Shown in pieces: positions 1 through 64,000 of a stretch of DNA of 64,000 bases. A program made the translations under genes and the position numbers. The notes under the pieces were generated by a model. The model made no database searches. It had not been told where the DNA came from and was given only the letters and a program-made list of their open reading frames with translations. The first letter of the stretch is position 1. Every line of letters starts with the position of its first letter. Source of the stretch: Acidobacteriota bacterium (GTDB lineage Bacteria; Acidobacteriota; JAAYUB01); the NCBI GenBank assembly GCA_012517875.1, contig JAAYUB010000026.1, positions 1,134-65,133 of the forward strand. The letters are read 5' to 3'.

Positions 1-837
1 GAGCTTGGCAGTCAGTGCAAAACCGGTGAAGATGGCGGCTAAGGTCAACCAGCCTTCTGTACCAAACCGGCGCCACCTGAACAAGCACAAGATCGCCGCA
101 AACAGAAACAGCGTCACACCCAGATCGGTATAGGCCGAGGACATCTCCCACATCACCACAGGCAGCACCAGCCAAAAAGCCGCGAACAGCCAGGTGCCTC
201 CGGGTTCGAGCCGCTCCTCCACAAACACGCCGGGCAGCAGCGCGATCAGGGCACCCAGGCAGAAATGCAGCAGCTTCGCGCCGATTTCTCCGCCCGCCAA
301 CCCCGCCGCGCCGAAGAGCGCGGCAATGGCGTTGGGAATGTACGCGTTCCAGTTGCTGGGTTCCACCGGCAACACCCCGGTGGCGGCCAGCTCGCGGGCC
401 AGCCAGAGATGAGTGCGCAAGGCGTCGAAATTGAGTTCCGGCACAAAGCACAGCAGGAACGGCGCACCGAGCAGCACCAGGGCCAGCGCCGGCCAGCGGC
501 CGTGATCGCACAGGCATGCCCACACCGGCCGGCCCGGCTGACCGCGCTGCCCCCACCACCAGAACCCGACGGCCAGCGCCGCGACCACCGGCAGCCGCAC
601 CAGGCCCACCAGTGACAGGCCGTAGAACAGTTGGGCCATGGCGCCCAGTCCCAAGGCAGTCTGGAACGCGAACGTGAAGGCGCTGTGACGCCGGGGATGC
701 TCCTCGACCGGCAGGATGAACCCTTCAATCCGGGCACCCAAGCCGCGGCAGCCCGCCACCAGGACGGCGACCCAGGCCAGGGCGAACCCGGACTGGATAA
801 CGGCTGGCAGAGCATTGAGCCAAGGCAGTGGAGTCAT
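1..837 (-). CDS. Integral membrane protein, N-terminal part; gene continues past the window start
   Basis: Minus-strand frame with ATG at 837..835 reads MTPLPWLNALPAVIQSGFALAWVAVLVAGC..., with many hydrophobic stretches and high GC3. Open to coordinate 1, so it is absent from the ORF track. The listed ORFs 246..815(-) and 265..615(+) are off-frame. Confidence 0.5.
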   Translation of the reverse strand, partial: MTPLPWLNALPAVIQSGFALAWVAVLVAGCRGLGARIEGFILPVEEHPRRHSAFTFAFQTALGLGAMAQLFYGLSLVGLVRLPVVAALAVGFWWWGQRGQPGRPVWACLCDHGRWPALALVLLGAPFLLCFVPELNFDALRTHLWLARELAATGVLPVEPSNWNAYIPNAIAALFGAAGLAGGEIGAKLLHFCLGALIALLPGVFVEERLEPGGTWLFAAFWLVLPVVMWEMSSAYTDLGVTLFLFAAILCLFRWRRFGTEGWLTLAAIFTGFALTAKL

Positions 838-960
838 CTCCCGGTCCCCGCAGAATCAAGTCTCCGGCGATCGACCCGGCCTGCGCCGCTGGCGGCAACA
901 TCTGTCCTGCTGTCGACCGGTCCAGCGCCCCCCCGCTGTCCGGTTGCCCGTCCGCGTCAC

Positions 961-2316
961 TCAGCGGCGGGCCTTTTCGTCCATGATCTCGATGATCTTC
1001 CGATCCACGGCCCGCATGGATCGGCTCAGTTCCGCCAGGTTACGGATGGTGGCTTCGGGTGTCAGCGCGACGATGCCGTCATCCGCCGACACCTCCATCT
1101 GTTTCATGGCCATCTGGGCCGCGCGGGTGGCCATATCCGCCGAGGAACTGACTTTCAGCGCGCAGCCCGGCTTGGCGCCGTCGCAGATCATCCCGGAGAG
1201 CGTGGCCGCCATGATCTTGACCGCCCGTCCGATGTCCGTGACATCCCCGCCCATCGCGTAGGTGATGCCGCAGGCTGCCCCGATCCCGGCCTTGATGGCC
1301 ACGCCGCAGAGCGCGGACAGGTAACCCACGTGCAGGGTGATGTGCATGGTGACCAGGTGGGCCAGCGCCACCGCCTGAACCAGCCGGTCCTCCGGCAGGC
1401 CCGCACTGCGGGACCAAGCCACCACCGGGATTGTCGCGATGATTCCCTGGTTGCCGGATCCCGCGGAACTCATCACCTCCAACGGGAAGCCGGACATGCG
1501 GGCATCACTGCCCGCCGCCGCGACGCTGGAGACGTGATGGGGCAAGTCGACGTGGTCGTCGGTGTCGCCGCCGGCGCCATGAAATCCCGCGCCCAGGCCC
1601 AACGGTTCGATCAACCCGGCCTCGCAGACACGCATGTTCAGCGCGATGGTCCGGCGGATCAGCTCCACAACCGGATTTGGCAGATCAGCCACCAAGGCGA
1701 CCATCTCGCTGAACTGCATCTGGCGCAACGTTTCCAGGTCCGCGTCGGCCGATCGGTTCCCGGTGGCCTCGGGCTGATCGCGATAGGTTTCCCGGCCACC
1801 GGCAAGCAGGCGCACGATGTGCGTGTGTCGGTCCTGGATGCTGCAGCCGCCGGCAAGAATATCCGGTCCCCGCTGAAAGCGGACTTCCGCCTCGATGTAC
1901 AAGTCGACCGGCGGCAGGTTTTCGTCGACAGTCACCGAGACGCGGCCTTGGTCGATGAGCCACCGGGCCTGGCCGACCGTGGCGTCGTCCACCTGGTTGA
2001 ACAGTTCCAGTTCCAGCAGCGGATTGCAGAAGGCGCCCAGCGCCGCCGAGATGTAGATGCCCTTCAATCCCGGAGCATTGGGGATCGGAATAGCATATGC
2101 GTTCTTGTAGATGCACGGGGTGACCCGCACCGTGATATCCCGGATGTCTGCGGCCCTCAATCCGGACACCGGCAGGTCACGTTGCCCCACCACCCAGCCG
2201 CCGGCGGCCTGGACGGCCGAGCCGACCGCCAAGGCCACCGCCACCGGTTCCGTGCAACCGAGAGCCGGTTTCAGAATGGCATGAAACAGTTTTTCCAAAT
2301 TGATCGGTCCGCTCAT
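961..2316 (-). CDS. UPF0597/YhaM-family serine dehydratase-like protein (L-cysteine desulfidase family)
   Basis: Internal start MSGPINLEKLF... within ORF 961..2472. Motifs PALGCTEPVAVALA, SDARMSGFPLEVMSSAGSGNQGIIATIPVV, MICDGAKPGCALKVSSSADMA and the C-terminal RKIIEIMDEKARR match E. coli YhaM along its length, recalled from memory. About 452 aa. Confidence 0.8.
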   Translation of the reverse strand: MSGPINLEKLFHAILKPALGCTEPVAVALAVGSAVQAAGGWVVGQRDLPVSGLRAADIRDITVRVTPCIYKNAYAIPIPNAPGLKGIYISAALGAFCNPLLELELFNQVDDATVGQARWLIDQGRVSVTVDENLPPVDLYIEAEVRFQRGPDILAGGCSIQDRHTHIVRLLAGGRETYRDQPEATGNRSADADLETLRQMQFSEMVALVADLPNPVVELIRRTIALNMRVCEAGLIEPLGLGAGFHGAGGDTDDHVDLPHHVSSVAAAGSDARMSGFPLEVMSSAGSGNQGIIATIPVVAWSRSAGLPEDRLVQAVALAHLVTMHITLHVGYLSALCGVAIKAGIGAACGITYAMGGDVTDIGRAVKIMAATLSGMICDGAKPGCALKVSSSADMATRAAQMAMKQMEVSADDGIVALTPEATIRNLAELSRSMRAVDRKIIEIMDEKARR

Positions 2317-2470
2317 CCGGGCCTCGTGCTGACGATATCGATCATTGCGTCCAAGAGTCGTTATTGTACCGGCATGCCCCCCGGGCAGCAACCATTTCTT
2401 CCGGGCCGGGGCGAGCAGCCGGACCGCCGTCTCTTGGCGGGTGAATCCGGTTCGGCTATAATCCAATTCC

Positions 2471-3553
2471 ATGGACCCTGCCGTTTTCTGTGACCTCGGA
2501 CTGATGGTGACGCCGCGCGCGTCCCGCGTTCTGCTTCAATCCGGGACCAGCGCCGGCATCGAACTGCGTCTCACCGGTTACGCCGAGCGACTATCCGAAC
2601 TGCTCCGAACCTGCTGCGAGGAACGAGTGCCGCCCCATCTGGGCGGCATGCTCCCACTGGCGGTGGAGCATGTGGATGCCATCCGGCTTCTGGCGGGGGC
2701 GGACATCCCCATCTGGGCCGACCGCGAATTCCAGCTGCAGCTGGAGCGGCTGTTTCCCGGCACCGATCTGCCGCTGCGTACCGCAGCGCATCCACCGGCC
2801 GCGACATTCCCCGTCAATCCCTGGACTCTCGTCCGGGATCCGGTGTGGCGGCTGCTGGTGGAACTGGCCATCCCGCTTCCCCGGCGGCTGATCCTGGCGG
2901 TGGAGGAACCGTGGATGTCGTTGCATCGGTCCCGCGATCAGGCCGGCGACCTGTTCAGCCATTTTTTGGACTCGGGCGGCGCCGCGGCCGACCTGGTACA
3001 TCCCGCCGTTCAGCCTTATCCGTCCTTGGCCTGGGGTCTGAGCCGGGTCTTCTCGAACAGCCTCTTCGTCGCCCCGCCGGCGGCCGCACTCATCGGACTG
3101 CAAGCCGGTCATCCCCTCCTGCATCCGGCCCAGCCGGCGCGCTGGTTCCTGGTGCACGCCGGTGTCGCGATCACCACCGTCTGGGTGCTCAAGGGATCGC
3201 AAATCCGGGCGGGGCTGGCGCACCGGACCGACCGACTGACACCCGCCAAGCTGGGCGACTATCTGATCCAGCTGGCCAGCGGCCACGATCTCAACAGCGA
3301 GGTGCGGCTCGACGGCGGGTTGTTCGCCGCTACTCGACTCCTGCCGGAAGAAGAGGGCCCCTGGCGGCCGGTGATCGTAACCGGTCCCGGTGCCGAACCG
3401 TTGGCTCTCTGCGCCGACGGTTGGCCCCCGGAGCTGTCCGGCCGGGACTGGGAGGCCGAGGGCCTGCGTCTTCTCCTGGCCCGTCCCGGCTGCCGCGCCG
3501 TGGCTCGCCCACCCGGCGCGGACACGCTCCCGCCAGACGGATCGGTCATCTGA
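2471..3553 (+). CDS. Hypothetical protein
   Basis: 360-aa ORF with coding-like GC3, divergent from the YhaM-like gene. No family recognised. Confidence 0.45.
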   Translation: MDPAVFCDLGLMVTPRASRVLLQSGTSAGIELRLTGYAERLSELLRTCCEERVPPHLGGMLPLAVEHVDAIRLLAGADIPIWADREFQLQLERLFPGTDLPLRTAAHPPAATFPVNPWTLVRDPVWRLLVELAIPLPRRLILAVEEPWMSLHRSRDQAGDLFSHFLDSGGAAADLVHPAVQPYPSLAWGLSRVFSNSLFVAPPAAALIGLQAGHPLLHPAQPARWFLVHAGVAITTVWVLKGSQIRAGLAHRTDRLTPAKLGDYLIQLASGHDLNSEVRLDGGLFAATRLLPEEEGPWRPVIVTGPGAEPLALCADGWPPELSGRDWEAEGLRLLLARPGCRAVARPPGADTLPPDGSVI

Positions 3554-3586
3554 CCCCGCTGCCACTCCTGACCAACCGACTGCAGG

Positions 3587-5068
3587 TCAGTCCGCCTTCG
3601 ACGGCGGGGGTATCTCATAATTCACGTTGACCTGAACCTTCTGATAGTCGCTGAACCGGGAGACCACCCGGACATTGACACCGGAAACCAGCAGCACCCT
3701 CGCGGCGATGTTGCCGTCGGTGAGATGCGGCAACCACACCTCGCCGGCCACCTTCCGCTGTTCCACCAGAAAGCGTGTGTTCGGCGCGACCGAGGCCAGC
3801 AGCCCCCCGCCAATCTTGAACTTGTCCGTAAGCCGCGCCTCGACCCGGGCGACCTCCCGGGCGTCCTCGTCCACCCAGATGGTCCCGGCCAGTTTGCCGA
3901 GAAGGGTCTCCGTCTGGCTGCGCGGCTTGAAATCGGCTCGCGGCTCGAAGTCGAAGGCGATGACTTCCTGGCCATGCAGCTGCTCCCGTCGGAGCGAGTG
4001 GATCTCCGCAGCCCGAAGAAAGATCAGCACCGCGTCTTCCTCAGCCGCCGATCCGCGCCGTTTGGATTTCCTGTCCGAATCTTTGATCATCTTCTCGACC
4101 TGTTCCGCGACGCGCTTGTCCTCTTTTGCCTGTTCCTTGGCTGACAAGGGCTTGCCGTTCTTGCTCACCAAGCGTTCTACAAACGCCCCGTTCACCGGCG
4201 TCACGTCGTAGGTCGTGGCTTCTGTCTTTTTGACACGACCGGATCCATCCATCTCCTGAACCGTCCGGTTCTCGCGGAACGTGTACCGCTCCCGCATACG
4301 GGCGTTCTTCTCCTGGTTGGCGGAGATCTCCCGCAGCAGCACCGCCGGATCAGGCAGCGGCCGGCCGCCGGCCTCGGCTGGAAAACGGAATGTCTCAGCG
4401 GCCAAACCTGAACCATGGCTGACGCGCGCCAGCGTCACACGGAATTCACCGGCCGGACCCTGATACGCCAGGGCGTATGGCTCCAACACACCGTCCACGC
4501 GACGGAAATCATCAAACTGCCACGACTCCGTTCCCGCATCCGTCCGGCGTTCCTGCCGAAGGAGCAGATAGTTCGCGGAATCGAACACAAGGGTGACCGT
4601 CTCCTCACCCTGCGTCAGGTCGACGGCGACCGCGGCCCGGTCCTCCACCCGAACGGTGCGTACCGTCGGCCCCAGCCGGATCCGGTGGCGGGACAGGTCC
4701 CCCAGCCGCGCGGCGGTCAGCAGCGCCCGCAGGCGCAGCGCCGCGGCGTCTCCGCCGACCAGTGTCCGGAGCCCCGCCGCATCCCGCCGCCAGGCGGACA
4801 TGCCGTTGTAGCATTCGGTAAAAGCGACCGCACCCAGCTCCACGTCCAGGCGGTACCGGTCCGGCACCGACATCCGCAACGCGAACCGACCGGTGCGCCC
4901 GTCGGGAGCGACGGCGGTACCCGACCACTCCGTCGCCCGCACGGCTTTCACGGCTTTTCCGCCGATGGCCGTCCGATACTTGTCGATGATCTTCCCGGGT
5001 GACTGGGCGCCGAGCGCGAGCGCCAGACTCCCAATGCCCAGCAAACAGGCAACCAGCAAACGTTTCAT
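3587..5068 (-). CDS. Secreted hypothetical protein (N-terminal signal peptide)
   Basis: N-terminus MKRLLVACLLGIGSLALALGAQSPG reads as a signal peptide. 493 aa, mixed charge. No family recognised. Confidence 0.55.
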   Translation of the reverse strand: MKRLLVACLLGIGSLALALGAQSPGKIIDKYRTAIGGKAVKAVRATEWSGTAVAPDGRTGRFALRMSVPDRYRLDVELGAVAFTECYNGMSAWRRDAAGLRTLVGGDAAALRLRALLTAARLGDLSRHRIRLGPTVRTVRVEDRAAVAVDLTQGEETVTLVFDSANYLLLRQERRTDAGTESWQFDDFRRVDGVLEPYALAYQGPAGEFRVTLARVSHGSGLAAETFRFPAEAGGRPLPDPAVLLREISANQEKNARMRERYTFRENRTVQEMDGSGRVKKTEATTYDVTPVNGAFVERLVSKNGKPLSAKEQAKEDKRVAEQVEKMIKDSDRKSKRRGSAAEEDAVLIFLRAAEIHSLRREQLHGQEVIAFDFEPRADFKPRSQTETLLGKLAGTIWVDEDAREVARVEARLTDKFKIGGGLLASVAPNTRFLVEQRKVAGEVWLPHLTDGNIAARVLLVSGVNVRVVSRFSDYQKVQVNVNYEIPPPSKAD

Positions 5069-5271
5069 CTTCCCTCCGGTTTCCTTTGCACGTTAGACCG
5101 GTGATTCAGATTCAGGCGTCCACCGGAAAGTTCACCGGAGCCGATTTGATCTGTCCCGGCCGGGTTTGTTAAGATGCACTGTATCGCAGGTCGCCGGCAA
5201 CCGCAAGCTTCGGGGCGGGTCCCGGGCGGCGCTCCGGCCACCGCCGAACACCGTCTACCGGGAGCGATCGC

Positions 5272-6807
5272 ATGAAGCCACGCCACGAGATCCTGATCCT
5301 GGATTTCGGTTCCCAATACACGCAGCTGATTGCCCGTCGGATCCGCGAGTGCCGTGTCTACTGCCAGATCGTACCCTTCAACGTCTCTCTAGACGCGGTT
5401 CGGCGGCGCCCGGTTAGCGGCATCGTGCTGTCAGGCGGACCCATGTCGGTGCTCCACCCGGACAGCCCCCTCTGCGATCCCGGCGTATTTGAGCTGGGCG
5501 TGCCCGTGCTGGGCATCTGTTACGGGCTCCAGCTCGCCGCCCGGTTGCTCGGCGGCGAGGTGCGGCAGGGCACCTGCCGGGAGTATGGCCGGGCCGTGAT
5601 CCGGCGGATCGGCCAGACTCCGCTGCTAGACGGAGTCCCCGATGAAACCGTCGTCTGGATGAGCCACGGCGACGATGTCCGGCGGCTGCCGCCGGGTTTC
5701 CGGGCGGTTGCGGAGTCGGACCAGACGATCGCCGCGGCTGAACATTCCGACCGGCGCTGGTACGGGTTGCAGTTCCATCCCGAGGTGGCGCATACCCGCG
5801 AGGGGACGCGGATCCTTCGGAATTTCCTGTTCACCATCTGCGGCTGCCGGCGATCCTGGTCGCTGGCCTCGTTCGCCGGAGAGCAGGTGCGCCGCATCCG
5901 GGAGCAGGTGGGCGCCGGCCAGGTGATCTGCGCCCTGAGCGGCGGTGTGGACTCCACCGTGGCGGCGACACTGGTCCACCAAGCGGTGGGTCGTCAGCAA
6001 CTGTGCCTCTTCGTGGACAACGGGTTGCTGCGGCAGGCCGAATTCACCGCCGTGCTGGAGCGCTACCGGCAACTGGAGCTCAACGTCGTGCCGGTGGATG
6101 CCGCCCGCCGCTTCCTCGCTGCGCTCGCCGGGGTGGCCGATCCGGAAGCCAAGCGGAAAATCATCGGGCAGCTGTTCATCGAGGTCTTCGAAGCGGAAGC
6201 CCGCAAATTGGGCCGGGTGGACTTCCTCGTCCAGGGCACGCTCTATCCTGACGTCATCGAGTCGGTGTCGGTTCGGGGCCCGTCCGCGGTCATCAAGAGC
6301 CACCACAACGTGGGCGGCCTGCCCGACCGGATGAATCTGAAGCTCATCGAACCGCTCCGAGAGTTGTTCAAGGACGAGGTGCGACGGCTGGGCCGCCGCC
6401 TAGGCATCCCCGACACCTTCATCCAGCGGCAGCCGTTTCCGGGACCCGGTCTGGCGGTGCGCCACCTGGGACCGGTGACTCCGGAAGGCCTGGACATCCT
6501 CCGTCGCGCCGACGGCATTGTGCTCGACGAGATCCGCGCAGCCGGTCTGTACACGAAGCTGTGGCAGTCGTTCGCCGTGTTGCTGCCTGTCCGCAGCGTC
6601 GGCGTGATGGGTGACGAGCGGACCTACGAATACACCGTGGCCGTGCGGGCGGTCAAGAGCGAGGACGGGATGACCGCCGACTGGGTCCGCCTGCCCTATG
6701 CCGTGCTGGAACGAATCTCCACCCGCATCGTCAATGAGGTCCACGGTGTCAACCGCGTGGTGTACGACATCAGCGCCAAGCCGCCCAGCACCATCGAATG
6801 GGAATGA
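5272..6807 (+). CDS. guaA: GMP synthase (glutamine-hydrolysing)
   Basis: [20 protein letters not shown] class-I glutamine amidotransferase N-terminus, [11 protein letters not shown]-pyrophosphatase P-loop, and the canonical C-terminus ...PPSTIEWE. 511 aa. Confidence 0.95.
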
Positions 6808-6897
6808 TCTTGCAGCCAGCGACGCATCCGCTTGCCGGTTGTCCCGTCTCACCCGATCGAAACCGTCACTCGTTGTTTCGGCGCCAAACCCGCCGGC

Positions 6898-7272
6898 TCA
6901 ATGATCGTGACCGTGCCCGTGGTGGCCACAGGCTGTCTCACGGGTGATTGGAACCAAGCGTCCGGCGGCGAAAGCTACCAGCGCCTCCGCCACCGTGGAA
7001 TGCTCGGCCCGGAACACCTGGATGTTGGCCGACTGAAGCTTGAGGCAGGCGCCCCAGCCGATACCGCCCACCACCAGTGCCTCGACCGATTGGCCCGTCA
7101 ACGCGGCCAGCGGCTGGCACATGCCGTGGGCGTGGTGCTGATCGGCGTTGACCACCGCTTGCGTGGCGCGCGTTTCGGTATCCACAATCAGAAAGACAGG
7201 CGCAGACCCGAAGTGCGGGCACAACGGGCTGTTCAGACCTCGGTTTTCATCCACCGGGAAACAGATGTTCAT
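6898..7272 (-). CDS. NifX/NifB-type dinitrogenase FeMo-cofactor-binding domain protein (DUF134 partner)
   Basis: Internal start MNICFPVDENRGLNSPLCPHFGSAPVFLIVD...VVGGIGWGA is typical of the small NifB/NifX-like domain family. AGGAGG lies 6-8 nt upstream on the minus strand. Its ATG overlaps the TGA of the upstream gene as ATGA. Confidence 0.7.
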   Translation of the reverse strand: MNICFPVDENRGLNSPLCPHFGSAPVFLIVDTETRATQAVVNADQHHAHGMCQPLAALTGQSVEALVVGGIGWGACLKLQSANIQVFRAEHSTVAEALVAFAAGRLVPITRETACGHHGHGHDH

Positions 7273-7601
7273 GATGAGACCTCCTGATCTTCCGGATCGG
7301 ACAAGATCAAAGCACAACCCTCCATGAGCGCCCGGGCGACTTTGTACCGGGCCCGCCACACCAGCCGCTGCACCGTGCCACGCGAAACGCCCATTCGGCG
7401 CCCGGCGGCATATTGTGAGAGCCCAAGCAGATCGCACAGGCGCAACGTCTCCAGTTCGTCCTGAGCCAGATGGATGGGCTCCAGGTCACGCAGAGGAATA
7501 CGGGTGGGCTTGAAAGCGCGGCCGCCATACGGGCAGCCGCAGTGTCGGGGTTTGCAGGGACGGGGGCTCACGGGTGATCGCCTTGTTATGTGCATATGCA
7601 C
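7269..7601 (-). CDS. DUF134/UPF0251-family putative DNA-binding regulator
   Basis: Helix-turn-helix-like segment LRLCDLLGLSQYAAGRRMGVSRGTVQRLVWRARYKVARAL (sigma-70 region-4-like). Family usually paired with NifB-like domain proteins. Start is GTG at 7601 or ATG at 7595. Translationally coupled to the downstream gene. Confidence 0.7.
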   Translation of the reverse strand: MHMHITRRSPVSPRPCKPRHCGCPYGGRAFKPTRIPLRDLEPIHLAQDELETLRLCDLLGLSQYAAGRRMGVSRGTVQRLVWRARYKVARALMEGCALILSDPEDQEVSS

Positions 7602-7609
7602 ATAACAAG
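7582..7609. promoter_or_regulatory. Perfect 28-bp palindrome CTTGTTATGTGCATATGCACATAACAAG overlapping the DUF134 start codon; candidate operator
   Basis: Read directly from the sequence; the reverse complement is identical. AT-rich in a roughly 70% GC context. Confidence 0.5.
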
Positions 7610-7704
7610 AGTAGACCAGGGGCCGGCTGTTGTCAACACCTCATGTCGAGATTGATGGGTTGCCTGAAATGGCTCGCGGAACTGCCGGTCGGCCGGGGTG
7701 GCAA

Positions 7705-8163
7705 TCAGAACGCCAAGACCACGCCACCGCGTAGCGAGTTGGTCCAACCGGCGTCATCGTCGTGGACATAGGCATACTCGATCCGGCCGGCCACGTTGGG
7801 CAGGATGAATACCTTGGTCCCCACACCCAACTGGAGGTGGATGAGATTGTGGGTACCCGCCAGACCGTAGAATTTGAACCGGCCCGGCAGCGGGGCCTGC
7901 AACAGCGCGTTGAGATTGAGCCAGGTGTCGGAGTTGGGATCGTCGCTGCAGTGTTCCACCCCGCCCTCCACCATGAGATAGGGCAGGACATGCCGGCCGT
8001 AGTTGAATCCAACCAACGTGGCCGACCAGTCGCCGTAGAGGTCGGATACCCCCGCCCACACGAAGATCTCATTGTCGCGGTCTCCGAACAGAATGGACTG
8101 GGCCGGGGCGGTGCCGGCCGCGGCCGCCAGCAGCAGAATCACCAGTAATGCGCGTTGGACCAT
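7705..8163 (-). CDS. Outer-membrane beta-barrel protein (OmpW/OmpA-like small porin family)
   Basis: Signal peptide MVQRALLVILLLAAAAGTAPAQ, alternating hydrophobic beta-strand pattern, C-terminal ...GGVVLAF ending in aromatic F. Confidence 0.6.
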   Translation of the reverse strand: MVQRALLVILLLAAAAGTAPAQSILFGDRDNEIFVWAGVSDLYGDWSATLVGFNYGRHVLPYLMVEGGVEHCSDDPNSDTWLNLNALLQAPLPGRFKFYGLAGTHNLIHLQLGVGTKVFILPNVAGRIEYAYVHDDDAGWTNSLRGGVVLAF

Positions 8164-8318
8164 AGAGCCTCTCTTCGCCCGGCCGAACACTGGCTACGCC
8201 GGTTGCAGCGACGGGCACGTTATGCAAGATGGACGAATTTTATCACACTGCGCCTCGGCATCCGGGCAGTGCACTTTTCGGTTGCATCCCGTCCACCAGA
8301 CCCGCTACCATCTGACCC

Positions 8319-10769
8319 ATGAGCACCGCCGCCGAACCGCCTCCGCCACCTCGCCCTCGACGGGCTGTACGGCGTCTGATCCGCCCCATCTTTCTTTGGA
8401 CCGCCTCTGCCAGCGTATTTGTCGTCGGCTCGTTTTTCGGCTGGGCTTGGTTTACCGTGCGCGGCAGTCGCCCCGTTCTGAACGGAACAATCGCCGTAGC
8501 TGGACTGAACCACCCGGTGACCGTGTCACGAGACGCCCGCGGGGTTCCATGGATACGCGGCGGCTCCCGGGTGGATGTCGCGCGCGCGTTGGGCTTCATT
8601 CACGCCCAGGAGCGCTTCTTCCAGATGGACCTGCTGCGGCGGCAGGCGGCCGGCGAACTCGCCGCCCTGCTGGGCGGCCAGGCGCTGGAATGGGATCGCC
8701 AGGCCCGCAGCCACCGGTTTCGGAGCCGGGCGAAAGCCTCGGTGGCCGCCGTGCCGCCCGTCGACCGCCGCCTCATCGACGCCTATACCGCCGGCGTCAA
8801 CGTCGGTTTGACCTCCCTGAGCGCCGCACCGTTCGAGTACCTGCTCCTGCGCGTCGAGCCCGAGCCGTGGCGGGCGGAAGACACAATGCTGGCGCTGGTG
8901 GCGATGTTCTTCGCTCTGCACGACACCAGCAACCGGATGGAGTCCGACCTTGCCGTCATGGCGGACAAAATTCCACCCGCACTGCTCCCTTTTCTGGCGC
9001 CACCGGGAACCACTTGGGACGCCCCGCTCCAGGGCGGCAGCATGCCCGTCCCCGATCTGCCTTCCGCCGACCTTCTCGATCTCCGCCGCCGGCCACCGGC
9101 TCCAGTGCAGGCGAATCGGTGGACTGCCCCGCTCGATCCCTGCTTCGGCAGCAACAACTGGGCGGTTGCGGGACAGAGGACGTCTCACGGTGGCGCCCTC
9201 CTGGCCAATGACATGCATTTGGGATTGCACCTCCCGAACACCTGGTATCAGGTCGCCATGGTCTGGCCGGCCAACGACGGCGAACGGCAGGTGGCTGGCG
9301 TCACCCTGCCCGGGACGCCCGCCTTGGTCGTCGGCACCAACCGCCGGGTCGCGTGGGGATTTACAAACAGCTACGGCGACTGGCTGGACTGGGTGATTGT
9401 GCATCCCGATTCCGGGGACCCCGGCCGCTACCTCACGCCGGCAGGTCCACGGAAGTATGAGAAAATCGTGGAGCGCATAGCCGTGCGGGGCGGTGCGCCG
9501 GTTGACCTGGAGGTCGTGAACACAATCTGGGGACCGGTAGTGGGCCGCGACCACCGCGGCCGGCCGCGCGCTCTCCGGTGGACCGCCCACGAGCCGGACG
9601 GAATCAACCTCCGACTCCTGGACCTCGAAAACGCACAGACTGTCGACCAAGCGATCGAGTGGGCCGCCCGCTGCGGCATCCCGCCTCAGAATTTTGTGTG
9701 TGTGGATGCTGCCGGGCGGATCGGCTGGACCATATGCGGCCGGATCCCTCGCCGCGTGGGCTTCGACGGGCGGCGGCCGGTTTCTTGGGCTGACGGCACC
9801 TGTCGGTGGGACGGGTGGCTGCCGGCAGCGGAATACCCGCGCCTGGTTGATCCGCCGTCCGGGATCATCTGGACCGCCAACAACCGTGTGACGGCGGGCG
9901 GCGATCTCCTTCGCATCGGCGATTCGGGATACGATCTCGGCGCCCGGGCCCGCCAGATCCGCGACGGCCTGGCCGCCATATCCGCGCCGGACGAGGGGGC
10001 CATGCTGCGCCTCCAGTTGGACGACCGGGCGGTGTTCCTGACCCGTTGGCGGGATCAGGTGCTGGCGCAGCTCACACCAGAGGCGGTAACCGGTCATCCG
10101 GGTCGCGCCGAGTTCCGGCGGCTGGTCCAGCACAACTGGAACGGACACGCCAGTACCGACTCCGCCGGATATCGCCTGGTGCGGGCTTATCGCCTGACGC
10201 TACTGGAGCAGGTGTACGGCTGGTTCATCGCCCCCTGCCGCGCCGCGGATCCGGATTTCGGCGAGTCGGGTCGCAGGCAGTGGGAAGATGTGCTGTGGCG
10301 CCTGGTGACGGAGCAGCCGCCTCACCTCCTCGACTCCCGGTACCGCGACTGGCCCGCGGTCTGCCTGGCCGCGGTGGACCGGGTGGTGGCCGAGCTGACA
10401 GCCGGCGACCGGTCGTTGGCGGCGTGCACGTGGGGTGACCGGAACAACGTGAAAGTCCGCCATCGCCTCAGCGGGGCGGTCCCGCTCCTGGCCGAGTGGG
10501 CAGACATGACCCCGCGCCCGCTGCCGGGTGACTCACACATGCCCCGGTTCCAGTCACCCGGCGCCGGCGCCTCCGAGCGGTTGGTGGTTTCCCCCGGCCG
10601 CGAAGAGAGGGCGATCTTCCACATGCCGGGCGGTCCCAGTGGCCACCCGCAATCCCCTTACTACGGCGCCGGCCATGCCGACTGGGAGGAAGGATGTCCT
10701 ACGGCCCTGCTGCCCGGACCGGCCCGTTGGATTCTGACTCTGACGCCTGCGGCGACACGGCCGGATTGA
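8319..10769 (+). CDS. Penicillin-acylase-family Ntn hydrolase (S45), AHL-acylase-like, N-terminally membrane-anchored
   Basis: 816 aa. Contains the autoprocessing and nucleophile motif CFGSNNWAVAG and the conserved NDMHLGL segment. N-terminal TM segment IFLWTASASVFVVGSFFGWAWF. Confidence 0.85.
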   Translation: MSTAAEPPPPPRPRRAVRRLIRPIFLWTASASVFVVGSFFGWAWFTVRGSRPVLNGTIAVAGLNHPVTVSRDARGVPWIRGGSRVDVARALGFIHAQERFFQMDLLRRQAAGELAALLGGQALEWDRQARSHRFRSRAKASVAAVPPVDRRLIDAYTAGVNVGLTSLSAAPFEYLLLRVEPEPWRAEDTMLALVAMFFALHDTSNRMESDLAVMADKIPPALLPFLAPPGTTWDAPLQGGSMPVPDLPSADLLDLRRRPPAPVQANRWTAPLDPCFGSNNWAVAGQRTSHGGALLANDMHLGLHLPNTWYQVAMVWPANDGERQVAGVTLPGTPALVVGTNRRVAWGFTNSYGDWLDWVIVHPDSGDPGRYLTPAGPRKYEKIVERIAVRGGAPVDLEVVNTIWGPVVGRDHRGRPRALRWTAHEPDGINLRLLDLENAQTVDQAIEWAARCGIPPQNFVCVDAAGRIGWTICGRIPRRVGFDGRRPVSWADGTCRWDGWLPAAEYPRLVDPPSGIIWTANNRVTAGGDLLRIGDSGYDLGARARQIRDGLAAISAPDEGAMLRLQLDDRAVFLTRWRDQVLAQLTPEAVTGHPGRAEFRRLVQHNWNGHASTDSAGYRLVRAYRLTLLEQVYGWFIAPCRAADPDFGESGRRQWEDVLWRLVTEQPPHLLDSRYRDWPAVCLAAVDRVVAELTAGDRSLAACTWGDRNNVKVRHRLSGAVPLLAEWADMTPRPLPGDSHMPRFQSPGAGASERLVVSPGREERAIFHMPGGPSGHPQSPYYGAGHADWEEGCPTALLPGPARWILTLTPAATRPD

Positions 10770-10828
10770 TTGTCCCCCTCGCCCCACCCGGCCTCGCCGC
10801 CGCACCGAGGAGCGAAATTTTGCGCCGG

Positions 10829-11710
10829 ATGTTCGGTAATCTGCTGTTTGTTCTGGTGCTGCCGGCGATGCCGATCCTCAGCGGCACACCGCCAGCCCCG
10901 GCGGCGCGCCCGTCGACCGGCGCCTTGCCCGCAGCAGCCCCTCCCGGAATCCGCTCGCCGGCGGCCATAGTCGCCGACTTGAACACGGGCCGGGTGCTCT
11001 ACTCCAAAGAGGCCGATCAGGCCCGGCCGGTGGCCTCGCTTACCAAGCTCATGGCCGCCCTCGTTCTCGTCGAGTCCGGATTGGATTTGAACACATCCCA
11101 GACCATCACCAAAACCGATCACCGCTTGGTGAAGCGGGGCGCCCCGTCGCGCCTGCGCTCCGGTTGCGCGTACACTCACCGCGACCTGCTGCACGCCGCC
11201 TTGATGGTATCCGATAACGTCGCCACAGTCGCACTGGGCCGTTCCATGGGTTGGACACCCGAGGCGTTCGCCCACCGGATGACGCTCCGGGCGGTGGAAA
11301 TGGGCCTGAGTCACACGCGATTCACGGATCCGACCGGTCTGGACGCGGGCGATGTGTCCACCGCGCGGGAGATGCTCGCCATCCTGCAGGCAGTGCTCAA
11401 TCAGCCGGTCCTTCAGTCAACCTGCCAGAAAGAGCTGTACGTCATTATCCCGGTCAGCGGCAAGGGTCACCCCATCCTGTACCGGCACACCGACGCCTAT
11501 ATCCGCCGCCACCCCTGGGACATCCTGGGTGCCAAGACGGGCTACACCCACCCGGCCCAGTACTGTCTGGCCATCGGCGCGGCGCTGGACGGACGCCCCA
11601 TCGGCATGGTCTTCCTGGGCGCCATCGGCGACCTGACCCGTTTCGGCGACTACTCGCGCGTCATGCGCTGGCTCACCAAGCAGTCCAGACCGCCAGCAGT
11701 CACCGGTTGA
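10829..11710 (+). CDS. D-alanyl-D-alanine carboxypeptidase (serine peptidase S11)
   Basis: Signal peptide MFGNLLFVLVLPAMP. SxxK motif ASLTKLM and SxN motif VSDN. Start placed after the acylase stop at 10769. Confidence 0.8.
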   Translation: MFGNLLFVLVLPAMPILSGTPPAPAARPSTGALPAAAPPGIRSPAAIVADLNTGRVLYSKEADQARPVASLTKLMAALVLVESGLDLNTSQTITKTDHRLVKRGAPSRLRSGCAYTHRDLLHAALMVSDNVATVALGRSMGWTPEAFAHRMTLRAVEMGLSHTRFTDPTGLDAGDVSTAREMLAILQAVLNQPVLQSTCQKELYVIIPVSGKGHPILYRHTDAYIRRHPWDILGAKTGYTHPAQYCLAIGAALDGRPIGMVFLGAIGDLTRFGDYSRVMRWLTKQSRPPAVTG

Positions 11711-11735
11711 CCCGAAAGGCTGTATCGGCTGGAGG

Positions 11736-13361
11736 TTGCATTTGGCATCGACATCCACAGGAGCGACCGCTCCGGAAAATAATGCGCTAGCTTCCGGTCG
11801 TCGCCACCCGGCTCGCACAGCGTTGGCCCTTCTGCTGCTGGCCGGCTCCGTGGTCGTCGTGTACATACAGGTCTGCAATCACAGCTTTATCAATTTTGAC
11901 GATCACGGATATATCACCGAAAACGAGATCGTGAAGGGCGGTCTTTCCTGGAATGGGCTGGTCGCCGCGCTCCGATCCTTCAAATGCTCAAACTGGCATC
12001 CGCTGACGTGGCTGGCTCACACGGCGGACTATGCGTTGTGGGGTGATTGGGCGGGCGGGCACATTCTTGGCAACATCTTTCTTCACCTTGTCACCACGTT
12101 GCTGGTGTTCGTATTTTTCAGACGACACAGCGGCAAGTTCTGGCCGTCATTCTGGGTAGCGTTGGTGTTCGGTGTTCATCCCGCGCATGTGGAATCCGTC
12201 GCCTGGGTTTCGGAGAAAAAGGACGTGTTATGCGCCCTGCTCGTTTTGGCAACGCTGCTGATTTACGGGGAGTATGCGCGCAAACGGAAACGACGGGCCT
12301 GGTGGGGCGCGCTGGGCGTGTTCGTTCTGGCTCTGATGGCCAAACCAATGGCGGTCACCGTGCCGTTCCTGTTGTTGTTGCTCGATTTCTGGCCGTTGCG
12401 GCGTGTCGGGCGGGCGGGTACTCCCGCTAAGGACGGGGTGGAAGGCATCGGCGGGATGAGCGGGGTGATCGGTTTGGATCCGCGGCTGTGGTCCCTGGTG
12501 GGGGAGAAGATTCCCTTCTTCATGCTCAGCGCCATCTCCGCTTTCCTGACGCTGATCGCCCAGGAAGGCGCATTACAACGCGGGTCGGATATCTTGCTGG
12601 CGGACCGGATCGCCAACGCCGGCCTGTCGATCTGGAAGTACATTTTCAAAATGGCGGCGCCTGTTGACCTGGCATTTTTTTACCCGTATCCAGACAGCCC
12701 CCCGCTGGCTCTGTCGTTGTCGGCGCTGGCTGGCTTGATTGCGGTGACGGTCCTCCTGTACCGCCTTCGGCAAGCTCAGCCGGCCTTGCTGGTGGGCTGG
12801 CTCTGGTTTGTCGGAATGCTGATCCCGGTGATCGGGTTGGTTCAGGTAGGTGTCCAGGCCATGGCCGACCGCTATACCTATCTGCCATCCATCGGATTGA
12901 ACGTAACCGTCGTCTGGGGGGTGGCGGCTCTGACGGCCCGCGGCCGGCGGGTGCTCGTCGTCGCGCTGGCCGGCGGGACTCTTTGCCTGGTGTACGCTGT
13001 GAGCGCCCACCGGCAGGTCGGCTACTGGAAAGACAGCGAAACGCTGTACCGGCGGGCGCTGTCCGTGAACGCCGCCAACAGCGAGGCATGGTTCAACCTG
13101 GCCGTGTATTATCATCAGAACAAGCGCCATGACGAAGCCGAATCTTGCTATCAGCGCGGCCTGCAAATCAATCCTGATGACGCCAACGGCAATTACAATT
13201 ACGGCGTGCTCCTGATCGAGACCGGCCGCCTGGACGAGAGTATCGCCTTTCTGGAAACGGCTTGCCGGCTCAACCCCCGATATGCCAAGGCGAACTTGCT
13301 GCTCCTGCTGGCGCGCACCGAGCAGGCCAAGCGCGGGTCAGACCTGCCGGCCCACCCGTGA
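11736..13361 (+). CDS. TMTC-like GT-C fold glycosyltransferase (DUF1736 region) with C-terminal TPR repeats
   Basis: Multi-TM N-terminal region with a WHPLTWLAHTADYALWG-type motif. C-terminal TPR-like repeats AWFNLAVYYHQNKRHDEAESCYQRGLQINPDDANGNYNYGVLL. Confidence 0.65.
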   Translation: MHLASTSTGATAPENNALASGRRHPARTALALLLLAGSVVVVYIQVCNHSFINFDDHGYITENEIVKGGLSWNGLVAALRSFKCSNWHPLTWLAHTADYALWGDWAGGHILGNIFLHLVTTLLVFVFFRRHSGKFWPSFWVALVFGVHPAHVESVAWVSEKKDVLCALLVLATLLIYGEYARKRKRRAWWGALGVFVLALMAKPMAVTVPFLLLLLDFWPLRRVGRAGTPAKDGVEGIGGMSGVIGLDPRLWSLVGEKIPFFMLSAISAFLTLIAQEGALQRGSDILLADRIANAGLSIWKYIFKMAAPVDLAFFYPYPDSPPLALSLSALAGLIAVTVLLYRLRQAQPALLVGWLWFVGMLIPVIGLVQVGVQAMADRYTYLPSIGLNVTVVWGVAALTARGRRVLVVALAGGTLCLVYAVSAHRQVGYWKDSETLYRRALSVNAANSEAWFNLAVYYHQNKRHDEAESCYQRGLQINPDDANGNYNYGVLLIETGRLDESIAFLETACRLNPRYAKANLLLLLARTEQAKRGSDLPAHP

Positions 13362-13618
13362 CGACATTCGCCCCAGCACCTCCCGCATCAATCCACACCA
13401 ATTAGTTAATGCGGACGGAGGCCGGCTCGGCTATACGAGAGGCGACTCGAGACACGGCATCGAATCCGCCCGCCGCATCAACATGTATCATCTTTTCAAC
13501 ACGCTCGACCATCCCGCAATCCCCAGAGGCGTTGTGCCCCCACGCATCGAATGCTCATGGGCCATTCAATGTCTCGCTTGCTACTCAGCCCAGACATCCA
13601 AATGATCGCCATAAACAA

Positions 13619-13729
13619 GAAATTGGTACCCTCAAACAGACCAATTGGATGGTACAGATCGTTCCGAATTGGCCCTTGTGCGCCCAAAAATGATTCCATA
13701 TAATCCAAATTGGACTGATCCAATTGGAT
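13619..13729. promoter_or_regulatory. Cluster of five AATTGG-core palindromic motifs upstream of the MocR gene; candidate MocR operator array
   Basis: aattggtacc at 13621, ccaattgg at 13641..13648, gaattgg at 13667, ccaaattgg at 13705, and the perfect 12-bp palindrome ATCCAATTGGAT at 13718..13729. All lie in a 380-bp lower-GC intergenic region. Confidence 0.4.
13676..13704 (+). promoter_or_regulatory. Sigma70-like promoter candidate (TTGTGC, 17-nt spacer, TATAAT) for the MocR operon
   Basis: Perfect -10 TATAAT at 13699..13704, 17 nt after TTGTGC. The 12-bp palindrome begins 14 nt downstream. Confidence 0.35.
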
Positions 13730-13758
13730 AAATACTTGGTTTTGCCGTGGAGCCGCCC

Positions 13759-15267
13759 ATGGAACTGACTATCGACCGAACCAGCGCCGTGCCCATTTAC
13801 CGACAGATCGTGCGGCAGGTGCGCGGCATGATTCTGGGGGGCACGCTGCCGGACGGTTTCCGCCTGCCTCCTGAGCGCCGGCTGGCCCAGGCCCTTGGCG
13901 TCAACCGCAGCACGGTGGTCACCGCCTACGACGAGTTGCGGGCCGACGGGCTTGTCGACGCCCACGTGGGCCGCGGTACCGTGGTGGTCCGCCATGCCCA
14001 GCCGGTTGCCGCGGCGCCCACCGGCGGTGAGCTGCCGTGGCCGCAGCTTTTTCGCGAAGAAACTTCGCGTGCCCAAGACCCGCTGGTGCGCGATCTGCTG
14101 GCCCTCACCGAGCGGGACGATGTGATCAGCCTTGCCATTGGGCTGCCGTCGCCCGAACTGCTCCCCCTGGACCATTTCATTTCGATCCTCGGCGAGCTGG
14201 CTGCCGAAACGGGACCGGCGCTTATGCTCCACTGCCCCACCGAGGGGCTCACGGCACTACGCGAAACGTTGGCCGGCTGGCTGGCGGCGCGCGGCATCCC
14301 GTGCAGCCCCACTGAAGTATTGATTCTGTCCGGCTCCCAACAGGGACTGGACCTGGCCGCCCGGGCGCTGGTGGAGCCCGGCGACACCGTGGTGGTGGAG
14401 GAACCGTCATACTTCGGGGCGCTGCAGGTCTTCCGGTCCGCCAGGACCCGACTGGTGGGCGTACCCGTCGACGCGGAGGGGCTGCGCACCGACATTCTGG
14501 CCCGGGTGCTGGAGCGCGTCCGCCCGAAGCTCATATATACTCTGCCCACATTTCAGAATCCATCGGGTGCGGTGATGAGCCTGCCCCGGCGACGCGAGCT
14601 GCTGGCGCTGGCGGCCCGCCACGGCGTGCCCATCCTCGAGGACGATCCGTACTCCGAACTCCGCTACGAGGGCACCATGGTGCCGTCGCTCAAGGCGCTC
14701 GACAGTGGCGGGCACGTTCTGCATCTAGGCACCTTTTCCAAGATCCTCTTTCCCGGCCTGCGCCTGGGGTGGATCGTGGCCCCGCGGCCGGTGGTCCGCC
14801 GTCTGACCCTCCTCAAACAGGCCATGGATCTGCACTCCAACACGCCGGGCCAGTACGTCCTGGAGCGCTTCATCCGCCGCAGTCTGATGAACGAGCACCT
14901 GCATCTGCTGCGGCGGGCCTACACGCAGCGCCGGAACGCGATGGAGGAGGCACTCCGCCGCCACGCCGACACCCGTCTCACCTGGCTGAAGCCGGCCGGC
15001 GGATTTTATTTTTGGTGCCGCCTGCCCGAAGGCGTGGAGCGCTCCCTGCTGCTGGCCGCGGCCACCGAGCGCGGTGTGGCCTTCCTGCCGGGGTGGGCCT
15101 GCTACGCCGAGGAACCGGGCGAGCCGTACCTGCGACTGAACTTTTCATACCCCCCGCCGCACCAGCTCGCGGAGGGGGTGGACCGATTGATGGCCGCCAT
15201 CCGGGCGGCTACTCTGCCGGCCGGCCGTCGTTCCGCCGCCACGGTGGGCACCCGGCCCATCGTCTGA
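13759..15267 (+). CDS. MocR/GntR-family transcriptional regulator with C-terminal PLP aminotransferase domain
   Basis: N-terminal GntR wHTH IYRQIVRQVRGMILGGTLPDGFRLPPERRLAQALGVNRSTVVTAYDEL. C-terminal fold-type-I aminotransferase domain with HLGTFSKILFPGLRLGW. ATG at 13759 has GGAG 7 nt upstream; the ORF track starts at GTG 13747. Confidence 0.85.
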   Translation: MELTIDRTSAVPIYRQIVRQVRGMILGGTLPDGFRLPPERRLAQALGVNRSTVVTAYDELRADGLVDAHVGRGTVVVRHAQPVAAAPTGGELPWPQLFREETSRAQDPLVRDLLALTERDDVISLAIGLPSPELLPLDHFISILGELAAETGPALMLHCPTEGLTALRETLAGWLAARGIPCSPTEVLILSGSQQGLDLAARALVEPGDTVVVEEPSYFGALQVFRSARTRLVGVPVDAEGLRTDILARVLERVRPKLIYTLPTFQNPSGAVMSLPRRRELLALAARHGVPILEDDPYSELRYEGTMVPSLKALDSGGHVLHLGTFSKILFPGLRLGWIVAPRPVVRRLTLLKQAMDLHSNTPGQYVLERFIRRSLMNEHLHLLRRAYTQRRNAMEEALRRHADTRLTWLKPAGGFYFWCRLPEGVERSLLLAAATERGVAFLPGWACYAEEPGEPYLRLNFSYPPPHQLAEGVDRLMAAIRAATLPAGRRSAATVGTRPIV

Positions 15268-15287
15268 TTCGACAGGAGGAAGACACC

Positions 15288-16517
15288 ATGTTGACACCAC
15301 TGGCCGAACGCATGAACGGCATCAGGGCTTCGGAGATCCGGGAGCTCCTGAAGTTCACCGCGCGACCCGAGGTCATCTCGTTCGCCGGCGGTCTGCCGGC
15401 GCCAGAGCTGTTCCCCGTCCGTGAAATCGAGGCGGCAGCGGTGTCCGTTCTGGAGCTCGAGGGGGGCCGGGTGCTCCAGTATTCCTCCACCGAAGGCGAT
15501 CCGCGTTTGCGCGAGATCATCGCCGCCCGGATGAACCGGGTGCAGGGAACCTGCCGCACCGCCGGCGAGGTGCTCGTTACCACCGGCTCCCAGCAAGGTC
15601 TCGACCTCACCGGCAAGATCTTCCTAGACGCCGGTGACGTGGTCTTGTGCGAGAGCCCCACCTACATCGGGGCCATCCAGGCGTTTTGCGTTTTCCAACC
15701 CCGCTTCGTCGAGGTGCCCACCGACGATGGCGGCATGATCATCGAGGAGCTGGAACGACGCCTCGCCGCTGAGCCGCGCGCCCGAGTGATCTATGTCGTC
15801 CCCGATTTCCAGAATCCCACCGGTCGCCGCTGGCCCACGGCGCGGCGGCGGGCGCTGCTCGAGGCGGCGGCCCGTCACCCGGTAGTCGTGATCGAAGACA
15901 GTCCGTACGCCGAGCTCACCTTTGACGGCTCGCCGCTGCCGGCGATACAGTCCATGGACGAGCGGGGGCAGGTGATCTATCTCGGCACGTTCTCGAAGAC
16001 CTTCTGTCCGGGCTTACGGCTGGGCTGGGTGGCCGGACCCAAGGAGTGGGTAGAGAAATACGTGCTGGTGAAGCAGGGCGCCGACCTGCACACCTCCACT
16101 TTGCCCCAGCGATTGTTGCAGCTCTACCTAGACCGATACGACTTCGACGCCCACATCCAGCAGATCCGCACCCTTTACCGCCGCCGCTGCGCCGTCATGT
16201 TGAAAGCGATGGACCGGGCTTTCCCGCCGGGCGTCCGCTACACCCGACCCCAGGGCGGCCTGTTCCTGTGGGTGGAGCTGCCGGAGCAACTCAACGCCCG
16301 CGATCTGTTGACGGCCAGCCTAGCCGAAAATGTGGCCTTTGTTCCGGGGGGGGCGTTCTTCCCCAACGGCGGCCACGAGCATACAATCCGACTCAACTTC
16401 TCCAACATGCCGGAGGAGCGGATCTGCGAAGGTATCCAGCGGCTGGCACGGGTGATCCGCGACTCCCTGGCCGCCGCACCCGTTGCAGAAACCGCTTCGG
16501 TCGACGCCCGGGCATGA
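15288..16517 (+). CDS. PLP-dependent aminotransferase, class I/II (2-aminoadipate/aromatic aminotransferase-like; paralogue of the MocR effector domain)
   Basis: AGGAGGA RBS then ATG 15288. YLGTFSKTFCPGLRLGW is the PLP-lysine region, and the protein is alignable to the MocR C-terminal domain. 409 aa. Confidence 0.85.
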   Translation: MLTPLAERMNGIRASEIRELLKFTARPEVISFAGGLPAPELFPVREIEAAAVSVLELEGGRVLQYSSTEGDPRLREIIAARMNRVQGTCRTAGEVLVTTGSQQGLDLTGKIFLDAGDVVLCESPTYIGAIQAFCVFQPRFVEVPTDDGGMIIEELERRLAAEPRARVIYVVPDFQNPTGRRWPTARRRALLEAAARHPVVVIEDSPYAELTFDGSPLPAIQSMDERGQVIYLGTFSKTFCPGLRLGWVAGPKEWVEKYVLVKQGADLHTSTLPQRLLQLYLDRYDFDAHIQQIRTLYRRRCAVMLKAMDRAFPPGVRYTRPQGGLFLWVELPEQLNARDLLTASLAENVAFVPGGAFFPNGGHEHTIRLNFSNMPEERICEGIQRLARVIRDSLAAAPVAETASVDARA

Positions 16518-16542
16518 GTGACTTTCTCACAAGGTAACAGAC

Positions 16543-17334
16543 ATGACCCAACCCATTTACCAGGCCGATGCGTTCACCGCCGAGCCCTTTGCCGGCAATC
16601 CGGCCGGTGTCTGTCCGCTGAAAACCGGCCGGCCCGACACATGGCTTCAAGCCGTGGCACAGGAGATGAACCTGTCCGAGACCGCCTTCCTGCTGCCTGC
16701 GACAGACGGCTTTCGCCTGCGCTGGTTCACACCCACGGTGGAGGTGAACCTGTGTGGACACGCCACCCTGGCCAGTGCGCACATCCTGTGGACGGAAGGG
16801 TACGCCGACCCGGCACGGGAGCTCCGCTTCCACACCCGGAGCGGACTCCTCACCGCCCGCTCCGACGGTGACTGGATCGAGCTGGACTTTCCCGCCCGCA
16901 CGGAGAATCCCGTGGAGCCGCCGGACGGCCTCGAGGAAGCGTTGGGCGTCCGAGTCGCCTATGCGGGGCGGAATGTGGACGATCTGGTGGTCCTCCTGGA
17001 GAATGAAGACGCTGTCTGGGCTGCCCAGCCCGACTTTGCCGCGCTGCGCCGGCTGCCCGTTCGAGGCGTGACCGTCACCGCGGCCGCCGATGACCCACGC
17101 TTCGACTTCGTGTCCCGGTTTTTCGCCCCGGCGGTGGGCGTGAACGAAGATCCGGTCACGGGCTCGGCCCATTGCTGTCTGGCGCCCTTCTGGCGGGCTC
17201 GCCTGGGCAAGGACGCCATGACCGGTTTTCAGGCCTCGACACGGGGCGGTGTGGTCCGGGTTCGGGTGGCCGGCGACCGCGTCAAGCTGAGCGGGCAGGC
17301 GGTCACGGTGATCCGCGGCACGCTGACAGACTAA
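16543..17334 (+). CDS. PhzF-family phenazine-biosynthesis-like isomerase
   Basis: FTAEPFAGNPAGV, NLSETAFL and CGHATLA are PhzF/DapF-fold hallmarks. 263 aa. Confidence 0.85.
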   Translation: MTQPIYQADAFTAEPFAGNPAGVCPLKTGRPDTWLQAVAQEMNLSETAFLLPATDGFRLRWFTPTVEVNLCGHATLASAHILWTEGYADPARELRFHTRSGLLTARSDGDWIELDFPARTENPVEPPDGLEEALGVRVAYAGRNVDDLVVLLENEDAVWAAQPDFAALRRLPVRGVTVTAAADDPRFDFVSRFFAPAVGVNEDPVTGSAHCCLAPFWRARLGKDAMTGFQASTRGGVVRVRVAGDRVKLSGQAVTVIRGTLTD

Positions 17335-17454
17335 TCCTCGGCACTTTCCGCCATCATCTTTGCCCATCAGCACGCCACATCGGTTGGGGGTGGCGATCCA
17401 TGCCCAACTGTGCTGAAATAGCCTGTTACGCAACCAGTTTTTCGAGGAGGCATC

Positions 17455-18516
17455 ATGACGGAGCGGTTCATCGACCTGCGGTCCGACACCGTGACCCGGC
17501 CGACGCCGGCCATGCGGCAGGCCATGTTTACGGCCGAAGTGGGCGACGATGTCATCGGCGAGGACCCCACCATCCACCGGCTGGAAGCGCTGGCCGCGGA
17601 AATGACGGGCCGGGAGGCGGCACTGTTTGTCCCCAGCGGCACTTTCGGCAACCAGGTGTGCATCATGACCCACTGCCGGCCCGGCCATGAGGTGATTGTG
17701 TCGGAGCTGGGACACATCGTCCAGCACGAGGTGGGCGGCGCCGCGGTGCTCTCCGCCGTGCAGCTGCGGACCATCTGGCCGCGGGGGAGCGCCATCACCT
17801 GGGCGGAGATCGAGCCGCGCATCCGGCGGGGCGACGACATCCACTTCCCGGACACCGGGCTCATCGCACTGGAAAACGCCGTCTGGGACGGCACCGTCCA
17901 GCCCCTCGAGGAAATGGCGGAGATCCACGAGAATGCCCGTCGCCTCGGCATCCCCGTGCACCTGGACGGAGCCCGGATCTTCAACGCCGCCGCCAGCCTT
18001 GGCGTGCCGGCTGCGGCGATCGCCCGCCTGGCCGACTCAGTCATGTTTTGCCTGTCCAAGGGGCTGGCCGCTCCGGTGGGTTCCATAGTGGCGGGCGACG
18101 CCGATTTCATCCACCGCGCCCGCAAGATGCGCAAGCTCATGGGTGGCGGCATGCGCCAAGCGGGGATCCTCGCCGCCGCCGGCATCGTGGCGCTGACGGA
18201 GATGGTACCGCGGCTGTCCGACGATCACCGCCAGGCGCAGCGGCTGGCGGCGGCCTTGGCCGCGCGGCCGGAGTTGGAGCTGGCTCCGGACCGGGTGGAC
18301 ATCAACATGGTGTTCGTCCGTTTCCGGACCGGTTGCGGCGCGGAGCCCGAAGCGCGATTCGTCGCGGCACTGCGCCGTCGCGGCATTCTGACCTACCCGC
18401 CGGAGGGCGGTCGGGTGCGTTTTGTCATTCACCACGACGTAACCGCCGCAGACATCGACTGCGTCATCACCAGCCTGGACCCGGCACTGGCCGAAGTGCG
18501 GGCCGGCCGCTGCTAG
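17455..18516 (+). CDS. ltaE: Low-specificity L-threonine aldolase
   Basis: IDLRSDTVTRPTPAMRQAM, GDDVIGEDPT and SGTFGNQV match threonine aldolase. RBS GAGGAGG upstream. Confidence 0.85.
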   Translation: MTERFIDLRSDTVTRPTPAMRQAMFTAEVGDDVIGEDPTIHRLEALAAEMTGREAALFVPSGTFGNQVCIMTHCRPGHEVIVSELGHIVQHEVGGAAVLSAVQLRTIWPRGSAITWAEIEPRIRRGDDIHFPDTGLIALENAVWDGTVQPLEEMAEIHENARRLGIPVHLDGARIFNAAASLGVPAAAIARLADSVMFCLSKGLAAPVGSIVAGDADFIHRARKMRKLMGGGMRQAGILAAAGIVALTEMVPRLSDDHRQAQRLAAALAARPELELAPDRVDINMVFVRFRTGCGAEPEARFVAALRRRGILTYPPEGGRVRFVIHHDVTAADIDCVITSLDPALAEVRAGRC

Positions 18517-18527
18517 GGGAGGGCGCC

Positions 18528-18857
18528 ATGGCCTGGATCTACCTGCTCATCGCCGGCGGCTGCGAGATCACCTGGGCGGTGGCCCTCAAGTACAGCGTCG
18601 GATTCAGCCGTCCCGTTCCCAGTGTCATTACCGTGGTGGTGGGGCTGCTCAGCCTGTTCTTCCTGTCGCTCGCCGCCCGGCAGATTCCTCTCGGCACCGC
18701 CTATGCCATCTGGACCGGCATCGGCGCCGTGGGTGCCGTGGCCGCCGGGGCGATCCTCTTCGGCGAGCCCGTGGGATTGGGTCGCGGGTTCTTCATTCTC
18801 CTGATCGCCGCCGGAATCGTCGGCCTGAAGCTGATGGATGCACCGGTACGGGCCTGA
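18528..18857 (+). CDS. sugE: SMR-family multidrug/quaternary-ammonium efflux protein (SugE/EmrE-like)
   Basis: 109 aa with four TM helices. MAWIYLLIAGGCEITWAVALKYS resembles the SugE N-terminus. RBS GGGGAGGG upstream. Confidence 0.85.
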   Translation: MAWIYLLIAGGCEITWAVALKYSVGFSRPVPSVITVVVGLLSLFFLSLAARQIPLGTAYAIWTGIGAVGAVAAGAILFGEPVGLGRGFFILLIAAGIVGLKLMDAPVRA

Positions 18858-18873
18858 GCTCTCCGGAGCGTCA

Positions 18874-18892
18874 GGCGGATCGCCCATCCGCC
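18874..18892. terminator. GC-rich hairpin GGCGGA-tcgccca-TCCGCC between convergent sugE and adenosine-deaminase genes; candidate bidirectional terminator
   Basis: Inverted repeat read from the sequence. No U-tract, as is common in high-GC genomes. Confidence 0.35.
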
Positions 18893-18908
18893 GGCGGGGC
18901 AAGAAGCG

Positions 18909-20147
18909 TCATACTTCGCCGCCGCCCAGCGTCTCGGGCAGATGCTGCCGCTGCAACTCTTCGTAATAGTTGATCACGGAGCGGACGTAGCGGCGTTTCT
19001 CCTCGTAGGGCCCTGGATAGAAACTCCGCTTGAAACCATAGACCAGCAGATCCTTGAGCTCCTTCGCCGTGATGGGAAAGTGTTCCAGGGCCAGGCCCAG
19101 CTCCCGGCACATGGTGGTCCGGGAGACCAGGCGGTTGTCGGTGCACAGGGTGCAGCTCAGGTTGCTCGCCCGCATTTGTCCAAAGGAGTGTTCCGCCAGG
19201 TTGTGGATCTGGGGGTTTGTCTGCAGGTTGCTCGAGAGGCAGACTTCGATGGTGATCCGCCGGTCGGCGATGTACTGGCTGAGCCGGTTCACATAATCCC
19301 GCCGGTCGGCGATCTCCGGCGAGCGGATCATGTCATCGCTGAACAGGAAGCTGCCGTGACCGATCCGGTCGGCGTGGCACTCGGTGATGGCCTGGAAGAT
19401 GCTCTCCGGGCCATAGGCCTCGCCTGCGTGGACCGTCTTTTTCATGAAGTTCCGGTGGACGAAATCGTAGGCATCCTTGAAGTCCACCGCCGGGTAGCCG
19501 AACTCGTCGCCGGCCAGGTCGAAACCAACAATCGGCACGCCGCAGCGGTCGCGGATGTCCACCACCGCCCGCGCCAGCTCCACCGCCGCGAGCTGGAACA
19601 CCTGCTTGGGCGGCGAGTAGCTGTGCAGCTCAAAGAACCGGCGGTAGAACTCCGAATAGACCGGTTCGAACTTGCGCATGGCACAGGCGATGATGCCGTA
19701 GGCGAAGCGCGGCTCCCGGCCGCTCCGGACGCCCTCGCTCCGGCTGTTGTAGTGGGCGGCCGCCCGCGCCAGCCCCCGGTCTACCGCCTGGAGCACCTCC
19801 TGGAAACCGAGGCCGGGATGCACGTGCAGGTGGGGGGCGAAGCGCACCTCGATGTAGCGAACCCCTTCGAGGATGTTATCCTCCATCAGCTCGTAGGCCA
19901 CCCGTTCCAGTGACTCGGGATTCTGCAGCACCGCGACGGTGTACTGAAAACCGTGCAGGTATTCGGTCAGGCTGGCGTACTTTTCCTTGAACACCTGCTC
20001 GAACAGGCCGTCCACCGTGTCCGACGGCAATTGCACCCGGTGCTGGCGGGCCAGGTCAATCAGCGTCTCGGGCCGGAGGGAACCGTCCAGGTGCAAATGC
20101 ACATCCGTCTTCGGCAGGAGACGGATCAGGTCGGCCGGGAGCTTCAT
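18909..20147 (-). CDS. Adenosine/AMP deaminase-family metallohydrolase
   Basis: Start MKLPADLIRLLPKTDVHLHLDGSL carries the HxHxDG metal motif. Also TVHAGE, CHADRIGHG and SSNLQT. About 413 aa, longer than canonical Add. Confidence 0.75.
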   Translation of the reverse strand: MKLPADLIRLLPKTDVHLHLDGSLRPETLIDLARQHRVQLPSDTVDGLFEQVFKEKYASLTEYLHGFQYTVAVLQNPESLERVAYELMEDNILEGVRYIEVRFAPHLHVHPGLGFQEVLQAVDRGLARAAAHYNSRSEGVRSGREPRFAYGIIACAMRKFEPVYSEFYRRFFELHSYSPPKQVFQLAAVELARAVVDIRDRCGVPIVGFDLAGDEFGYPAVDFKDAYDFVHRNFMKKTVHAGEAYGPESIFQAITECHADRIGHGSFLFSDDMIRSPEIADRRDYVNRLSQYIADRRITIEVCLSSNLQTNPQIHNLAEHSFGQMRASNLSCTLCTDNRLVSRTTMCRELGLALEHFPITAKELKDLLVYGFKRSFYPGPYEEKRRYVRSVINYYEELQRQHLPETLGGGEV

Positions 20148-20251
20148 GGGCACCTCAATCGGGGAAAATGGGACATTTATTGTAACCCATTCCCCCTGGC
20201 AGGCGAAATGTATTACAATGGCCATTCGATTCGCAGGAGGGCTGTGGCACC

Positions 20252-21817
20252 ATGTTGGAAAGCTTGACCCAGGGATTCCGAACCCTCCGCCAGCGGCTGC
20301 AGGGGCTCGAGACTCTGTCCGAAGAAAAGATCGACGACGTGCTCGGCGACGTCCGGCGCTCGCTGCTTGAGGCGGACGTAGCCCTGCCTGTGGTCCGCAA
20401 ATTCCTCGCCCAGGTTAAAGAGAAAGCCGTGGGCGAGATTGTCCAAACGCGGGTGTCTTTCCAAGACCAGAAAATGAAAGTCTCGCCCGCCGACGTCTTT
20501 GTCAAGATTTGCGAGGATGAACTCATCGGCCTGCTCGGACCGGTGGACACCTCCCTGCGCTTCCGCACCAGCGGACCGGCGGTGGTCATGCTGGTGGGCT
20601 TGCAGGGCTCCGGTAAAACCACCTCCGCGGCCAAGCTGGCCCGCCTGCTGCAGCGCCAGGGCCGTAACCCGATGCTGGTGGCCGCCGACGTTTACCGCCC
20701 CGCCGCCGTGGAGCAGCTGCGGGTGCTCGGCGAACAGTTGGGCGCGAGCGTGTTCATCCGCGACGGCCTCAGCCCTGTGCTGATTTGCAAGGAAGCGGTC
20801 CAGGAAGCGGTCAAGACCGGGCGCGACACCGTGATCCTGGACACCGCCGGCCGCCTGGCTATTGACGAAAACCTGATGCGCGAACTCGAGGACATCAAGC
20901 GCGAGACGCGTCCCGACAACATCCTGTTGGTGTGCGACGCCATGATCGGACAGGATGCGGTGCGGATGTCCGATGCGTTCAACCAGCGGCTGAACGTCGA
21001 CGGCTTCATCATGACGAAGCTTGATGGCGACACTCGCGGCGGCGCTATCCTGTCGGTCAAGGAAGTCACCGGCAAGCCCATCAAATTCGTCGGCGTCGGC
21101 GAGCAGCTGGACCGGCTTGAGGAATTCCGGCCGGAAGGCTTCGCCTCGCGGATACTGGGTTTCGGCGACATCGTCGGCCTAGTGCGCGATTTTCAGGACG
21201 TCGTGGACCAGAAGCAGGCCGAGGAGGATGCCGTCCGGATTCTGCAGGGCGAGTTCAGCCTCAAAGACTTCGTGGACCAGATCAAGACCATCCGCAAGAT
21301 GGGACCGCTCAACGAAGTGATGGAGCGCGTTCCCGGCATGTCTGACGCGTTCCCCAACGGCGTCCAGATGGACGAGGGCGAGCTGAACAAGATGGAGGCG
21401 ATCATCGGCTCCATGACTCCGCAGGAGCGGCAGCGTCCCCAAATCATCAACCAGAGCCGGGCGGCCCGCATCGCCCGCGGCTCGGGTTACAAGCCGCACG
21501 ACGTGCGCAATTTGATCGCCCAGTTTCAGAGCATGCGCAAACTGTTTGCCCAGATGGGCCAGTCCACGAGTTGGCTTGGCCGCATCCCGGGCCTGAAGAA
21601 GCTCGATCAGATGATGCAGATGCGCCAGATGATGGCCGAAGAAACCGACCTGGACACGGAAAGCCTCCTGGCCGGTCTGAAGAATCCCTTCAAGAAGAAG
21701 TTCCAGCCGGAATTCGCCACCAAGTCGCTGAGCGGCGACGACTGGAAGAAACTCAAGAACAAACGCAAGTCGGAGCGCAAGGCGCGAAAGGACCAGCACA
21801 AGAAAAAGAAGAAGTGA
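20252..21817 (+). CDS. ffh: Signal recognition particle protein Ffh
   Basis: LLEADVALPVVRKFLAQVKEKAVG, GLQGSGKTTSAAKLA and DTAGR, plus an M-domain and a Lys-rich C-terminal tail. RBS GCAGGAGGG upstream. Confidence 0.95.
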   Translation: MLESLTQGFRTLRQRLQGLETLSEEKIDDVLGDVRRSLLEADVALPVVRKFLAQVKEKAVGEIVQTRVSFQDQKMKVSPADVFVKICEDELIGLLGPVDTSLRFRTSGPAVVMLVGLQGSGKTTSAAKLARLLQRQGRNPMLVAADVYRPAAVEQLRVLGEQLGASVFIRDGLSPVLICKEAVQEAVKTGRDTVILDTAGRLAIDENLMRELEDIKRETRPDNILLVCDAMIGQDAVRMSDAFNQRLNVDGFIMTKLDGDTRGGAILSVKEVTGKPIKFVGVGEQLDRLEEFRPEGFASRILGFGDIVGLVRDFQDVVDQKQAEEDAVRILQGEFSLKDFVDQIKTIRKMGPLNEVMERVPGMSDAFPNGVQMDEGELNKMEAIIGSMTPQERQRPQIINQSRAARIARGSGYKPHDVRNLIAQFQSMRKLFAQMGQSTSWLGRIPGLKKLDQMMQMRQMMAEETDLDTESLLAGLKNPFKKKFQPEFATKSLSGDDWKKLKNKRKSERKARKDQHKKKKK

Positions 21818-23373
21818 TGTCCCAGCCGCCAGACCTGAACGCCGAGCAGCTCCCCGGCGTCGCCAAGGGCGCCGCATTCACCTTGGTGTTCGAATTCATC
21901 GACAAGCTGCTCGGTTTCGTCTTTGCCGTCCTGGTTCCGAAGCTGATCGGACTGGCCAATTTCGGCGTTTATAACATCGGCGTCTCCCTCACTCACATTT
22001 TCTCGACACTCTCGCTGGCGGGGCTTTCGCAAGGCGTGGTCCGCGACGGAAGTGTCCTCTATGAACACAGCCAATGGGGACGGTTGCGCGGCACGTTCCG
22101 GTTCGCCCTGACGGTGAGCGCCACCGCGGCGATCGGATTCGGCGCGTTGCTCGTCGTGTTCGCCCGCCCGCTGGCCGTCTTGTTGCTCCACGAAACCGGT
22201 CTGGCTTGGACTCTGTGGCTCGTCGGGATCGCCATCCCGGCCACCGCCGTCTGCGGCCTCCTGGTGCAGATGTCGCTGGCTCTCCGGGTGGTGCGGCACA
22301 CGGCCGTCGTCAAGTATTTCTGCGAGCCGTTTCTGAAGCTGGTCTTCTTCACCGGGCTGTTCGCGCTGGGCTGCGGCCTCGGCGCGGCGCTGGGCGGATT
22401 CACTCTGGCCATGGTCGCCTGCGCCGCCCTCGCCGGGCTCCTGTTCTACCGACTCCTGCGGCGGGTGCCTCCGGCCCCGACCGAAGTCATCGACCGACAG
22501 CGGCTGCTGCTGTTCTCGCTTCCCCTCGTGGGTCCCATGATCATGGCCAACGTGCTCACCTGGGTCGACATCATCTTGCTGGGCGTCTATGCCGACAACT
22601 CGGTGGTGGGGCTCTTTTCGCTGGCGCTGAAGGTCGTGCTGATCCCCGAAGTCATCCCGCGCGCCTTCGCGGCGCCCACCACCCCCCGCATCGCCGCGCT
22701 GCTCGCGGACAACCGGCTCGGCGACTCCTGGAATCTCTACCGGGAGGTGGGCCGGTGGACACTGGGCTTGGCCCTGCCATGCTATCTGTTTCTCATCCTG
22801 CGGGCCGATCTGTGTCTGGCCATCCTGGGCCCCCAGTTCGTTCCGGGTTCCCTCTACATTGCCGTCCTGTCGCTCGGCCCCCTGCTGGTCGCCGGCCTGG
22901 GGCCCGCCGAAGCAACGCTGTCCATGGGCGGTCACTCCCGCCTGATGCTGATCAACACGCTGGCTGCATCCAGCCTGAATCTGGCGGCGGCGCTGGCGCT
23001 GGTGCCCCAGTTCGGTGCCCTGGCCATGGCGTGGATCATCTCCGGCACCTGGCTGGCGTACCGGCTGGCGATGGCCATGGAAGTGTATTTACTGTACGGC
23101 TTCTTTCCCGTCTCGCCTCGCGTTTTGTCCGTCACGCTGGCGGCGGTTCCGGCCGCGCTGTACCTGTACTGGATGCGCCGGGCGCCGCTGACGGCATCGA
23201 TCCCGCTGGAGCTTGCGCTCGAGGTGACCATCTTCAGCCTCAGCTACGTTGCCGCTTTGCTCGTGCTGGCGGTGAACCGAGAGGACCGATTGGTGCTGGT
23301 CCGGATGATTCAGCGGATTCGGGACCACCTGGGAGAGCTGCGCCGGGGCCGGTCGTCGCGCAAGTTCCTCTGA
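21817..23373 (+). CDS. Polysaccharide biosynthesis protein / Wzx-like MOP-superfamily flippase
   Basis: About 518 aa with roughly 12-14 TM helices. ATG overlaps the ffh TGA by 1 nt (TGATG). Confidence 0.65.
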   Translation: MSQPPDLNAEQLPGVAKGAAFTLVFEFIDKLLGFVFAVLVPKLIGLANFGVYNIGVSLTHIFSTLSLAGLSQGVVRDGSVLYEHSQWGRLRGTFRFALTVSATAAIGFGALLVVFARPLAVLLLHETGLAWTLWLVGIAIPATAVCGLLVQMSLALRVVRHTAVVKYFCEPFLKLVFFTGLFALGCGLGAALGGFTLAMVACAALAGLLFYRLLRRVPPAPTEVIDRQRLLLFSLPLVGPMIMANVLTWVDIILLGVYADNSVVGLFSLALKVVLIPEVIPRAFAAPTTPRIAALLADNRLGDSWNLYREVGRWTLGLALPCYLFLILRADLCLAILGPQFVPGSLYIAVLSLGPLLVAGLGPAEATLSMGGHSRLMLINTLAASSLNLAAALALVPQFGALAMAWIISGTWLAYRLAMAMEVYLLYGFFPVSPRVLSVTLAAVPAALYLYWMRRAPLTASIPLELALEVTIFSLSYVAALLVLAVNREDRLVLVRMIQRIRDHLGELRRGRSSRKFL

Positions 23374-23418
23374 GCCGCGTGCGGCGGTTGTCTTTCGATC
23401 GTGCTCTAAAGGAAGAAA

Positions 23419-23435
23419 GGCCGGCATGTCCGGCC
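23419..23435. terminator. Hairpin GGCCGG-catgt-CCGGCC between convergent Wzx-like and Rrf2 genes
   Basis: Inverted repeat read from the sequence. Confidence 0.3.
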
Positions 23436-23442
23436 CGAATCG

Positions 23443-23916
23443 TTATCGAGAGGCGGATTTTACTGACGGCTTGTTGTCGAGGTTGATTGCGTCGGGTTTG
23501 ATACGGCCCGCAAGAACATCGGCGACCGTGATGGCCTTCATCTCCATCTGGACAATACGATTCAGCCGCTGCCACACCTGCCGGGCCGAGCAATGGGTAT
23601 GGCGGCCACACTGCGGCTCATCCAGTTCCAGACACGGGACAAATTCCAGCCGGTCTTCGGAGGCGGCCATGACCTCCCAGACGGTGATTTGATCCGGGGG
23701 CCGGGCCAGGCGGTACCCGCCGCCGGGTCCCCGCAAGGCTTGAACGATCTTCGCTTCGCGCAACCGGATGAGAATCTGCTCCAGATAGTCCTGGGAAAAG
23801 CCCTCGCGTGCCCCGATGTCTTTCCGACGGACGGCCCGCTGGTGGTCGCCTTCCTGATGGCAGGCGATGTCCAGCACCGCCCGTAGTCCATATCGGCTCT
23901 TGGTCGTGATGTTCAT
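23443..23916 (-). CDS. Rrf2-family transcriptional regulator (IscR/NsrR-like)
   Basis: MNITTKSRYGLRAVLDIA with a wHTH and GPGGGYRLARP. Cys residues in the C-terminal half suggest a possible Fe-S cluster site. Confidence 0.8.
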   Translation of the reverse strand: MNITTKSRYGLRAVLDIACHQEGDHQRAVRRKDIGAREGFSQDYLEQILIRLREAKIVQALRGPGGGYRLARPPDQITVWEVMAASEDRLEFVPCLELDEPQCGRHTHCSARQVWQRLNRIVQMEMKAITVADVLAGRIKPDAINLDNKPSVKSASR

Positions 23917-23968
23917 GCGGTTCCCCCGTCGGACTCCGTCCGGGCTGTCGCGCGCCAGGCGGCCGGCA

Positions 23969-24577
23969 TCAGGCCAGAAACGAGATGTCGCCGGCCCCCT
24001 CGCGCACCACTTCGGGGGACGGCCCGGTCAGATCGATCACCGTGGACGGCTCGGCGTAGATCTCCCCGCCGTCGATCACCAGATCGATCACCCCCTTCAG
24101 GCGATCGTGAATCTCGTTGGGATCCTGCATGTTTTCCCCGTAATGGGGATGCAGCGACGTGGAGATGATAGGGTTCTCCAGCTGTTCGGTCAAAGCGAGG
24201 CAGATCTCATTCTTCGGGATGCGGATGCCCACCGTGTGCCGTTTGGTGAGCATGATCTTGGGCACGATGTTGTTGGCTTCCAGGATGAACGTGTAAGGAC
24301 CGGGCGCAACGCGCCGCATGATCCGGTAAGCGAAATTGCTGATGATGGCGTACTGGCTGGCCATCCGGATGCTGTCGCAGATGAAGCTCATCGGTTTGTG
24401 GCGGTCCTCGTCCTTGATGCGATACAGCTGGTTGATGGCCTTCTTGTCCAGGATGGAGCAACCGATGGCGTACACGCTGTCGGTGGGATAGGCGATCACG
24501 CCGCCACCCCGTAGGATTTCCGCGGCGCTCTGGATGTGCCGGAGCTGGGGCTGGTGCGGGTTGATTTTCAGCAGCAT
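23969..24577 (-). CDS. tsaC: L-threonylcarbamoyladenylate synthase (TsaC/YrdC family)
   Basis: GGVIAYPTDSVYAIGC and the K..R motifs of the YrdC fold. 202 aa. Confidence 0.85.
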   Translation of the reverse strand: MLLKINPHQPQLRHIQSAAEILRGGGVIAYPTDSVYAIGCSILDKKAINQLYRIKDEDRHKPMSFICDSIRMASQYAIISNFAYRIMRRVAPGPYTFILEANNIVPKIMLTKRHTVGIRIPKNEICLALTEQLENPIISTSLHPHYGENMQDPNEIHDRLKGVIDLVIDGGEIYAEPSTVIDLTGPSPEVVREGAGDISFLA

Positions 24578-24721
24578 GAATCGGCCTCGCGCGCGTGTAA
24601 TTCGTTTATTACTTTAATGTTAAAGCGTTTGTTTGTCAATCGGAAACTCGGCCGGCCGCAGCCGTGACCATTGTCCACGCCGGGTCAACACCGGAGCGGC
24701 GGGCCGCCGACCGCGGGTAAG

Positions 24722-26038
24722 CTACTCGTTTTTCAGGGAGGGTTGCCCGGTGGATTCCATCACGGCCAGCCAGATGCTGCCGCGGGGATCCAGGAAGCGT
24801 CGCTTGCGGATGACTTCCCGCATGGGCACGTGCACGAACTGGTTATGCCACGACCCCACCACCAAACCGGTTTTTCCGGCCATGCCGGCATGGACCGCGT
24901 TCTGGGCCAGGAAGCCGCAGAAGGTGTGATCGCTGCTGTTAGCCGGCACGCTGCGGATCTGGTAGCTCGGATCGATGTATTTCAGCGAGATCGGCGGGCT
25001 GGTGGTCGCAAAGTGGGCGTTGATGCGGTCGCGGAGGAACGTTCCAATATCGCCCATATGGGGATTGCCGTCTACATCGAAGCCGCCCGCTTCACCGAAG
25101 AACTTCTGACCGGCGCCTTCGGCCGTCACGATCACGGCGTGGCGCCGGGCGAGGAGGCGGTCCCGCAGCACCGCCAGCAGGCCGGCGGGCCCGTCGAGGT
25201 CAAAATCAACTTCGGGTACCAGGCAGTAGTTCACCTCCTTCAACGCCAGCGTGGCGGCCGCGGCGATGAACCCCGAGCATCGGCCCATCACCTTGACCAG
25301 GCCGATTCCGTAAGGTGCTCCTTTGGCCTCAACGTGGGCGCACTGGATGACCTTGGCCGCCTCCTCCACCGCCGAATCGAAGCCGAACGTTTTCTCCACC
25401 AAGTGAATGTCGTTGTCGATGGTCTTGGGAATGCCAACCAGCGCGATCTTGAGCTGGCGGTCGGTGATCTCCTGATAGATCCGCTGTGCCGCCTTGAGGG
25501 TGCCGTCCCCCCCGATCATGAACAGCAGGCGGATGTTCATTCGGTCCAGACAGTCACAGATCGCACCGACGTCCTGCTGGCCGCGCGACGATCCCAAGAC
25601 CGTCCCTCCCTGCGAATGAATGTCGGCCACCGTGTCGGGCGTCAGCTCCAGCAGGTCGTGCCCGTAGTCGGGAATGAAGCCCTGCAGCCCATATTTAACG
25701 CCGTAGATGGTCCGGACCCCGTAGATGTAGTGCAGCTCGTTGACCACCGCCCGGATCACGTCGTTGAGGCCGGGACACAGTCCGCCGCAGGTAACCACGG
25801 CCGCTTTCAGTTTGGAGGGGTCGAAATATGTCCTACGCCGAGGGCCGGCAGGCTCGAAGCTGATTGGCTCCGTGCCCTGCGCCAGGCAGCGACGGAAGTG
25901 GTCCAGCGACAGATCCAGGAGGACGCGGTCCGTCTCCTCGACAAAGTGCCGGTAGCGAATCCTCGACTCGATGCCGGGTGTGCCCAGCTCTTCAATCCGG
26001 GTGTCGATCACCTCGCCCTGCTGCATGCGTTCCTCCAT
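24722..26038 (-). CDS. pfkA: 6-phosphofructokinase (group III / PPi- or ATP-dependent PFK-A family)
   Basis: AAVVTCGGLCPGLNDVIRAVV, MIGGDGTLKAA, GIPKTIDNDI and MGRCSGFIA motifs. 438 aa. Confidence 0.85.
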   Translation of the reverse strand: MEERMQQGEVIDTRIEELGTPGIESRIRYRHFVEETDRVLLDLSLDHFRRCLAQGTEPISFEPAGPRRRTYFDPSKLKAAVVTCGGLCPGLNDVIRAVVNELHYIYGVRTIYGVKYGLQGFIPDYGHDLLELTPDTVADIHSQGGTVLGSSRGQQDVGAICDCLDRMNIRLLFMIGGDGTLKAAQRIYQEITDRQLKIALVGIPKTIDNDIHLVEKTFGFDSAVEEAAKVIQCAHVEAKGAPYGIGLVKVMGRCSGFIAAAATLALKEVNYCLVPEVDFDLDGPAGLLAVLRDRLLARRHAVIVTAEGAGQKFFGEAGGFDVDGNPHMGDIGTFLRDRINAHFATTSPPISLKYIDPSYQIRSVPANSSDHTFCGFLAQNAVHAGMAGKTGLVVGSWHNQFVHVPMREVIRKRRFLDPRGSIWLAVMESTGQPSLKNE

Positions 26039-26092
26039 CGATTGAGTTTCGCCATCGGCCGGTTCCGCTTGGAAACCGATGCCGCCGCCACC

Positions 26093-26677
26093 CTAGCGGT
26101 TCCAGTCCACCGGTGATGTGCGGATCTCGCCGAAGCGATCCAGATATTTCAGGTGCCCGTGATCCCGGCCGTATTCGAACACCTGACGGGTGATGTCCAC
26201 ATCGTCCCGGCAATAGCGCTCAATCAAATCGAAGCGCCCCTCCTTGTACCAGCGCAGCGCGTCCAGCCCCTGACCGGATTTTCCCCGGCCCAGCGTGGCT
26301 TTGGCGATGCTGTCCAGGCTCACGCGAAAGCCCCACTGCTGGGCGATTTTTTCCAGCAGGTCCAGGGTCTTCCTGGCGCCGAGTTGGCGGAAGTCCACAT
26401 CCGACCGATACCCCCGCAGGACCGCGTAGTCAAAGATCTTAATATTGAACCCGATCACCCGAGTGGCGGCGAGCAGCTCATCCACCAGCCGGCCCGCATC
26501 CGCTTCGCGGAAAGTGGTAAACTCGCCGGTGGAGTAATCGTACAGGACCGCCAGCGACAGTTTGAGTTGATGGATGTTCTGCTTGCCGCCGACTTCTTGG
26601 AAACTGCGCTGGGTCTCCAGGTCGAACACGACCTCGCGTTCGGCCGGTCCAAAGAGACTGCGTTGCAATGATGCCAT
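26093..26677 (-). CDS. RNase-H-like 3'-5' exonuclease domain protein (DEDD-type)
   Basis: VVFDLETQ is the Exo I motif, and YCRDDVDITRQVFEY is Exo III-like. 194 aa. Confidence 0.55.
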   Translation of the reverse strand: MASLQRSLFGPAEREVVFDLETQRSFQEVGGKQNIHQLKLSLAVLYDYSTGEFTTFREADAGRLVDELLAATRVIGFNIKIFDYAVLRGYRSDVDFRQLGARKTLDLLEKIAQQWGFRVSLDSIAKATLGRGKSGQGLDALRWYKEGRFDLIERYCRDDVDITRQVFEYGRDHGHLKYLDRFGEIRTSPVDWNR

Positions 26678-26753
26678 GTGGAATCCTGTGGTATGCGGGT
26701 TGTTGCGCAGGTGCAGCCGGCAGCAGGGTCGCCGCGCTCCAACGCGCCGGCGC

Positions 26754-28229
26754 TCACTGCCCCGGCGGCGGCTGCCGATCCGGCCGGCTGGCCGACGCTG
26801 CCTCGCTCAGGCGGTAGATCGTGCCGAACTTTTTCAAACCATCTTCGATCTCCCGGACGTTCCCCACCACAACAAAGGTCATGCGGTCCGGATTCAGGTA
26901 TCTCCGGGCCGTCTCCTGGAGCTGGACCCGGGTGATGGCGCCGGCATGCGCCTGATACTCCTCGAGGTAGCTGCGCGGCCGGTTCAGGATGGTCAGCATC
27001 AGAAAATTGGCCAGTACGTCTTCCACCGTGGCGAACCGCTTGACAAAGCCGTTCTTCAGGCCCGAGACCCCCGCTTCGAACTCAGTCTCTCCGATCTTGC
27101 CGTCGCGGAACAGGTCGATGATCCAAAGCATCGCGTCCAGCGCCCGGACAGTGGTGTCGGTTTTAGTTCGGCACCGGGCGACAAAGGCAGGGCGGCCCAG
27201 TACGTCGGTGTCGAAGATCGAGTCCACCCGATAGGCCAGACCCTCCCGGTCGCGAACCTGCTGGGTAAATCGGGAGGCGAAACTGCTGCCGCCCACCATG
27301 TGATTGAGCAGGTGGATGCGGTGGATGTCCGACAGATCCCGCGCCACCGACTGGCAGCCGAAATAGATGGAGCACTGGTTGATGTTCTTCTGCAGCAGGA
27401 ACACGCCCGGGTGGTCCTGAGGGTCGGGCGGCGATGGAGGCGGTATCTCACGTGCGGTCGGATGTCCCGTATAGAATTCCTCCCACTTCTTGAGCACGCG
27501 GCCGGTATCAAAATCGCCGGTGACGACCAGGGCGAGGCCGGCGGGTCCGTAGTGGTCGCCGAAGTAGCGCTGGACCTCGGCCAACGTCACCTTCTCGAGG
27601 CCATCCGCCGAGTGCAAGTAACCGTACGGGTGAGTCGCGTACAGCAGCTGCTGGAATTTACGGCCGCATAGGTAGAACGGGTCCTCCGCCGCGGTGTCTT
27701 CCTCCGTCCGGATCCGCTGGACGACGTAGTCAAACCGCTCCTGATTGAAGGCGGGCCGGGCCAGCAGCTTGGCGATGATTTCGATGAGCATGTCGGCCTG
27801 GTCGCTGCCGATGGTTGCCTGGATGGTCACAAGGTCCGGGCCGCAGTCGATGTCCAGATTGCCGGCGTAATAGTTCAGCAGAGAGTCCAGTTTCTCCACC
27901 GTCATGCCCTCGCTGCCGCTCTCGCGGAGCATCCGGGCGGTCACCCGCGCCACCTGAGGCGGATAGCCCGTTTCGAACACCGCTCCGGCTCGCACCACGA
28001 CGCGGACGCTCAGCAGCGGGATCGAGCGGTCGCTTCGGCAATAGAACGTCACGCCCGCCTTGGAGCGAACCACCTGAAAGTCCTTGCCCTCCGAGGGCAA
28101 TTTCCAGTTTAGAGGGACCGACGCTAGACGGCTGATGGTCCGACTGCCGCGGCTGACGGATTCGTCGGCCGGCATTGCGGCCGCCAGGGCCAGGCCGGCT
28201 GCCACGGTGATGAGCAAACGGGCGATCAT
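26754..28229 (-). CDS. M16-family peptidase, non-catalytic subunit type (secreted)
   Basis: Signal peptide MIARLLITVAAGLALAAA. Insulinase fold without an HxxEH motif. Overlaps the upstream M16 gene by 4 nt. Confidence 0.75.
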   Translation of the reverse strand: MIARLLITVAAGLALAAAMPADESVSRGSRTISRLASVPLNWKLPSEGKDFQVVRSKAGVTFYCRSDRSIPLLSVRVVVRAGAVFETGYPPQVARVTARMLRESGSEGMTVEKLDSLLNYYAGNLDIDCGPDLVTIQATIGSDQADMLIEIIAKLLARPAFNQERFDYVVQRIRTEEDTAAEDPFYLCGRKFQQLLYATHPYGYLHSADGLEKVTLAEVQRYFGDHYGPAGLALVVTGDFDTGRVLKKWEEFYTGHPTAREIPPPSPPDPQDHPGVFLLQKNINQCSIYFGCQSVARDLSDIHRIHLLNHMVGGSSFASRFTQQVRDREGLAYRVDSIFDTDVLGRPAFVARCRTKTDTTVRALDAMLWIIDLFRDGKIGETEFEAGVSGLKNGFVKRFATVEDVLANFLMLTILNRPRSYLEEYQAHAGAITRVQLQETARRYLNPDRMTFVVVGNVREIEDGLKKFGTIYRLSEAASASRPDRQPPPGQ

Positions 28230-29737
28230 TTCGTGCTCCTTTCATTCGCGGACGGCCCACTCCAGGCCACCGTGCGGTTGCTGGGCGTGAACCACTCGCG
28301 GGCGACGCGCTGGATGTCGCCGGCGTCGATGCTCTGGAGACGGCTCAGATACAGGTTGTAGGCGGACGGGTCCGTGAAGAAGTCCTGACCCTCGGCCAGC
28401 ACCGCCGCCAACGCCTCGCCGTCGCGCAGCTGCCGCAGCAGACGGCCCGTTAGGAAACTGCGCGCTTCCTCCAACTCACGCCTGGAGACCGGCTGGTCCT
28501 TGAGCCGATTGAGCTGGTCCAGGACTGCCGTTTCCAGCCGCTGGAGTCCTACCCCGTCGCCCGCCACCGCGGTCACGGTGAAAAGGCCCGGGTGGCGCTT
28601 CATCTCCCAAACCCCGGTTCGGACATCCGCTGCCAGGCCTGTACGGATCAGCTCCTTGTAAAAAACGCTGGTCCGCCCCTGACTCAGGAGGGTGTCTATC
28701 ATTTCAAACACCGGGTAGTCCGGATGCGTCACCGCGCATCGGTGGAAGCCGACCACAAGCCGGGGAGCGGCATCTTGCACAATGGTGAGTCGCCGCTCGC
28801 CCAACTGAACGGGTTCGGCGGTCAGGGTGACCGGTTTGGTGATGTCCTGCCGGGGGATCTTGCCGAAATACCTCCGGATCAGGTTTTCAGCCTGATCGGC
28901 CTGAAAATCCCCCACCAGGACAAGGATGGCGTTGTTGGGCGCATAGTAGAGCCGGTGATAGTCCACGATGTCCTGGCGGGTCAGGTTTTCGATATCCGCC
29001 CGCCAGCCGATGACATCCCACTGGTATGGATGGGCCATGTAGGCCGCGGCCAGGAAGTTTTCGAACAGGACGGCTTCCGGCTGGGTCTCGGTGGTTTGCC
29101 GGCGTTCCTCTAGCACGACATCGCGCTCAGAATGGAACTCCCGGAAGAAAGGTTCCCGCATCCTGGCCGACTCGAAATACGCCCACGCCTCGAGGCAGTT
29201 CGACGGAAAGTACTCCATGTAATGCGTCCGGTCGAAGCTGGTATCAGCGCCCAGCCGGGCGAAGCCCACCTGGAACGTCGCCACATCCAGGTCGTTCTGG
29301 ATGGTCACCAGTTTCTGGCTCGCCGAGAGCCCCTTGATCTTGAGAAGCAGCACCTCGATCCGGTCATCCAAATCCGAGGGTGCGCGGCCCAGCACTTTCA
29401 GCCGGCGAAGCCGGAGCACCTCGCGGAACAGCTCGTCCTGCTTTTCCATCAGCGGGAGTTCCAGCTCGTAGTTCAGCGTCTGGATTTCCTTGGTGCCCTT
29501 GAACATCATGTGCTCGAGCATATGGGAAATCCCGGTGATGCCGTTGGTTTCGTTGCCGGAACCCACCTTGTAGCGGATCAGCGAGTGGATGATCGGGGTT
29601 TCGTGGCGAGGCACCAGGACGACCTCCAACCCGTTCTCCAGAGTGAACGTCTTCATGGGGATGTGGATCAGGTCCGCCGCGACGGTCAGGACCGGGCTCG
29701 CAGCAACCAGACTGGCAATCAGGAGCAGTCGTCTCAC
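28226..29737 (-). CDS. M16-family zinc peptidase, catalytic subunit type (secreted)
   Basis: Signal peptide, then HMLEHMMFKGT carrying the inverted zinc motif HxxEH. Confidence 0.8.
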   Translation of the reverse strand: MRRLLLIASLVAASPVLTVAADLIHIPMKTFTLENGLEVVLVPRHETPIIHSLIRYKVGSGNETNGITGISHMLEHMMFKGTKEIQTLNYELELPLMEKQDELFREVLRLRRLKVLGRAPSDLDDRIEVLLLKIKGLSASQKLVTIQNDLDVATFQVGFARLGADTSFDRTHYMEYFPSNCLEAWAYFESARMREPFFREFHSERDVVLEERRQTTETQPEAVLFENFLAAAYMAHPYQWDVIGWRADIENLTRQDIVDYHRLYYAPNNAILVLVGDFQADQAENLIRRYFGKIPRQDITKPVTLTAEPVQLGERRLTIVQDAAPRLVVGFHRCAVTHPDYPVFEMIDTLLSQGRTSVFYKELIRTGLAADVRTGVWEMKRHPGLFTVTAVAGDGVGLQRLETAVLDQLNRLKDQPVSRRELEEARSFLTGRLLRQLRDGEALAAVLAEGQDFFTDPSAYNLYLSRLQSIDAGDIQRVAREWFTPSNRTVAWSGPSANERSTK

Positions 29738-29892
29738 GAGTTCCTCCCGGCGCCGTTTTTGTTATTATACGGAAATGCACGGTCCGGCCGGTATCGTTTT
29801 CACGAACCAGCCCGAAAATCAGAGGATGCGGTCCGGACGGGGAAGGGGATGCCCTCGGCGCGCGCGACGGGCGCGTGCGCCGAGTGGGCGCT

Positions 29893-30612
29893 TCAGCGCA
29901 GGACGATGTCGCCGCTGACGGTGCTCAGTGTAATCTTGCCGCTGCCCTGGCCCAGGCGGCCGGTGACCTTTTCGGAACCGTAGCCCTTTTTCGTTTCGGA
30001 TTCTTCCATCTTCTGCTTCACGGTGAGATCCCCGCTGATGGTGCTGAGGCGGCAAAAGGCGTCCCCGCCGCCGGCGAGCACCAGCGTGATGTCGCCGCTG
30101 ACGTTGCTGATGGCGAGCGAGTTGGCGTACCGTTTATCCAACCGACAGACGACGTTGCCGCTGACCGAAGCGAGATCCACGTCGGACGGCGCGGCCGCCG
30201 TGAGGCTGAGCTCCCCGCTGACGGTTTTGAATTCCACCGCCCCGTTCAGGCGCTCCAGCGTGACGGAGCCGGAGATGGACTTCCCGTCCACCATGGCGCC
30301 GGCAGGAGCAAAAATCTTGAAGTTCACCGAGCCGCTGCTGCCGAAGAAACCCGGGTTGTTGTGGATCTCCCGGATCACGATCTCGCCATCGCGCTGGGTG
30401 ACTTCGGGTGTAACATTATCACCGACCACCACGGAATCCACCTTGACATCGGGTTTCTCCCAGCCGGTCACGCTGATGTTGCCGGAGACGGTCTTGATGC
30501 GAAGCACCACCCGGTCGCCGACCTTGAATGTCTGGGTCGCCGCCGACACAGCCACGCTCAGAACCAGTAGCGCAAGCATCACGATCAACGTGGGGCGGTA
30601 TTTCAAGATCAT
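29893..30612 (-). CDS. DUF4097-family putative adhesin / beta-helical repeat protein
   Basis: N-terminal TM or signal segment. Repeated (V/I)SG(N/D/E)(I/L)(S/T)(V/L) units: SGNISV, SGSVTL, SGELSL, SGNVVC, SGDITL, SGDLTV, SGDIVL. Confidence 0.65.
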   Translation of the reverse strand: MILKYRPTLIVMLALLVLSVAVSAATQTFKVGDRVVLRIKTVSGNISVTGWEKPDVKVDSVVVGDNVTPEVTQRDGEIVIREIHNNPGFFGSSGSVNFKIFAPAGAMVDGKSISGSVTLERLNGAVEFKTVSGELSLTAAAPSDVDLASVSGNVVCRLDKRYANSLAISNVSGDITLVLAGGGDAFCRLSTISGDLTVKQKMEESETKKGYGSEKVTGRLGQGSGKITLSTVSGDIVLR

Positions 30613-30803
30613 GCCAGCACCTCCTGCCAGGTTTCACTACATGAGACGCACCGATCACGGTATAAAGTTGCATGCGGGTGGTGCACCGTCATCTTACCAT
30701 GGCCGAGCCGTCGGCTCCATCATCCGGTGCATCTTGACTCCCGCCCCACTCCGGGTATGATAGCGACGGACCGTCCGGCGACCAGACCCGGAGGCATTTG
30801 TAC

Positions 30804-30826
30804 CGGTCCGCGGTATCCGCGGACCG
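30804..30826. promoter_or_regulatory. Inverted repeat of 10-bp arms with 3-nt spacer (CGGTCCGCGG-tat-CCGCGGACCG) in the MoxR 5' leader
   Basis: Read from the sequence; sits about 20 nt upstream of the MoxR RBS. A TTGACT-17-ATGATA promoter-like element lies at about 30754..30782. Confidence 0.3.
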
Positions 30827-30846
30827 ATCCCCGTCCAGGAGGCGGT

Positions 30847-31836
30847 ATGGCCAACGTCGACATCCAGCGGCTCAACGAACAGATCCAGGCGGACAGCGCG
30901 TTTCTCAACGACATCCGGACCGAGGTCCGGAAAGTGATCATCGGGCAGGAGTATATCGTCGAGCGGCTCCTCGTGGGCCTGCTCACTCACGGGCATATCC
31001 TCCTGGAGGGCGTCCCGGGGTTGGCCAAAACGCTGTCGGTGCAGACGCTGGCGCGCACCATTGCCTCGCGGTTCCAACGCATTCAGTTCACCCCCGACCT
31101 GTTGCCGGCCGATCTTACCGGCACCATGGTCTTCAACCCGAAAACCGGTGAATTCCACCCCCGCCAGGGCCCCCTGTTCGCCAACCTGATTCTGGCCGAC
31201 GAGATCAACCGCGCCCCTGCCAAGGTTCAGAGCGCCCTGCTCGAAGCCATGCAGGAGCGGCAGGTGACCATCGGCGACACCACCTTTCCGCTGCCCCAAC
31301 CGTTCCTGGTGCTGGCGACGCAGAATCCAATTGAACAGGAGGGGACCTACCCGCTGCCCGAGGCCCAGGTAGACCGCTTCATGCTCAAGCTGCGGATCAC
31401 CTACCCCAGCCGGAAGGAGGAACGCGATATTCTTGACCGAATGGCCACCGCTCCGGAGATTCCCGTCCGTTCCGTCGCCAGCCCGGAGCAGATCTTGCAG
31501 GCGAGCGAGACGATCCGCCGCATCTACGTGGATGAAAAGCTGAAGGACTACGTGGTCAACCTGGTCTGCGCCACCCGCACGCCGGCCGACTTCGGCCTGG
31601 ATCTCAAGGCTCTGATCGATTACGGCGCCTCCCCCCGGGCCACCATCTTTCTGATCCGGGCGGCCATGGCGCACGCTTTTCTCGACGGCCGCGGCTTCGT
31701 GATTCCCGAGGACATCAAGGCGATGGCTCTAGACGTCCTGCGTCACCGAATCATCCTGAGCTACGAGGCCGAAAGCGAGGAACTCACCGCCGACGATCTC
31801 ATCACCCGCGTCTTCGACGTCATCCCCGTGCCCTGA
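30847..31836 (+). CDS. MoxR-family AAA+ ATPase
   Basis: GHILLEGVPGLAKT is the Walker A motif and LLADEINRAPAKVQSALLEAMQERQVT the Walker B/sensor region. GGAGG RBS upstream. Confidence 0.9.
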   Translation: MANVDIQRLNEQIQADSAFLNDIRTEVRKVIIGQEYIVERLLVGLLTHGHILLEGVPGLAKTLSVQTLARTIASRFQRIQFTPDLLPADLTGTMVFNPKTGEFHPRQGPLFANLILADEINRAPAKVQSALLEAMQERQVTIGDTTFPLPQPFLVLATQNPIEQEGTYPLPEAQVDRFMLKLRITYPSRKEERDILDRMATAPEIPVRSVASPEQILQASETIRRIYVDEKLKDYVVNLVCATRTPADFGLDLKALIDYGASPRATIFLIRAAMAHAFLDGRGFVIPEDIKAMALDVLRHRIILSYEAESEELTADDLITRVFDVIPVP

Positions 31837-31840
31837 CCGG

Positions 31841-32734
31841 ATGTGCCCCGTGAGCCTCTCCCCGGACATCTACCGGAAGATCCGGCAAATCGAGATCGCC
31901 ACCCGGCGGTTGGTGGACGAGGCGGTGGCCGGAGAGTATCACTCCGTTTTCAAGGGCCGCGGGATCGAGTACAGCGAGGTCCGGCCTTACCAGGCCGGGG
32001 ACGATATCCGCACCATCGACTGGAACGTGACTTCCCGCTCCGGTTCCCTCCATGTGAAGAAATACGTCGAGGAGCGCGAGCTGACCGTGCTGCTGCTGGT
32101 GGATGCCAGCCGGTCTACAGGCTTTGGCTCGGGCACCAAGAGCAAAGAAGAGGTTGCTGCCGAAATCGCAGCCATCATCGCCTTCTCAGCCATCCGCAAC
32201 AATGACCGGGTGGGCGTCGTGCTGTTCACCGGCGCCGTGGAAAAGTATATTCCGCCGCGCAAGGGCACGCGCCATGTGTTGCGGCTGGTGCGGGAGATCC
32301 TGGCCTTCCAGCCCGCGCGGCCGGACACGAGCATTGGAAACGCTCTGGAGTTTGCTTCGCGTGTGCTTAAAAAGCGCAGCATTGTCTTCCTGATCTCGGA
32401 TTTCTTCGACGCCGGCTACGCCGACGCTCTGCGCGTTGCCGCCCGCATGCACGACCTGGTGGGTATCGCCATCACCGACACCGGCGAGCGGTCGCTGCCG
32501 CCGTTGGGATGGCTCCGCCTGGCCGATCTGGAGAGCGGTCAGCTGCGACTGGTTCCGGCGTTCTGGCCGCCGACACGGCGTCGCTATCAGGAGGCCATGG
32601 ACGCCCATCGGCGCGAGCGTCAGGCGCTGCTACGCAAGCAGCGCGTCGACCAGGTGGAGATTCTGGCCGACGCCTCGTACGAAAAGCCGCTGCAGCAGTT
32701 CTTCCGGCGCCGCGCCCGCCGGCTGCGGCGTTAA
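31841..32734 (+). CDS. DUF58-domain protein (MoxR partner, VWA-like)
   Basis: EYSEVRPYQAGDDIRTIDWNVTSRSGSLHVKKY is the DUF58 signature. Immediately follows MoxR. Confidence 0.8.
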   Translation: MCPVSLSPDIYRKIRQIEIATRRLVDEAVAGEYHSVFKGRGIEYSEVRPYQAGDDIRTIDWNVTSRSGSLHVKKYVEERELTVLLLVDASRSTGFGSGTKSKEEVAAEIAAIIAFSAIRNNDRVGVVLFTGAVEKYIPPRKGTRHVLRLVREILAFQPARPDTSIGNALEFASRVLKKRSIVFLISDFFDAGYADALRVAARMHDLVGIAITDTGERSLPPLGWLRLADLESGQLRLVPAFWPPTRRRYQEAMDAHRRERQALLRKQRVDQVEILADASYEKPLQQFFRRRARRLRR

Positions 32735-32931
32735 GCTATAACCACGTCAAAATATACCGGGACACCGGCGGCTATCGGTGTTAAGATATCAACAGTTCGT
32801 TGTTTTTGGGTTGCCGTATCACCACAGGCCGGAAAGACACCCGATACTGACCAGAGCAGAAAACACGATCTTCCATTGACCCACTGCCCAGCCACTCATA
32901 CCGGTCAATATTTCCCGGAACAGGCCGGCTT

Positions 32932-34530
32932 ATGCACATCCTTCTCTACGTACCCGACAACCAGGTAACCGATAATTTTGTTCCCCAGCTCTGGCCAATC
33001 CTGCTGCAAAATTTGACCCCATCGCAACACCCGGTCTCCATCATTGACGGAAATGTTGACCGCTACGATGAAGTCGGCTTAGTTGAGTTTATCCATCAGC
33101 ATCACATCGATTTGGTGGGCATGGGCTTCATGACACGCATGGCCCAAAAGGCCTATCGGATGGCCGATGCCGTTCGAGCCGCCACCACTATCCCTGTCAT
33201 CATGGGCGGACCGCACGTCAGTGCGCTTCCCGATGAAGCGCTGGGCAGCCAGGGTGGCCCACGGCACGCCGACGCCGTCGTGGTCGGCGAAGCTGAGGAT
33301 CTCTGGCCCGAGGTTATCCGTGACGTAGCTGACGGACGGCTTCATCGCATTTATCAGGCTCCAACCTGCGCCGGGGCTGCGTCTAAGCCATCCCTCCAAA
33401 ACTATCCCATCATGCCGTGGGACCAAATGGATATGGATCGATTTGACCTGATGCGCCATGTGCCTGGTGTGGTCCGCAAACTGTTCGGCCGCCTGGGCAT
33501 CCCGTTCCAACGGGCTTTCGTCATCCCCGTCGAAACTGGGCGCGGCTGTCCCTACGGCTGTGAATTCTGTTCGGTGACCGGTTTTTTTGGCGGCCACGTT
33601 CGTTTCCGCACCACCGACAATGTGATAGAGGAAATCCGCCGCCTCAAAGCGTTGGGCCGGCGTGAGAATGCTCTGATGATGGTTTTTTTTGTCGACGACA
33701 ACTTCGCGATCGACCGGCGCCGCACCAAAAACTTGTTGCGACGCATGATCGCTGAGGATGTCTGTCTCCCGTGGGTGGGACAGGTCAGCGTCAACCTTCT
33801 TCGGGATGAAGAGCTGGTTGAACTGATGTCCGCCAGCGGTTGCCGCTGGATTTTCGTTGGGTTGGAATCGGTAGTGCCAGCCAGTCTCGCCGAAGCCCAT
33901 AAAGACTTCAACAAACCGGGTGAATATGCTGCCACACTAGCCCTCTTGGCCAAGCATGACGTGTACGCCATCACCTCTTTCATTTACGGCCTGGACGGCG
34001 ATGAAACCGGCGTTTCAAATAAAACACTCGAGCGGATCGGGACCTGGCCTCCCGTATTACCGGTCTTCGGATTGCTGACGCCCTACCCGGCCACACCCCT
34101 CTATCGGCGCCTAGAAAAGGAACGCCGTCTGTCGCGCCCCCGCCATTGGTTGGATTTTCAAGCATTTAAGACCGCATTTACCCATCGCCGGATGACAGCC
34201 GCAGATTTAGAAGCGGAAGTGTACCATTCCTGGCTTCACAGCTACCGGCCATCCACGTTCCGCCAGTCTCAGTGGTGGCTGAAACGGAACCAAAAGAATT
34301 TCGGGTATCAGTTCATGCACTTCATCTCGCGGTTGTTTTTTAGGGGGATCTATTTCCCCCAGAAAAGCCGTTGGGCCTGGTTCCGGCTCTTAATCGCCAA
34401 CACCCCAACCATAATCAGTCTGATTCGTTCCGGCTTGACCAGGCGCTCGACTGCCGCCCCCGCCAACGCACCGGAACCCGCACTGCAGGTCAGAGCCGCC
34501 GTCTCGTCGGCTCAAAATGTCCAACGCTGA
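32932..34530 (+). CDS. Cobalamin (B12)-binding domain radical SAM enzyme (class B radical SAM, DUF4070-like C-terminus)
   Basis: N-terminal B12-binding Rossmann-like domain (HHIDLVGMGFMT...IPVIMGGPH). Radical SAM cluster motif GRGCPYGCEFCS (CxxxCxxC). 532 aa. Confidence 0.85.
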   Translation: MHILLYVPDNQVTDNFVPQLWPILLQNLTPSQHPVSIIDGNVDRYDEVGLVEFIHQHHIDLVGMGFMTRMAQKAYRMADAVRAATTIPVIMGGPHVSALPDEALGSQGGPRHADAVVVGEAEDLWPEVIRDVADGRLHRIYQAPTCAGAASKPSLQNYPIMPWDQMDMDRFDLMRHVPGVVRKLFGRLGIPFQRAFVIPVETGRGCPYGCEFCSVTGFFGGHVRFRTTDNVIEEIRRLKALGRRENALMMVFFVDDNFAIDRRRTKNLLRRMIAEDVCLPWVGQVSVNLLRDEELVELMSASGCRWIFVGLESVVPASLAEAHKDFNKPGEYAATLALLAKHDVYAITSFIYGLDGDETGVSNKTLERIGTWPPVLPVFGLLTPYPATPLYRRLEKERRLSRPRHWLDFQAFKTAFTHRRMTAADLEAEVYHSWLHSYRPSTFRQSQWWLKRNQKNFGYQFMHFISRLFFRGIYFPQKSRWAWFRLLIANTPTIISLIRSGLTRRSTAAPANAPEPALQVRAAVSSAQNVQR

Positions 34531-34699
34531 AGGAGCCTCTCCCAACAAACGAGGGGCCATTGCAATCCGGCGGCACTGACGCCGCTCGCATCAGTGCATA
34601 AAAACCACTGTTCCGCCTGTCTAACGCAATAGTTCCGGTGACCGCCGATCCGGCGCATACGATTCGCGGACCGGCATTCGCCCAGCCCAAGGAGGACAC

Positions 34700-34975
34700 A
34701 TGCCGAAACTGTTCCGGACAGACATCTTGTCAGAAGCCAACCTGAAGGTCTTTGTGACCGACATCCGCTCCGAGGCCGATCTGGCTGTTTTTGAGACCAC
34801 GAGCCCGTGGGACGCCAACACGAGCGCCGTCTGGTGCTACACCGATATCCAGAGCGATGCCGACCGGATCGTTTACTTCACTGACAACCAGTGGGACGCC
34901 GACCTGGTGGTCTACAAAACCGACATCCAGTCGGACGCCGGGTGGATCCACTCGGCCAAATCTGACCGGCTCTAA
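34700..34975 (+). CDS. Small acidic tandem-repeat protein (5 x about 13 aa, consensus TDIxS[DE]AD[LR]xV[FY]x); candidate substrate or precursor peptide for the adjacent B12-radical SAM enzyme
   Basis: AAGGAGG 4 nt before the ATG. 91 aa with units TDILSEANLKVFV / TDIRSEADLAVFE / TDIQSDADRIVYF / TDNQWDADLVVYK / TDIQSDAGWIHSA. The repeats are diverged at DNA level, so they are not a recent duplication. No signal peptide. High GC3. Confidence 0.55.
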   Translation: MPKLFRTDILSEANLKVFVTDIRSEADLAVFETTSPWDANTSAVWCYTDIQSDADRIVYFTDNQWDADLVVYKTDIQSDAGWIHSAKSDRL

Positions 34976-35007
34976 TCGCGTCGGGATCTGCACACACGCT
35001 ACGGAGG

Positions 35008-35023
35008 CTCCCGACACCGGGAG
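35008..35023. terminator. Hairpin CTCCCG-acac-CGGGAG downstream of the repeat-peptide gene
   Basis: Inverted repeat 33 nt after the stop. A TATAAT at 35080..35085 precedes the next gene. Confidence 0.25.
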
Positions 35024-35127
35024 GTCGCCGCTGGCTTGCCACCTCCCGGGGTGCAATTGGCGCAGCGTCCGCCGAGCGGTATAATGGTTTACGTACCGCC
35101 GCTGAATCGAAGGCAACAGGAGGCCAT

Positions 35128-36321
35128 ATGCACCCCACCGTCTCCGGCCGGGACTTGGAAACTTGGGCCGGATACATGCTGAACCATTCACTGGGCGGCA
35201 TCGCACCTGACGATGTCGTCATGATCAAGGGCGAACCCGTGACGTGGCCGCTCATAGCTGCCCTCCAGGACAAGGTCATTGCCGCCGGCGCCGTCGCCGA
35301 CATCTACCTGGTAGCGCCGGACAACGACCGCGGCCGGGTATGGGGCGCCGCCATGGCCCGCCTTGGCACACCCGAGCAGATCGCCCGGGTGCCGGCCTGG
35401 CACCGGCAGCGCTATGAGGCCATGACCAAGTATATCGAAATCCTCGGCGCCGAGCGGCCCGAGCTTTATGCCCACCTGTCGGCGGAGGCGGCTTCGGCCA
35501 TCGTCAAAGCCGACGAGCCATTCAAGAACATCCGGCTGGCCAAGCAATGGCTGCTGACCCTGTTTCCAACACAGGGCTTCGCCGAGCTGGAGGGGCTGAC
35601 ACTGGAGGAATACACCCGGGTGATCGTCCGCGCCTCCACCACCGATCCGCAGATGCTCGAAGCCGTAGAGGATGAGATCCACCGGATCATGTCCCGCACC
35701 CGCCGGATGCGCATCGTCACTGCCTGCCCCAAGACCGGCCGGTCGCTGGAACTGGACCTGTCAATCGCCGGCCAGCGCATCGTCAAGTGCGTGGGCAAGC
35801 GCAACTTCCCCGACGGCGAGGTTTTCACCAGCCCCGCCGCCAACTCGGTGGAAGGGGAGATTTATCTGGACCTGCCGGTCCTTTACTCCGGAGCCACTAT
35901 CCGCGGGATTTACCTCCGGCTCGAGGGAGGCATCATCTGCGAGTATTCGGCGGACGAGGGACTCGACGTCCTGCGCGGCATCATCGAAACCGATGACGGC
36001 TCCCGCCGCCTCGGCGAGGTGGCCCTGGGCATGAACAACGGCCTGGAGCGAGCCCTCAAGCATCCGCTGTTCGTGGAGAAGGTGGGCGGCACCCTGCACA
36101 TCGCCATCGGCAACAGCTACAAGGAGAGCTACGTGGACGACCCCGACTCGCCGGAGGGGAAGGCCCGGCTGGAGGAGCTGCGCCGGCAGGGCGCGTACAA
36201 CACCTCCGCTCAGCACGTGGATATCGTGGCCGATTTCCGCCCCGGCGGCGCCGGACGGGTCGTCTGGCTCGACGACGTCCAGTTGGCGCTGCGCGACAAC
36301 ATCTGGGTGGTGCCGCGCTGA
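35128..36321 (+). CDS. M29-family aminopeptidase (AmpS/PepS, aminopeptidase T-like)
   Basis: 397 aa. C-terminal HIAIGNSY...NTSAQHVDIV pattern typical of thermophilic metalloprotease M29. RBS AGGAGG upstream. Confidence 0.75.
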   Translation: MHPTVSGRDLETWAGYMLNHSLGGIAPDDVVMIKGEPVTWPLIAALQDKVIAAGAVADIYLVAPDNDRGRVWGAAMARLGTPEQIARVPAWHRQRYEAMTKYIEILGAERPELYAHLSAEAASAIVKADEPFKNIRLAKQWLLTLFPTQGFAELEGLTLEEYTRVIVRASTTDPQMLEAVEDEIHRIMSRTRRMRIVTACPKTGRSLELDLSIAGQRIVKCVGKRNFPDGEVFTSPAANSVEGEIYLDLPVLYSGATIRGIYLRLEGGIICEYSADEGLDVLRGIIETDDGSRRLGEVALGMNNGLERALKHPLFVEKVGGTLHIAIGNSYKESYVDDPDSPEGKARLEELRRQGAYNTSAQHVDIVADFRPGGAGRVVWLDDVQLALRDNIWVVPR

Positions 36322-37141
36322 GTCTTCCCGTTATCTAAAGTGAGGCTGATTTGATGGTACGCCGCTTTCCGATTCAGCCCTCCTCTGTCCTTGGGAGGAG
36401 ACAGACATGATCAGGGGACTGGCGTGGTTGTTTGGATGCTGCGGCTGGTGCTGCTCGGCACGGCGGGCATAATTCTGTCTGCTGGCGCGTACGCGGAGGA
36501 CACGTCCGCAGGACAAACCGCAGCCGGTGTTCCGGTTCAGCGGGTGCTACGACGACCGGATGCCCGTGCAGCAGCGCCCGCCGGATGACTGACTCGCACG
36601 GTTCAGTCAACTGACTGGCAAGTTACTCCCGCCGCCGGAGGAAATTTTCGAACGCGTGTCCATCTCCGACCGAGCCACCTTCAAAGCTATTACCCATGCC
36701 ATGATCAATTCAACGCTGACTGACGAAACAGAAGCCCCGCTTGGCAACGTACTGGATCTGGCCCTCTACATGGAAACCGTGAAGAGCCAGATGCCCGGCA
36801 TATGAGGGGAACTGCAGTTGCGCATGTACACACAGTTGCGCCCTGACACCCTGGTTGTCTTGCATCGCTGCCGGGAATTCAGGCAGGGCTCAGACAACGT
36901 CAGCTACCACAAGGACTAATCGCAGAAATTCCGCCAGCAGGGCGGCGTGCCGTCCATACAGATATCGATCTCCACCGACGGCCACCGCCCGGATGTCGAC
37001 GTGGATAACCGGTCAGCCAAATAACCGCCGCCCTTTTCAACGGCCATCTCTCGTCGGCCAACTCCGACGTCCGCGCGGACGATAACGCCGAGCGTCACAA
37101 CACCCGGAGGTCGAGTCTGACCGACTGGTGGCGGATCTTTT

Positions 37142-38159
37142 TTGGGCTGCCGTTCCTGGACGCGTTGGGAGAGGACACGGGCGATCCGTTCATCCCCTAA
37201 GGAAACACGGGCCGGGCGGAAGATAATCTCCGCGACGGTGAAAGACTTCCTGTCCGCCTGGCTGGTGGAGCAACGGCCGGGAATGTCCGTGCACTATGAG
37301 ATGGCTCCCTTCCGCATCTTGAAAGCCATGGCGGAGGCCATCCGGGTCATCGGGAAAGTGTCCAGCCTGCACGGCGTGGTCCATCCGGTCCGGCTGGACA
37401 ATCCACGCCTGCAGCTGGCGAAACACGTTGACCGGGCGCTGGTCTTCCTGTACCGCGTCCCCACCGCTCTCGGCGATGCCATTTGCTGCGAAGAGGGATT
37501 TCGGATGTCACCGGACCTTGCGCCCCCAACGGACTCTGACCGCTACGGCCGGTTCTATGCATCGGCGTTCTATCTGTCCATCCCAATCCGGCAAGGCGCC
37601 ACTCTCTACATGTTGTGGGAGCGGGAGGACAAGAACCGTAAGATCGTCGCATCCAAGATCGAACCCGACAAGGCCCCGCCGATGGACACCCGACCTGCGC
37701 CCCGCCGCAGCTCCCGCCGCGGCTTCGGCGCCCGTTGCCGGCGATCCGGGGATGATCGCGGCCGCCACGGATTTCTTCACCGCCTGGCTCCTGGAGCAGG
37801 ATTTCGACTGGAGCCACCGCCACATCGCACCCCGTACCTTCCCCTGCCTGAACTACTTTCTGCCGGCGGACACACCGCCGATGGACTCACCGGAGGCATT
37901 CGCCGGCTTCATCTGCGCCAGCATGGCAGGGGTCTGCGAGAAGATGGGCCCGGTGACCGGGCTGGAGGGTGCGCTGCACACCGCCACCCTGGCCAACCCA
38001 GCCGTCCAAATGGTCCGACATGATCACATGAAAGCCTTCACCATTTTCTGCATCCCGAATCCCTATGATGATGCCTTTGACTGCAGCCAACCGTTCGAAC
38101 GGGACCTGCGCCTGGCGGTCCCACCTACGGCAGCTGAAACGGCACGGCCTTCTCGCTGA
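37142..38159 (+). pseudogene. Frameshifted hypothetical protein with two homologous domains (DF[LF]xAWLxEQ...); the frame switches near 37690-37730
   Basis: ORF 37142..38023 (frame 1) and ORF 37428..38159 (frame 3) each carry one copy of a related domain (ATVKDFLSAWLVEQRPG... and AATDFFTAWLLEQDFDW...). High GC3 moves from frame 1 to frame 3 within a PAAPAAASAP low-complexity tract. Confidence 0.4.
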
Positions 38160-38300
38160 AGGCGGCCGGCACCTAGCCAGCCGTCACCTACCTGGTCTGG
38201 CGGCAGGAGGACAGCGTCTGGAAGATCATTTGGTACTATTTGGAATTGCCCTGACCATGGGCCAGGCGCCCGTTCGGTTCGAGCGGGCGCCCGGATACGC

Positions 38301-40067
38301 TCAGGGAATCTGCGCGCTCGCCCGCCGTACGCCCGCATGTCGGGACGTGTACGTCACTTCCGCTTGCCCCTTACCCGACACCAGAAACTGGTACTCCATG
38401 CGACCGAAACCAGGCACCGTCAGGAACTGGACCTCCGGACGGTGGTCCACGAAGTCCACTTCGCCGGTGGCAGGATTGATCACCCGCCCACCGGCAACCA
38501 CCTTCACACCTGACCCGGCCAGCACAAGCGTGTCCTGCGGGTAGAGCTCCACCCGCCGCGCGTGGGCGGTCATGGACGGCATCGCCGCCGGATTGCTCAG
38601 GCGCACCGTGACCCGGTGCAGGCCGCCGCCCGCCGGCTCCACGGCGGCGACTTCGAGACCGACTTCAGGCGTTTGCTTGGCTGAGAACAGGACCGCCGCC
38701 GCGTTTCGATGGAGCATCTGCCGCAACAGGAACGGGGGCGGTAGCCGGGTGCTCATCTTCACCCAACCGCCGATCTCGATCTCACCGTACTGCGGGTGCG
38801 TGAAGGCGCGCCACGGTTGGTACAGTTCGCCTCCGGCCAGGTGGTCGTTGAACCGGAGCCGCTCCAGGGTCCGGGCGGCATCGTCGCCGAACATGGCGCC
38901 GGACTCATAGTCGGGGTCTACCTTGCGCTCGGCCGACTGCTTGTTGAAGCTCTCCTCCTCCGACGCGTACAGCTCGCCCACGAGGACGTAGGCGCCCTGG
39001 GTCATGGCCAGCCACTCGCTCGAGTCGCCGTAAGTTTCGTAGAGATCCCGCCAGCTCAGCATGTAGCGGTAGCCCGGGGTGATCTTTTCGGCCTGCTTGC
39101 CAATGTAGTCGTAGACCGCCACGTCTTCGGGCGGATACTCGCCCTGACTCTTGGCGCTGGGCCCGCGTAAGTACATGCCCCCGAAGTTGTGGAACGTCCA
39201 GGCCATGTTGATGTTGGGGCGGGCCTGGATGAATGCGGCCAGCTCCCGCAGGCCCCGGCCGGCGAACGGGTAGGGTCCCGCCCCGCTCTGGACATAGGCG
39301 GGCATCCAGTCATAGCCCCAGTTGCGGTTTGGGTCGACGTACCCTTCCGCATCCTCGTTGACCCGGCCGTCGCCGTCGTTGTCGATCCCTTCCGAACCCA
39401 ACAAGACCCATTCGGCCTTTTCACCGGGCTTGACCCGGACCATCAGGCGGGGATCCTCCGGGTGGGTGCGGTGAGTCCCGAACGGATCGCGCCGGCGCAT
39501 GGTGCAGATGTTGCCGTCCCCGTCCAGGTCGTCGGGAAAATCCTCGTCCACGAGCCCGTCTTGGTCGTCGTCGAGCGGGTAGCGGAGACTCCGGTTGTTG
39601 CTGTGGCTGCCGGGGTCGGCGAAGAAGTGGTGCCGGCCGTCGGGATTCACCACCGGCACCACATAGAAACAGCGCGTGTCCACGAGACGGGTGATTTCCG
39701 GATTTTTGCCGTAGCGGGTGAGAAGCTCATTCAGGAGATACAGGCACACCTCGCCGCCCTGAATCTCGTTGCCGTGGATGTTGCCGTCCACGTAAATCGC
39801 CGGCTTCTCCAGCTCCGCGCCGGTAGCCGGGTTGTTCACGGTGAGGCACCAGATGACCCGCCCCTCGTCGCTGTGGCCGGCCACGTCGAGCCGGGTCAGC
39901 TTGGGGTAGGCTTGATGGAGCGCCTCGAGCGCCCGGCCCGCTTCCTCGTAAGTGTAGTAGTTATCGAACGACAGAGGCACGGCCGCCTGCGCCCTGTCCG
40001 CCCGGACGGGGAGGGCCAGCGCCAGGATGATCATCAGGCAGAGGCCGCATGGCGTGATGCGGTTCAT
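38301..40067 (-). CDS. M14-family zinc carboxypeptidase (secreted, large multi-domain)
   Basis: Signal peptide MNRITPCGLCLMIILALALPVRA. YVDGNIHGNEIQGGE is the HxxE zinc motif. Asp-rich insert DDDQDGLVDEDFPDDLDGDGN. Confidence 0.8.
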   Translation of the reverse strand: MNRITPCGLCLMIILALALPVRADRAQAAVPLSFDNYYTYEEAGRALEALHQAYPKLTRLDVAGHSDEGRVIWCLTVNNPATGAELEKPAIYVDGNIHGNEIQGGEVCLYLLNELLTRYGKNPEITRLVDTRCFYVVPVVNPDGRHHFFADPGSHSNNRSLRYPLDDDQDGLVDEDFPDDLDGDGNICTMRRRDPFGTHRTHPEDPRLMVRVKPGEKAEWVLLGSEGIDNDGDGRVNEDAEGYVDPNRNWGYDWMPAYVQSGAGPYPFAGRGLRELAAFIQARPNINMAWTFHNFGGMYLRGPSAKSQGEYPPEDVAVYDYIGKQAEKITPGYRYMLSWRDLYETYGDSSEWLAMTQGAYVLVGELYASEEESFNKQSAERKVDPDYESGAMFGDDAARTLERLRFNDHLAGGELYQPWRAFTHPQYGEIEIGGWVKMSTRLPPPFLLRQMLHRNAAAVLFSAKQTPEVGLEVAAVEPAGGGLHRVTVRLSNPAAMPSMTAHARRVELYPQDTLVLAGSGVKVVAGGRVINPATGEVDFVDHRPEVQFLTVPGFGRMEYQFLVSGKGQAEVTYTSRHAGVRRASAQIP

Positions 40068-42103
40068 TGGACACCTCCCAGCTGGACGCTAATCTCGTCG
40101 CCCCACGCCGTGGCCGTGGTGGCGGTGATGGTGGCGCTGACGGGTTGGTCGGTCTGCACAAGCCAGGTGACCGTTTCGGCGCCGTGACCGGCAACCTGCC
40201 GCACCAGGCTCCGGGGCCGGCCCTCCAGGAACCGGAGGCCCGCACCCTTCAATTCAAGCACCACCGGTGTGTACTGTGAATTGCGCTGCGCCATCGCCGT
40301 GGTATACGGCAGGTAACCGGTGTTTTCCACCCAGGCCTTGACCCGGTGGATGCCGCCGCCGAGCGCCGTCACCTCCACCTTCGTTAGGCGGATCCGCGCC
40401 ATTTTGTCCGCGAGGGTCAGCACCCACGGGACCTGACCCTCCAGGAGCGGGAGCAACTGTGCCGGCGGCGGCGTCCCGGTGGCGTACGGCGCAGCGCCGC
40501 CGATTTCCAACGCCCCGAGTGTGGGGTGCTGGAAGGGTTGCCACGTCACGTATCCCGCACCGCCTAGCACCTTGTCACTGAAGGCCAGCAGGGCTTCGGT
40601 TTCCGTATCGAGACCCTCGGCACTTTTCGGCTTGGGCATGGTTTTCATCATCTCGGCCATCTTTTTCGGTGTCATCATGCCCGCCTTGACGGCATTGATG
40701 ACCATGGCCGGCTGGATTGATGAGGGCGCCCCGGATGACTTGATGAAGGCGGCGATTTTTTCATCGCCCAAAGCCAGGAACTCCCCGCTGGTCATGGTTT
40801 CCAGTTTCTCGGGCGTCAGCGCATCCGGGTCGGCCCCGGCCGGCTTGGCCTTCTCCACCACGGGAAGCGTCCAGAAGTCCATGGCGAAGGACGGCCGGCC
40901 CAGATGGTAGTAGGCCCACAGCTCGAAGCTGCCGTCCCGGTCGGCCGGTGGGTCGAGGCGCTTGGTGTCTAGTTTCCGATCCTTCAGAAACTCGTTGTAC
41001 TGCTTGGATAGCACCTCATAGAACTTCAGGTCTTCCGGGAGCGGATTGACCACGGGCCCGAGACCCAGGAAGCTGGCCACCATCGCCTCGGTGAGTTCCA
41101 TGCCCGGCGGGGCCAAGCGCTTGGCGACCTCCATGACCTCGGCCATGGTGTAGGTCTTGTCCGCCTCGAGGCCGATCCACTTGGCGATGCGCTCGGGGAT
41201 CTTGATCCGGTTGAAGTCGGCGGTGCCGGTCCGGCCGCCGCGGGGCGGGTTCAGACAGAAGTTCGACCGGCCGAAGGTGACCACCAGCGCGATCTCCGGA
41301 TGGGCGAAGGCGAAGGCGACAAGCGCGTAGCTCTCCGCCTCGCTGCCGGCCCAGGCGCCGCCGGTGGGTGTAAACGGTTTGAACAGGTGGGGGAAGTTGA
41401 GGCCCACATCCACCCCGCCCGGGCCGTCCTCGTTGTAGCGGCCGTCGCCGTCGTTGTCGATGCCCTCGGTGTAGAGCTTGAACTGACCCTTTTCCCCCTT
41501 GGACCAGTCCGCCTTGCGCAGGGCGCGGGGTTCGCCTTCCACCGGGATCCACTCGCCGGCCGGATCGGGCACCCGCATCTGGGTGATCAGCCCGTCGCCG
41601 TTGAGATCGTCGGGCCCGTCCTCATCGATGCGGTCGTCCTGGTCGTCGTTGAACGGCCGGTCGTTCCGGTTGTCCTCGACGAGCGGCCGGCGGAAGAAGC
41701 GGGCCGCGGCGTCGGGATTGCCCAGGGGGGTGATGTACCAGGTGCGGTCGCCGCGGGCCTCGGGCTTGTCCAGCAGGAGCTGCGCCAGGTACAGGGCGGC
41801 TTCGCTGGCCACGGGGACGCTGCCCTCCAGGTTGGCCGCCACCAGCACCGCCGGCAGCCGGTGCGACGGCGCCGCCGTCTCGGGACCGATCTCCAGCAGC
41901 AGGAGCGGCCGCCCGCCCGGGCTGTCCGCCAGTGCGTGCACCCGTGCCGCGTCCGGGTGCACCTGGGCCAGTTGATGCAGCCGGGCCGCGACGACTTCGG
42001 GATCGTGGTATCGGTCAAAAGCGAACGGCGGCGTCTCGCCGGCGCCGGCGGCTCCTGCCGCCAGCAACACCAGCCACACCGCGAGGAACAGTTTGGGTCG
42101 CAT
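40064..42103 (-). CDS. M14-family zinc carboxypeptidase, paralogue (secreted)
   Basis: Start MRPKLFLAVWLVLLAAGAAGA, internal to ORF 40064..42355. Parallel architecture to the downstream M14, including the Asp-rich NDDQDDRIDEDGPDDLNGDG segment. 4-nt overlap with the next gene. Confidence 0.8.
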   Translation of the reverse strand: MRPKLFLAVWLVLLAAGAAGAGETPPFAFDRYHDPEVVAARLHQLAQVHPDAARVHALADSPGGRPLLLLEIGPETAAPSHRLPAVLVAANLEGSVPVASEAALYLAQLLLDKPEARGDRTWYITPLGNPDAAARFFRRPLVEDNRNDRPFNDDQDDRIDEDGPDDLNGDGLITQMRVPDPAGEWIPVEGEPRALRKADWSKGEKGQFKLYTEGIDNDGDGRYNEDGPGGVDVGLNFPHLFKPFTPTGGAWAGSEAESYALVAFAFAHPEIALVVTFGRSNFCLNPPRGGRTGTADFNRIKIPERIAKWIGLEADKTYTMAEVMEVAKRLAPPGMELTEAMVASFLGLGPVVNPLPEDLKFYEVLSKQYNEFLKDRKLDTKRLDPPADRDGSFELWAYYHLGRPSFAMDFWTLPVVEKAKPAGADPDALTPEKLETMTSGEFLALGDEKIAAFIKSSGAPSSIQPAMVINAVKAGMMTPKKMAEMMKTMPKPKSAEGLDTETEALLAFSDKVLGGAGYVTWQPFQHPTLGALEIGGAAPYATGTPPPAQLLPLLEGQVPWVLTLADKMARIRLTKVEVTALGGGIHRVKAWVENTGYLPYTTAMAQRNSQYTPVVLELKGAGLRFLEGRPRSLVRQVAGHGAETVTWLVQTDQPVSATITATTATAWGDEISVQLGGVQ

Positions 42104-42191
42104 GGTCACCTCGTCATCGATGCTGGAGAACAAAATTGTCTTACGGAATTTCAGCCGGGATGTTCGTCCACGCACGCGGGGGATCTTCCCA

Positions 42192-43091
42192 CTACAGCTG
42201 CGGCCCGCCGGCTTGGACCAGATCGGCAAGTCCGGCCGCCAGCACGGCGACCGTCTCGTCCGGAACACCGTCGGGCGTCTCCGACTGGAGGCGCAGGTCC
42301 ACCGGGTCGTTGACGTAATCGACCGCCACAAACAAGCCGTCGTGGGTCCGGGCAATTTCCGAGGAGAACAGCTCCAACCCGCACACCCAGGCGATGGACG
42401 CCGACACCGAACGCAGCGGCCCCAGCCCGAAACCGGCTTCTTCCTCGGCGGTTACCGGGGCGTAGACGTGGGTCTTCGGGTTCCACCAGAACGGAAACAC
42501 CCGACCGGCGAAATGGATCACCCGGAACCAGCCGGGCCGGCCGTTCAGGTCCGCCGGACGGACCATGGACTGCAGCAGGTAGCGGTCGGCGGCGAACTCC
42601 TGCCGGCTGGCGACCACCTCGTCCAGCGTGGTGGCGCCCACCACCACCCCGTCGCCGCCGCCGCCTTGGGCCGGCTTGATGCAGAAACTCTCGCCGAGTG
42701 GCGCGAGATCGAGGGGCGGCAGCTCCGGCACCCGGTCGAAGGGCGGCAGGATGATGGTGCGCGGCGTGTGGGTGGCATGGCTCAGCACGATATGGACCGT
42801 CGCCTTGTCCCACTGCAGGCGCGCCCGCTCGTACGGGTTGATCCGATAGACGCCGCGGTCGCTGGCCCACTCCACCACTTCCAGAAACCGTTCGTCGGTG
42901 TCGGAGGCGCGGTCCAGCAACCCGTGGAAGGTCAGCCAGCCCTCCCGCAACTGCCGGATGCTGTCGGCCAGGTTGGCCGGGGTCACCTGGATCAGGCCCA
43001 GCCCCCGGCTGGCGCACGCGGCCTCCAGCAGGCGGATGAAGCCCGCGTCGTGTTCCCAGTTCCAGCAGATACAGAACGTTCGGTCGGCCAT
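42192..43091 (-). CDS. ATP-grasp-fold ligase-like protein
   Basis: FCIKPAQGGGGDGVVVGATTLDEV is the ATP-grasp P-loop-like region. C-terminal GLELFSSEIARTHDGLFVAVDYVNDP. 299 aa. Confidence 0.55.
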   Translation of the reverse strand: MADRTFCICWNWEHDAGFIRLLEAACASRGLGLIQVTPANLADSIRQLREGWLTFHGLLDRASDTDERFLEVVEWASDRGVYRINPYERARLQWDKATVHIVLSHATHTPRTIILPPFDRVPELPPLDLAPLGESFCIKPAQGGGGDGVVVGATTLDEVVASRQEFAADRYLLQSMVRPADLNGRPGWFRVIHFAGRVFPFWWNPKTHVYAPVTAEEEAGFGLGPLRSVSASIAWVCGLELFSSEIARTHDGLFVAVDYVNDPVDLRLQSETPDGVPDETVAVLAAGLADLVQAGGPQL

Positions 43092-43157
43092 TCACCCACC
43101 CGGCTCATACTAACTCATGAACAGATGCGGACGCCCCGCCATCGGATCCGCCCGGAT

Positions 43158-43733
43158 TCACTCGCCGGCCAGCCGGAGCCGGTACCGCTGCTTCCCGCCG
43201 TCGGGATTGCCCGCCAACACAAAGCCCGCCCGCTCGAACTGCGCCCGGGTCCCCGTCCAGGCAAAGGCGTCCGGCTGGCGGCCGGTCCGGGCCGGCTTGA
43301 CCGGATACCCTTCGACAATCCGGCCGCCGCGGGCCCGGATCGCCGCCACCACGGCGGCCAGCAGCGCGGTGGCCACCCCCCGGCCGCGATGGTCCCGCCG
43401 GACGAAAAAGCACGGCACCGACCACACGGCATCGGCGTCCGGGCACCGGAGGCTGGGCGCGCGATCCAACCGGGCGAACGACGGACGCGGCCCGTAGGTG
43501 CACCAGCCCACCGGTTCGGCATCCGCATAGGCGAGCACGCCCATGACCGCGCCGTTGGCGATCCCCCGACGCAGCCGCCGCCGGGCCGGCTCGCCCTTGA
43601 CCGCGTCCCACGACTCGCCTTTGGCCAGGCGCCAGTACCAGCACCAGCACCCCCCGCAGGCGCCGCGGGCGCCGAACAGGGACTCCACGTCGGGCCAGAG
43701 CGCTGTGGTCACATCGCGTGTCCGGATCTCCAT
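43158..43733 (-). CDS. GNAT-family N-acetyltransferase
   Basis: Motif A RRDHRGRGVATALLAAVVAAIRARG. Start MEIRTRD internal to ORF 43158..43757. Confidence 0.7.
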   Translation of the reverse strand: MEIRTRDVTTALWPDVESLFGARGACGGCWCWYWRLAKGESWDAVKGEPARRRLRRGIANGAVMGVLAYADAEPVGWCTYGPRPSFARLDRAPSLRCPDADAVWSVPCFFVRRDHRGRGVATALLAAVVAAIRARGGRIVEGYPVKPARTGRQPDAFAWTGTRAQFERAGFVLAGNPDGGKQRYRLRLAGE

Positions 43734-43882
43734 GCCACCTCCTCCCGCCCCCAACATCCGCCGGGCCGTCGACCAGTTGAACCTTCCGCTCGGCTCGTCG
43801 GTCTATTCATGCGGAGATATACCACGCCCGGCCGCCGGGACCAAGAGCGAATCCCGACGCCGGGCCCGCAGAGGGAGGCCAC

Positions 43883-44473
43883 ATGAACCGGGGAAGACTG
43901 TTTTCAATCTGCGGAATGGTGTTGTTGCTGCTGGCGCTGCTCGCCGGATCCGTCGCCGGAGAGGATTCAACCGTCCACTACCGGCTGCTGGCCACATCCC
44001 GCACATCCACCATGGAGAAGGAGTTGAACGACGCCGCCCGCGACGGATCCCGCTTCGAGGCGTTCATGGGCGGCGGCACGCTGGTGCCCGGCCACGAGCT
44101 AGTGGCCATCATCCGCCGCCTGCCGACGGACGACACGGAGCGGTACGAGTACCGGCTGCTCGCCACCAACCGCACGTCCACAATGGAACGGGAAATGGCG
44201 CAGGCGGGTGCCGACGGTTTTCTCTACCGCGGCCAGACCATCTACGACAGCACCTTCGGCGGCCGCGAAGTGGTGGTGGTGCTGGAGCGGCACGCCGGCG
44301 GGCCACCCCGCCGGTACCAGTACCGGCTGCTCGCCACCAACAAGACGTCCACCATGGAAAGGGAATTGCAGGCCGCCGCCCGGGACGGGTTCATCTTCCT
44401 GGGCGAGACGGTGGCCGAGACCGCCTTCGGCGGCAACGAGGTCGTGGTGATCCTGGGCCGGCCCGGCAAGTGA
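43883..44473 (+). CDS. Secreted protein with three tandem DUF4177-like repeats (about 55 aa each)
   Basis: Signal peptide MNRGRLFSICGMVLLLLALLAGSVAG. Three copies of Y(R/E/Q)YRLLAT(S/N)(R/K)TSTME(K/R)E(L/M)..A..DGF...G......GG.EVVV(I/V)L(E/G)R. Confidence 0.6.
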   Translation: MNRGRLFSICGMVLLLLALLAGSVAGEDSTVHYRLLATSRTSTMEKELNDAARDGSRFEAFMGGGTLVPGHELVAIIRRLPTDDTERYEYRLLATNRTSTMEREMAQAGADGFLYRGQTIYDSTFGGREVVVVLERHAGGPPRRYQYRLLATNKTSTMERELQAAARDGFIFLGETVAETAFGGNEVVVILGRPGK

Positions 44474-44524
44474 ATCAGTTCATTGTCGGGCCTGGCGCCG
44501 GATGGATCGGCACGGAGCGTACCG

Positions 44525-44872
44525 CTACTTTCCCGTGCCGCCGCCTGGATTCACAATCATTTCCGGATCGTATGGGACCAGCGTGCCGTGATCGTTGTCG
44601 TAAAGCGCCACAAAGTATTTGCCGGATTCAGGCGGCGCGTTGGCCACTGTTGCCTTGAGCACGCCCGGAGTGGTTCCGACAGGAAAATGCGGAACCAGTG
44701 GCGAAACCCCGACGAAATGAATGCCCAGCTTGGCGGGGCGATAATACCATTCGACGATGTCATCGGCAGTGACATAGAAACGATGATGAGGGTAGAAGTG
44801 GACTCCATCGCTGGAATAAAGGATTCTGACGGGGGGATCAGACAAACTTAACAAGACCTGTTCCGCGCCCAT
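44525..44872 (-). CDS. Hypothetical protein
   Basis: 115-aa ORF with GGAGGA RBS 7 nt upstream. GC3 is lower than the neighbours. Confidence 0.4.
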   Translation of the reverse strand: MGAEQVLLSLSDPPVRILYSSDGVHFYPHHRFYVTADDIVEWYYRPAKLGIHFVGVSPLVPHFPVGTTPGVLKATVANAPPESGKYFVALYDNDHGTLVPYDPEMIVNPGGGTGK

Positions 44873-44934
44873 AGATTTATCCTCCTTCCCGTTGGTTTCC
44901 GGATCCCTTGACCCGGCTACGGCCTTAATTCTTT

Positions 44935-45950
44935 CTATTTTCTTGGGTTCTGTCCGTTCGTCGGAACGGTATTGACGATCTGTCCGAATCGCGGGTCCTG
45001 TCTCAGGGCGGCCAAGTCCGGATCATTGGGCAGATCGGACAGCGATGCGTTGCGGACCACTGCTTCGCCCAGAGCGGCCAGCGCTTCATCCCGTCTGCCC
45101 GACAGTTCATACACGCGGACCGCCCGGAGCAAGACTTCAGCGTCCCGCGGCGCCAGGCGGCGAGCCTCGCCGATCTCGGCCAACGCCTCCGCGCCGCGCC
45201 CGCCCAAAGCGTAGTAGAACGCCAGCCGCGAACGCAGGGCGGGATTTTTCGCCCGTTCCCGCCGTTTGCCCTCGGCGAGCCCGATGGCCTTCGCCAGGCT
45301 GGTCCGAGCCTCCGCATCGCGACCGGGCAGCCGGCGATAACACTCGGCGAGATTGCCCCGGATCACGAAGTGGTCGGCTCCGGCGCCCAGGGCGGCGGCC
45401 CGCTCGAACATCCCGGCCGTGTCCACAAAACAGCGCTGGTAGAAGAACATGGTCCCCCAGTTGGACAGAGCGGCCGCTGACAGCTCCATGCTCATCTTCA
45501 ACACCCGGCTGATCGCCACCTCGGCCTGATCGTACTCCTCCAGCTTGAAGCGCATGGCGACGAGATTGCTATGGAGGGTGATGTTTTCGGCGCCCGCAGG
45601 CTGCCCTGTTCGAACAGTCGCGCCGCCTCGGCATAGCGGCCGATGCGGTAGTAGAATGCGCCCGGGTTCGAGTAATCCAGCCAGCAATCCGGCCGTAGCC
45701 CGATCAGCCGCCGGTAGTGGCCTTCCGCCTCGTGAAGCCGGTTGCGCTCATGTTCGGTGCGGGCGAGCAGGAGGACCGCCTCGAATAGAGCGGGCTGCGC
45801 CCGCAGCGCCTGCAGCACCCGCCCCGTGTAGAACTCTTGCATGAGATCCACGAACTCGGGATGCAACTTCAGCTTGAGCATCCGGAGGAACAGCCCCATT
45901 GCCGCCTCCTTGCCGCAGATCTGCCATGCCGTTTCCAGACCGGTCGACAC
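44935..45950 (-). pseudogene. TPR-repeat protein with a frameshift near 45590-45605
   Basis: ORF 45498..45950 (..FYYRIGRYAEAARLFEQG..) and ORF 44935..45687 (..AENITLHSNLVAMRFKLEEYDQAEVAISRVL..) are consecutive TPR motifs in different frames. Confidence 0.5.
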
Positions 45951-47246
45951 ACCGCTTGAACACCACCGCGGTCATGTCATCGGCCTGGGCCCGATCGCCC
46001 GCGTGCTCACAAACCGACCGAAACACCGCTTCGATCAACACCTCGGCCGGCTGCTCCCGGTTGTCGCGGATGACCGCCTCCAAGCGGAGTTCGCCGAATT
46101 CCTCGTCCTGCCCGTTCATCGCCTCGGTGACCCCGTCGGAGAACAGCGTCAACACGTCTCCGGGTTGGAGTCTCACCGCGTCGTCCGAATAGGCGGAATC
46201 CTCCAAACAACCCAGCACCATTCCGCCCTGAGTCAGCCGGCGGGCGGCGCCGGCCGCATCCATCAGGATCGGCGGGCAGTGTCCGGCGTTGGCGAAGCAG
46301 AACCGGTGAGCGGATGTGTCGAGACATCCGAAAAAGAGGGTTGCGAACTTCTCCGCCGACGTGCTGTGATACAGCATGGTGTTGGCCCGCTGCAGGCAAT
46401 CGGAGACGCTGGCGCTGACCTTGGCCTGTCCCCGGATCGTGGCCTGGAGATTGGCCATCAGCATCGCCGCCGGCATGCCTTTCCCCGTGGCATCGCCCAG
46501 ACAGAACGCCACGTGGTCTTGCTGCACCTCGATGAAGTCGAAATAATCCCCGCCCACCTGGCGGGCGGGCCGGCTGCGACCGGCGATGTCATAGCCCGTG
46601 ATGGTCGGCGGCAGTTTCGGCAGGAGATTGACCTGCAGCTCGAAGGCCAGCCGCAGTTCCTCCTGCATCCGCTGCAGGGCCTGCTCTTCCTCAAACAACC
46701 GGCTGTTCTCAATCACCTGCGCCGCCTGGGCTCCAATGATGCTCAGCAATCGTTGGTCATCGTCGGTGAAGCTGTCTCCCGTTTTTTTGTTGAACAGCGC
46801 CAGCATGCCGATCATTCGACCTTTCGACATCAGGGGCACGCCCAGGAGTGACCGGATGGGAAATTCCTGATTGCCGGGCACGTGGAAGCGTTCGTCCCGC
46901 AGCAGGTCCTGCACCAGCAGCGGCCGGTGATATTTGAGCATTTAGCCGGCCAATTGCTCGTTCAGCCGGTAGGGAAGCGCTTCGCCGTCGGTGCCGGCCT
47001 TGCGCACCGTGGTGCGGAACGGGTTGTCGCCGCCGTGTTCATCCAGAAGCAGGATGGTCCCCTGTTCCACCTTGAGGTGCTTTCGGCATTTCTGGAGAGT
47101 GAGGCTCAGGGTCCGGTCCAGCGACAGGGTTGAGTTGATGGCCGTGGCGATCTTGTTGAGAATGGACAGTTCCTCAATCGCCCACCGCAAACGCGCGTTC
47201 TTCCGACTCAGATGGTCCGGTGACGACCGGTGTTTTTCGTCCATGG
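45748..47246 (-). pseudogene. GAF-domain / PP2C (SpoIIE/RsbU-type) serine phosphatase, GAF domain interrupted by an in-frame TAA
   Basis: ORF 46942..47406 ends ...YRLNEQLAG and ORF 45748..46941 starts MLKYHRPLLVQDLLRDERF, so the stop splits one GAF domain. The PP2C domain lies downstream (GDYFDF..., DATGKGMPAAMLMA, SDGVTEA, DDMTAVV). The C-terminal 60 aa of the track ORF is probably read-through into the TPR gene. Confidence 0.55.
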
Positions 47247-47547
47247 CCGCAGCGCCCCCCGCCCGAGCGAATCGGTCACGGAGAATTGGCACCGTTACCA
47301 ATTCCGCAGATCCGCCATTCGGCTTGCCTCCAGCCGACACGCCCTGTGTGTGACACCGTACTATCGATCCCGTTGAAACGCCGCTTGTTGCGCTTATTAA
47401 AACCAACGCGTTACGTTTTCACAATTTTTTCATGAACTCTTGAGGACACCCCGCCGGAGTGTGGCCGGTTGCGAACGGTGAATCGGACCGGCTTCGCCTG
47501 AAGACAGCCCGATATTCGCCCGACGTCAGAGCGCGGGAATCGGGCGG

Positions 47548-48312
47548 TCAGTTGGATTGGTAACGGGAATTCTCTTCGACGATCTTCCGGATGAGCAATC
47601 TGAAATCCTTAGCGCCGCGGGACTCGGGATCGTATTCCAGAACCGTCTTGAAATGGAAGCAGGCCTCGGACACCTTGACGTTCGTGTGAATAGGATTGGT
47701 CAGATTGTCGCCGAAGATGTCCTGCAGCATCCGCATGATCTGGCGGGTCTTCTTGTTGCGGGAATCCACAAAATAGGGGATGACGTTGCTGATGGGGATC
47801 TTGCGGGCCAGATGCACCTCGGCCCGTGAAAACACGTGGATCAACTCCCGGACATTGGCCAGCGCAAGGTATTCCATGGCCACCGGCACCCATGCTTCGC
47901 GGGCGTAGGAGATCGCGTTCGCGTTGAGGAGCGAGAAGCTGGGCGCCGTGTCCATAATCATGAAGTCGTATTCCGGGGCCCGCGCCAGCACGCGGTCCAG
48001 TACTTGGGCCCGGTTGGGAATGCTGTTCTCGATCAGCCAGGTGTTGATGTTGGACAGCGATTTCGACGCTGGAATGAGGTCCAGGTTTGGCCGCACGTTC
48101 ACGATGGCCTGCTCCAGCGGCACTTCCTCCCGGTACACTTCGGTCAGGCTGTACCTGAATTTCCGGTCCAGCACAAAGGTGGCGTTGGCCTGCGGATCGT
48201 TGTCCACCAACAGGACGTGAAAGCCCAGTTCGGCCAGCCCGAAGGACACGTTGACCGCCGTGGTGGTCTTGCCCACTCCGCCCTTGAAATTGATCACCAC
48301 AACTCTGCGCAT
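47548..48312 (-). CDS. ParA/MinD-family P-loop ATPase
   Basis: VVVINFKGGVGKTTTAVN is the deviant Walker A motif. 254 aa. No parB or parS seen nearby. Confidence 0.85.
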   Translation of the reverse strand: MRRVVVINFKGGVGKTTTAVNVSFGLAELGFHVLLVDNDPQANATFVLDRKFRYSLTEVYREEVPLEQAIVNVRPNLDLIPASKSLSNINTWLIENSIPNRAQVLDRVLARAPEYDFMIMDTAPSFSLLNANAISYAREAWVPVAMEYLALANVRELIHVFSRAEVHLARKIPISNVIPYFVDSRNKKTRQIMRMLQDIFGDNLTNPIHTNVKVSEACFHFKTVLEYDPESRGAKDFRLLIRKIVEENSRYQSN

Positions 48313-48462
48313 GTCAGCCAGTCAAAGGAAGAATCACCGATCGATGGGCACTATTCTACCGTGAAACGGGGCAGGGATCAATCGGGTGGCGGGTGTTCCG
48401 AACTGACCGGGGCCCGCACGCCGGAGTCAAACCCCATGCCGTCGCGGATGGACGGTTGCCGA

Positions 48463-49641
48463 TCAGCCACCCAGACGCTTGATCAGCACCGTGGCGTAGG
48501 CGCCCCTCGGCAGGAAGAAATCCAGACCGATGGCGCATCGTCCCGGATTGAGGTCGTCCGGTTCCGCAGGAGCCACCGCCAGTCCCTCCGGCAGCACCCA
48601 CGCGGACCGTTCCGTGGCCTGAACCGACAGTCCGGGTATTTTTCTTACCCGGAGATGATCGAGGCGGATGCCTTCTTCGGCAAGCACATCCTCCACCATC
48701 GCCCGGATCGCCGGATCGGCGATCACGCTGTCAGATGCCGGCACCGGCAGTTTCAAGGTTCCGAGCTCCGCCCGCAATTCCATCGAGAGGCGCTCCGGAA
48801 AAACCATTTCCCCAACCAGATAGCGGCGGCGGCGGAGCGGGCCGTCCGCCTCCGGGTGGCGGCGGAGCAGCCATCGCGACAGAATCTCGTTGAACAAGAA
48901 CGATTGATACGCGTTGAGCGCCATCTGCAGCCGATCCTTGTCGACGGCCGCCAGCGCCCGGGTGTACGACCGCTCGAAGGACTCGGTGGTCAGAACCTGC
49001 AGGACCTTCCGGTACGGACCGAACGGCTGATCCGGCATCTGGCGCCAGCGCCCCCAGTGGGCCAGCACGGCGGCCTTGAGCGCGCGCTCCCGCGGCGGGT
49101 CCCAGCGGGACGGCTCGAAGAACAGCCGCAGCGCCCGCTCGCGCTCGCCCAGGAAGATCGCTTTCCCCATGAAACCGCGACCGTGGCGAGCCGAACCGAA
49201 ACGTTGGTCGTCGAAGTAATTCGGAAAACCGTCGCGCCCCGCCGCCGCGGCTGCGTCGCGCACCGCCGCCGCTTCGCCCGGAGCGACGTCCCGCAGGGTG
49301 ATCCGGAAGCGGTTTCCGCGCACGTCCCGGGCGGACAGGGGCCGGCGTGAGAATCCCACCGCGGTCAGTTCGTAGTTGACGTCGGTGACCACGTCCGGCA
49401 AGTCGGCCCGGTCGGGTACGGCCACGTGTTGCGTCGTGTCGCCGTGGCGGTCCTTGATGCCGCCGAGCGAAATGTCACCACGGCGAACGTGCAACCGTCG
49501 GGCAAGTACATCCAGCAGGTCGAAGGTGTCCCAACTCCGCTTGCGCAGTAGGTACACGCGGAACGCCGCTGGTTCCCGGCCGATCGCCGTGCTCAGCACT
49601 TCCTCGACCAAAAAATCTTCGGGGAGAACTTTGAGTTTCAT
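48463..49641 (-). CDS. truD: tRNA pseudouridine(13) synthase
   Basis: PEDFLVEE N-terminus, GGIKDRHG catalytic-Asp motif and FPNYFDDQRFG. Confidence 0.85.
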   Translation of the reverse strand: MKLKVLPEDFLVEEVLSTAIGREPAAFRVYLLRKRSWDTFDLLDVLARRLHVRRGDISLGGIKDRHGDTTQHVAVPDRADLPDVVTDVNYELTAVGFSRRPLSARDVRGNRFRITLRDVAPGEAAAVRDAAAAAGRDGFPNYFDDQRFGSARHGRGFMGKAIFLGERERALRLFFEPSRWDPPRERALKAAVLAHWGRWRQMPDQPFGPYRKVLQVLTTESFERSYTRALAAVDKDRLQMALNAYQSFLFNEILSRWLLRRHPEADGPLRRRRYLVGEMVFPERLSMELRAELGTLKLPVPASDSVIADPAIRAMVEDVLAEEGIRLDHLRVRKIPGLSVQATERSAWVLPEGLAVAPAEPDDLNPGRCAIGLDFFLPRGAYATVLIKRLGG

Positions 49642-49677
49642 GCGGGGTATCGACTGACACCCGGATCGGACCGTCGC

Positions 49678-50781
49678 CTATTTGCCGGTGGCGGCCAGTT
49701 TGTCCTTCAGCTCCTGTTCCAGGCGGACGAGTTCCTGCTCAGCCGCCTGGCGCCGATTGCGGCCCTCCCGCTGGATCCGGATCACTTCCTCGATGGTCGT
49801 GATCAGGTCGGTGTTGACCTTGCGGACGGTCTCCACATCCACGATTCCTTTCTCCGCTTCCTTGGCGATCTCCACCGTGCTCTCCTTGAGCAGTTCGGCG
49901 TTGCGCCGCAGCAGCTCGTCGGTCGTCGCGGACACCTCGCGCTGCAACTCCAGCGCCTTCTTCTGGCGGATCAGCCCGATGGCGATCACCATCTGATTTT
50001 TCCACAGCGGGATGGTGTTGAGAATAGAGCTCTGGATCTTCTCAGCCAGCTCCTGATTGCCGGCTTGGATCAGCCGGATCTGGGGGAGCGTCTGGAGCGA
50101 CACCGTTTTGCTCAGCTTCAGGTCGTGGAGCCGTTTTTCGAAGCGGTTCGCCAGCCGGCCCAAATCGTCGGCCCGTTGGATGTCAATGGGATCGCCGCTG
50201 TGTTCGGCCTTCGCCCGTGCGTCGGTCAGAATGGTCCGTTGAAATTCCGCCAACTTTTCCTCGCCTGCCTGGATGTAGACCTCGAGATCCTTGAAGTGGA
50301 GCACGTTCTGCTCGAACAGCTTGTCCAGCAGCGAGACGTCCTGCAGCAGCTGGTTCCGCGCCTTGTCGAGATGACCGGCGATCCGATCGATCTGGGTGCT
50401 GAGCGACTGATACTCGGCCATGAACCGCTTGATCCGATCGAACAGGCCGCCGATCAGCGGCAGGGATGCCAGGAAGCCTGGCCCTTCGGCCAGACGGTGG
50501 ACCTTGACCGACTTGACATGCAGGAGGAGATCGGTGAGCATGTCGCCCACCTTCCCGGCATCCTTGGCCCGCACCTCGCCGAGCACCTGATCGGCAAAAT
50601 GCGAGATCTTGCCCTGAACGTCCGCGCCGTACTCGAGGATGGCCTGGTTCTGGCTCAGATCGGTCTGATGTTTGATCGCGTCGATCCGCTCCCGGTCATG
50701 CGCCGACAATTGCACGGCTTGTTCCGGCGCCTCGGGCACGGTGGCGGGTTGTGATTCCATGATGTTCACCTCTTGATTCAC
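49678..50781 (-). CDS. TelA/KlaA-family toxic-anion-resistance protein
   Basis: Predicted coiled-coil, length about 360 aa, and LLHVKSVKVHRLAEGPGFLASLPLIGGLFD-type region typical of TelA. Confidence 0.7.
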   Translation of the reverse strand: MNQEVNIMESQPATVPEAPEQAVQLSAHDRERIDAIKHQTDLSQNQAILEYGADVQGKISHFADQVLGEVRAKDAGKVGDMLTDLLLHVKSVKVHRLAEGPGFLASLPLIGGLFDRIKRFMAEYQSLSTQIDRIAGHLDKARNQLLQDVSLLDKLFEQNVLHFKDLEVYIQAGEEKLAEFQRTILTDARAKAEHSGDPIDIQRADDLGRLANRFEKRLHDLKLSKTVSLQTLPQIRLIQAGNQELAEKIQSSILNTIPLWKNQMVIAIGLIRQKKALELQREVSATTDELLRRNAELLKESTVEIAKEAEKGIVDVETVRKVNTDLITTIEEVIRIQREGRNRRQAAEQELVRLEQELKDKLAATGK

Positions 50782-51425
50782 GAATGGGCGCCCGCGGCAG
50801 GAGGCGGGGGCTCTACCGGCGCATCTTTCGGCGTCTGCTCTCGGGGCGGCTCAGGTTTCGGCCACGCCGCCTTCTCCTCCTCCATCACCTCTTGGAAAAT
50901 TCCCAGCAACTGGGGCATCAATCGGGCGTTGGACCCGTCCACGGCTTCCTGGACCAGCTGGGTCGTGACGCGCAACGTTTTGCCGCCGGTGGGCGTCCGG
51001 TAGAAGGTGAGGAGGTCCTGGAGTTCCGCGTCCGTGTAATACTTATCATACAGGGGCATGTAGATTTCTTCAAGGATCTGGGCAAGCTGGATCCGTTCCT
51101 CATACAGCGTCCGGAAGCGTTTGGCGACGCGCTGGAAACTCTCAGCCACGGCCCGGTCGTGGGCGCTTCTCGCCGATTCCTCCTCCGGCCGGGTGAGTCC
51201 CGGCACCACCTGCGCCAGGATCTGAGGATAACGCCGCTCCAGATCCGCAATGAGCGCCGTTTCAATCTCACCGGTGAGCTTGGCCGGTTCAATGATGGCG
51301 ATGATCTGAAGCACCAGTTCCCGTTTGGCCGGCGAAACGGGTGAACCGGTCGGCGGAGGAGCCGCTTCCTGAGCCGCCGCGAATCCCGCCAAGAACGCCG
51401 TCACCACCAACACGCGCCACATCAT
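50778..51425 (-). CDS. DUF2059-domain periplasmic protein
   Basis: Signal peptide MMWRVLVVTAFLAGFAAAQE. Central LYDKYYTDAELQDLLTFYRTPTGGK resembles DUF2059. Confidence 0.5.
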   Translation of the reverse strand: MMWRVLVVTAFLAGFAAAQEAAPPPTGSPVSPAKRELVLQIIAIIEPAKLTGEIETALIADLERRYPQILAQVVPGLTRPEEESARSAHDRAVAESFQRVAKRFRTLYEERIQLAQILEEIYMPLYDKYYTDAELQDLLTFYRTPTGGKTLRVTTQLVQEAVDGSNARLMPQLLGIFQEVMEEEKAAWPKPEPPREQTPKDAPVEPPPPAAGAHS

Positions 51426-51459
51426 GTTTGTCTTCCTCCGAGACGATATCCCACCAATT

Positions 51460-52173
51460 TCACCGCCACCGCCACCGGCTCATCACCAGCGACAGCGCCG
51501 CCAGCGCGCCCGTTTCGGCCCTGAGCACATACTGGCCCAGATGAACGGGCCGGAATCCGGCCGACCGGGCGATGCTGACCTCGTCCTCGCTCCAACCACC
51601 TTCGGGTCCCACGGCGACGATGACCCGCATCGGTCGCTGGCCCTCCGCCGCGTCGGCGAGAAGGGGCTCGGCTTCGGCGGGGTGGCAGAGCCAGGCCTCG
51701 CCGCCAGGCGGGTTCCCCAGCAGTTCGCGGGAGGAAACCGGTTCGGCGATCTGCAACCGGTGGTTCCGGCCGCACTGCTTGAGGCTCTCCCGCGCGATCC
51801 GCTCCCACCGCATCCGCCGGCAGGGTGAAGCGTCGCGCGCGTCCGTTCGCGAGCAGTGGTCGGCCACCAGCGGCAGCAGCCGGTCCGCACCCAGTTCCGT
51901 CGCCTTCTGGATGATCCACGCGAAGGCATCGGGCCGGATCAACGCCGGGGCCAGGCAGATTTCAGGCAATTCGGGCGGGGGCACGGTCACAACCTGCGTG
52001 ATGTGGAGCCGGCCTGCGTGCGCATCCAGCACGGACAACACCCCCGAGTATTCCCGCCCCTCGCCGTCGAAACCCGTCACGCGGGCCCCGGCTCGCAACC
52101 GGAGCACCCGGAACAAATGCCGAACCTCCTCGACGCCCAACCGGACTTCCTGCCCGGCGACGCCCCCCTCCAC
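51460..52173 (-). CDS. rsmE: 16S rRNA (uracil1498-N3)-methyltransferase
   Basis: PRFFV-like N-terminus RVFVEGG, PUA-like domain then SPOUT domain (VIVAVGPEGGWSEDEV). Start uncertain; GTG chosen to avoid overlap with the upstream gene. Confidence 0.7.
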   Translation of the reverse strand: MEGGVAGQEVRLGVEEVRHLFRVLRLRAGARVTGFDGEGREYSGVLSVLDAHAGRLHITQVVTVPPPELPEICLAPALIRPDAFAWIIQKATELGADRLLPLVADHCSRTDARDASPCRRMRWERIARESLKQCGRNHRLQIAEPVSSRELLGNPPGGEAWLCHPAEAEPLLADAAEGQRPMRVIVAVGPEGGWSEDEVSIARSAGFRPVHLGQYVLRAETGALAALSLVMSRWRWR

Positions 52174-52199
52174 AAAAACGCGGACAGTTCGGCTGTGCG

Positions 52200-54329
52200 T
52201 CAGATCCTGAGGGGCCGTTTTTCTTCCCACGGGATATCCCAAAAAATCTCGATTCCTTCGATCCGGTCGCCTTCGATCAGATTGTTCACCACCTCCAGGC
52301 CTCCCGACACCCGGGCGAAGATGGTGTATCCGCCATCCAAGTGCGGCTGGGGTGACAAGGTCACAAAAAACTGGCTCCCGCCCGTGTCGCGGCCGGAAAG
52401 GGCCATGCCCACCATGCCCCTGTCATAGACCAGCGTATTGACTTCGCACGGAATCAACTGACCCGGGCCACCGTTGCCCGTGCCCAGCGGGCATCCGGCC
52501 TGGACCACAAAATCGGGGACCACCCGGTGGATCATGATGCCATCGAAATAGCGCTCGCCGGCCAGGCTTAGGAAATTCATGCACGTCAGCGGCGCGTCGT
52601 TACGGAACAGTTCGAGAAAGAAGGAGCCCTTGTTGGTTCGGATTTCCACCTGGCAGCCGTACCGGCCGCGCTTCAGAAAATTCCGGAAAAAATCCTCCGG
52701 CGCCGTGGGCATCGGAACGATCCGTGCAAACGGATCCGCCTCGCCCATCTGCTTCAGGGTGCGGGCGGCCCGCAGTCGGACCGGGTAGTACCGAGACGAC
52801 AGCAGCCGGATGAGCAGGTTGCGTCCGGTTTCGCCGGCCCGCGGCAGCAGGGGCACCGCCGCAATCAGCGGATCCGCTGCGTCGCCGTTCAGGCCCTTCG
52901 CGACGAGGCGGCACACCGCTTCGGTCTGTTTCGCATCCAGCGCCGGGACCTTTTCGCGAAGCCAGTCCAGCGTGGCCGCCTGGACGAACGGATCGGGGTC
53001 CGCCAGGAGGCGCAGGACCTCGGTCGGCTCGCCGGGAGTTGCACCCAGCAACCGACTGACATAGAACGGCCGGGCGCTCGCCACCCAGTCCGCGTGCCAG
53101 CCATTGGGGCACTGTCCCTGTTCCAATCCACGCAGCCAGGCGAGTGCCGCCGGATCCTGGCTGGCGGCCGCCGCCTGGATCCAATGCAACGCCGAAGCTT
53201 GGTCGCTGAGCGGCGCGACATCCATCAGTAGCGGCATCGCGGTGGCCGGATCGCCAGCCACCAGGGCCTGGAAGCCCCGCGCCGCCAGAAAGCCGTCAAC
53301 CGTCATCCAGCGGCGGACCGCGGTATAACCCGACGGATCGCCGGCCCGGCCCAGGGCGTCAACCGCCGCCTCGAGCTCCTTCCACAAGTAGGCGTGACGA
53401 ACGCTCCCCTTGAGCTCGGACCGCGCCAGGATCGACTCGCCGTGTCTGATGATCGCGGCTGCGGCAGCCGTGGTTTTCAGGCGGCCCAGCGCGCCCAGCG
53501 CATGGACACGAACGCCGTGGTCCGGGTCGGCCAGCAGTGCAGACAACGTTGGCGCGTCCGGCGGCGACTGGACAAGCGGTGCCAGGTCTAGTCCGCCCGA
53601 CCGGACCAGGGGATCAGGACTCACCAGCAGCCTGCTCAGGAGACCCGCAGGCAGATTCAGCACCAGGGACCGTCGGCGAGCCAGGCGAGCCAGCATCCGC
53701 CCCGCCGTGCCGCCCACCGGGCTCGGAAGCAGGCGGATCATGGCCGGGACCGCTGCCGCCTGCTCCACCCGGACGGCGGCTTTGATCCATTCCCGAGCGT
53801 AGAATTGCTGGGTCTCCTCGTTCAACTGACCCGGGTCCGGCGCGATCGCAGCCGGCGGGGGCAGAAATTCCAGCCGCCCGGTCTTGCCCAAGGCCTCCAC
53901 CGCGCGGGCGCGGACGATCGCAGCCGGATCGGCCAGACAGCGGTGGATGGCATCCATTACCGATGGGTTCGGCGCCGCATCGTATAGACCCATGTTTTCC
54001 GCATCGAGGATCTCACCAATGGCCAGCAGGGAGGCGGCCCGCAACTCTGCATCCGTGGCGCTCAGCCCCTGCTGCAACGTGGCGAGAAACGCGGGTTGGC
54101 CGATCCGGCCCATCGCCAAGGCCGCACGACGGCGCACGACCGGCTCCTGGGCGTGGTCCAAGAACAGCCGCGGCAGAAAGTCATCGGCGCCGGCCCAGCG
54201 GCCCGCCTCGCACTGGAGGACCCGCAACTCCGTCTCAATGCGTCGTTTCTCTTCAGCTTCTCTGGCGCAGCCGATCAGCAGCAGGGCGCCGCCGAGCAGG
54301 GCCATGGTGACGGGTGCGATGCGCTTCAT
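52200..54329 (-). CDS. Lipoprotein with HEAT/Armadillo-like repeats fused to a C-terminal cyclophilin-type peptidyl-prolyl isomerase
   Basis: Lipobox LLLIGC. Repeated AL(G/A)...(D/G)P helical-repeat segments across about 520 aa. C-terminal cyclophilin domain (FHRVVPDFVVQAG, GMVGMA, GSQFFVT). Confidence 0.75.
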   Translation of the reverse strand: MKRIAPVTMALLGGALLLIGCAREAEEKRRIETELRVLQCEAGRWAGADDFLPRLFLDHAQEPVVRRRAALAMGRIGQPAFLATLQQGLSATDAELRAASLLAIGEILDAENMGLYDAAPNPSVMDAIHRCLADPAAIVRARAVEALGKTGRLEFLPPPAAIAPDPGQLNEETQQFYAREWIKAAVRVEQAAAVPAMIRLLPSPVGGTAGRMLARLARRRSLVLNLPAGLLSRLLVSPDPLVRSGGLDLAPLVQSPPDAPTLSALLADPDHGVRVHALGALGRLKTTAAAAAIIRHGESILARSELKGSVRHAYLWKELEAAVDALGRAGDPSGYTAVRRWMTVDGFLAARGFQALVAGDPATAMPLLMDVAPLSDQASALHWIQAAAASQDPAALAWLRGLEQGQCPNGWHADWVASARPFYVSRLLGATPGEPTEVLRLLADPDPFVQAATLDWLREKVPALDAKQTEAVCRLVAKGLNGDAADPLIAAVPLLPRAGETGRNLLIRLLSSRYYPVRLRAARTLKQMGEADPFARIVPMPTAPEDFFRNFLKRGRYGCQVEIRTNKGSFFLELFRNDAPLTCMNFLSLAGERYFDGIMIHRVVPDFVVQAGCPLGTGNGGPGQLIPCEVNTLVYDRGMVGMALSGRDTGGSQFFVTLSPQPHLDGGYTIFARVSGGLEVVNNLIEGDRIEGIEIFWDIPWEEKRPLRI

Positions 54330-54379
54330 GCGTTTTCCTTCTTGCGGTCTGGGATTCGGTCTGCCAGAGCCAACGGCGG

Positions 54380-54901
54380 CTATCGGCGAACCCGATATCC
54401 ATGGAGCTCAACCTCGATGCGGCCCGTCAGCCACTGGGGCGGAAAAGGCTCCACCCACAGGCTGAACTTCCGCATCTCCATGGGCTGGAGGGGAAAATCC
54501 GGTTGGATGGGGGTTTTAACGAATTGCTGCACCAGCCGGTCCTGGGCATCGTAGAGCGATGCCCGGATTTCGACCACTTCGACCAGGCGGTTTCCCTGGT
54601 TGATCAGGGTCCCCGCAACCACTGCCTGCTGTCCCCCCAGGAGGTTTTCGGACACCATGCCCCCGGCGTTGACGATTCTCAGGTACGGCAGATAATCAGG
54701 AAAGCCTGGCTCGCCCTGTCGCAGTACGCCGGCGTGGATGGTGCGGCCTTCCCGATATTGGGGGCCCTTTTTCTGAACGAGGACGATGGCACCAATCACC
54801 ACCACGACCACGATCACCGCCGAGACGATAAGCCAGAGCCGCTTCCACGGAAATGGCCGCTTCTCTGTCGCCGCGCTGAACATCCCGGGGCGTTCCGGCA
54901 T
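54380..54901 (-). CDS. Membrane-anchored hypothetical protein
   Basis: Start MPERPG... then a single TM segment LWLIVSAVIVVVVVIGAIVLV. Confidence 0.45.
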   Translation of the reverse strand: MPERPGMFSAATEKRPFPWKRLWLIVSAVIVVVVVIGAIVLVQKKGPQYREGRTIHAGVLRQGEPGFPDYLPYLRIVNAGGMVSENLLGGQQAVVAGTLINQGNRLVEVVEIRASLYDAQDRLVQQFVKTPIQPDFPLQPMEMRKFSLWVEPFPPQWLTGRIEVELHGYRVRR

Positions 54902-55067
54902 GTTTCCTCCTGCGGAGCGAAAGGCATTGAAACTCAGCCCAATATAGCACACCACTCCGGGCCGATCAAATGGTGGCAGACACCCAGAAAGTGGCATCCC
55001 CTTGAAAATAAAATCGCCAGGGCAACACCCCGGCGATGGTACACCTGAAACGATTCTATTATCTGTT

Positions 55068-56987
55068 TTAACCCAGAATCCGGTCCAACAGCGGCTGGTT
55101 CACCTGGATGAGTTTGTCATCCTGATACCGTTTGACCAGGGAATTGAGCAGCGCGTCCGTGAGCTGGCGGCGTTTTTCGCCCAGCAGTTTTTCGACCAGC
55201 GCTTTCCGCTCCGCGGCGAGCCTTGACAGATCGGGTTTCACCCGCTCCGTGACCTGGAAAACCACCTGGTTGTCGCGCACCGACACCGGCCCACCCACAC
55301 CGTTCGGCTCGATGCGGAGGGCTTCCAGCGCCAGTGCCGGCGACGCTCCCAGCTGGTTCGAGATGGACCCGCTGACATTGAACAGCTCCGATGTCTCAAC
55401 GGTAAGCTTGTATTTGGCGGCGGTCTTGTCCAGATCGCCCGAAGCCTTGAGCTCGGCCAGGAACACGCGTGCATCCGCGGCAGCCAGTTCCCGGGCCTTG
55501 GCGGTCCGGTAATCGCGGTCCACTTGCACCTTCACCTTGTCAAACGCCTGGACGTGCGGCGGAATGATCTTGACGAGCTGCGGGATCACGAAACCCCGGC
55601 TGGTTTGCTGGAGATCGCCCACCTCGTTGAGCGTCAACGCGAGAAGCGTGTCGATCTTGTCGGGCGGCAGGCCGAGCGAATAATCGGGTTGGGTTTTGTT
55701 GAACGGATTGGACAGTTCCACGGTGCCGCCGAACTCCTTGGCAACCGCCTCGAGATTCTTGCTCTCACGGGCTTTCTGCAGCGCCTGTCGGGCAGAGCCT
55801 TCCAGTTGCTGTTCGGCCCTGACGCGGCTCAGATTACGCGCGATGACCGAGCGGTAAAAATCGAAATCGCGCCGGTCGGTGCATTGGATAATGTGGAATC
55901 CGAACTGGGACTTGATCACTTCGGAGATTTGCCCCTTGCTCAGCGCGAAGGTCGCATCTTCGAACTCCTTGACCATGCGGTTGCGAGGGAAGAAGCTCAG
56001 ATCGCCGCCGCGTTTCGCCGATCCCTCGTCTTCGGAGTATTGCTCTGCCAGCTTGGCGAAATCGGCCCCGGGGCGCAGGGCCAGCTCGCGGACGGTGGCG
56101 GCCTTCTGCCGCAGCAGTTCCACTTCGGCCGGAGTGGCGTTCTCCGGCACCTTGATCAGGATGTGCGAGGCCCGCACCATCTCCTGGTAGCGCTCCGCGC
56201 GGTTGGCCTCGTAATCGGCACGAATCTCCGCGTCGGTGACCGACGCCGCCAGCGCCGCAGCCAGTTTGTTGGTGTCCAGGATCAGTAGCTTGAATTGGCG
56301 CGTTTCGTCGATTTTGTAATTGTTCTTATTTGACTCGTAGTACTTTCGGGCGTCCGCTTCGTTATACACGACCTTGGGGGTATAGGCATACTCGCCCCAC
56401 GTGACGTAGCGGATCTTCGCTTTGTCGTTTTCCTCCACAAACTTGGCCTGGATCTCCTGTTCGGAGAGCGCCGCGGAGCTGGCCAGGAAGTCCTGCAGTT
56501 TCTGGCTGAGCAGGTTCCGCCGGACGTTGGCTTCGTACTCCTCCGGCGAGATGCCCAGCCGCTTCAGGTTGGATTTGTATTCCTCGGTGCCGATGAAATT
56601 GCCGTCGATGTTGAACCCCGGGCTGTTAACGATGGTGTTCATCACCTCTTCGTCCGACACGGTGAAGCCGTTCCGGGCCGCTTCCTGCGACAGCACCACC
56701 GTGCGGATCATCTGGCCCAGCACCATGTTGCCATACTGCCGGATCGCGTTTTCGTCGCGCCGGGCATCTGGTCCCATCATGTTGAGGACCGTCAGCAGGT
56801 TGGAGCGGTAGGCGTTGACGGAAATCTCGTGGTCGCCGACTTTGGCAATATAATTACCCATCTCCACCTCGCCGCCTCCGGACGGCGTGGTGACGAACAT
56901 GAGCACCATGCCGGCGCCCAGTGCGATGATGACCAGCCAGAGGACCCATTTCAGTTTCGCTTTCTTGTCCCGGATGAAATTTAACAT
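55068..56987 (-). CDS. ppiD: Periplasmic chaperone / parvulin-type peptidyl-prolyl isomerase PpiD-like
   Basis: N-terminal TM anchor, SurA-N-like domain, parvulin PPIC domain (ASHILIKV...GGDLSFF...GFHIIQ). 639 aa. Confidence 0.8.
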   Translation of the reverse strand: MLNFIRDKKAKLKWVLWLVIIALGAGMVLMFVTTPSGGGEVEMGNYIAKVGDHEISVNAYRSNLLTVLNMMGPDARRDENAIRQYGNMVLGQMIRTVVLSQEAARNGFTVSDEEVMNTIVNSPGFNIDGNFIGTEEYKSNLKRLGISPEEYEANVRRNLLSQKLQDFLASSAALSEQEIQAKFVEENDKAKIRYVTWGEYAYTPKVVYNEADARKYYESNKNNYKIDETRQFKLLILDTNKLAAALAASVTDAEIRADYEANRAERYQEMVRASHILIKVPENATPAEVELLRQKAATVRELALRPGADFAKLAEQYSEDEGSAKRGGDLSFFPRNRMVKEFEDATFALSKGQISEVIKSQFGFHIIQCTDRRDFDFYRSVIARNLSRVRAEQQLEGSARQALQKARESKNLEAVAKEFGGTVELSNPFNKTQPDYSLGLPPDKIDTLLALTLNEVGDLQQTSRGFVIPQLVKIIPPHVQAFDKVKVQVDRDYRTAKARELAAADARVFLAELKASGDLDKTAAKYKLTVETSELFNVSGSISNQLGASPALALEALRIEPNGVGGPVSVRDNQVVFQVTERVKPDLSRLAAERKALVEKLLGEKRRQLTDALLNSLVKRYQDDKLIQVNQPLLDRILG

Positions 56988-57202
56988 GCCTGCCTCCAAC
57001 CAATGGCCAGAAATCCAAGTCCCGAAAAGACGGCATTATAACAAAACAGGCGCCGGATTCAACGAGGTTTTTTGCAGGGAAATACTGTCCGGGCTATGCT
57101 ATATTCATCGGCATGATCAGGGAATTCCGTCGCTGGACCCCCTTACGTTCAGCCGCACCGATACCTGGCCGCCACAACGCCCGAAACCGCCCTGCTGCCG
57201 GG

Positions 57203-57937
57203 ATGGCGACAGCATGCTGCGGCCTGTACTGGCTCCTGGTGGTCAGTGCGGCCGGGTCTGCCCCGGCACCGGTTGAACCCGGCCCGCCCCCGGACGCCGT
57301 CGTCATCAGCGCCCGGAAGCTGATGCCTCCGGCGCTGCGGGACATCATGGAACGCCGGCAGCATGTGCTGCTGGCCGCCTTCCGGAGCACCGCGCCGGCC
57401 GCCGACTTGCCCGGCGCCCGGGCCGAGCTTGTGAACGAGCTGACCGCGATGGACCGCCGCCTAGCCGGCACGCCCCTGTTCGACGAGGTGGTCGCGGGTT
57501 TCGGCGCCATCGCCCGGCGCGTCTGCGACCACAACACAATGGGGAAGTTTGCCGAATCCGCCGAGGAACACGCATATTTCACCGATTTCCATAATTTTGT
57601 TGATTGCAAGCATCATCGCTTCGTCGCGGTGTTCAACGATTACTCGCCCCTGCTGTTTGTGGACGACCGGTCGGATCTCTATCTGGAGGCGATGGCACAA
57701 CGCAATCGGAACTATGCCCACCGGATCGCGGCACTGTACCGCGAAGGCGGCAGCTCCCGGACGTTCGATGACCGTTCTCCCGCGTTCGGACTGGCTTCCT
57801 TGCACTTTTCCCACACCATCACCGATATCGCCAACCTGTGGCTCTACTGCTGGCGCCGGGCCAACGGCGACTTGACCGGTACGCCGTTCTACTCATACTC
57901 AAAAAAAGTTCCGCAGGGCGAAAGGAGCTCGCCGTGA
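57203..57937 (+). CDS. Secreted hypothetical protein
   Basis: Start MATACCGLYWLLVVSAAGSAPAP is a signal peptide. Stop overlaps the purH GTG start. Confidence 0.45.
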   Translation: MATACCGLYWLLVVSAAGSAPAPVEPGPPPDAVVISARKLMPPALRDIMERRQHVLLAAFRSTAPAADLPGARAELVNELTAMDRRLAGTPLFDEVVAGFGAIARRVCDHNTMGKFAESAEEHAYFTDFHNFVDCKHHRFVAVFNDYSPLLFVDDRSDLYLEAMAQRNRNYAHRIAALYREGGSSRTFDDRSPAFGLASLHFSHTITDIANLWLYCWRRANGDLTGTPFYSYSKKVPQGERSSP

Positions 57938-59505
57938 TCCGTGTCCGGACCGCCTTCCTCAGCGTCCACGACAAGCGCGGCCTCCCGGAACTGGCCGCCG
58001 CTCTGGTGCGCCATGGGGCCGCCATCATCTCCACCGGCGGCACCGCCCGCCTGCTCCGAGGATGTGGCCTAAATGTGCGCGAGGTGTCTGATGTGACCGG
58101 GTTCCCCGAGCTGCTGGACGGACGGGTGAAAACCCTCCATCCGGCAGTGCACGCAGGAATTCTGGCCCGCCGCAATCGCCCGACCGACATGGACAGCCTC
58201 GACGAGCGCGGCATTGAGCCGATTGACCTGGTGGCCGTGAATTTGTACCCGTTTGCGGAGCGGATCGCCTGTGGCATCACCGTGCCAGAAGCGCTGGAAG
58301 AGATCGACATCGGCGGCGTCACCCTCATCCGGGCGGCTGCCAAGAATTATCCCGACGTGGCCGTGGTGGTGGACCCGGATGATTATCTCCGGGTGATCCG
58401 GGAGTTGGATGAGACGGGCGGCCTCGCCCTGGATTCCCGTCTGGCGCTGGCTCGGAAGGCGTTTGAGACCACGGCCGTGTACGACGCAGGCATCTGCCAA
58501 TATCTGAATACCGCTGTCATCACGGACGGCACGGTACAACAGGCGGCACCTGCCGCCGGGCTGCCCGAGCTCATCTGCCACGTGCTGCGTCGGCAGCGCC
58601 CCCTGCGCTATGGTGAGAATCCCCACCAGAGCGCGGCTGTTTACGGAGTCAGCGGGCGACCGCTGGACGGCTGGCTGGCCGCGGAGCAGTTGCACGGCAA
58701 AGAACTCTCCTACAACAATTATCAGGACATGGACGCCGCCTGGCAGTTGGTGGTGGAATTCGAGACGTGCGCCTGCGCCATCATCAAGCATGCCAATCCG
58801 TGCGGCGTCGCGTTGGGCGATTCCGGCGCCCAGGCGTTCCGTCGGGCGTTTGAGACCGATCCCGACTCGGCCTATGGCTCCATCATCGCTTTCAACCGCC
58901 TCGTGGACGGGCCGACCGCCCGGGAGATCGGCAAGCTGTTCGTCGAGGTGATCATCGCACCCGATTTCGATCCTGAGGCGCTCGGCGTCTTCAGCCGCAA
59001 GAAGGACCTGCGGCTGATCCGCAAGCCGGCGCCCCGGCCCGGCCCGCCCGCTCTGCAATTCCGCAGCATTGAAGGTGCGGTCCTGGTCCAGGAGGCCGAC
59101 ACCGGTGCGCTCCGGCGTGAAGACCTCCGTGTCGTGACCGCCCGCGAGCCGGCCGAGGCGTTGTGGACGGATTTGCTCTTCGCCTGGTACTGCGTGAAGC
59201 ACGTCAAATCCAACGGCATTGTTGTCGCCCGGGAGTGCCGACTGTTGGGCTCTGGCGCCGGCCAGACCAGCCGGGTGGATTCCACCCGGATCGCCATTTC
59301 CAAATCGCGTCAGCCTCTGGCCGGGGCGGTACTGGCATCGGACGCCTTCATCCCGTTCCGTGACACTCTGGATCTTGCCGCCGATGCGGGCATCGCCGCG
59401 GTGATTCAACCCGGCGGCTCCATCCGGGACGAAGAGGTCATCGCCGCGGCCGATGTCCGCGGGTTGGCCATGGTGTTCACCGGCCGGCGGCACTTCCGGC
59501 ACTGA
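57934..59505 (+). CDS. purH: Bifunctional AICAR formyltransferase / IMP cyclohydrolase
   Basis: GTG start with AAGGAG RBS. ALLSVSDKRGL-like N-terminus ([11 protein letters not shown]), SGGTA and VKTLHP. C-terminal AICARFT domain. Confidence 0.9.
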
Positions 59506-59589
59506 CCCGGCGGCAACCCGCCGTACCCGTGGTCCGTATACCACCCGTTGCCGCCGTGATTCACTGTCGATTCAGCGGAGGAAACTATC

Positions 59590-60522
59590 ATGATCAAGGC
59601 CGCGGTGATCGGTGTCGGATCCCTGGGGCAGCACCACGCCCGCATTCTGACCTCCACCGCCGATGTGCGCCTGGTGGGTGTCGCCGACATCAATCCCGAC
59701 CAAGGTCGAGCCGTGGCGGAACGCTATGGGACCCGATTTTTTGAGGACTATCGGGAACTTGTCTCGCTGACTGACTGCGTCACCGTCGCCGCCCCCACCA
59801 CCGACCACCACCGGATCTGCGTGCCGTTTCTCGACGCCGGCCGACACGTGCTGGTGGAAAAACCCATCGCCGCCGATCCCGCCGACGCACGGGACCTCAT
59901 CCGGCGAGCCGCCCACGCCGGAGTGGTGCTGCAGGTCGGCCACCTGGAGCGGTTCAATCCGGCCTTCCTCGCCGTCCGCGGCTTGGCCCGGGATCCGCGG
60001 TTTTTCGAGGCCCATCGGCTGGGTGTGTTCGTCCCCCGCTGCCTCGATGTGGACGTTGTCTTGGACCTGATGATTCATGATCTGGACCTCGTGCTGCACC
60101 TGGTCCAGTCGGAAATCCGGGACATCCGGGCCTCCGGTGCGCCGGTCCTGACCGGCAAGATCGATATCGCCAGCGCCCGCATCGAGTTCGCCAACGGCGC
60201 GGTGGCCAATCTGACCGCCAGCCGGATCTCAGCGGAAAAACTCCGCAAGTTCCGCTGGTTCCAGGAGGGCCAATACTTCAGCGTTGACCTCGGCCGCCAG
60301 GCCGTCGTGTCGCGCCGGGTGCAGCCCGCCGACAATCCCGTGGGTCGGGAGATGGTGGCCCAGGAGATCTCTGTTCAGGCCGGTGAACCGCTTCGTCTCG
60401 AGCTGGTGTCTTTCATCCGAGCGGTTCGGGGAGAAGCCCCCAACGGCTGCCGCGGCGAGGAAGGGCTGGCCGCGCTAGATGCCGCGCACGCGGTCCTGGC
60501 TCGAATTGCCGCCGGTCGCTAG
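59590..60522 (+). CDS. Gfo/Idh/MocA-family NAD(P)-dependent oxidoreductase
   Basis: [16 protein letters not shown] Rossmann motif and EKP motif (VLVEKPIA). Confidence 0.85.
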
Positions 60523-60546
60523 CCATCGACTGAGGAGAAACGTGCG

Positions 60547-63258
60547 GTGCGGTACGGGTTTTGGACAATCTGTCTGGCTGCTGCACTGACCGTGGCCGCC
60601 GCTGCCCAGGGAGTCGGAGATCCGCCGCCGGCACCCGAGGGAATCACCACCCACACGCTCGGCAACGGACTGCGACTCATCTACCAACCCCGCTACGAGC
60701 TGGAATTCACCTACGTCTCGGTCTATCTGCCCCTGCCAGCCGGTTGGCTGTCCCGCGGCCGGCAATGCGCGTCTTGGTTGGAAGCGCTGTATCTGGATAC
60801 CGGTCGGCCCGATGAGGACACGCCACGCGAGGCCCTGGCCACGTTGGATGCCGTGCCGTCCGTCCGGTACGACGGCCGCCATGTGGTTTTCGATCTGGTC
60901 TGCCGGCCCGAGGGACTGCCTCGCGCCTTGTCAACGCTGATGGACACCCTGTTCACCGACCGGGTCCAAGACCCGTTTTGGGCCCAGGCAGCCGCCCGGA
61001 TCCGCCTCCGGGCGGTCCGCGCCCGGACGTTGGGGTGGGAGGCCGTCCGGGATGATCTGACCACCGAAGTGCTGGCCGGCGGCCGGATGGAGCGCGTCCA
61101 ATCCCTCCTGGACGCAACCGCGCCGGATCCGCTGGCCCTCGCCGCGCTGCGGGCGCACCTGGCGGATCCGGGTCAAATCCGCATTGTGGTCACCGGTCGG
61201 GGCGATGCCGCCGAAGCCGCCAACCTGCTGGCTCAACGCGCCAGCGGCTGGCCCAGCCCGCCGGCGGATCCGATCGCCGCGTCCACAGCCGCTGGCGCAC
61301 CGCTCGCCTTTGCCCAATGGGACATCCCGGTGGATCCTCCGCGGGTGGTGGTGTGCTACCAAGGTCCCGGCTGGAACTCGGCCCGCCTGGGCGCGTTTCT
61401 GTTGTCCGCAAGCCTGCTGGCCGACGGATTCACCTCGGTGGCCGGCCGGCAATACCGTCAGGGATCAGCTTGGGTCCCGGTGCTGGTGTGGAGCGGATTC
61501 CGTGTGGGTCGGGACCGCTCGGTCTTCACGGTGGAACTGCAGTGCCCGACCGAATCGTTCGATGCCGTGGAAGGCGGATTCTTTGCTGCGGCTGAGCTGG
61601 TAGCCTCCGGCCGCTGGCTGGACGTAGACCAGGAGCGGGCACGACACCAGGCCTTCACCCACCTGGGTGCCGCCATCGCCGAGGTGCCTGTCTTTCACGA
61701 GGTCATCCTGGAGCGTGGCCAGCCGATTCGATCCGACTGGTACACCGATTGGCGACGTCGCTTGGCTGCGCCCAACCGCCGCGAAATCGCCGACGCCGCC
61801 AAGTCTCATCTGACTCTGAATCATGCGCTGGTGCTGGAACTGCCTGGCGGCGGCGGTCGTCAAATAATGACTCCGGCCGCCTTTCGCCAGGTTCTGTCAA
61901 CCGTCTTGCCGAACAGGGTCGATGCCGCGGCGCGAGCGCTCAAAGACACCCCGGATATCCCGCTGGCTGTCCCGGAGTTCGATCCCGAACCGGAGTTTAA
62001 CGCTGAAAAGATGGACCGGATCGTCACCTCCGGCATCCTGCGGGGACCATCGGCCTACCTTAAGGAGTTTCACCGTTTTCCGCTGGTCTGGGTGCGCGCC
62101 GGCTATCCCGGCGGCGTCCACACAGAACCGGCAGACAAGCCCGGTTTGAACCGGCTGGCCCTCTGGTCGCGCTTCCTGGCCTGCCGCGACAACCAAGATC
62201 GGCTCCTTTTGGAGCGGCTGGAGATGCTGGGCGCCCGCATCGGAATCGAAGCCGGACCCGAGCTGACCTTCGTCACCCTCGTCTGCCCGGCCTACTTCCG
62301 CCAACCTGCGCTCAGCGTGTTCTTCCGCATCCTGCATCGCCACAGCCCGTCGGACACCGATCTGACCCGTGCCGCCGCCTTGGCGCCGCTCTTCGTCGAC
62401 CACCCCGACCGGATTCCTGCACAGGCGGTGCTGGCGGCTGCGCTCCGCGCGCTCTACGGCCCCGACAGCCCGTACGCCCGCTGGTCCGCCGGGACCGCTG
62501 CTGCAATAGACGGCCCCGCCCTGCGCGCGCATTATGACGCCTGCTTCTACCGCAATCCGCCTGTGATGGCGATGGTCGGTCGTTTTGCCGGTACCGAGCT
62601 GCTGTCGCCCATCACGGACCTGATCTCCACCTCGGAATTCGTCCCGTTCCGACCACCGGCCCAGGCCAGCGCGTTCGCGCTCGGTAAAATTCCGGACCAG
62701 CCATCGACCTCCTGCGCCGTGGTCAGCCTCCTGCTACCTGGCCCCTACGGGGGTGAGCGGGATATTCTTCGTTTGGAACTGCTGCGTCAACTGTACCTGA
62801 AGCGTTCCACCGGCGGTCCGCCGGTGGCCGTGGAGATGGAAAGCCAGCCTTTGTCCGGTCGTGGCTACATCCATCTCCAATTCGTCGCAGAATCGTCAGG
62901 CGGTTGGCAGCGGCAACTGGCCGCCTTGCGGGAGTGGTTGAACAGCCTGCCGGAACGTCCCCTCAATCTTTGGCAGCTGGCTTCCGCCATTAAACTGGCG
63001 GAGCTCGGCGAGAGCATCCGGCTGGCTTCGCCTGAGGCCTTGACCCGTTGGCTGGTGTTGAACGGGCTGTGGGAAACTCGCCTCTGGGACGGGGCAGAAA
63101 TCGAGTCCGCCTTGCGGATCGGCCGCCGGGAGCAGGTCCGTGAGCTGGTCAGCCGCTTTTGGCTCAGTCCACATTACGCCGTCGCCGCCCGATCCCTCGA
63201 TCCGCCGGCATCCGACCCTGTGATTGCGCCTGGCGTCCCGCCGCCTGGCGAGCGTTGA
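60547..63258 (+). CDS. Large secreted M16-like (insulinase-fold) protein, probably non-catalytic
   Basis: Signal peptide MRYGFWTICLAAALTVAAAAQG. N-terminal HTLGNGLRLIY resembles the M16 domain start, but no HxxEH motif was found. 903 aa. Confidence 0.45.
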   Translation: MRYGFWTICLAAALTVAAAAQGVGDPPPAPEGITTHTLGNGLRLIYQPRYELEFTYVSVYLPLPAGWLSRGRQCASWLEALYLDTGRPDEDTPREALATLDAVPSVRYDGRHVVFDLVCRPEGLPRALSTLMDTLFTDRVQDPFWAQAAARIRLRAVRARTLGWEAVRDDLTTEVLAGGRMERVQSLLDATAPDPLALAALRAHLADPGQIRIVVTGRGDAAEAANLLAQRASGWPSPPADPIAASTAAGAPLAFAQWDIPVDPPRVVVCYQGPGWNSARLGAFLLSASLLADGFTSVAGRQYRQGSAWVPVLVWSGFRVGRDRSVFTVELQCPTESFDAVEGGFFAAAELVASGRWLDVDQERARHQAFTHLGAAIAEVPVFHEVILERGQPIRSDWYTDWRRRLAAPNRREIADAAKSHLTLNHALVLELPGGGGRQIMTPAAFRQVLSTVLPNRVDAAARALKDTPDIPLAVPEFDPEPEFNAEKMDRIVTSGILRGPSAYLKEFHRFPLVWVRAGYPGGVHTEPADKPGLNRLALWSRFLACRDNQDRLLLERLEMLGARIGIEAGPELTFVTLVCPAYFRQPALSVFFRILHRHSPSDTDLTRAAALAPLFVDHPDRIPAQAVLAAALRALYGPDSPYARWSAGTAAAIDGPALRAHYDACFYRNPPVMAMVGRFAGTELLSPITDLISTSEFVPFRPPAQASAFALGKIPDQPSTSCAVVSLLLPGPYGGERDILRLELLRQLYLKRSTGGPPVAVEMESQPLSGRGYIHLQFVAESSGGWQRQLAALREWLNSLPERPLNLWQLASAIKLAELGESIRLASPEALTRWLVLNGLWETRLWDGAEIESALRIGRREQVRELVSRFWLSPHYAVAARSLDPPASDPVIAPGVPPPGER

Positions 63259-63391
63259 CCGGCGCTTTGATACGGGTGTCAGCACCGTCTCGACACACGG
63301 CTTGCGTCCGCGGATTATCGCTGGCCTTGTGCTGGCGGCACGGGACTGCGGTCAGCCTGCGCGGCTGTCGCGGCTGACCGCGTGGTGTTTC

Positions 63392-64000
63392 TCAAACCTT
63401 GCCGGCCAGCGCGCGGACCACCGGAACACACCGTTCGCACACCGTCGGAAAATCGGCGAACGCGCCCACCTGCGTGGAGTAGTTCCAGCACCGCTCGCAC
63501 TTGGCGCCAGCCGCCTTGTCCACTGTCACCTCGGGCTGGCCGTCCCCGACGCCGGGTTTTTCAACAAGATCTACGGCGGATACGATGAAGATGTAGCGCA
63601 GGTTATCGGCCATGCCATGGAGAAACGCAAAGTCTCCGGGACCGGAACAAACCGTGATGCGCGCCTCCAGGGAGTTGCCGATCCGGTTCTCCTGGCGCGC
63701 CGCCTCCAACGCTTTGCTGACCAGTTCGCGGATCGCCAGCAGCCGGTCCCATTTCGCCAGCAAGCCTTCATCCAGCCACATGGCCTGCGGAGTTGGAAAA
63801 TCCGCCAGGTGCACAGACTCCGGCAGATCCGTTACGGGCCGCAGGTGTTGCCATACTTCTTCGGTAGTGAAAGGGATTAGCGGCGCCAGCAGACGGACGA
63901 GGTGATCGAGGATCGTCCAGAGTGCGCTCTGCGCCGAACGCCGTTCCGGGGAAGCGGCCGCAGACGTATAGAGCCTGTCCTTCAGTATGTCGAAATAGAC
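63392..64000 (-). CDS. ileS: Isoleucyl-tRNA synthetase, C-terminal part (continues past the window end)
   Basis: C-terminal zinc-knuckle CERCW...CERC and anticodon-binding-region sequence. The minus-strand frame stays open to position 64000. Confidence 0.8.
   Translation of the reverse strand, partial: VYFDILKDRLYTSAAASPERRSAQSALWTILDHLVRLLAPLIPFTTEEVWQHLRPVTDLPESVHLADFPTPQAMWLDEGLLAKWDRLLAIRELVSKALEAARQENRIGNSLEARITVCSGPGDFAFLHGMADNLRYIFIVSAVDLVEKPGVGDGQPEVTVDKAAGAKCERCWNYSTQVGAFADFPTVCERCVPVVRALAGKV

Follow-up and report, generated by a model that had tools for sequence, protein, structure and literature searches.

What might read the perfect palindrome that lies just in front of a small regulator gene in this Acidobacteriota genome, and which genes might it control? 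The window, by which we mean the whole 64-kb stretch of DNA that was analysed, carries on its minus strand a gene for a DUF134/UPF0251 protein followed by a gene for a NifX-like protein. The palindrome and the two genes are located as follows.

7582-7609, no strand: perfect 28-bp (14+14) palindrome CTTGTTATGTGCATATGCACATAACAAG, candidate DUF134 operator, single copy in the window
7269-7571, minus strand: DUF134/UPF0251 gene, 100 aa, identified by Pfam, homolog alignments and the identical public protein P0001
6898-7272, minus strand: NifX-like gene (Nitro_FeMo-Co, PF02579), single domain, 124 aa, identified by Pfam and ortholog alignment
7269-7272, minus strand: ATGA overlap between the DUF134 stop and the NifX-like start, read from the sequence
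7581-7584, minus strand: probable Shine-Dalgarno sequence AAGG, which shares the last 3 nt of the palindrome

An earlier, sequence-only reading of the window had described the palindrome as perfect and as unlikely to arise by chance, and both statements are borne out. Given the composition of the window, ~0.0007 perfect 14+14 palindromes are expected by chance in 64 kb, and one is observed. The next-longest perfect palindrome within the window is 8+8, and the longest half-length reached in 200 shuffles of the window was 12, versus 14 in the real palindrome. The element had further been called AT-rich against a background of about 70% GC; its AT-richness stands (10 of 28 bases are G or C), but the background figure does not, as the window has 64.3% GC. 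Further half-site copies, a search for which had been proposed, are missing from the 64-kb window at fewer than three mismatches, and weaker matches occur at chance level. A putative second operator at 20091-20102 (GTGCAAATGCAC, one mismatch to the conserved core described below) lies inside a coding region, where it specifies a segment of VHLHLDG type close to the N-terminus of the product of a minus-strand gene, and was set aside as a chance or coding match. A core-like site at 35122 has two mismatches, and the total count of such matches in the window is within chance. The palindrome was also considered as a terminator of the upstream outer membrane protein (OMP) gene; it forms an AT-rich stem without a T-run, and terminator prediction called none.

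The identity of the two proteins is clear from Pfam, in which the first matches PF02001 (54.7 bits vs a cut-off of 27, E = 1.5e-14) and the second PF02579 (70.2 bits vs 26.3, E = 1.9e-19); the NCBIfam PRK04217 match to DUF134 falls below its own cut-off (66 vs 115). The longest DUF134 open reading frame (7601..7269) opens at a GTG at 7601 in the palindrome and contains an ATG, also in frame, in the middle of the palindrome, and the sequence-only reading had placed the start codon within the palindrome. This placement is contradicted by four observations. Homologs begin with MSPRP or MPRP in 26 of 26 sequences of alignment A1 and 110 of 110 of alignment A2, a start that aligns with residue 11 of the long frame and corresponds to GTG 7571-7569. 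A 97%-identical Acidobacteriota locus (L001) has ATG at the codon equivalent to GTG 7571. AAGG lies 9 nt upstream of this GTG, with GGAGG-like sequences at the equivalent Shine-Dalgarno place in other loci, and in public gene calls the identical DUF134 protein P0001 has 100 aa. Because of these homolog N-termini, the ATG/GTG substitution, the Shine-Dalgarno spacing and the public gene calls, a start inside the palindrome is ruled out; the true DUF134 start is, on this sequence evidence, GTG 7571, and the palindrome ends 10 nt before the start codon. The 'MHMHITRR' and 'MCICT' N-terminal extensions in many loci are simply translated palindrome.

The reported ATGA stop/start overlap is present at 7272-7269. 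Translational coupling of the two genes, which had been suggested from it, receives partial support: the overlap exists here and co-transcription is kept, but an ATGA overlap is found in only 9 of ~27 comparable loci; in the others the two genes are 0-41 nt apart, except for outliers at 118 and 414 nt. Thus, co-transcription of DUF134 and the NifX-like gene is predicted to be conserved, and strict translational coupling is not. Downstream of the pair lies guaA, convergent on it. A gene for a small OMP beta-barrel and, on the opposite strand, one for penicillin amidase are found upstream, and the remaining neighbours code for a TPR protein and a D-Ala-D-Ala carboxypeptidase. The pair stands alone as a bicistron in other phyla. 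In the closest sister lineage (P0004; L081-L084 and L002), synteny is kept and the NifX-like gene is a remnant, while DUF134 and a slightly degraded palindrome are retained. The loss of the NifX-like gene with retention of the other two elements therefore indicates, at the level of sequence, that the conserved unit is the regulator plus its putative operator, with the NifX-like partner frequent but dispensable.

Conservation of the palindrome itself was assessed in 80 loci obtained by a genome-collection search with the DUF134 alignment. The parts of the site that emerged from this comparison are listed here.

7590-7601, no strand: 12-bp operator core GTGCATATGCAC, with hardly any variation among 32 promoter-proximal sites of at least five phyla
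7586-7605: wider 20-bp frame TTATG-N10-CATAA around the core, read from the sequence

With a site defined as the core GTGCATATGCAC with at most two mismatches upstream of the DUF134 start, 31 of the 80 homologous loci and the window have a core centred 22-40 nt (mostly 25 nt) before that start. The site-bearing loci belong to Acidobacteriota, Verrucomicrobiota, Myxococcota, Desulfobacterota (several lineages) and Nitrospirota, and one 'Betaproteobacteria' MAG also has the core at its DUF134 promoter. Exact copies of the 12-mer number 24 in 398 kb of loci, vs ~0.02-0.05 expected, and 23 of these 24 stand at this promoter position, centred 22-40 nt before a DUF134 start. Across the 32 sites all 12 core positions are almost invariant; outside the core, good conservation is limited to T(-4)/A(+15) and T(-1)/A(+12). 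Flank pairs are complementary in 11-27 of the 32 sites per position, and complementarity is not maintained. Perfection over the full 28 bp is lineage-specific, with two mismatches already present in L002, a 77%-identical relative. The outer arms are not conserved beyond Acidobacteriota; in other phyla the site is palindromic over just 12-20 bp, with the Shine-Dalgarno sequence outside the palindrome. Many of the remaining 49 of the 80 loci, which have no site at DUF134, carry a variant elsewhere in the cluster.

The presence of a site at about -25 essentially coincides with that of an orthologous NifX-like gene after DUF134 (phmmer E < 1e-28). Where the order is NifX-like then DUF134 (L058, L060, L072 and many Desulfobulbaceae), the core or a close variant precedes the NifX-like gene. 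This shift of the site to the front of the NifX-like gene in the reversed order indicates that the site goes with the start of the operon. A variant is found in other Desulfobacterota at the head of a convergent operon of DUF302, an SBF/ACR3-like permease and a NifX-like gene. In Ca. Electronema (L034) the site heads a NifX-like gene together with two MinD-ferredoxin ATPases of Orp3/Orp4 type. Second sites occur between DUF134 and the NifX-like gene in L031 and, as an exact copy, before an unannotated gene and an OsmC-family gene in L041. Transporters of the CDF, ZIP and SBF/ACR3-like permease types recur in these clusters.

A complementary, gene-blind scan of a metagenome collection for TWWTGTGCATATGCACAWWA returned at least 121 sites on at least 120 contigs. 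Among the 121 sites listed, 98 lie at most 400 nt upstream of a DUF134, NifX-like or DUF302 gene, and three more precede genes for a CDF-NifX fusion (cation efflux) or of DUF5320 type, L161 being judged by eye. Altogether ~83% of the 121 listed sites are tied to one small gene set (DUF134, NifX-like, DUF302, DUF5320). The ~17% that are not beside regulon-type genes comprise dehydrogenase-like coding coincidences, eukaryote-like low-complexity DNA, contig edges and a few unexplained cases. A dispersed repeat, which the sequence-only reading had named as a possible refutation and which would be an element of the REP or MITE-like kind, is rejected because the motif-first sites are concentrated in this way on one gene set; the palindrome also occurs as a single copy in the window.

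We then considered which protein would recognise the site. DUF134 is the sole protein common to all site-bearing clusters sampled. The AlphaFold2 model of the window protein is confident (pLDDT 87.7), and its top Foldseek matches are sigma region 4 domains: a core of three helices aligns with both ECF sigma region 4 and the DeoR N-terminal domain at an rmsd of 0.6-1.0 A over ~41-50 residues, while the rest of the protein has no structural match in Foldseek. Sub-threshold Pfam matches to Sigma70_r4 and r4_2 are also found. Its helix-turn-helix (HTH) is of the sigma-70 region-4-like type, with the recognition helix SRGTVQR. In alignments A1 and A2 an N-terminal M(S)PRPxKPRxC motif is present, and Cys11 and Cys46 are invariant in 111 sequences. 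No solved structure of a DUF134 protein was found; the structural matches are to generic sigma region 4 and DeoR-N HTH domains. In sequence and fold, the DUF134 HTH is closest to the DNA-binding N-domain of DeoR from B. subtilis (SorC family) and to ECF sigma region 4, but neither has a counterpart of the N-terminal MSPRPxKPRxCxC arm and the two short beta-strands of DUF134, which in turn has neither the sigma region 2 of sigma factors nor the sugar-binding domain of DeoR. The family is large, with >6,800 clusters at 90% identity in one consensus-query search, and may include DVU2107 of D. vulgaris, which would tie it to the orp1 operon. DUF134 proteins occur in anaerobic bacteria and archaea, habitually beside NifX-like 'Di-Nase' proteins.

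Within the subfamily of the window protein, the recognition helix (VSRGTVQR) is invariant, as is the core. Outside it, helix and site were compared in the following groups.

Helix SRGT[VI]QR (window type), 32 sites: core GTGCATATGCAC
Helix SRPTFQR, three different proteins (L210, L213/L214, L215): GAGCATATGCTC; T(T/A)ATGAGCATATGCTCATAA in the same promoter frame
Helix SQPTFFR (archaeal), L206-L208, L211 and L212: two tandem TGAAT-N4-ATTCA palindromes just after a TTTAAATA box (TATA box)
Helix SRQTFGR, L216: GAGCATATGACC in the -35/-10 spacer

In the sites of SRPTFQR type, core positions 2 and 11 are changed symmetrically relative to the window type. The five archaeal SQPTFFR contigs have the operon order DUF5320 then DUF134. 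The Firmicutes loci L205 (SRPTFFR) and L209 (SRPTFHR) have GTTCATA beside the -35 in common, and no clean palindrome could be defined there. The frame T(T/A)ATG-N10-CATA(A/T), in which the inner bases vary by subfamily, is common to all clean bacterial palindromes and is matched only approximately by the archaeal sites. Direct reading of the site by DUF134 would predict just such a change of site along with the recognition helix, and this is good but not conclusive evidence, coming from small and partly related samples (three SRPTFQR proteins and five closely related archaeal SQPTFFR contigs).

This covariation bears directly on the possibility that the palindrome is the operator of another transcription factor, such as a global regulator of metal or redox state, with DUF134 merely one of its targets. 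Such a factor would account for the sites that head operons whose first gene is not DUF134, and the outer arms TGTTAT...ATAACA of the window palindrome may resemble Fur/Zur-type boxes. However, conservation of these arms is confined to Acidobacteriota, almost all site-bearing clusters contain or adjoin a DUF134 gene, and the motif is not linked to a known regulator in the literature searched. In both bacteria and archaea, a different DUF134 recognition helix goes with a different core, which points to DUF134 as the binder rather than an unrelated global regulator; we consider the other-factor explanation quite improbable.

Instead, we consider it probable that the palindrome is the local form of a conserved site that serves as operator for the DUF134 protein of the gene immediately downstream. 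This reading draws on the chance-defying palindrome, the footprint in at least five phyla, the fixed promoter geometry, the gene association and the covariation. The palindrome overlaps the regulator's own promoter and is kept among orthologs. The proposal of the sequence-only reading that it is an autoregulatory operator for the DUF134/NifX-like pair is, at the level of sequence comparison, strongly supported by conservation, the motif-first search and helix covariation.

How the site might act depends on its place in the promoter, the elements of which are these.

7631-7636, minus strand: -35 hexamer TTGACA, read from the sequence and conserved in relatives
7608-7613, minus strand: -10 hexamer TACTCT after a 17-nt spacer, its last two bases being the first two of the palindrome

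The minus strand reads TTGACA, 17 nt, TACTCT, tgttat, GTGCATATGCAC, ataacaAGG, cgatcaccc, GTG. A strict sigma-70 consensus scan of 6700-8400 called no promoter, with TACTCT a weak -10, and the assignment rests on cross-phylum alignment, not on that scan. TTGAC(A/T/G) lies 20-29 bp upstream of the core (-35 end to core) in 30 of the 32 loci, and the shared layout is TTGAC(A/T/G), ~17 nt, a TATAAT-like hexamer, the core and then A-n-A-A; in other phyla the TATAAT-like hexamer directly abuts the core. From this alignment, the sequence directly before the palindrome is predicted to be a near-consensus sigma-70-type promoter, TTGACA-17-TACTCT, with a predicted transcription start at ~7601, inside the core and 6-8 nt past the -10.

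We propose a plausible mechanism for this arrangement. The sigma-70-type promoter would drive a two-gene minus-strand operon, DUF134 and then the NifX-like gene, and the operator would begin in the -10 hexamer and cover the predicted start at ~7601 and the first ~25 transcribed nt. A DUF134 dimer may place one sigma-region-4-like HTH on each half-site, TTATGTGCAT | ATGCACATAA, and the bound dimer would occlude RNA polymerase or block promoter escape. In this way DUF134 may keep its own operon repressed until it is released by a signal, which might be a metal or Fe-S species acting through the conserved cysteines or the NifX-like partner. It is the position of the operator alone, overlapping the -10/+1 region, that suggests repression; the site, its position and conservation, its gene association and its covariation are observed, and that DUF134 binds, does so as a dimer and represses rather than activates is what we infer.

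A further possibility is that DUF134 binds the site as an activator, a dual regulator or a sigma-like specificity factor and not as a simple autorepressor. MerR-type activators use sites in the -35/-10 spacer, the position of the site in L216, and the DUF134 HTH is itself of sigma region-4 type. In all 32 window-type loci, however, the site lies over or downstream of -10/+1, a classical repressor position, and the promoters already have near-consensus -35 and -10 hexamers with 17-nt spacing, for which no activator is needed. We therefore regard this alternative as very improbable. Action at the RNA level, with the 5′ leader folding into a 12-bp hairpin that would hide the start of the ribosome-binding site or make the transcript more stable, is likewise very improbable: the fully transcribed 28-mer does fold at -16.3 kcal/mol (z = -6) with its 3′ end overlapping AAGG, but the predicted start at ~7601, with the -10 overlapping the palindrome, leaves a 4-bp hairpin (leader z = -0.68 vs shuffles), other phyla are palindromic over 12-20 bp only with the Shine-Dalgarno sequence outside, and a DNA site is favoured because the core is invariant without compensatory change, the flanks are asymmetric (11-27 of 32 complementary per position) and an Rfam search of the palindrome region matched no known RNA family.

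Autorepression by DUF134 would resemble that of ArsR/SmtB-, TetR- and Fur-type local metal and stress regulators: the palindrome lies across a strong sigma-70 promoter and would be bound by an HTH protein, DUF134, that is presumably dimeric, the regulator gene comes first in the operon, and targets include metal transporters and metal-binding proteins. Unlike these regulators, DUF134 is a 100-aa protein combining a sigma-70 region-4-type HTH with a Cys-containing N-terminal arm. The sequence-only reading had held that the binding site and ligand of DUF134 were not established, and this agrees with the searched literature, in which passing mentions and no functional study of DUF134/UPF0251 were found; the operator motif was absent from the microbial literature searched. 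What is new here is the assignment, from sequence, of a specific candidate operator and a candidate regulon to DUF134/UPF0251, and the mechanism of an autorepressor on a palindrome is conventional.

The NifX-like partner offers some indication of what the regulon may be for. The window protein is Cys/His-rich with a C-terminal CGHHGHGHDH tail, and its orthologs conserve C4, HFGSAP, N-x-DQHHxHGxCxP, VGGIGxGAL and a C-terminal Cys/His tail. It has a weak NCBIfam match to the MrpORP C-terminal domain. None of nifENX, nifHDK or nifB is found among the immediate neighbours of its gene, which sets it apart from a nitrogenase NifX. It shares the PF02579 / IPR003731 fold with NifX/NafY/NifB-C and with P. 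furiosus IssA, which stores Fe-S as thioferrate (PMC5524996, PMC8351635). Unlike IssA, it has no cationic C-terminal tail, having instead a short Cys/His tail, HFGSAP and DQHHxHGxCxP. In the ORP cluster of D. vulgaris (Orp3/4/5/8, MrpORP), single-domain NifX-like 'Di-Nase' proteins (IPR003731), which bind metal-sulfide or Fe-S clusters, are encoded together with MinD-ferredoxin ATPases (PMC6345978), and two orp operons are driven by sigma-54 and the enhancer-binding activator DVU2106 (PMC4641369). Genes of Orp3/Orp4 type likewise stand under the candidate DUF134 operator in Ca. Electronema L034. The window site, by contrast, is a sigma-70-like promoter with a palindromic operator, not sigma-54 with an activator, and no Orp3/Orp4 or MrpORP genes occur within ~5 kb of the window pair. 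Published ligands of NifX domains are a Mo-Cu sulfide cluster in Orp8, [3Fe-4S] in the MrpORP Di-Nase and thioferrate in IssA (PMC6345978, PMC5524996, PMC8351635). Because of the regulon genes, the recurring transporters and these published ligands, it can reasonably be inferred that the regulon concerns metal or metal-sulfide cluster handling.

It is conceivable, if rather unlikely, that metal-sulfide or Fe-S status is sensed by DUF134 and its NifX-like partner together, as a two-protein system, and that DUF134 represents a new class of metal- or cluster-responsive regulator built on a sigma region-4 HTH, common to anaerobic bacteria and archaea and controlling genes for ORP/IssA-type metal-sulfur storage and export. 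In this scheme a cluster or thiometallate would be bound by the Cys/His-rich NifX-like protein, which would pass it to, or compete for it with, the invariant cysteines Cys11 and Cys46 of DUF134 (four per dimer), and operator binding would thereby be switched. For the family as a whole, a candidate operator makes a large and uncharacterised group of DUF134 proteins directly testable and its regulon enumerable in any genome, and a defined operator would provide a route to the signal that controls ORP/IssA-like metal-sulfur proteins.

The NifX-like gene is absent from the closest sister lineage (comparison loci L081-L084, 6001-6583, and L002, 2991-3224), in the region that matches window 6898-7272. 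The DUF134 protein of this lineage is 80% identical to that of the window and the flanking synteny is the same, while the interval between DUF134 and guaA is a 280-bp gap with only a weak NifX-like remnant (20.5 bits). The palindrome upstream of DUF134 is kept, with two mismatches. A syntenic counterpart (L081 8322-9803) was also seen for the 493-aa secreted-looking protein encoded on the minus strand at window 3587-5068, which gave no Pfam match.

Archaeal operons in which DUF5320 precedes DUF134 carry two palindromes in tandem, TGAATATATATTCA and TGAATTAGTATTCA, directly 3' of a TTTAAATA box:

L206 2104-2141, tandem palindromes
L207 2232-2269, tandem palindromes
L208 2218-2254, tandem palindromes
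L211 1720-1757, tandem palindromes
L212 1717-1754, tandem palindromes

The recognition helix of DUF134 in these operons is SQPTFFR; the regulators therefore belong to another DUF134 subfamily, which has an operator of its own. In L206 and L211, a gene for a ZIP transporter is found immediately upstream. At bacterial DUF134 genes with an SRPTFQR helix, T(T/A)ATGAGCATATGCTCATAA follows TTGACA-17-(-10):

L210 1962-1985, SRPTFQR-type site
L213 1465-1488, SRPTFQR-type site
L214 898-921, SRPTFQR-type site
L215 1470-1489, SRPTFQR-type site

These proteins are ~155 aa long with a Cys-rich C-terminal extension, and NifX-like, DUF5320 and ParA/Mrp-like genes are found downstream in their operons.

Within the window, the second-longest perfect palindrome is TCCAGCTGCAGCTGGA (8+8, 2730-2745). 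The AT-rich intergenic stretch at 20160-20220, from which an amidohydrolase-like gene (minus strand) and a second gene (plus strand) diverge, holds inverted hexamers TTGTAA ... TTACAA spaced ~30 nt apart; this may be another regulatory site.

Further genes were found near the palindromic motif used for the metagenome scan or near its core. The exact motif TTTTGTGCATATGCACAAAA adjoins a lipoprotein-like gene, assigned to no Pfam family, in three contigs (L140 645-664, L162 1107-1126 and L175 9689-9708); this gene may be an extra regulon member or a single-lineage coincidence. Two exact cores lie 1.3 kb apart in one MAG (L041), the first (520-531) preceding a 151-aa secreted-looking protein with a weak MamS-like match and then an OsmC-family gene, and the second (1811-1822) preceding DUF134 and the NifX-like gene. 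In the Desulfuromonadaceae MAG L060, the cluster order is NifX-like, SBF-like permease, DUF134, directly followed by a NifU/IscU-type Fe-S scaffold gene (2822-3253). Contig L146 carries the cation-efflux fusion:

L146 111-1349, minus strand, fusion gene with NifX-like domain
L146 1420-1439, site

Through this fusion, the NifX-like domain is connected with metal export.
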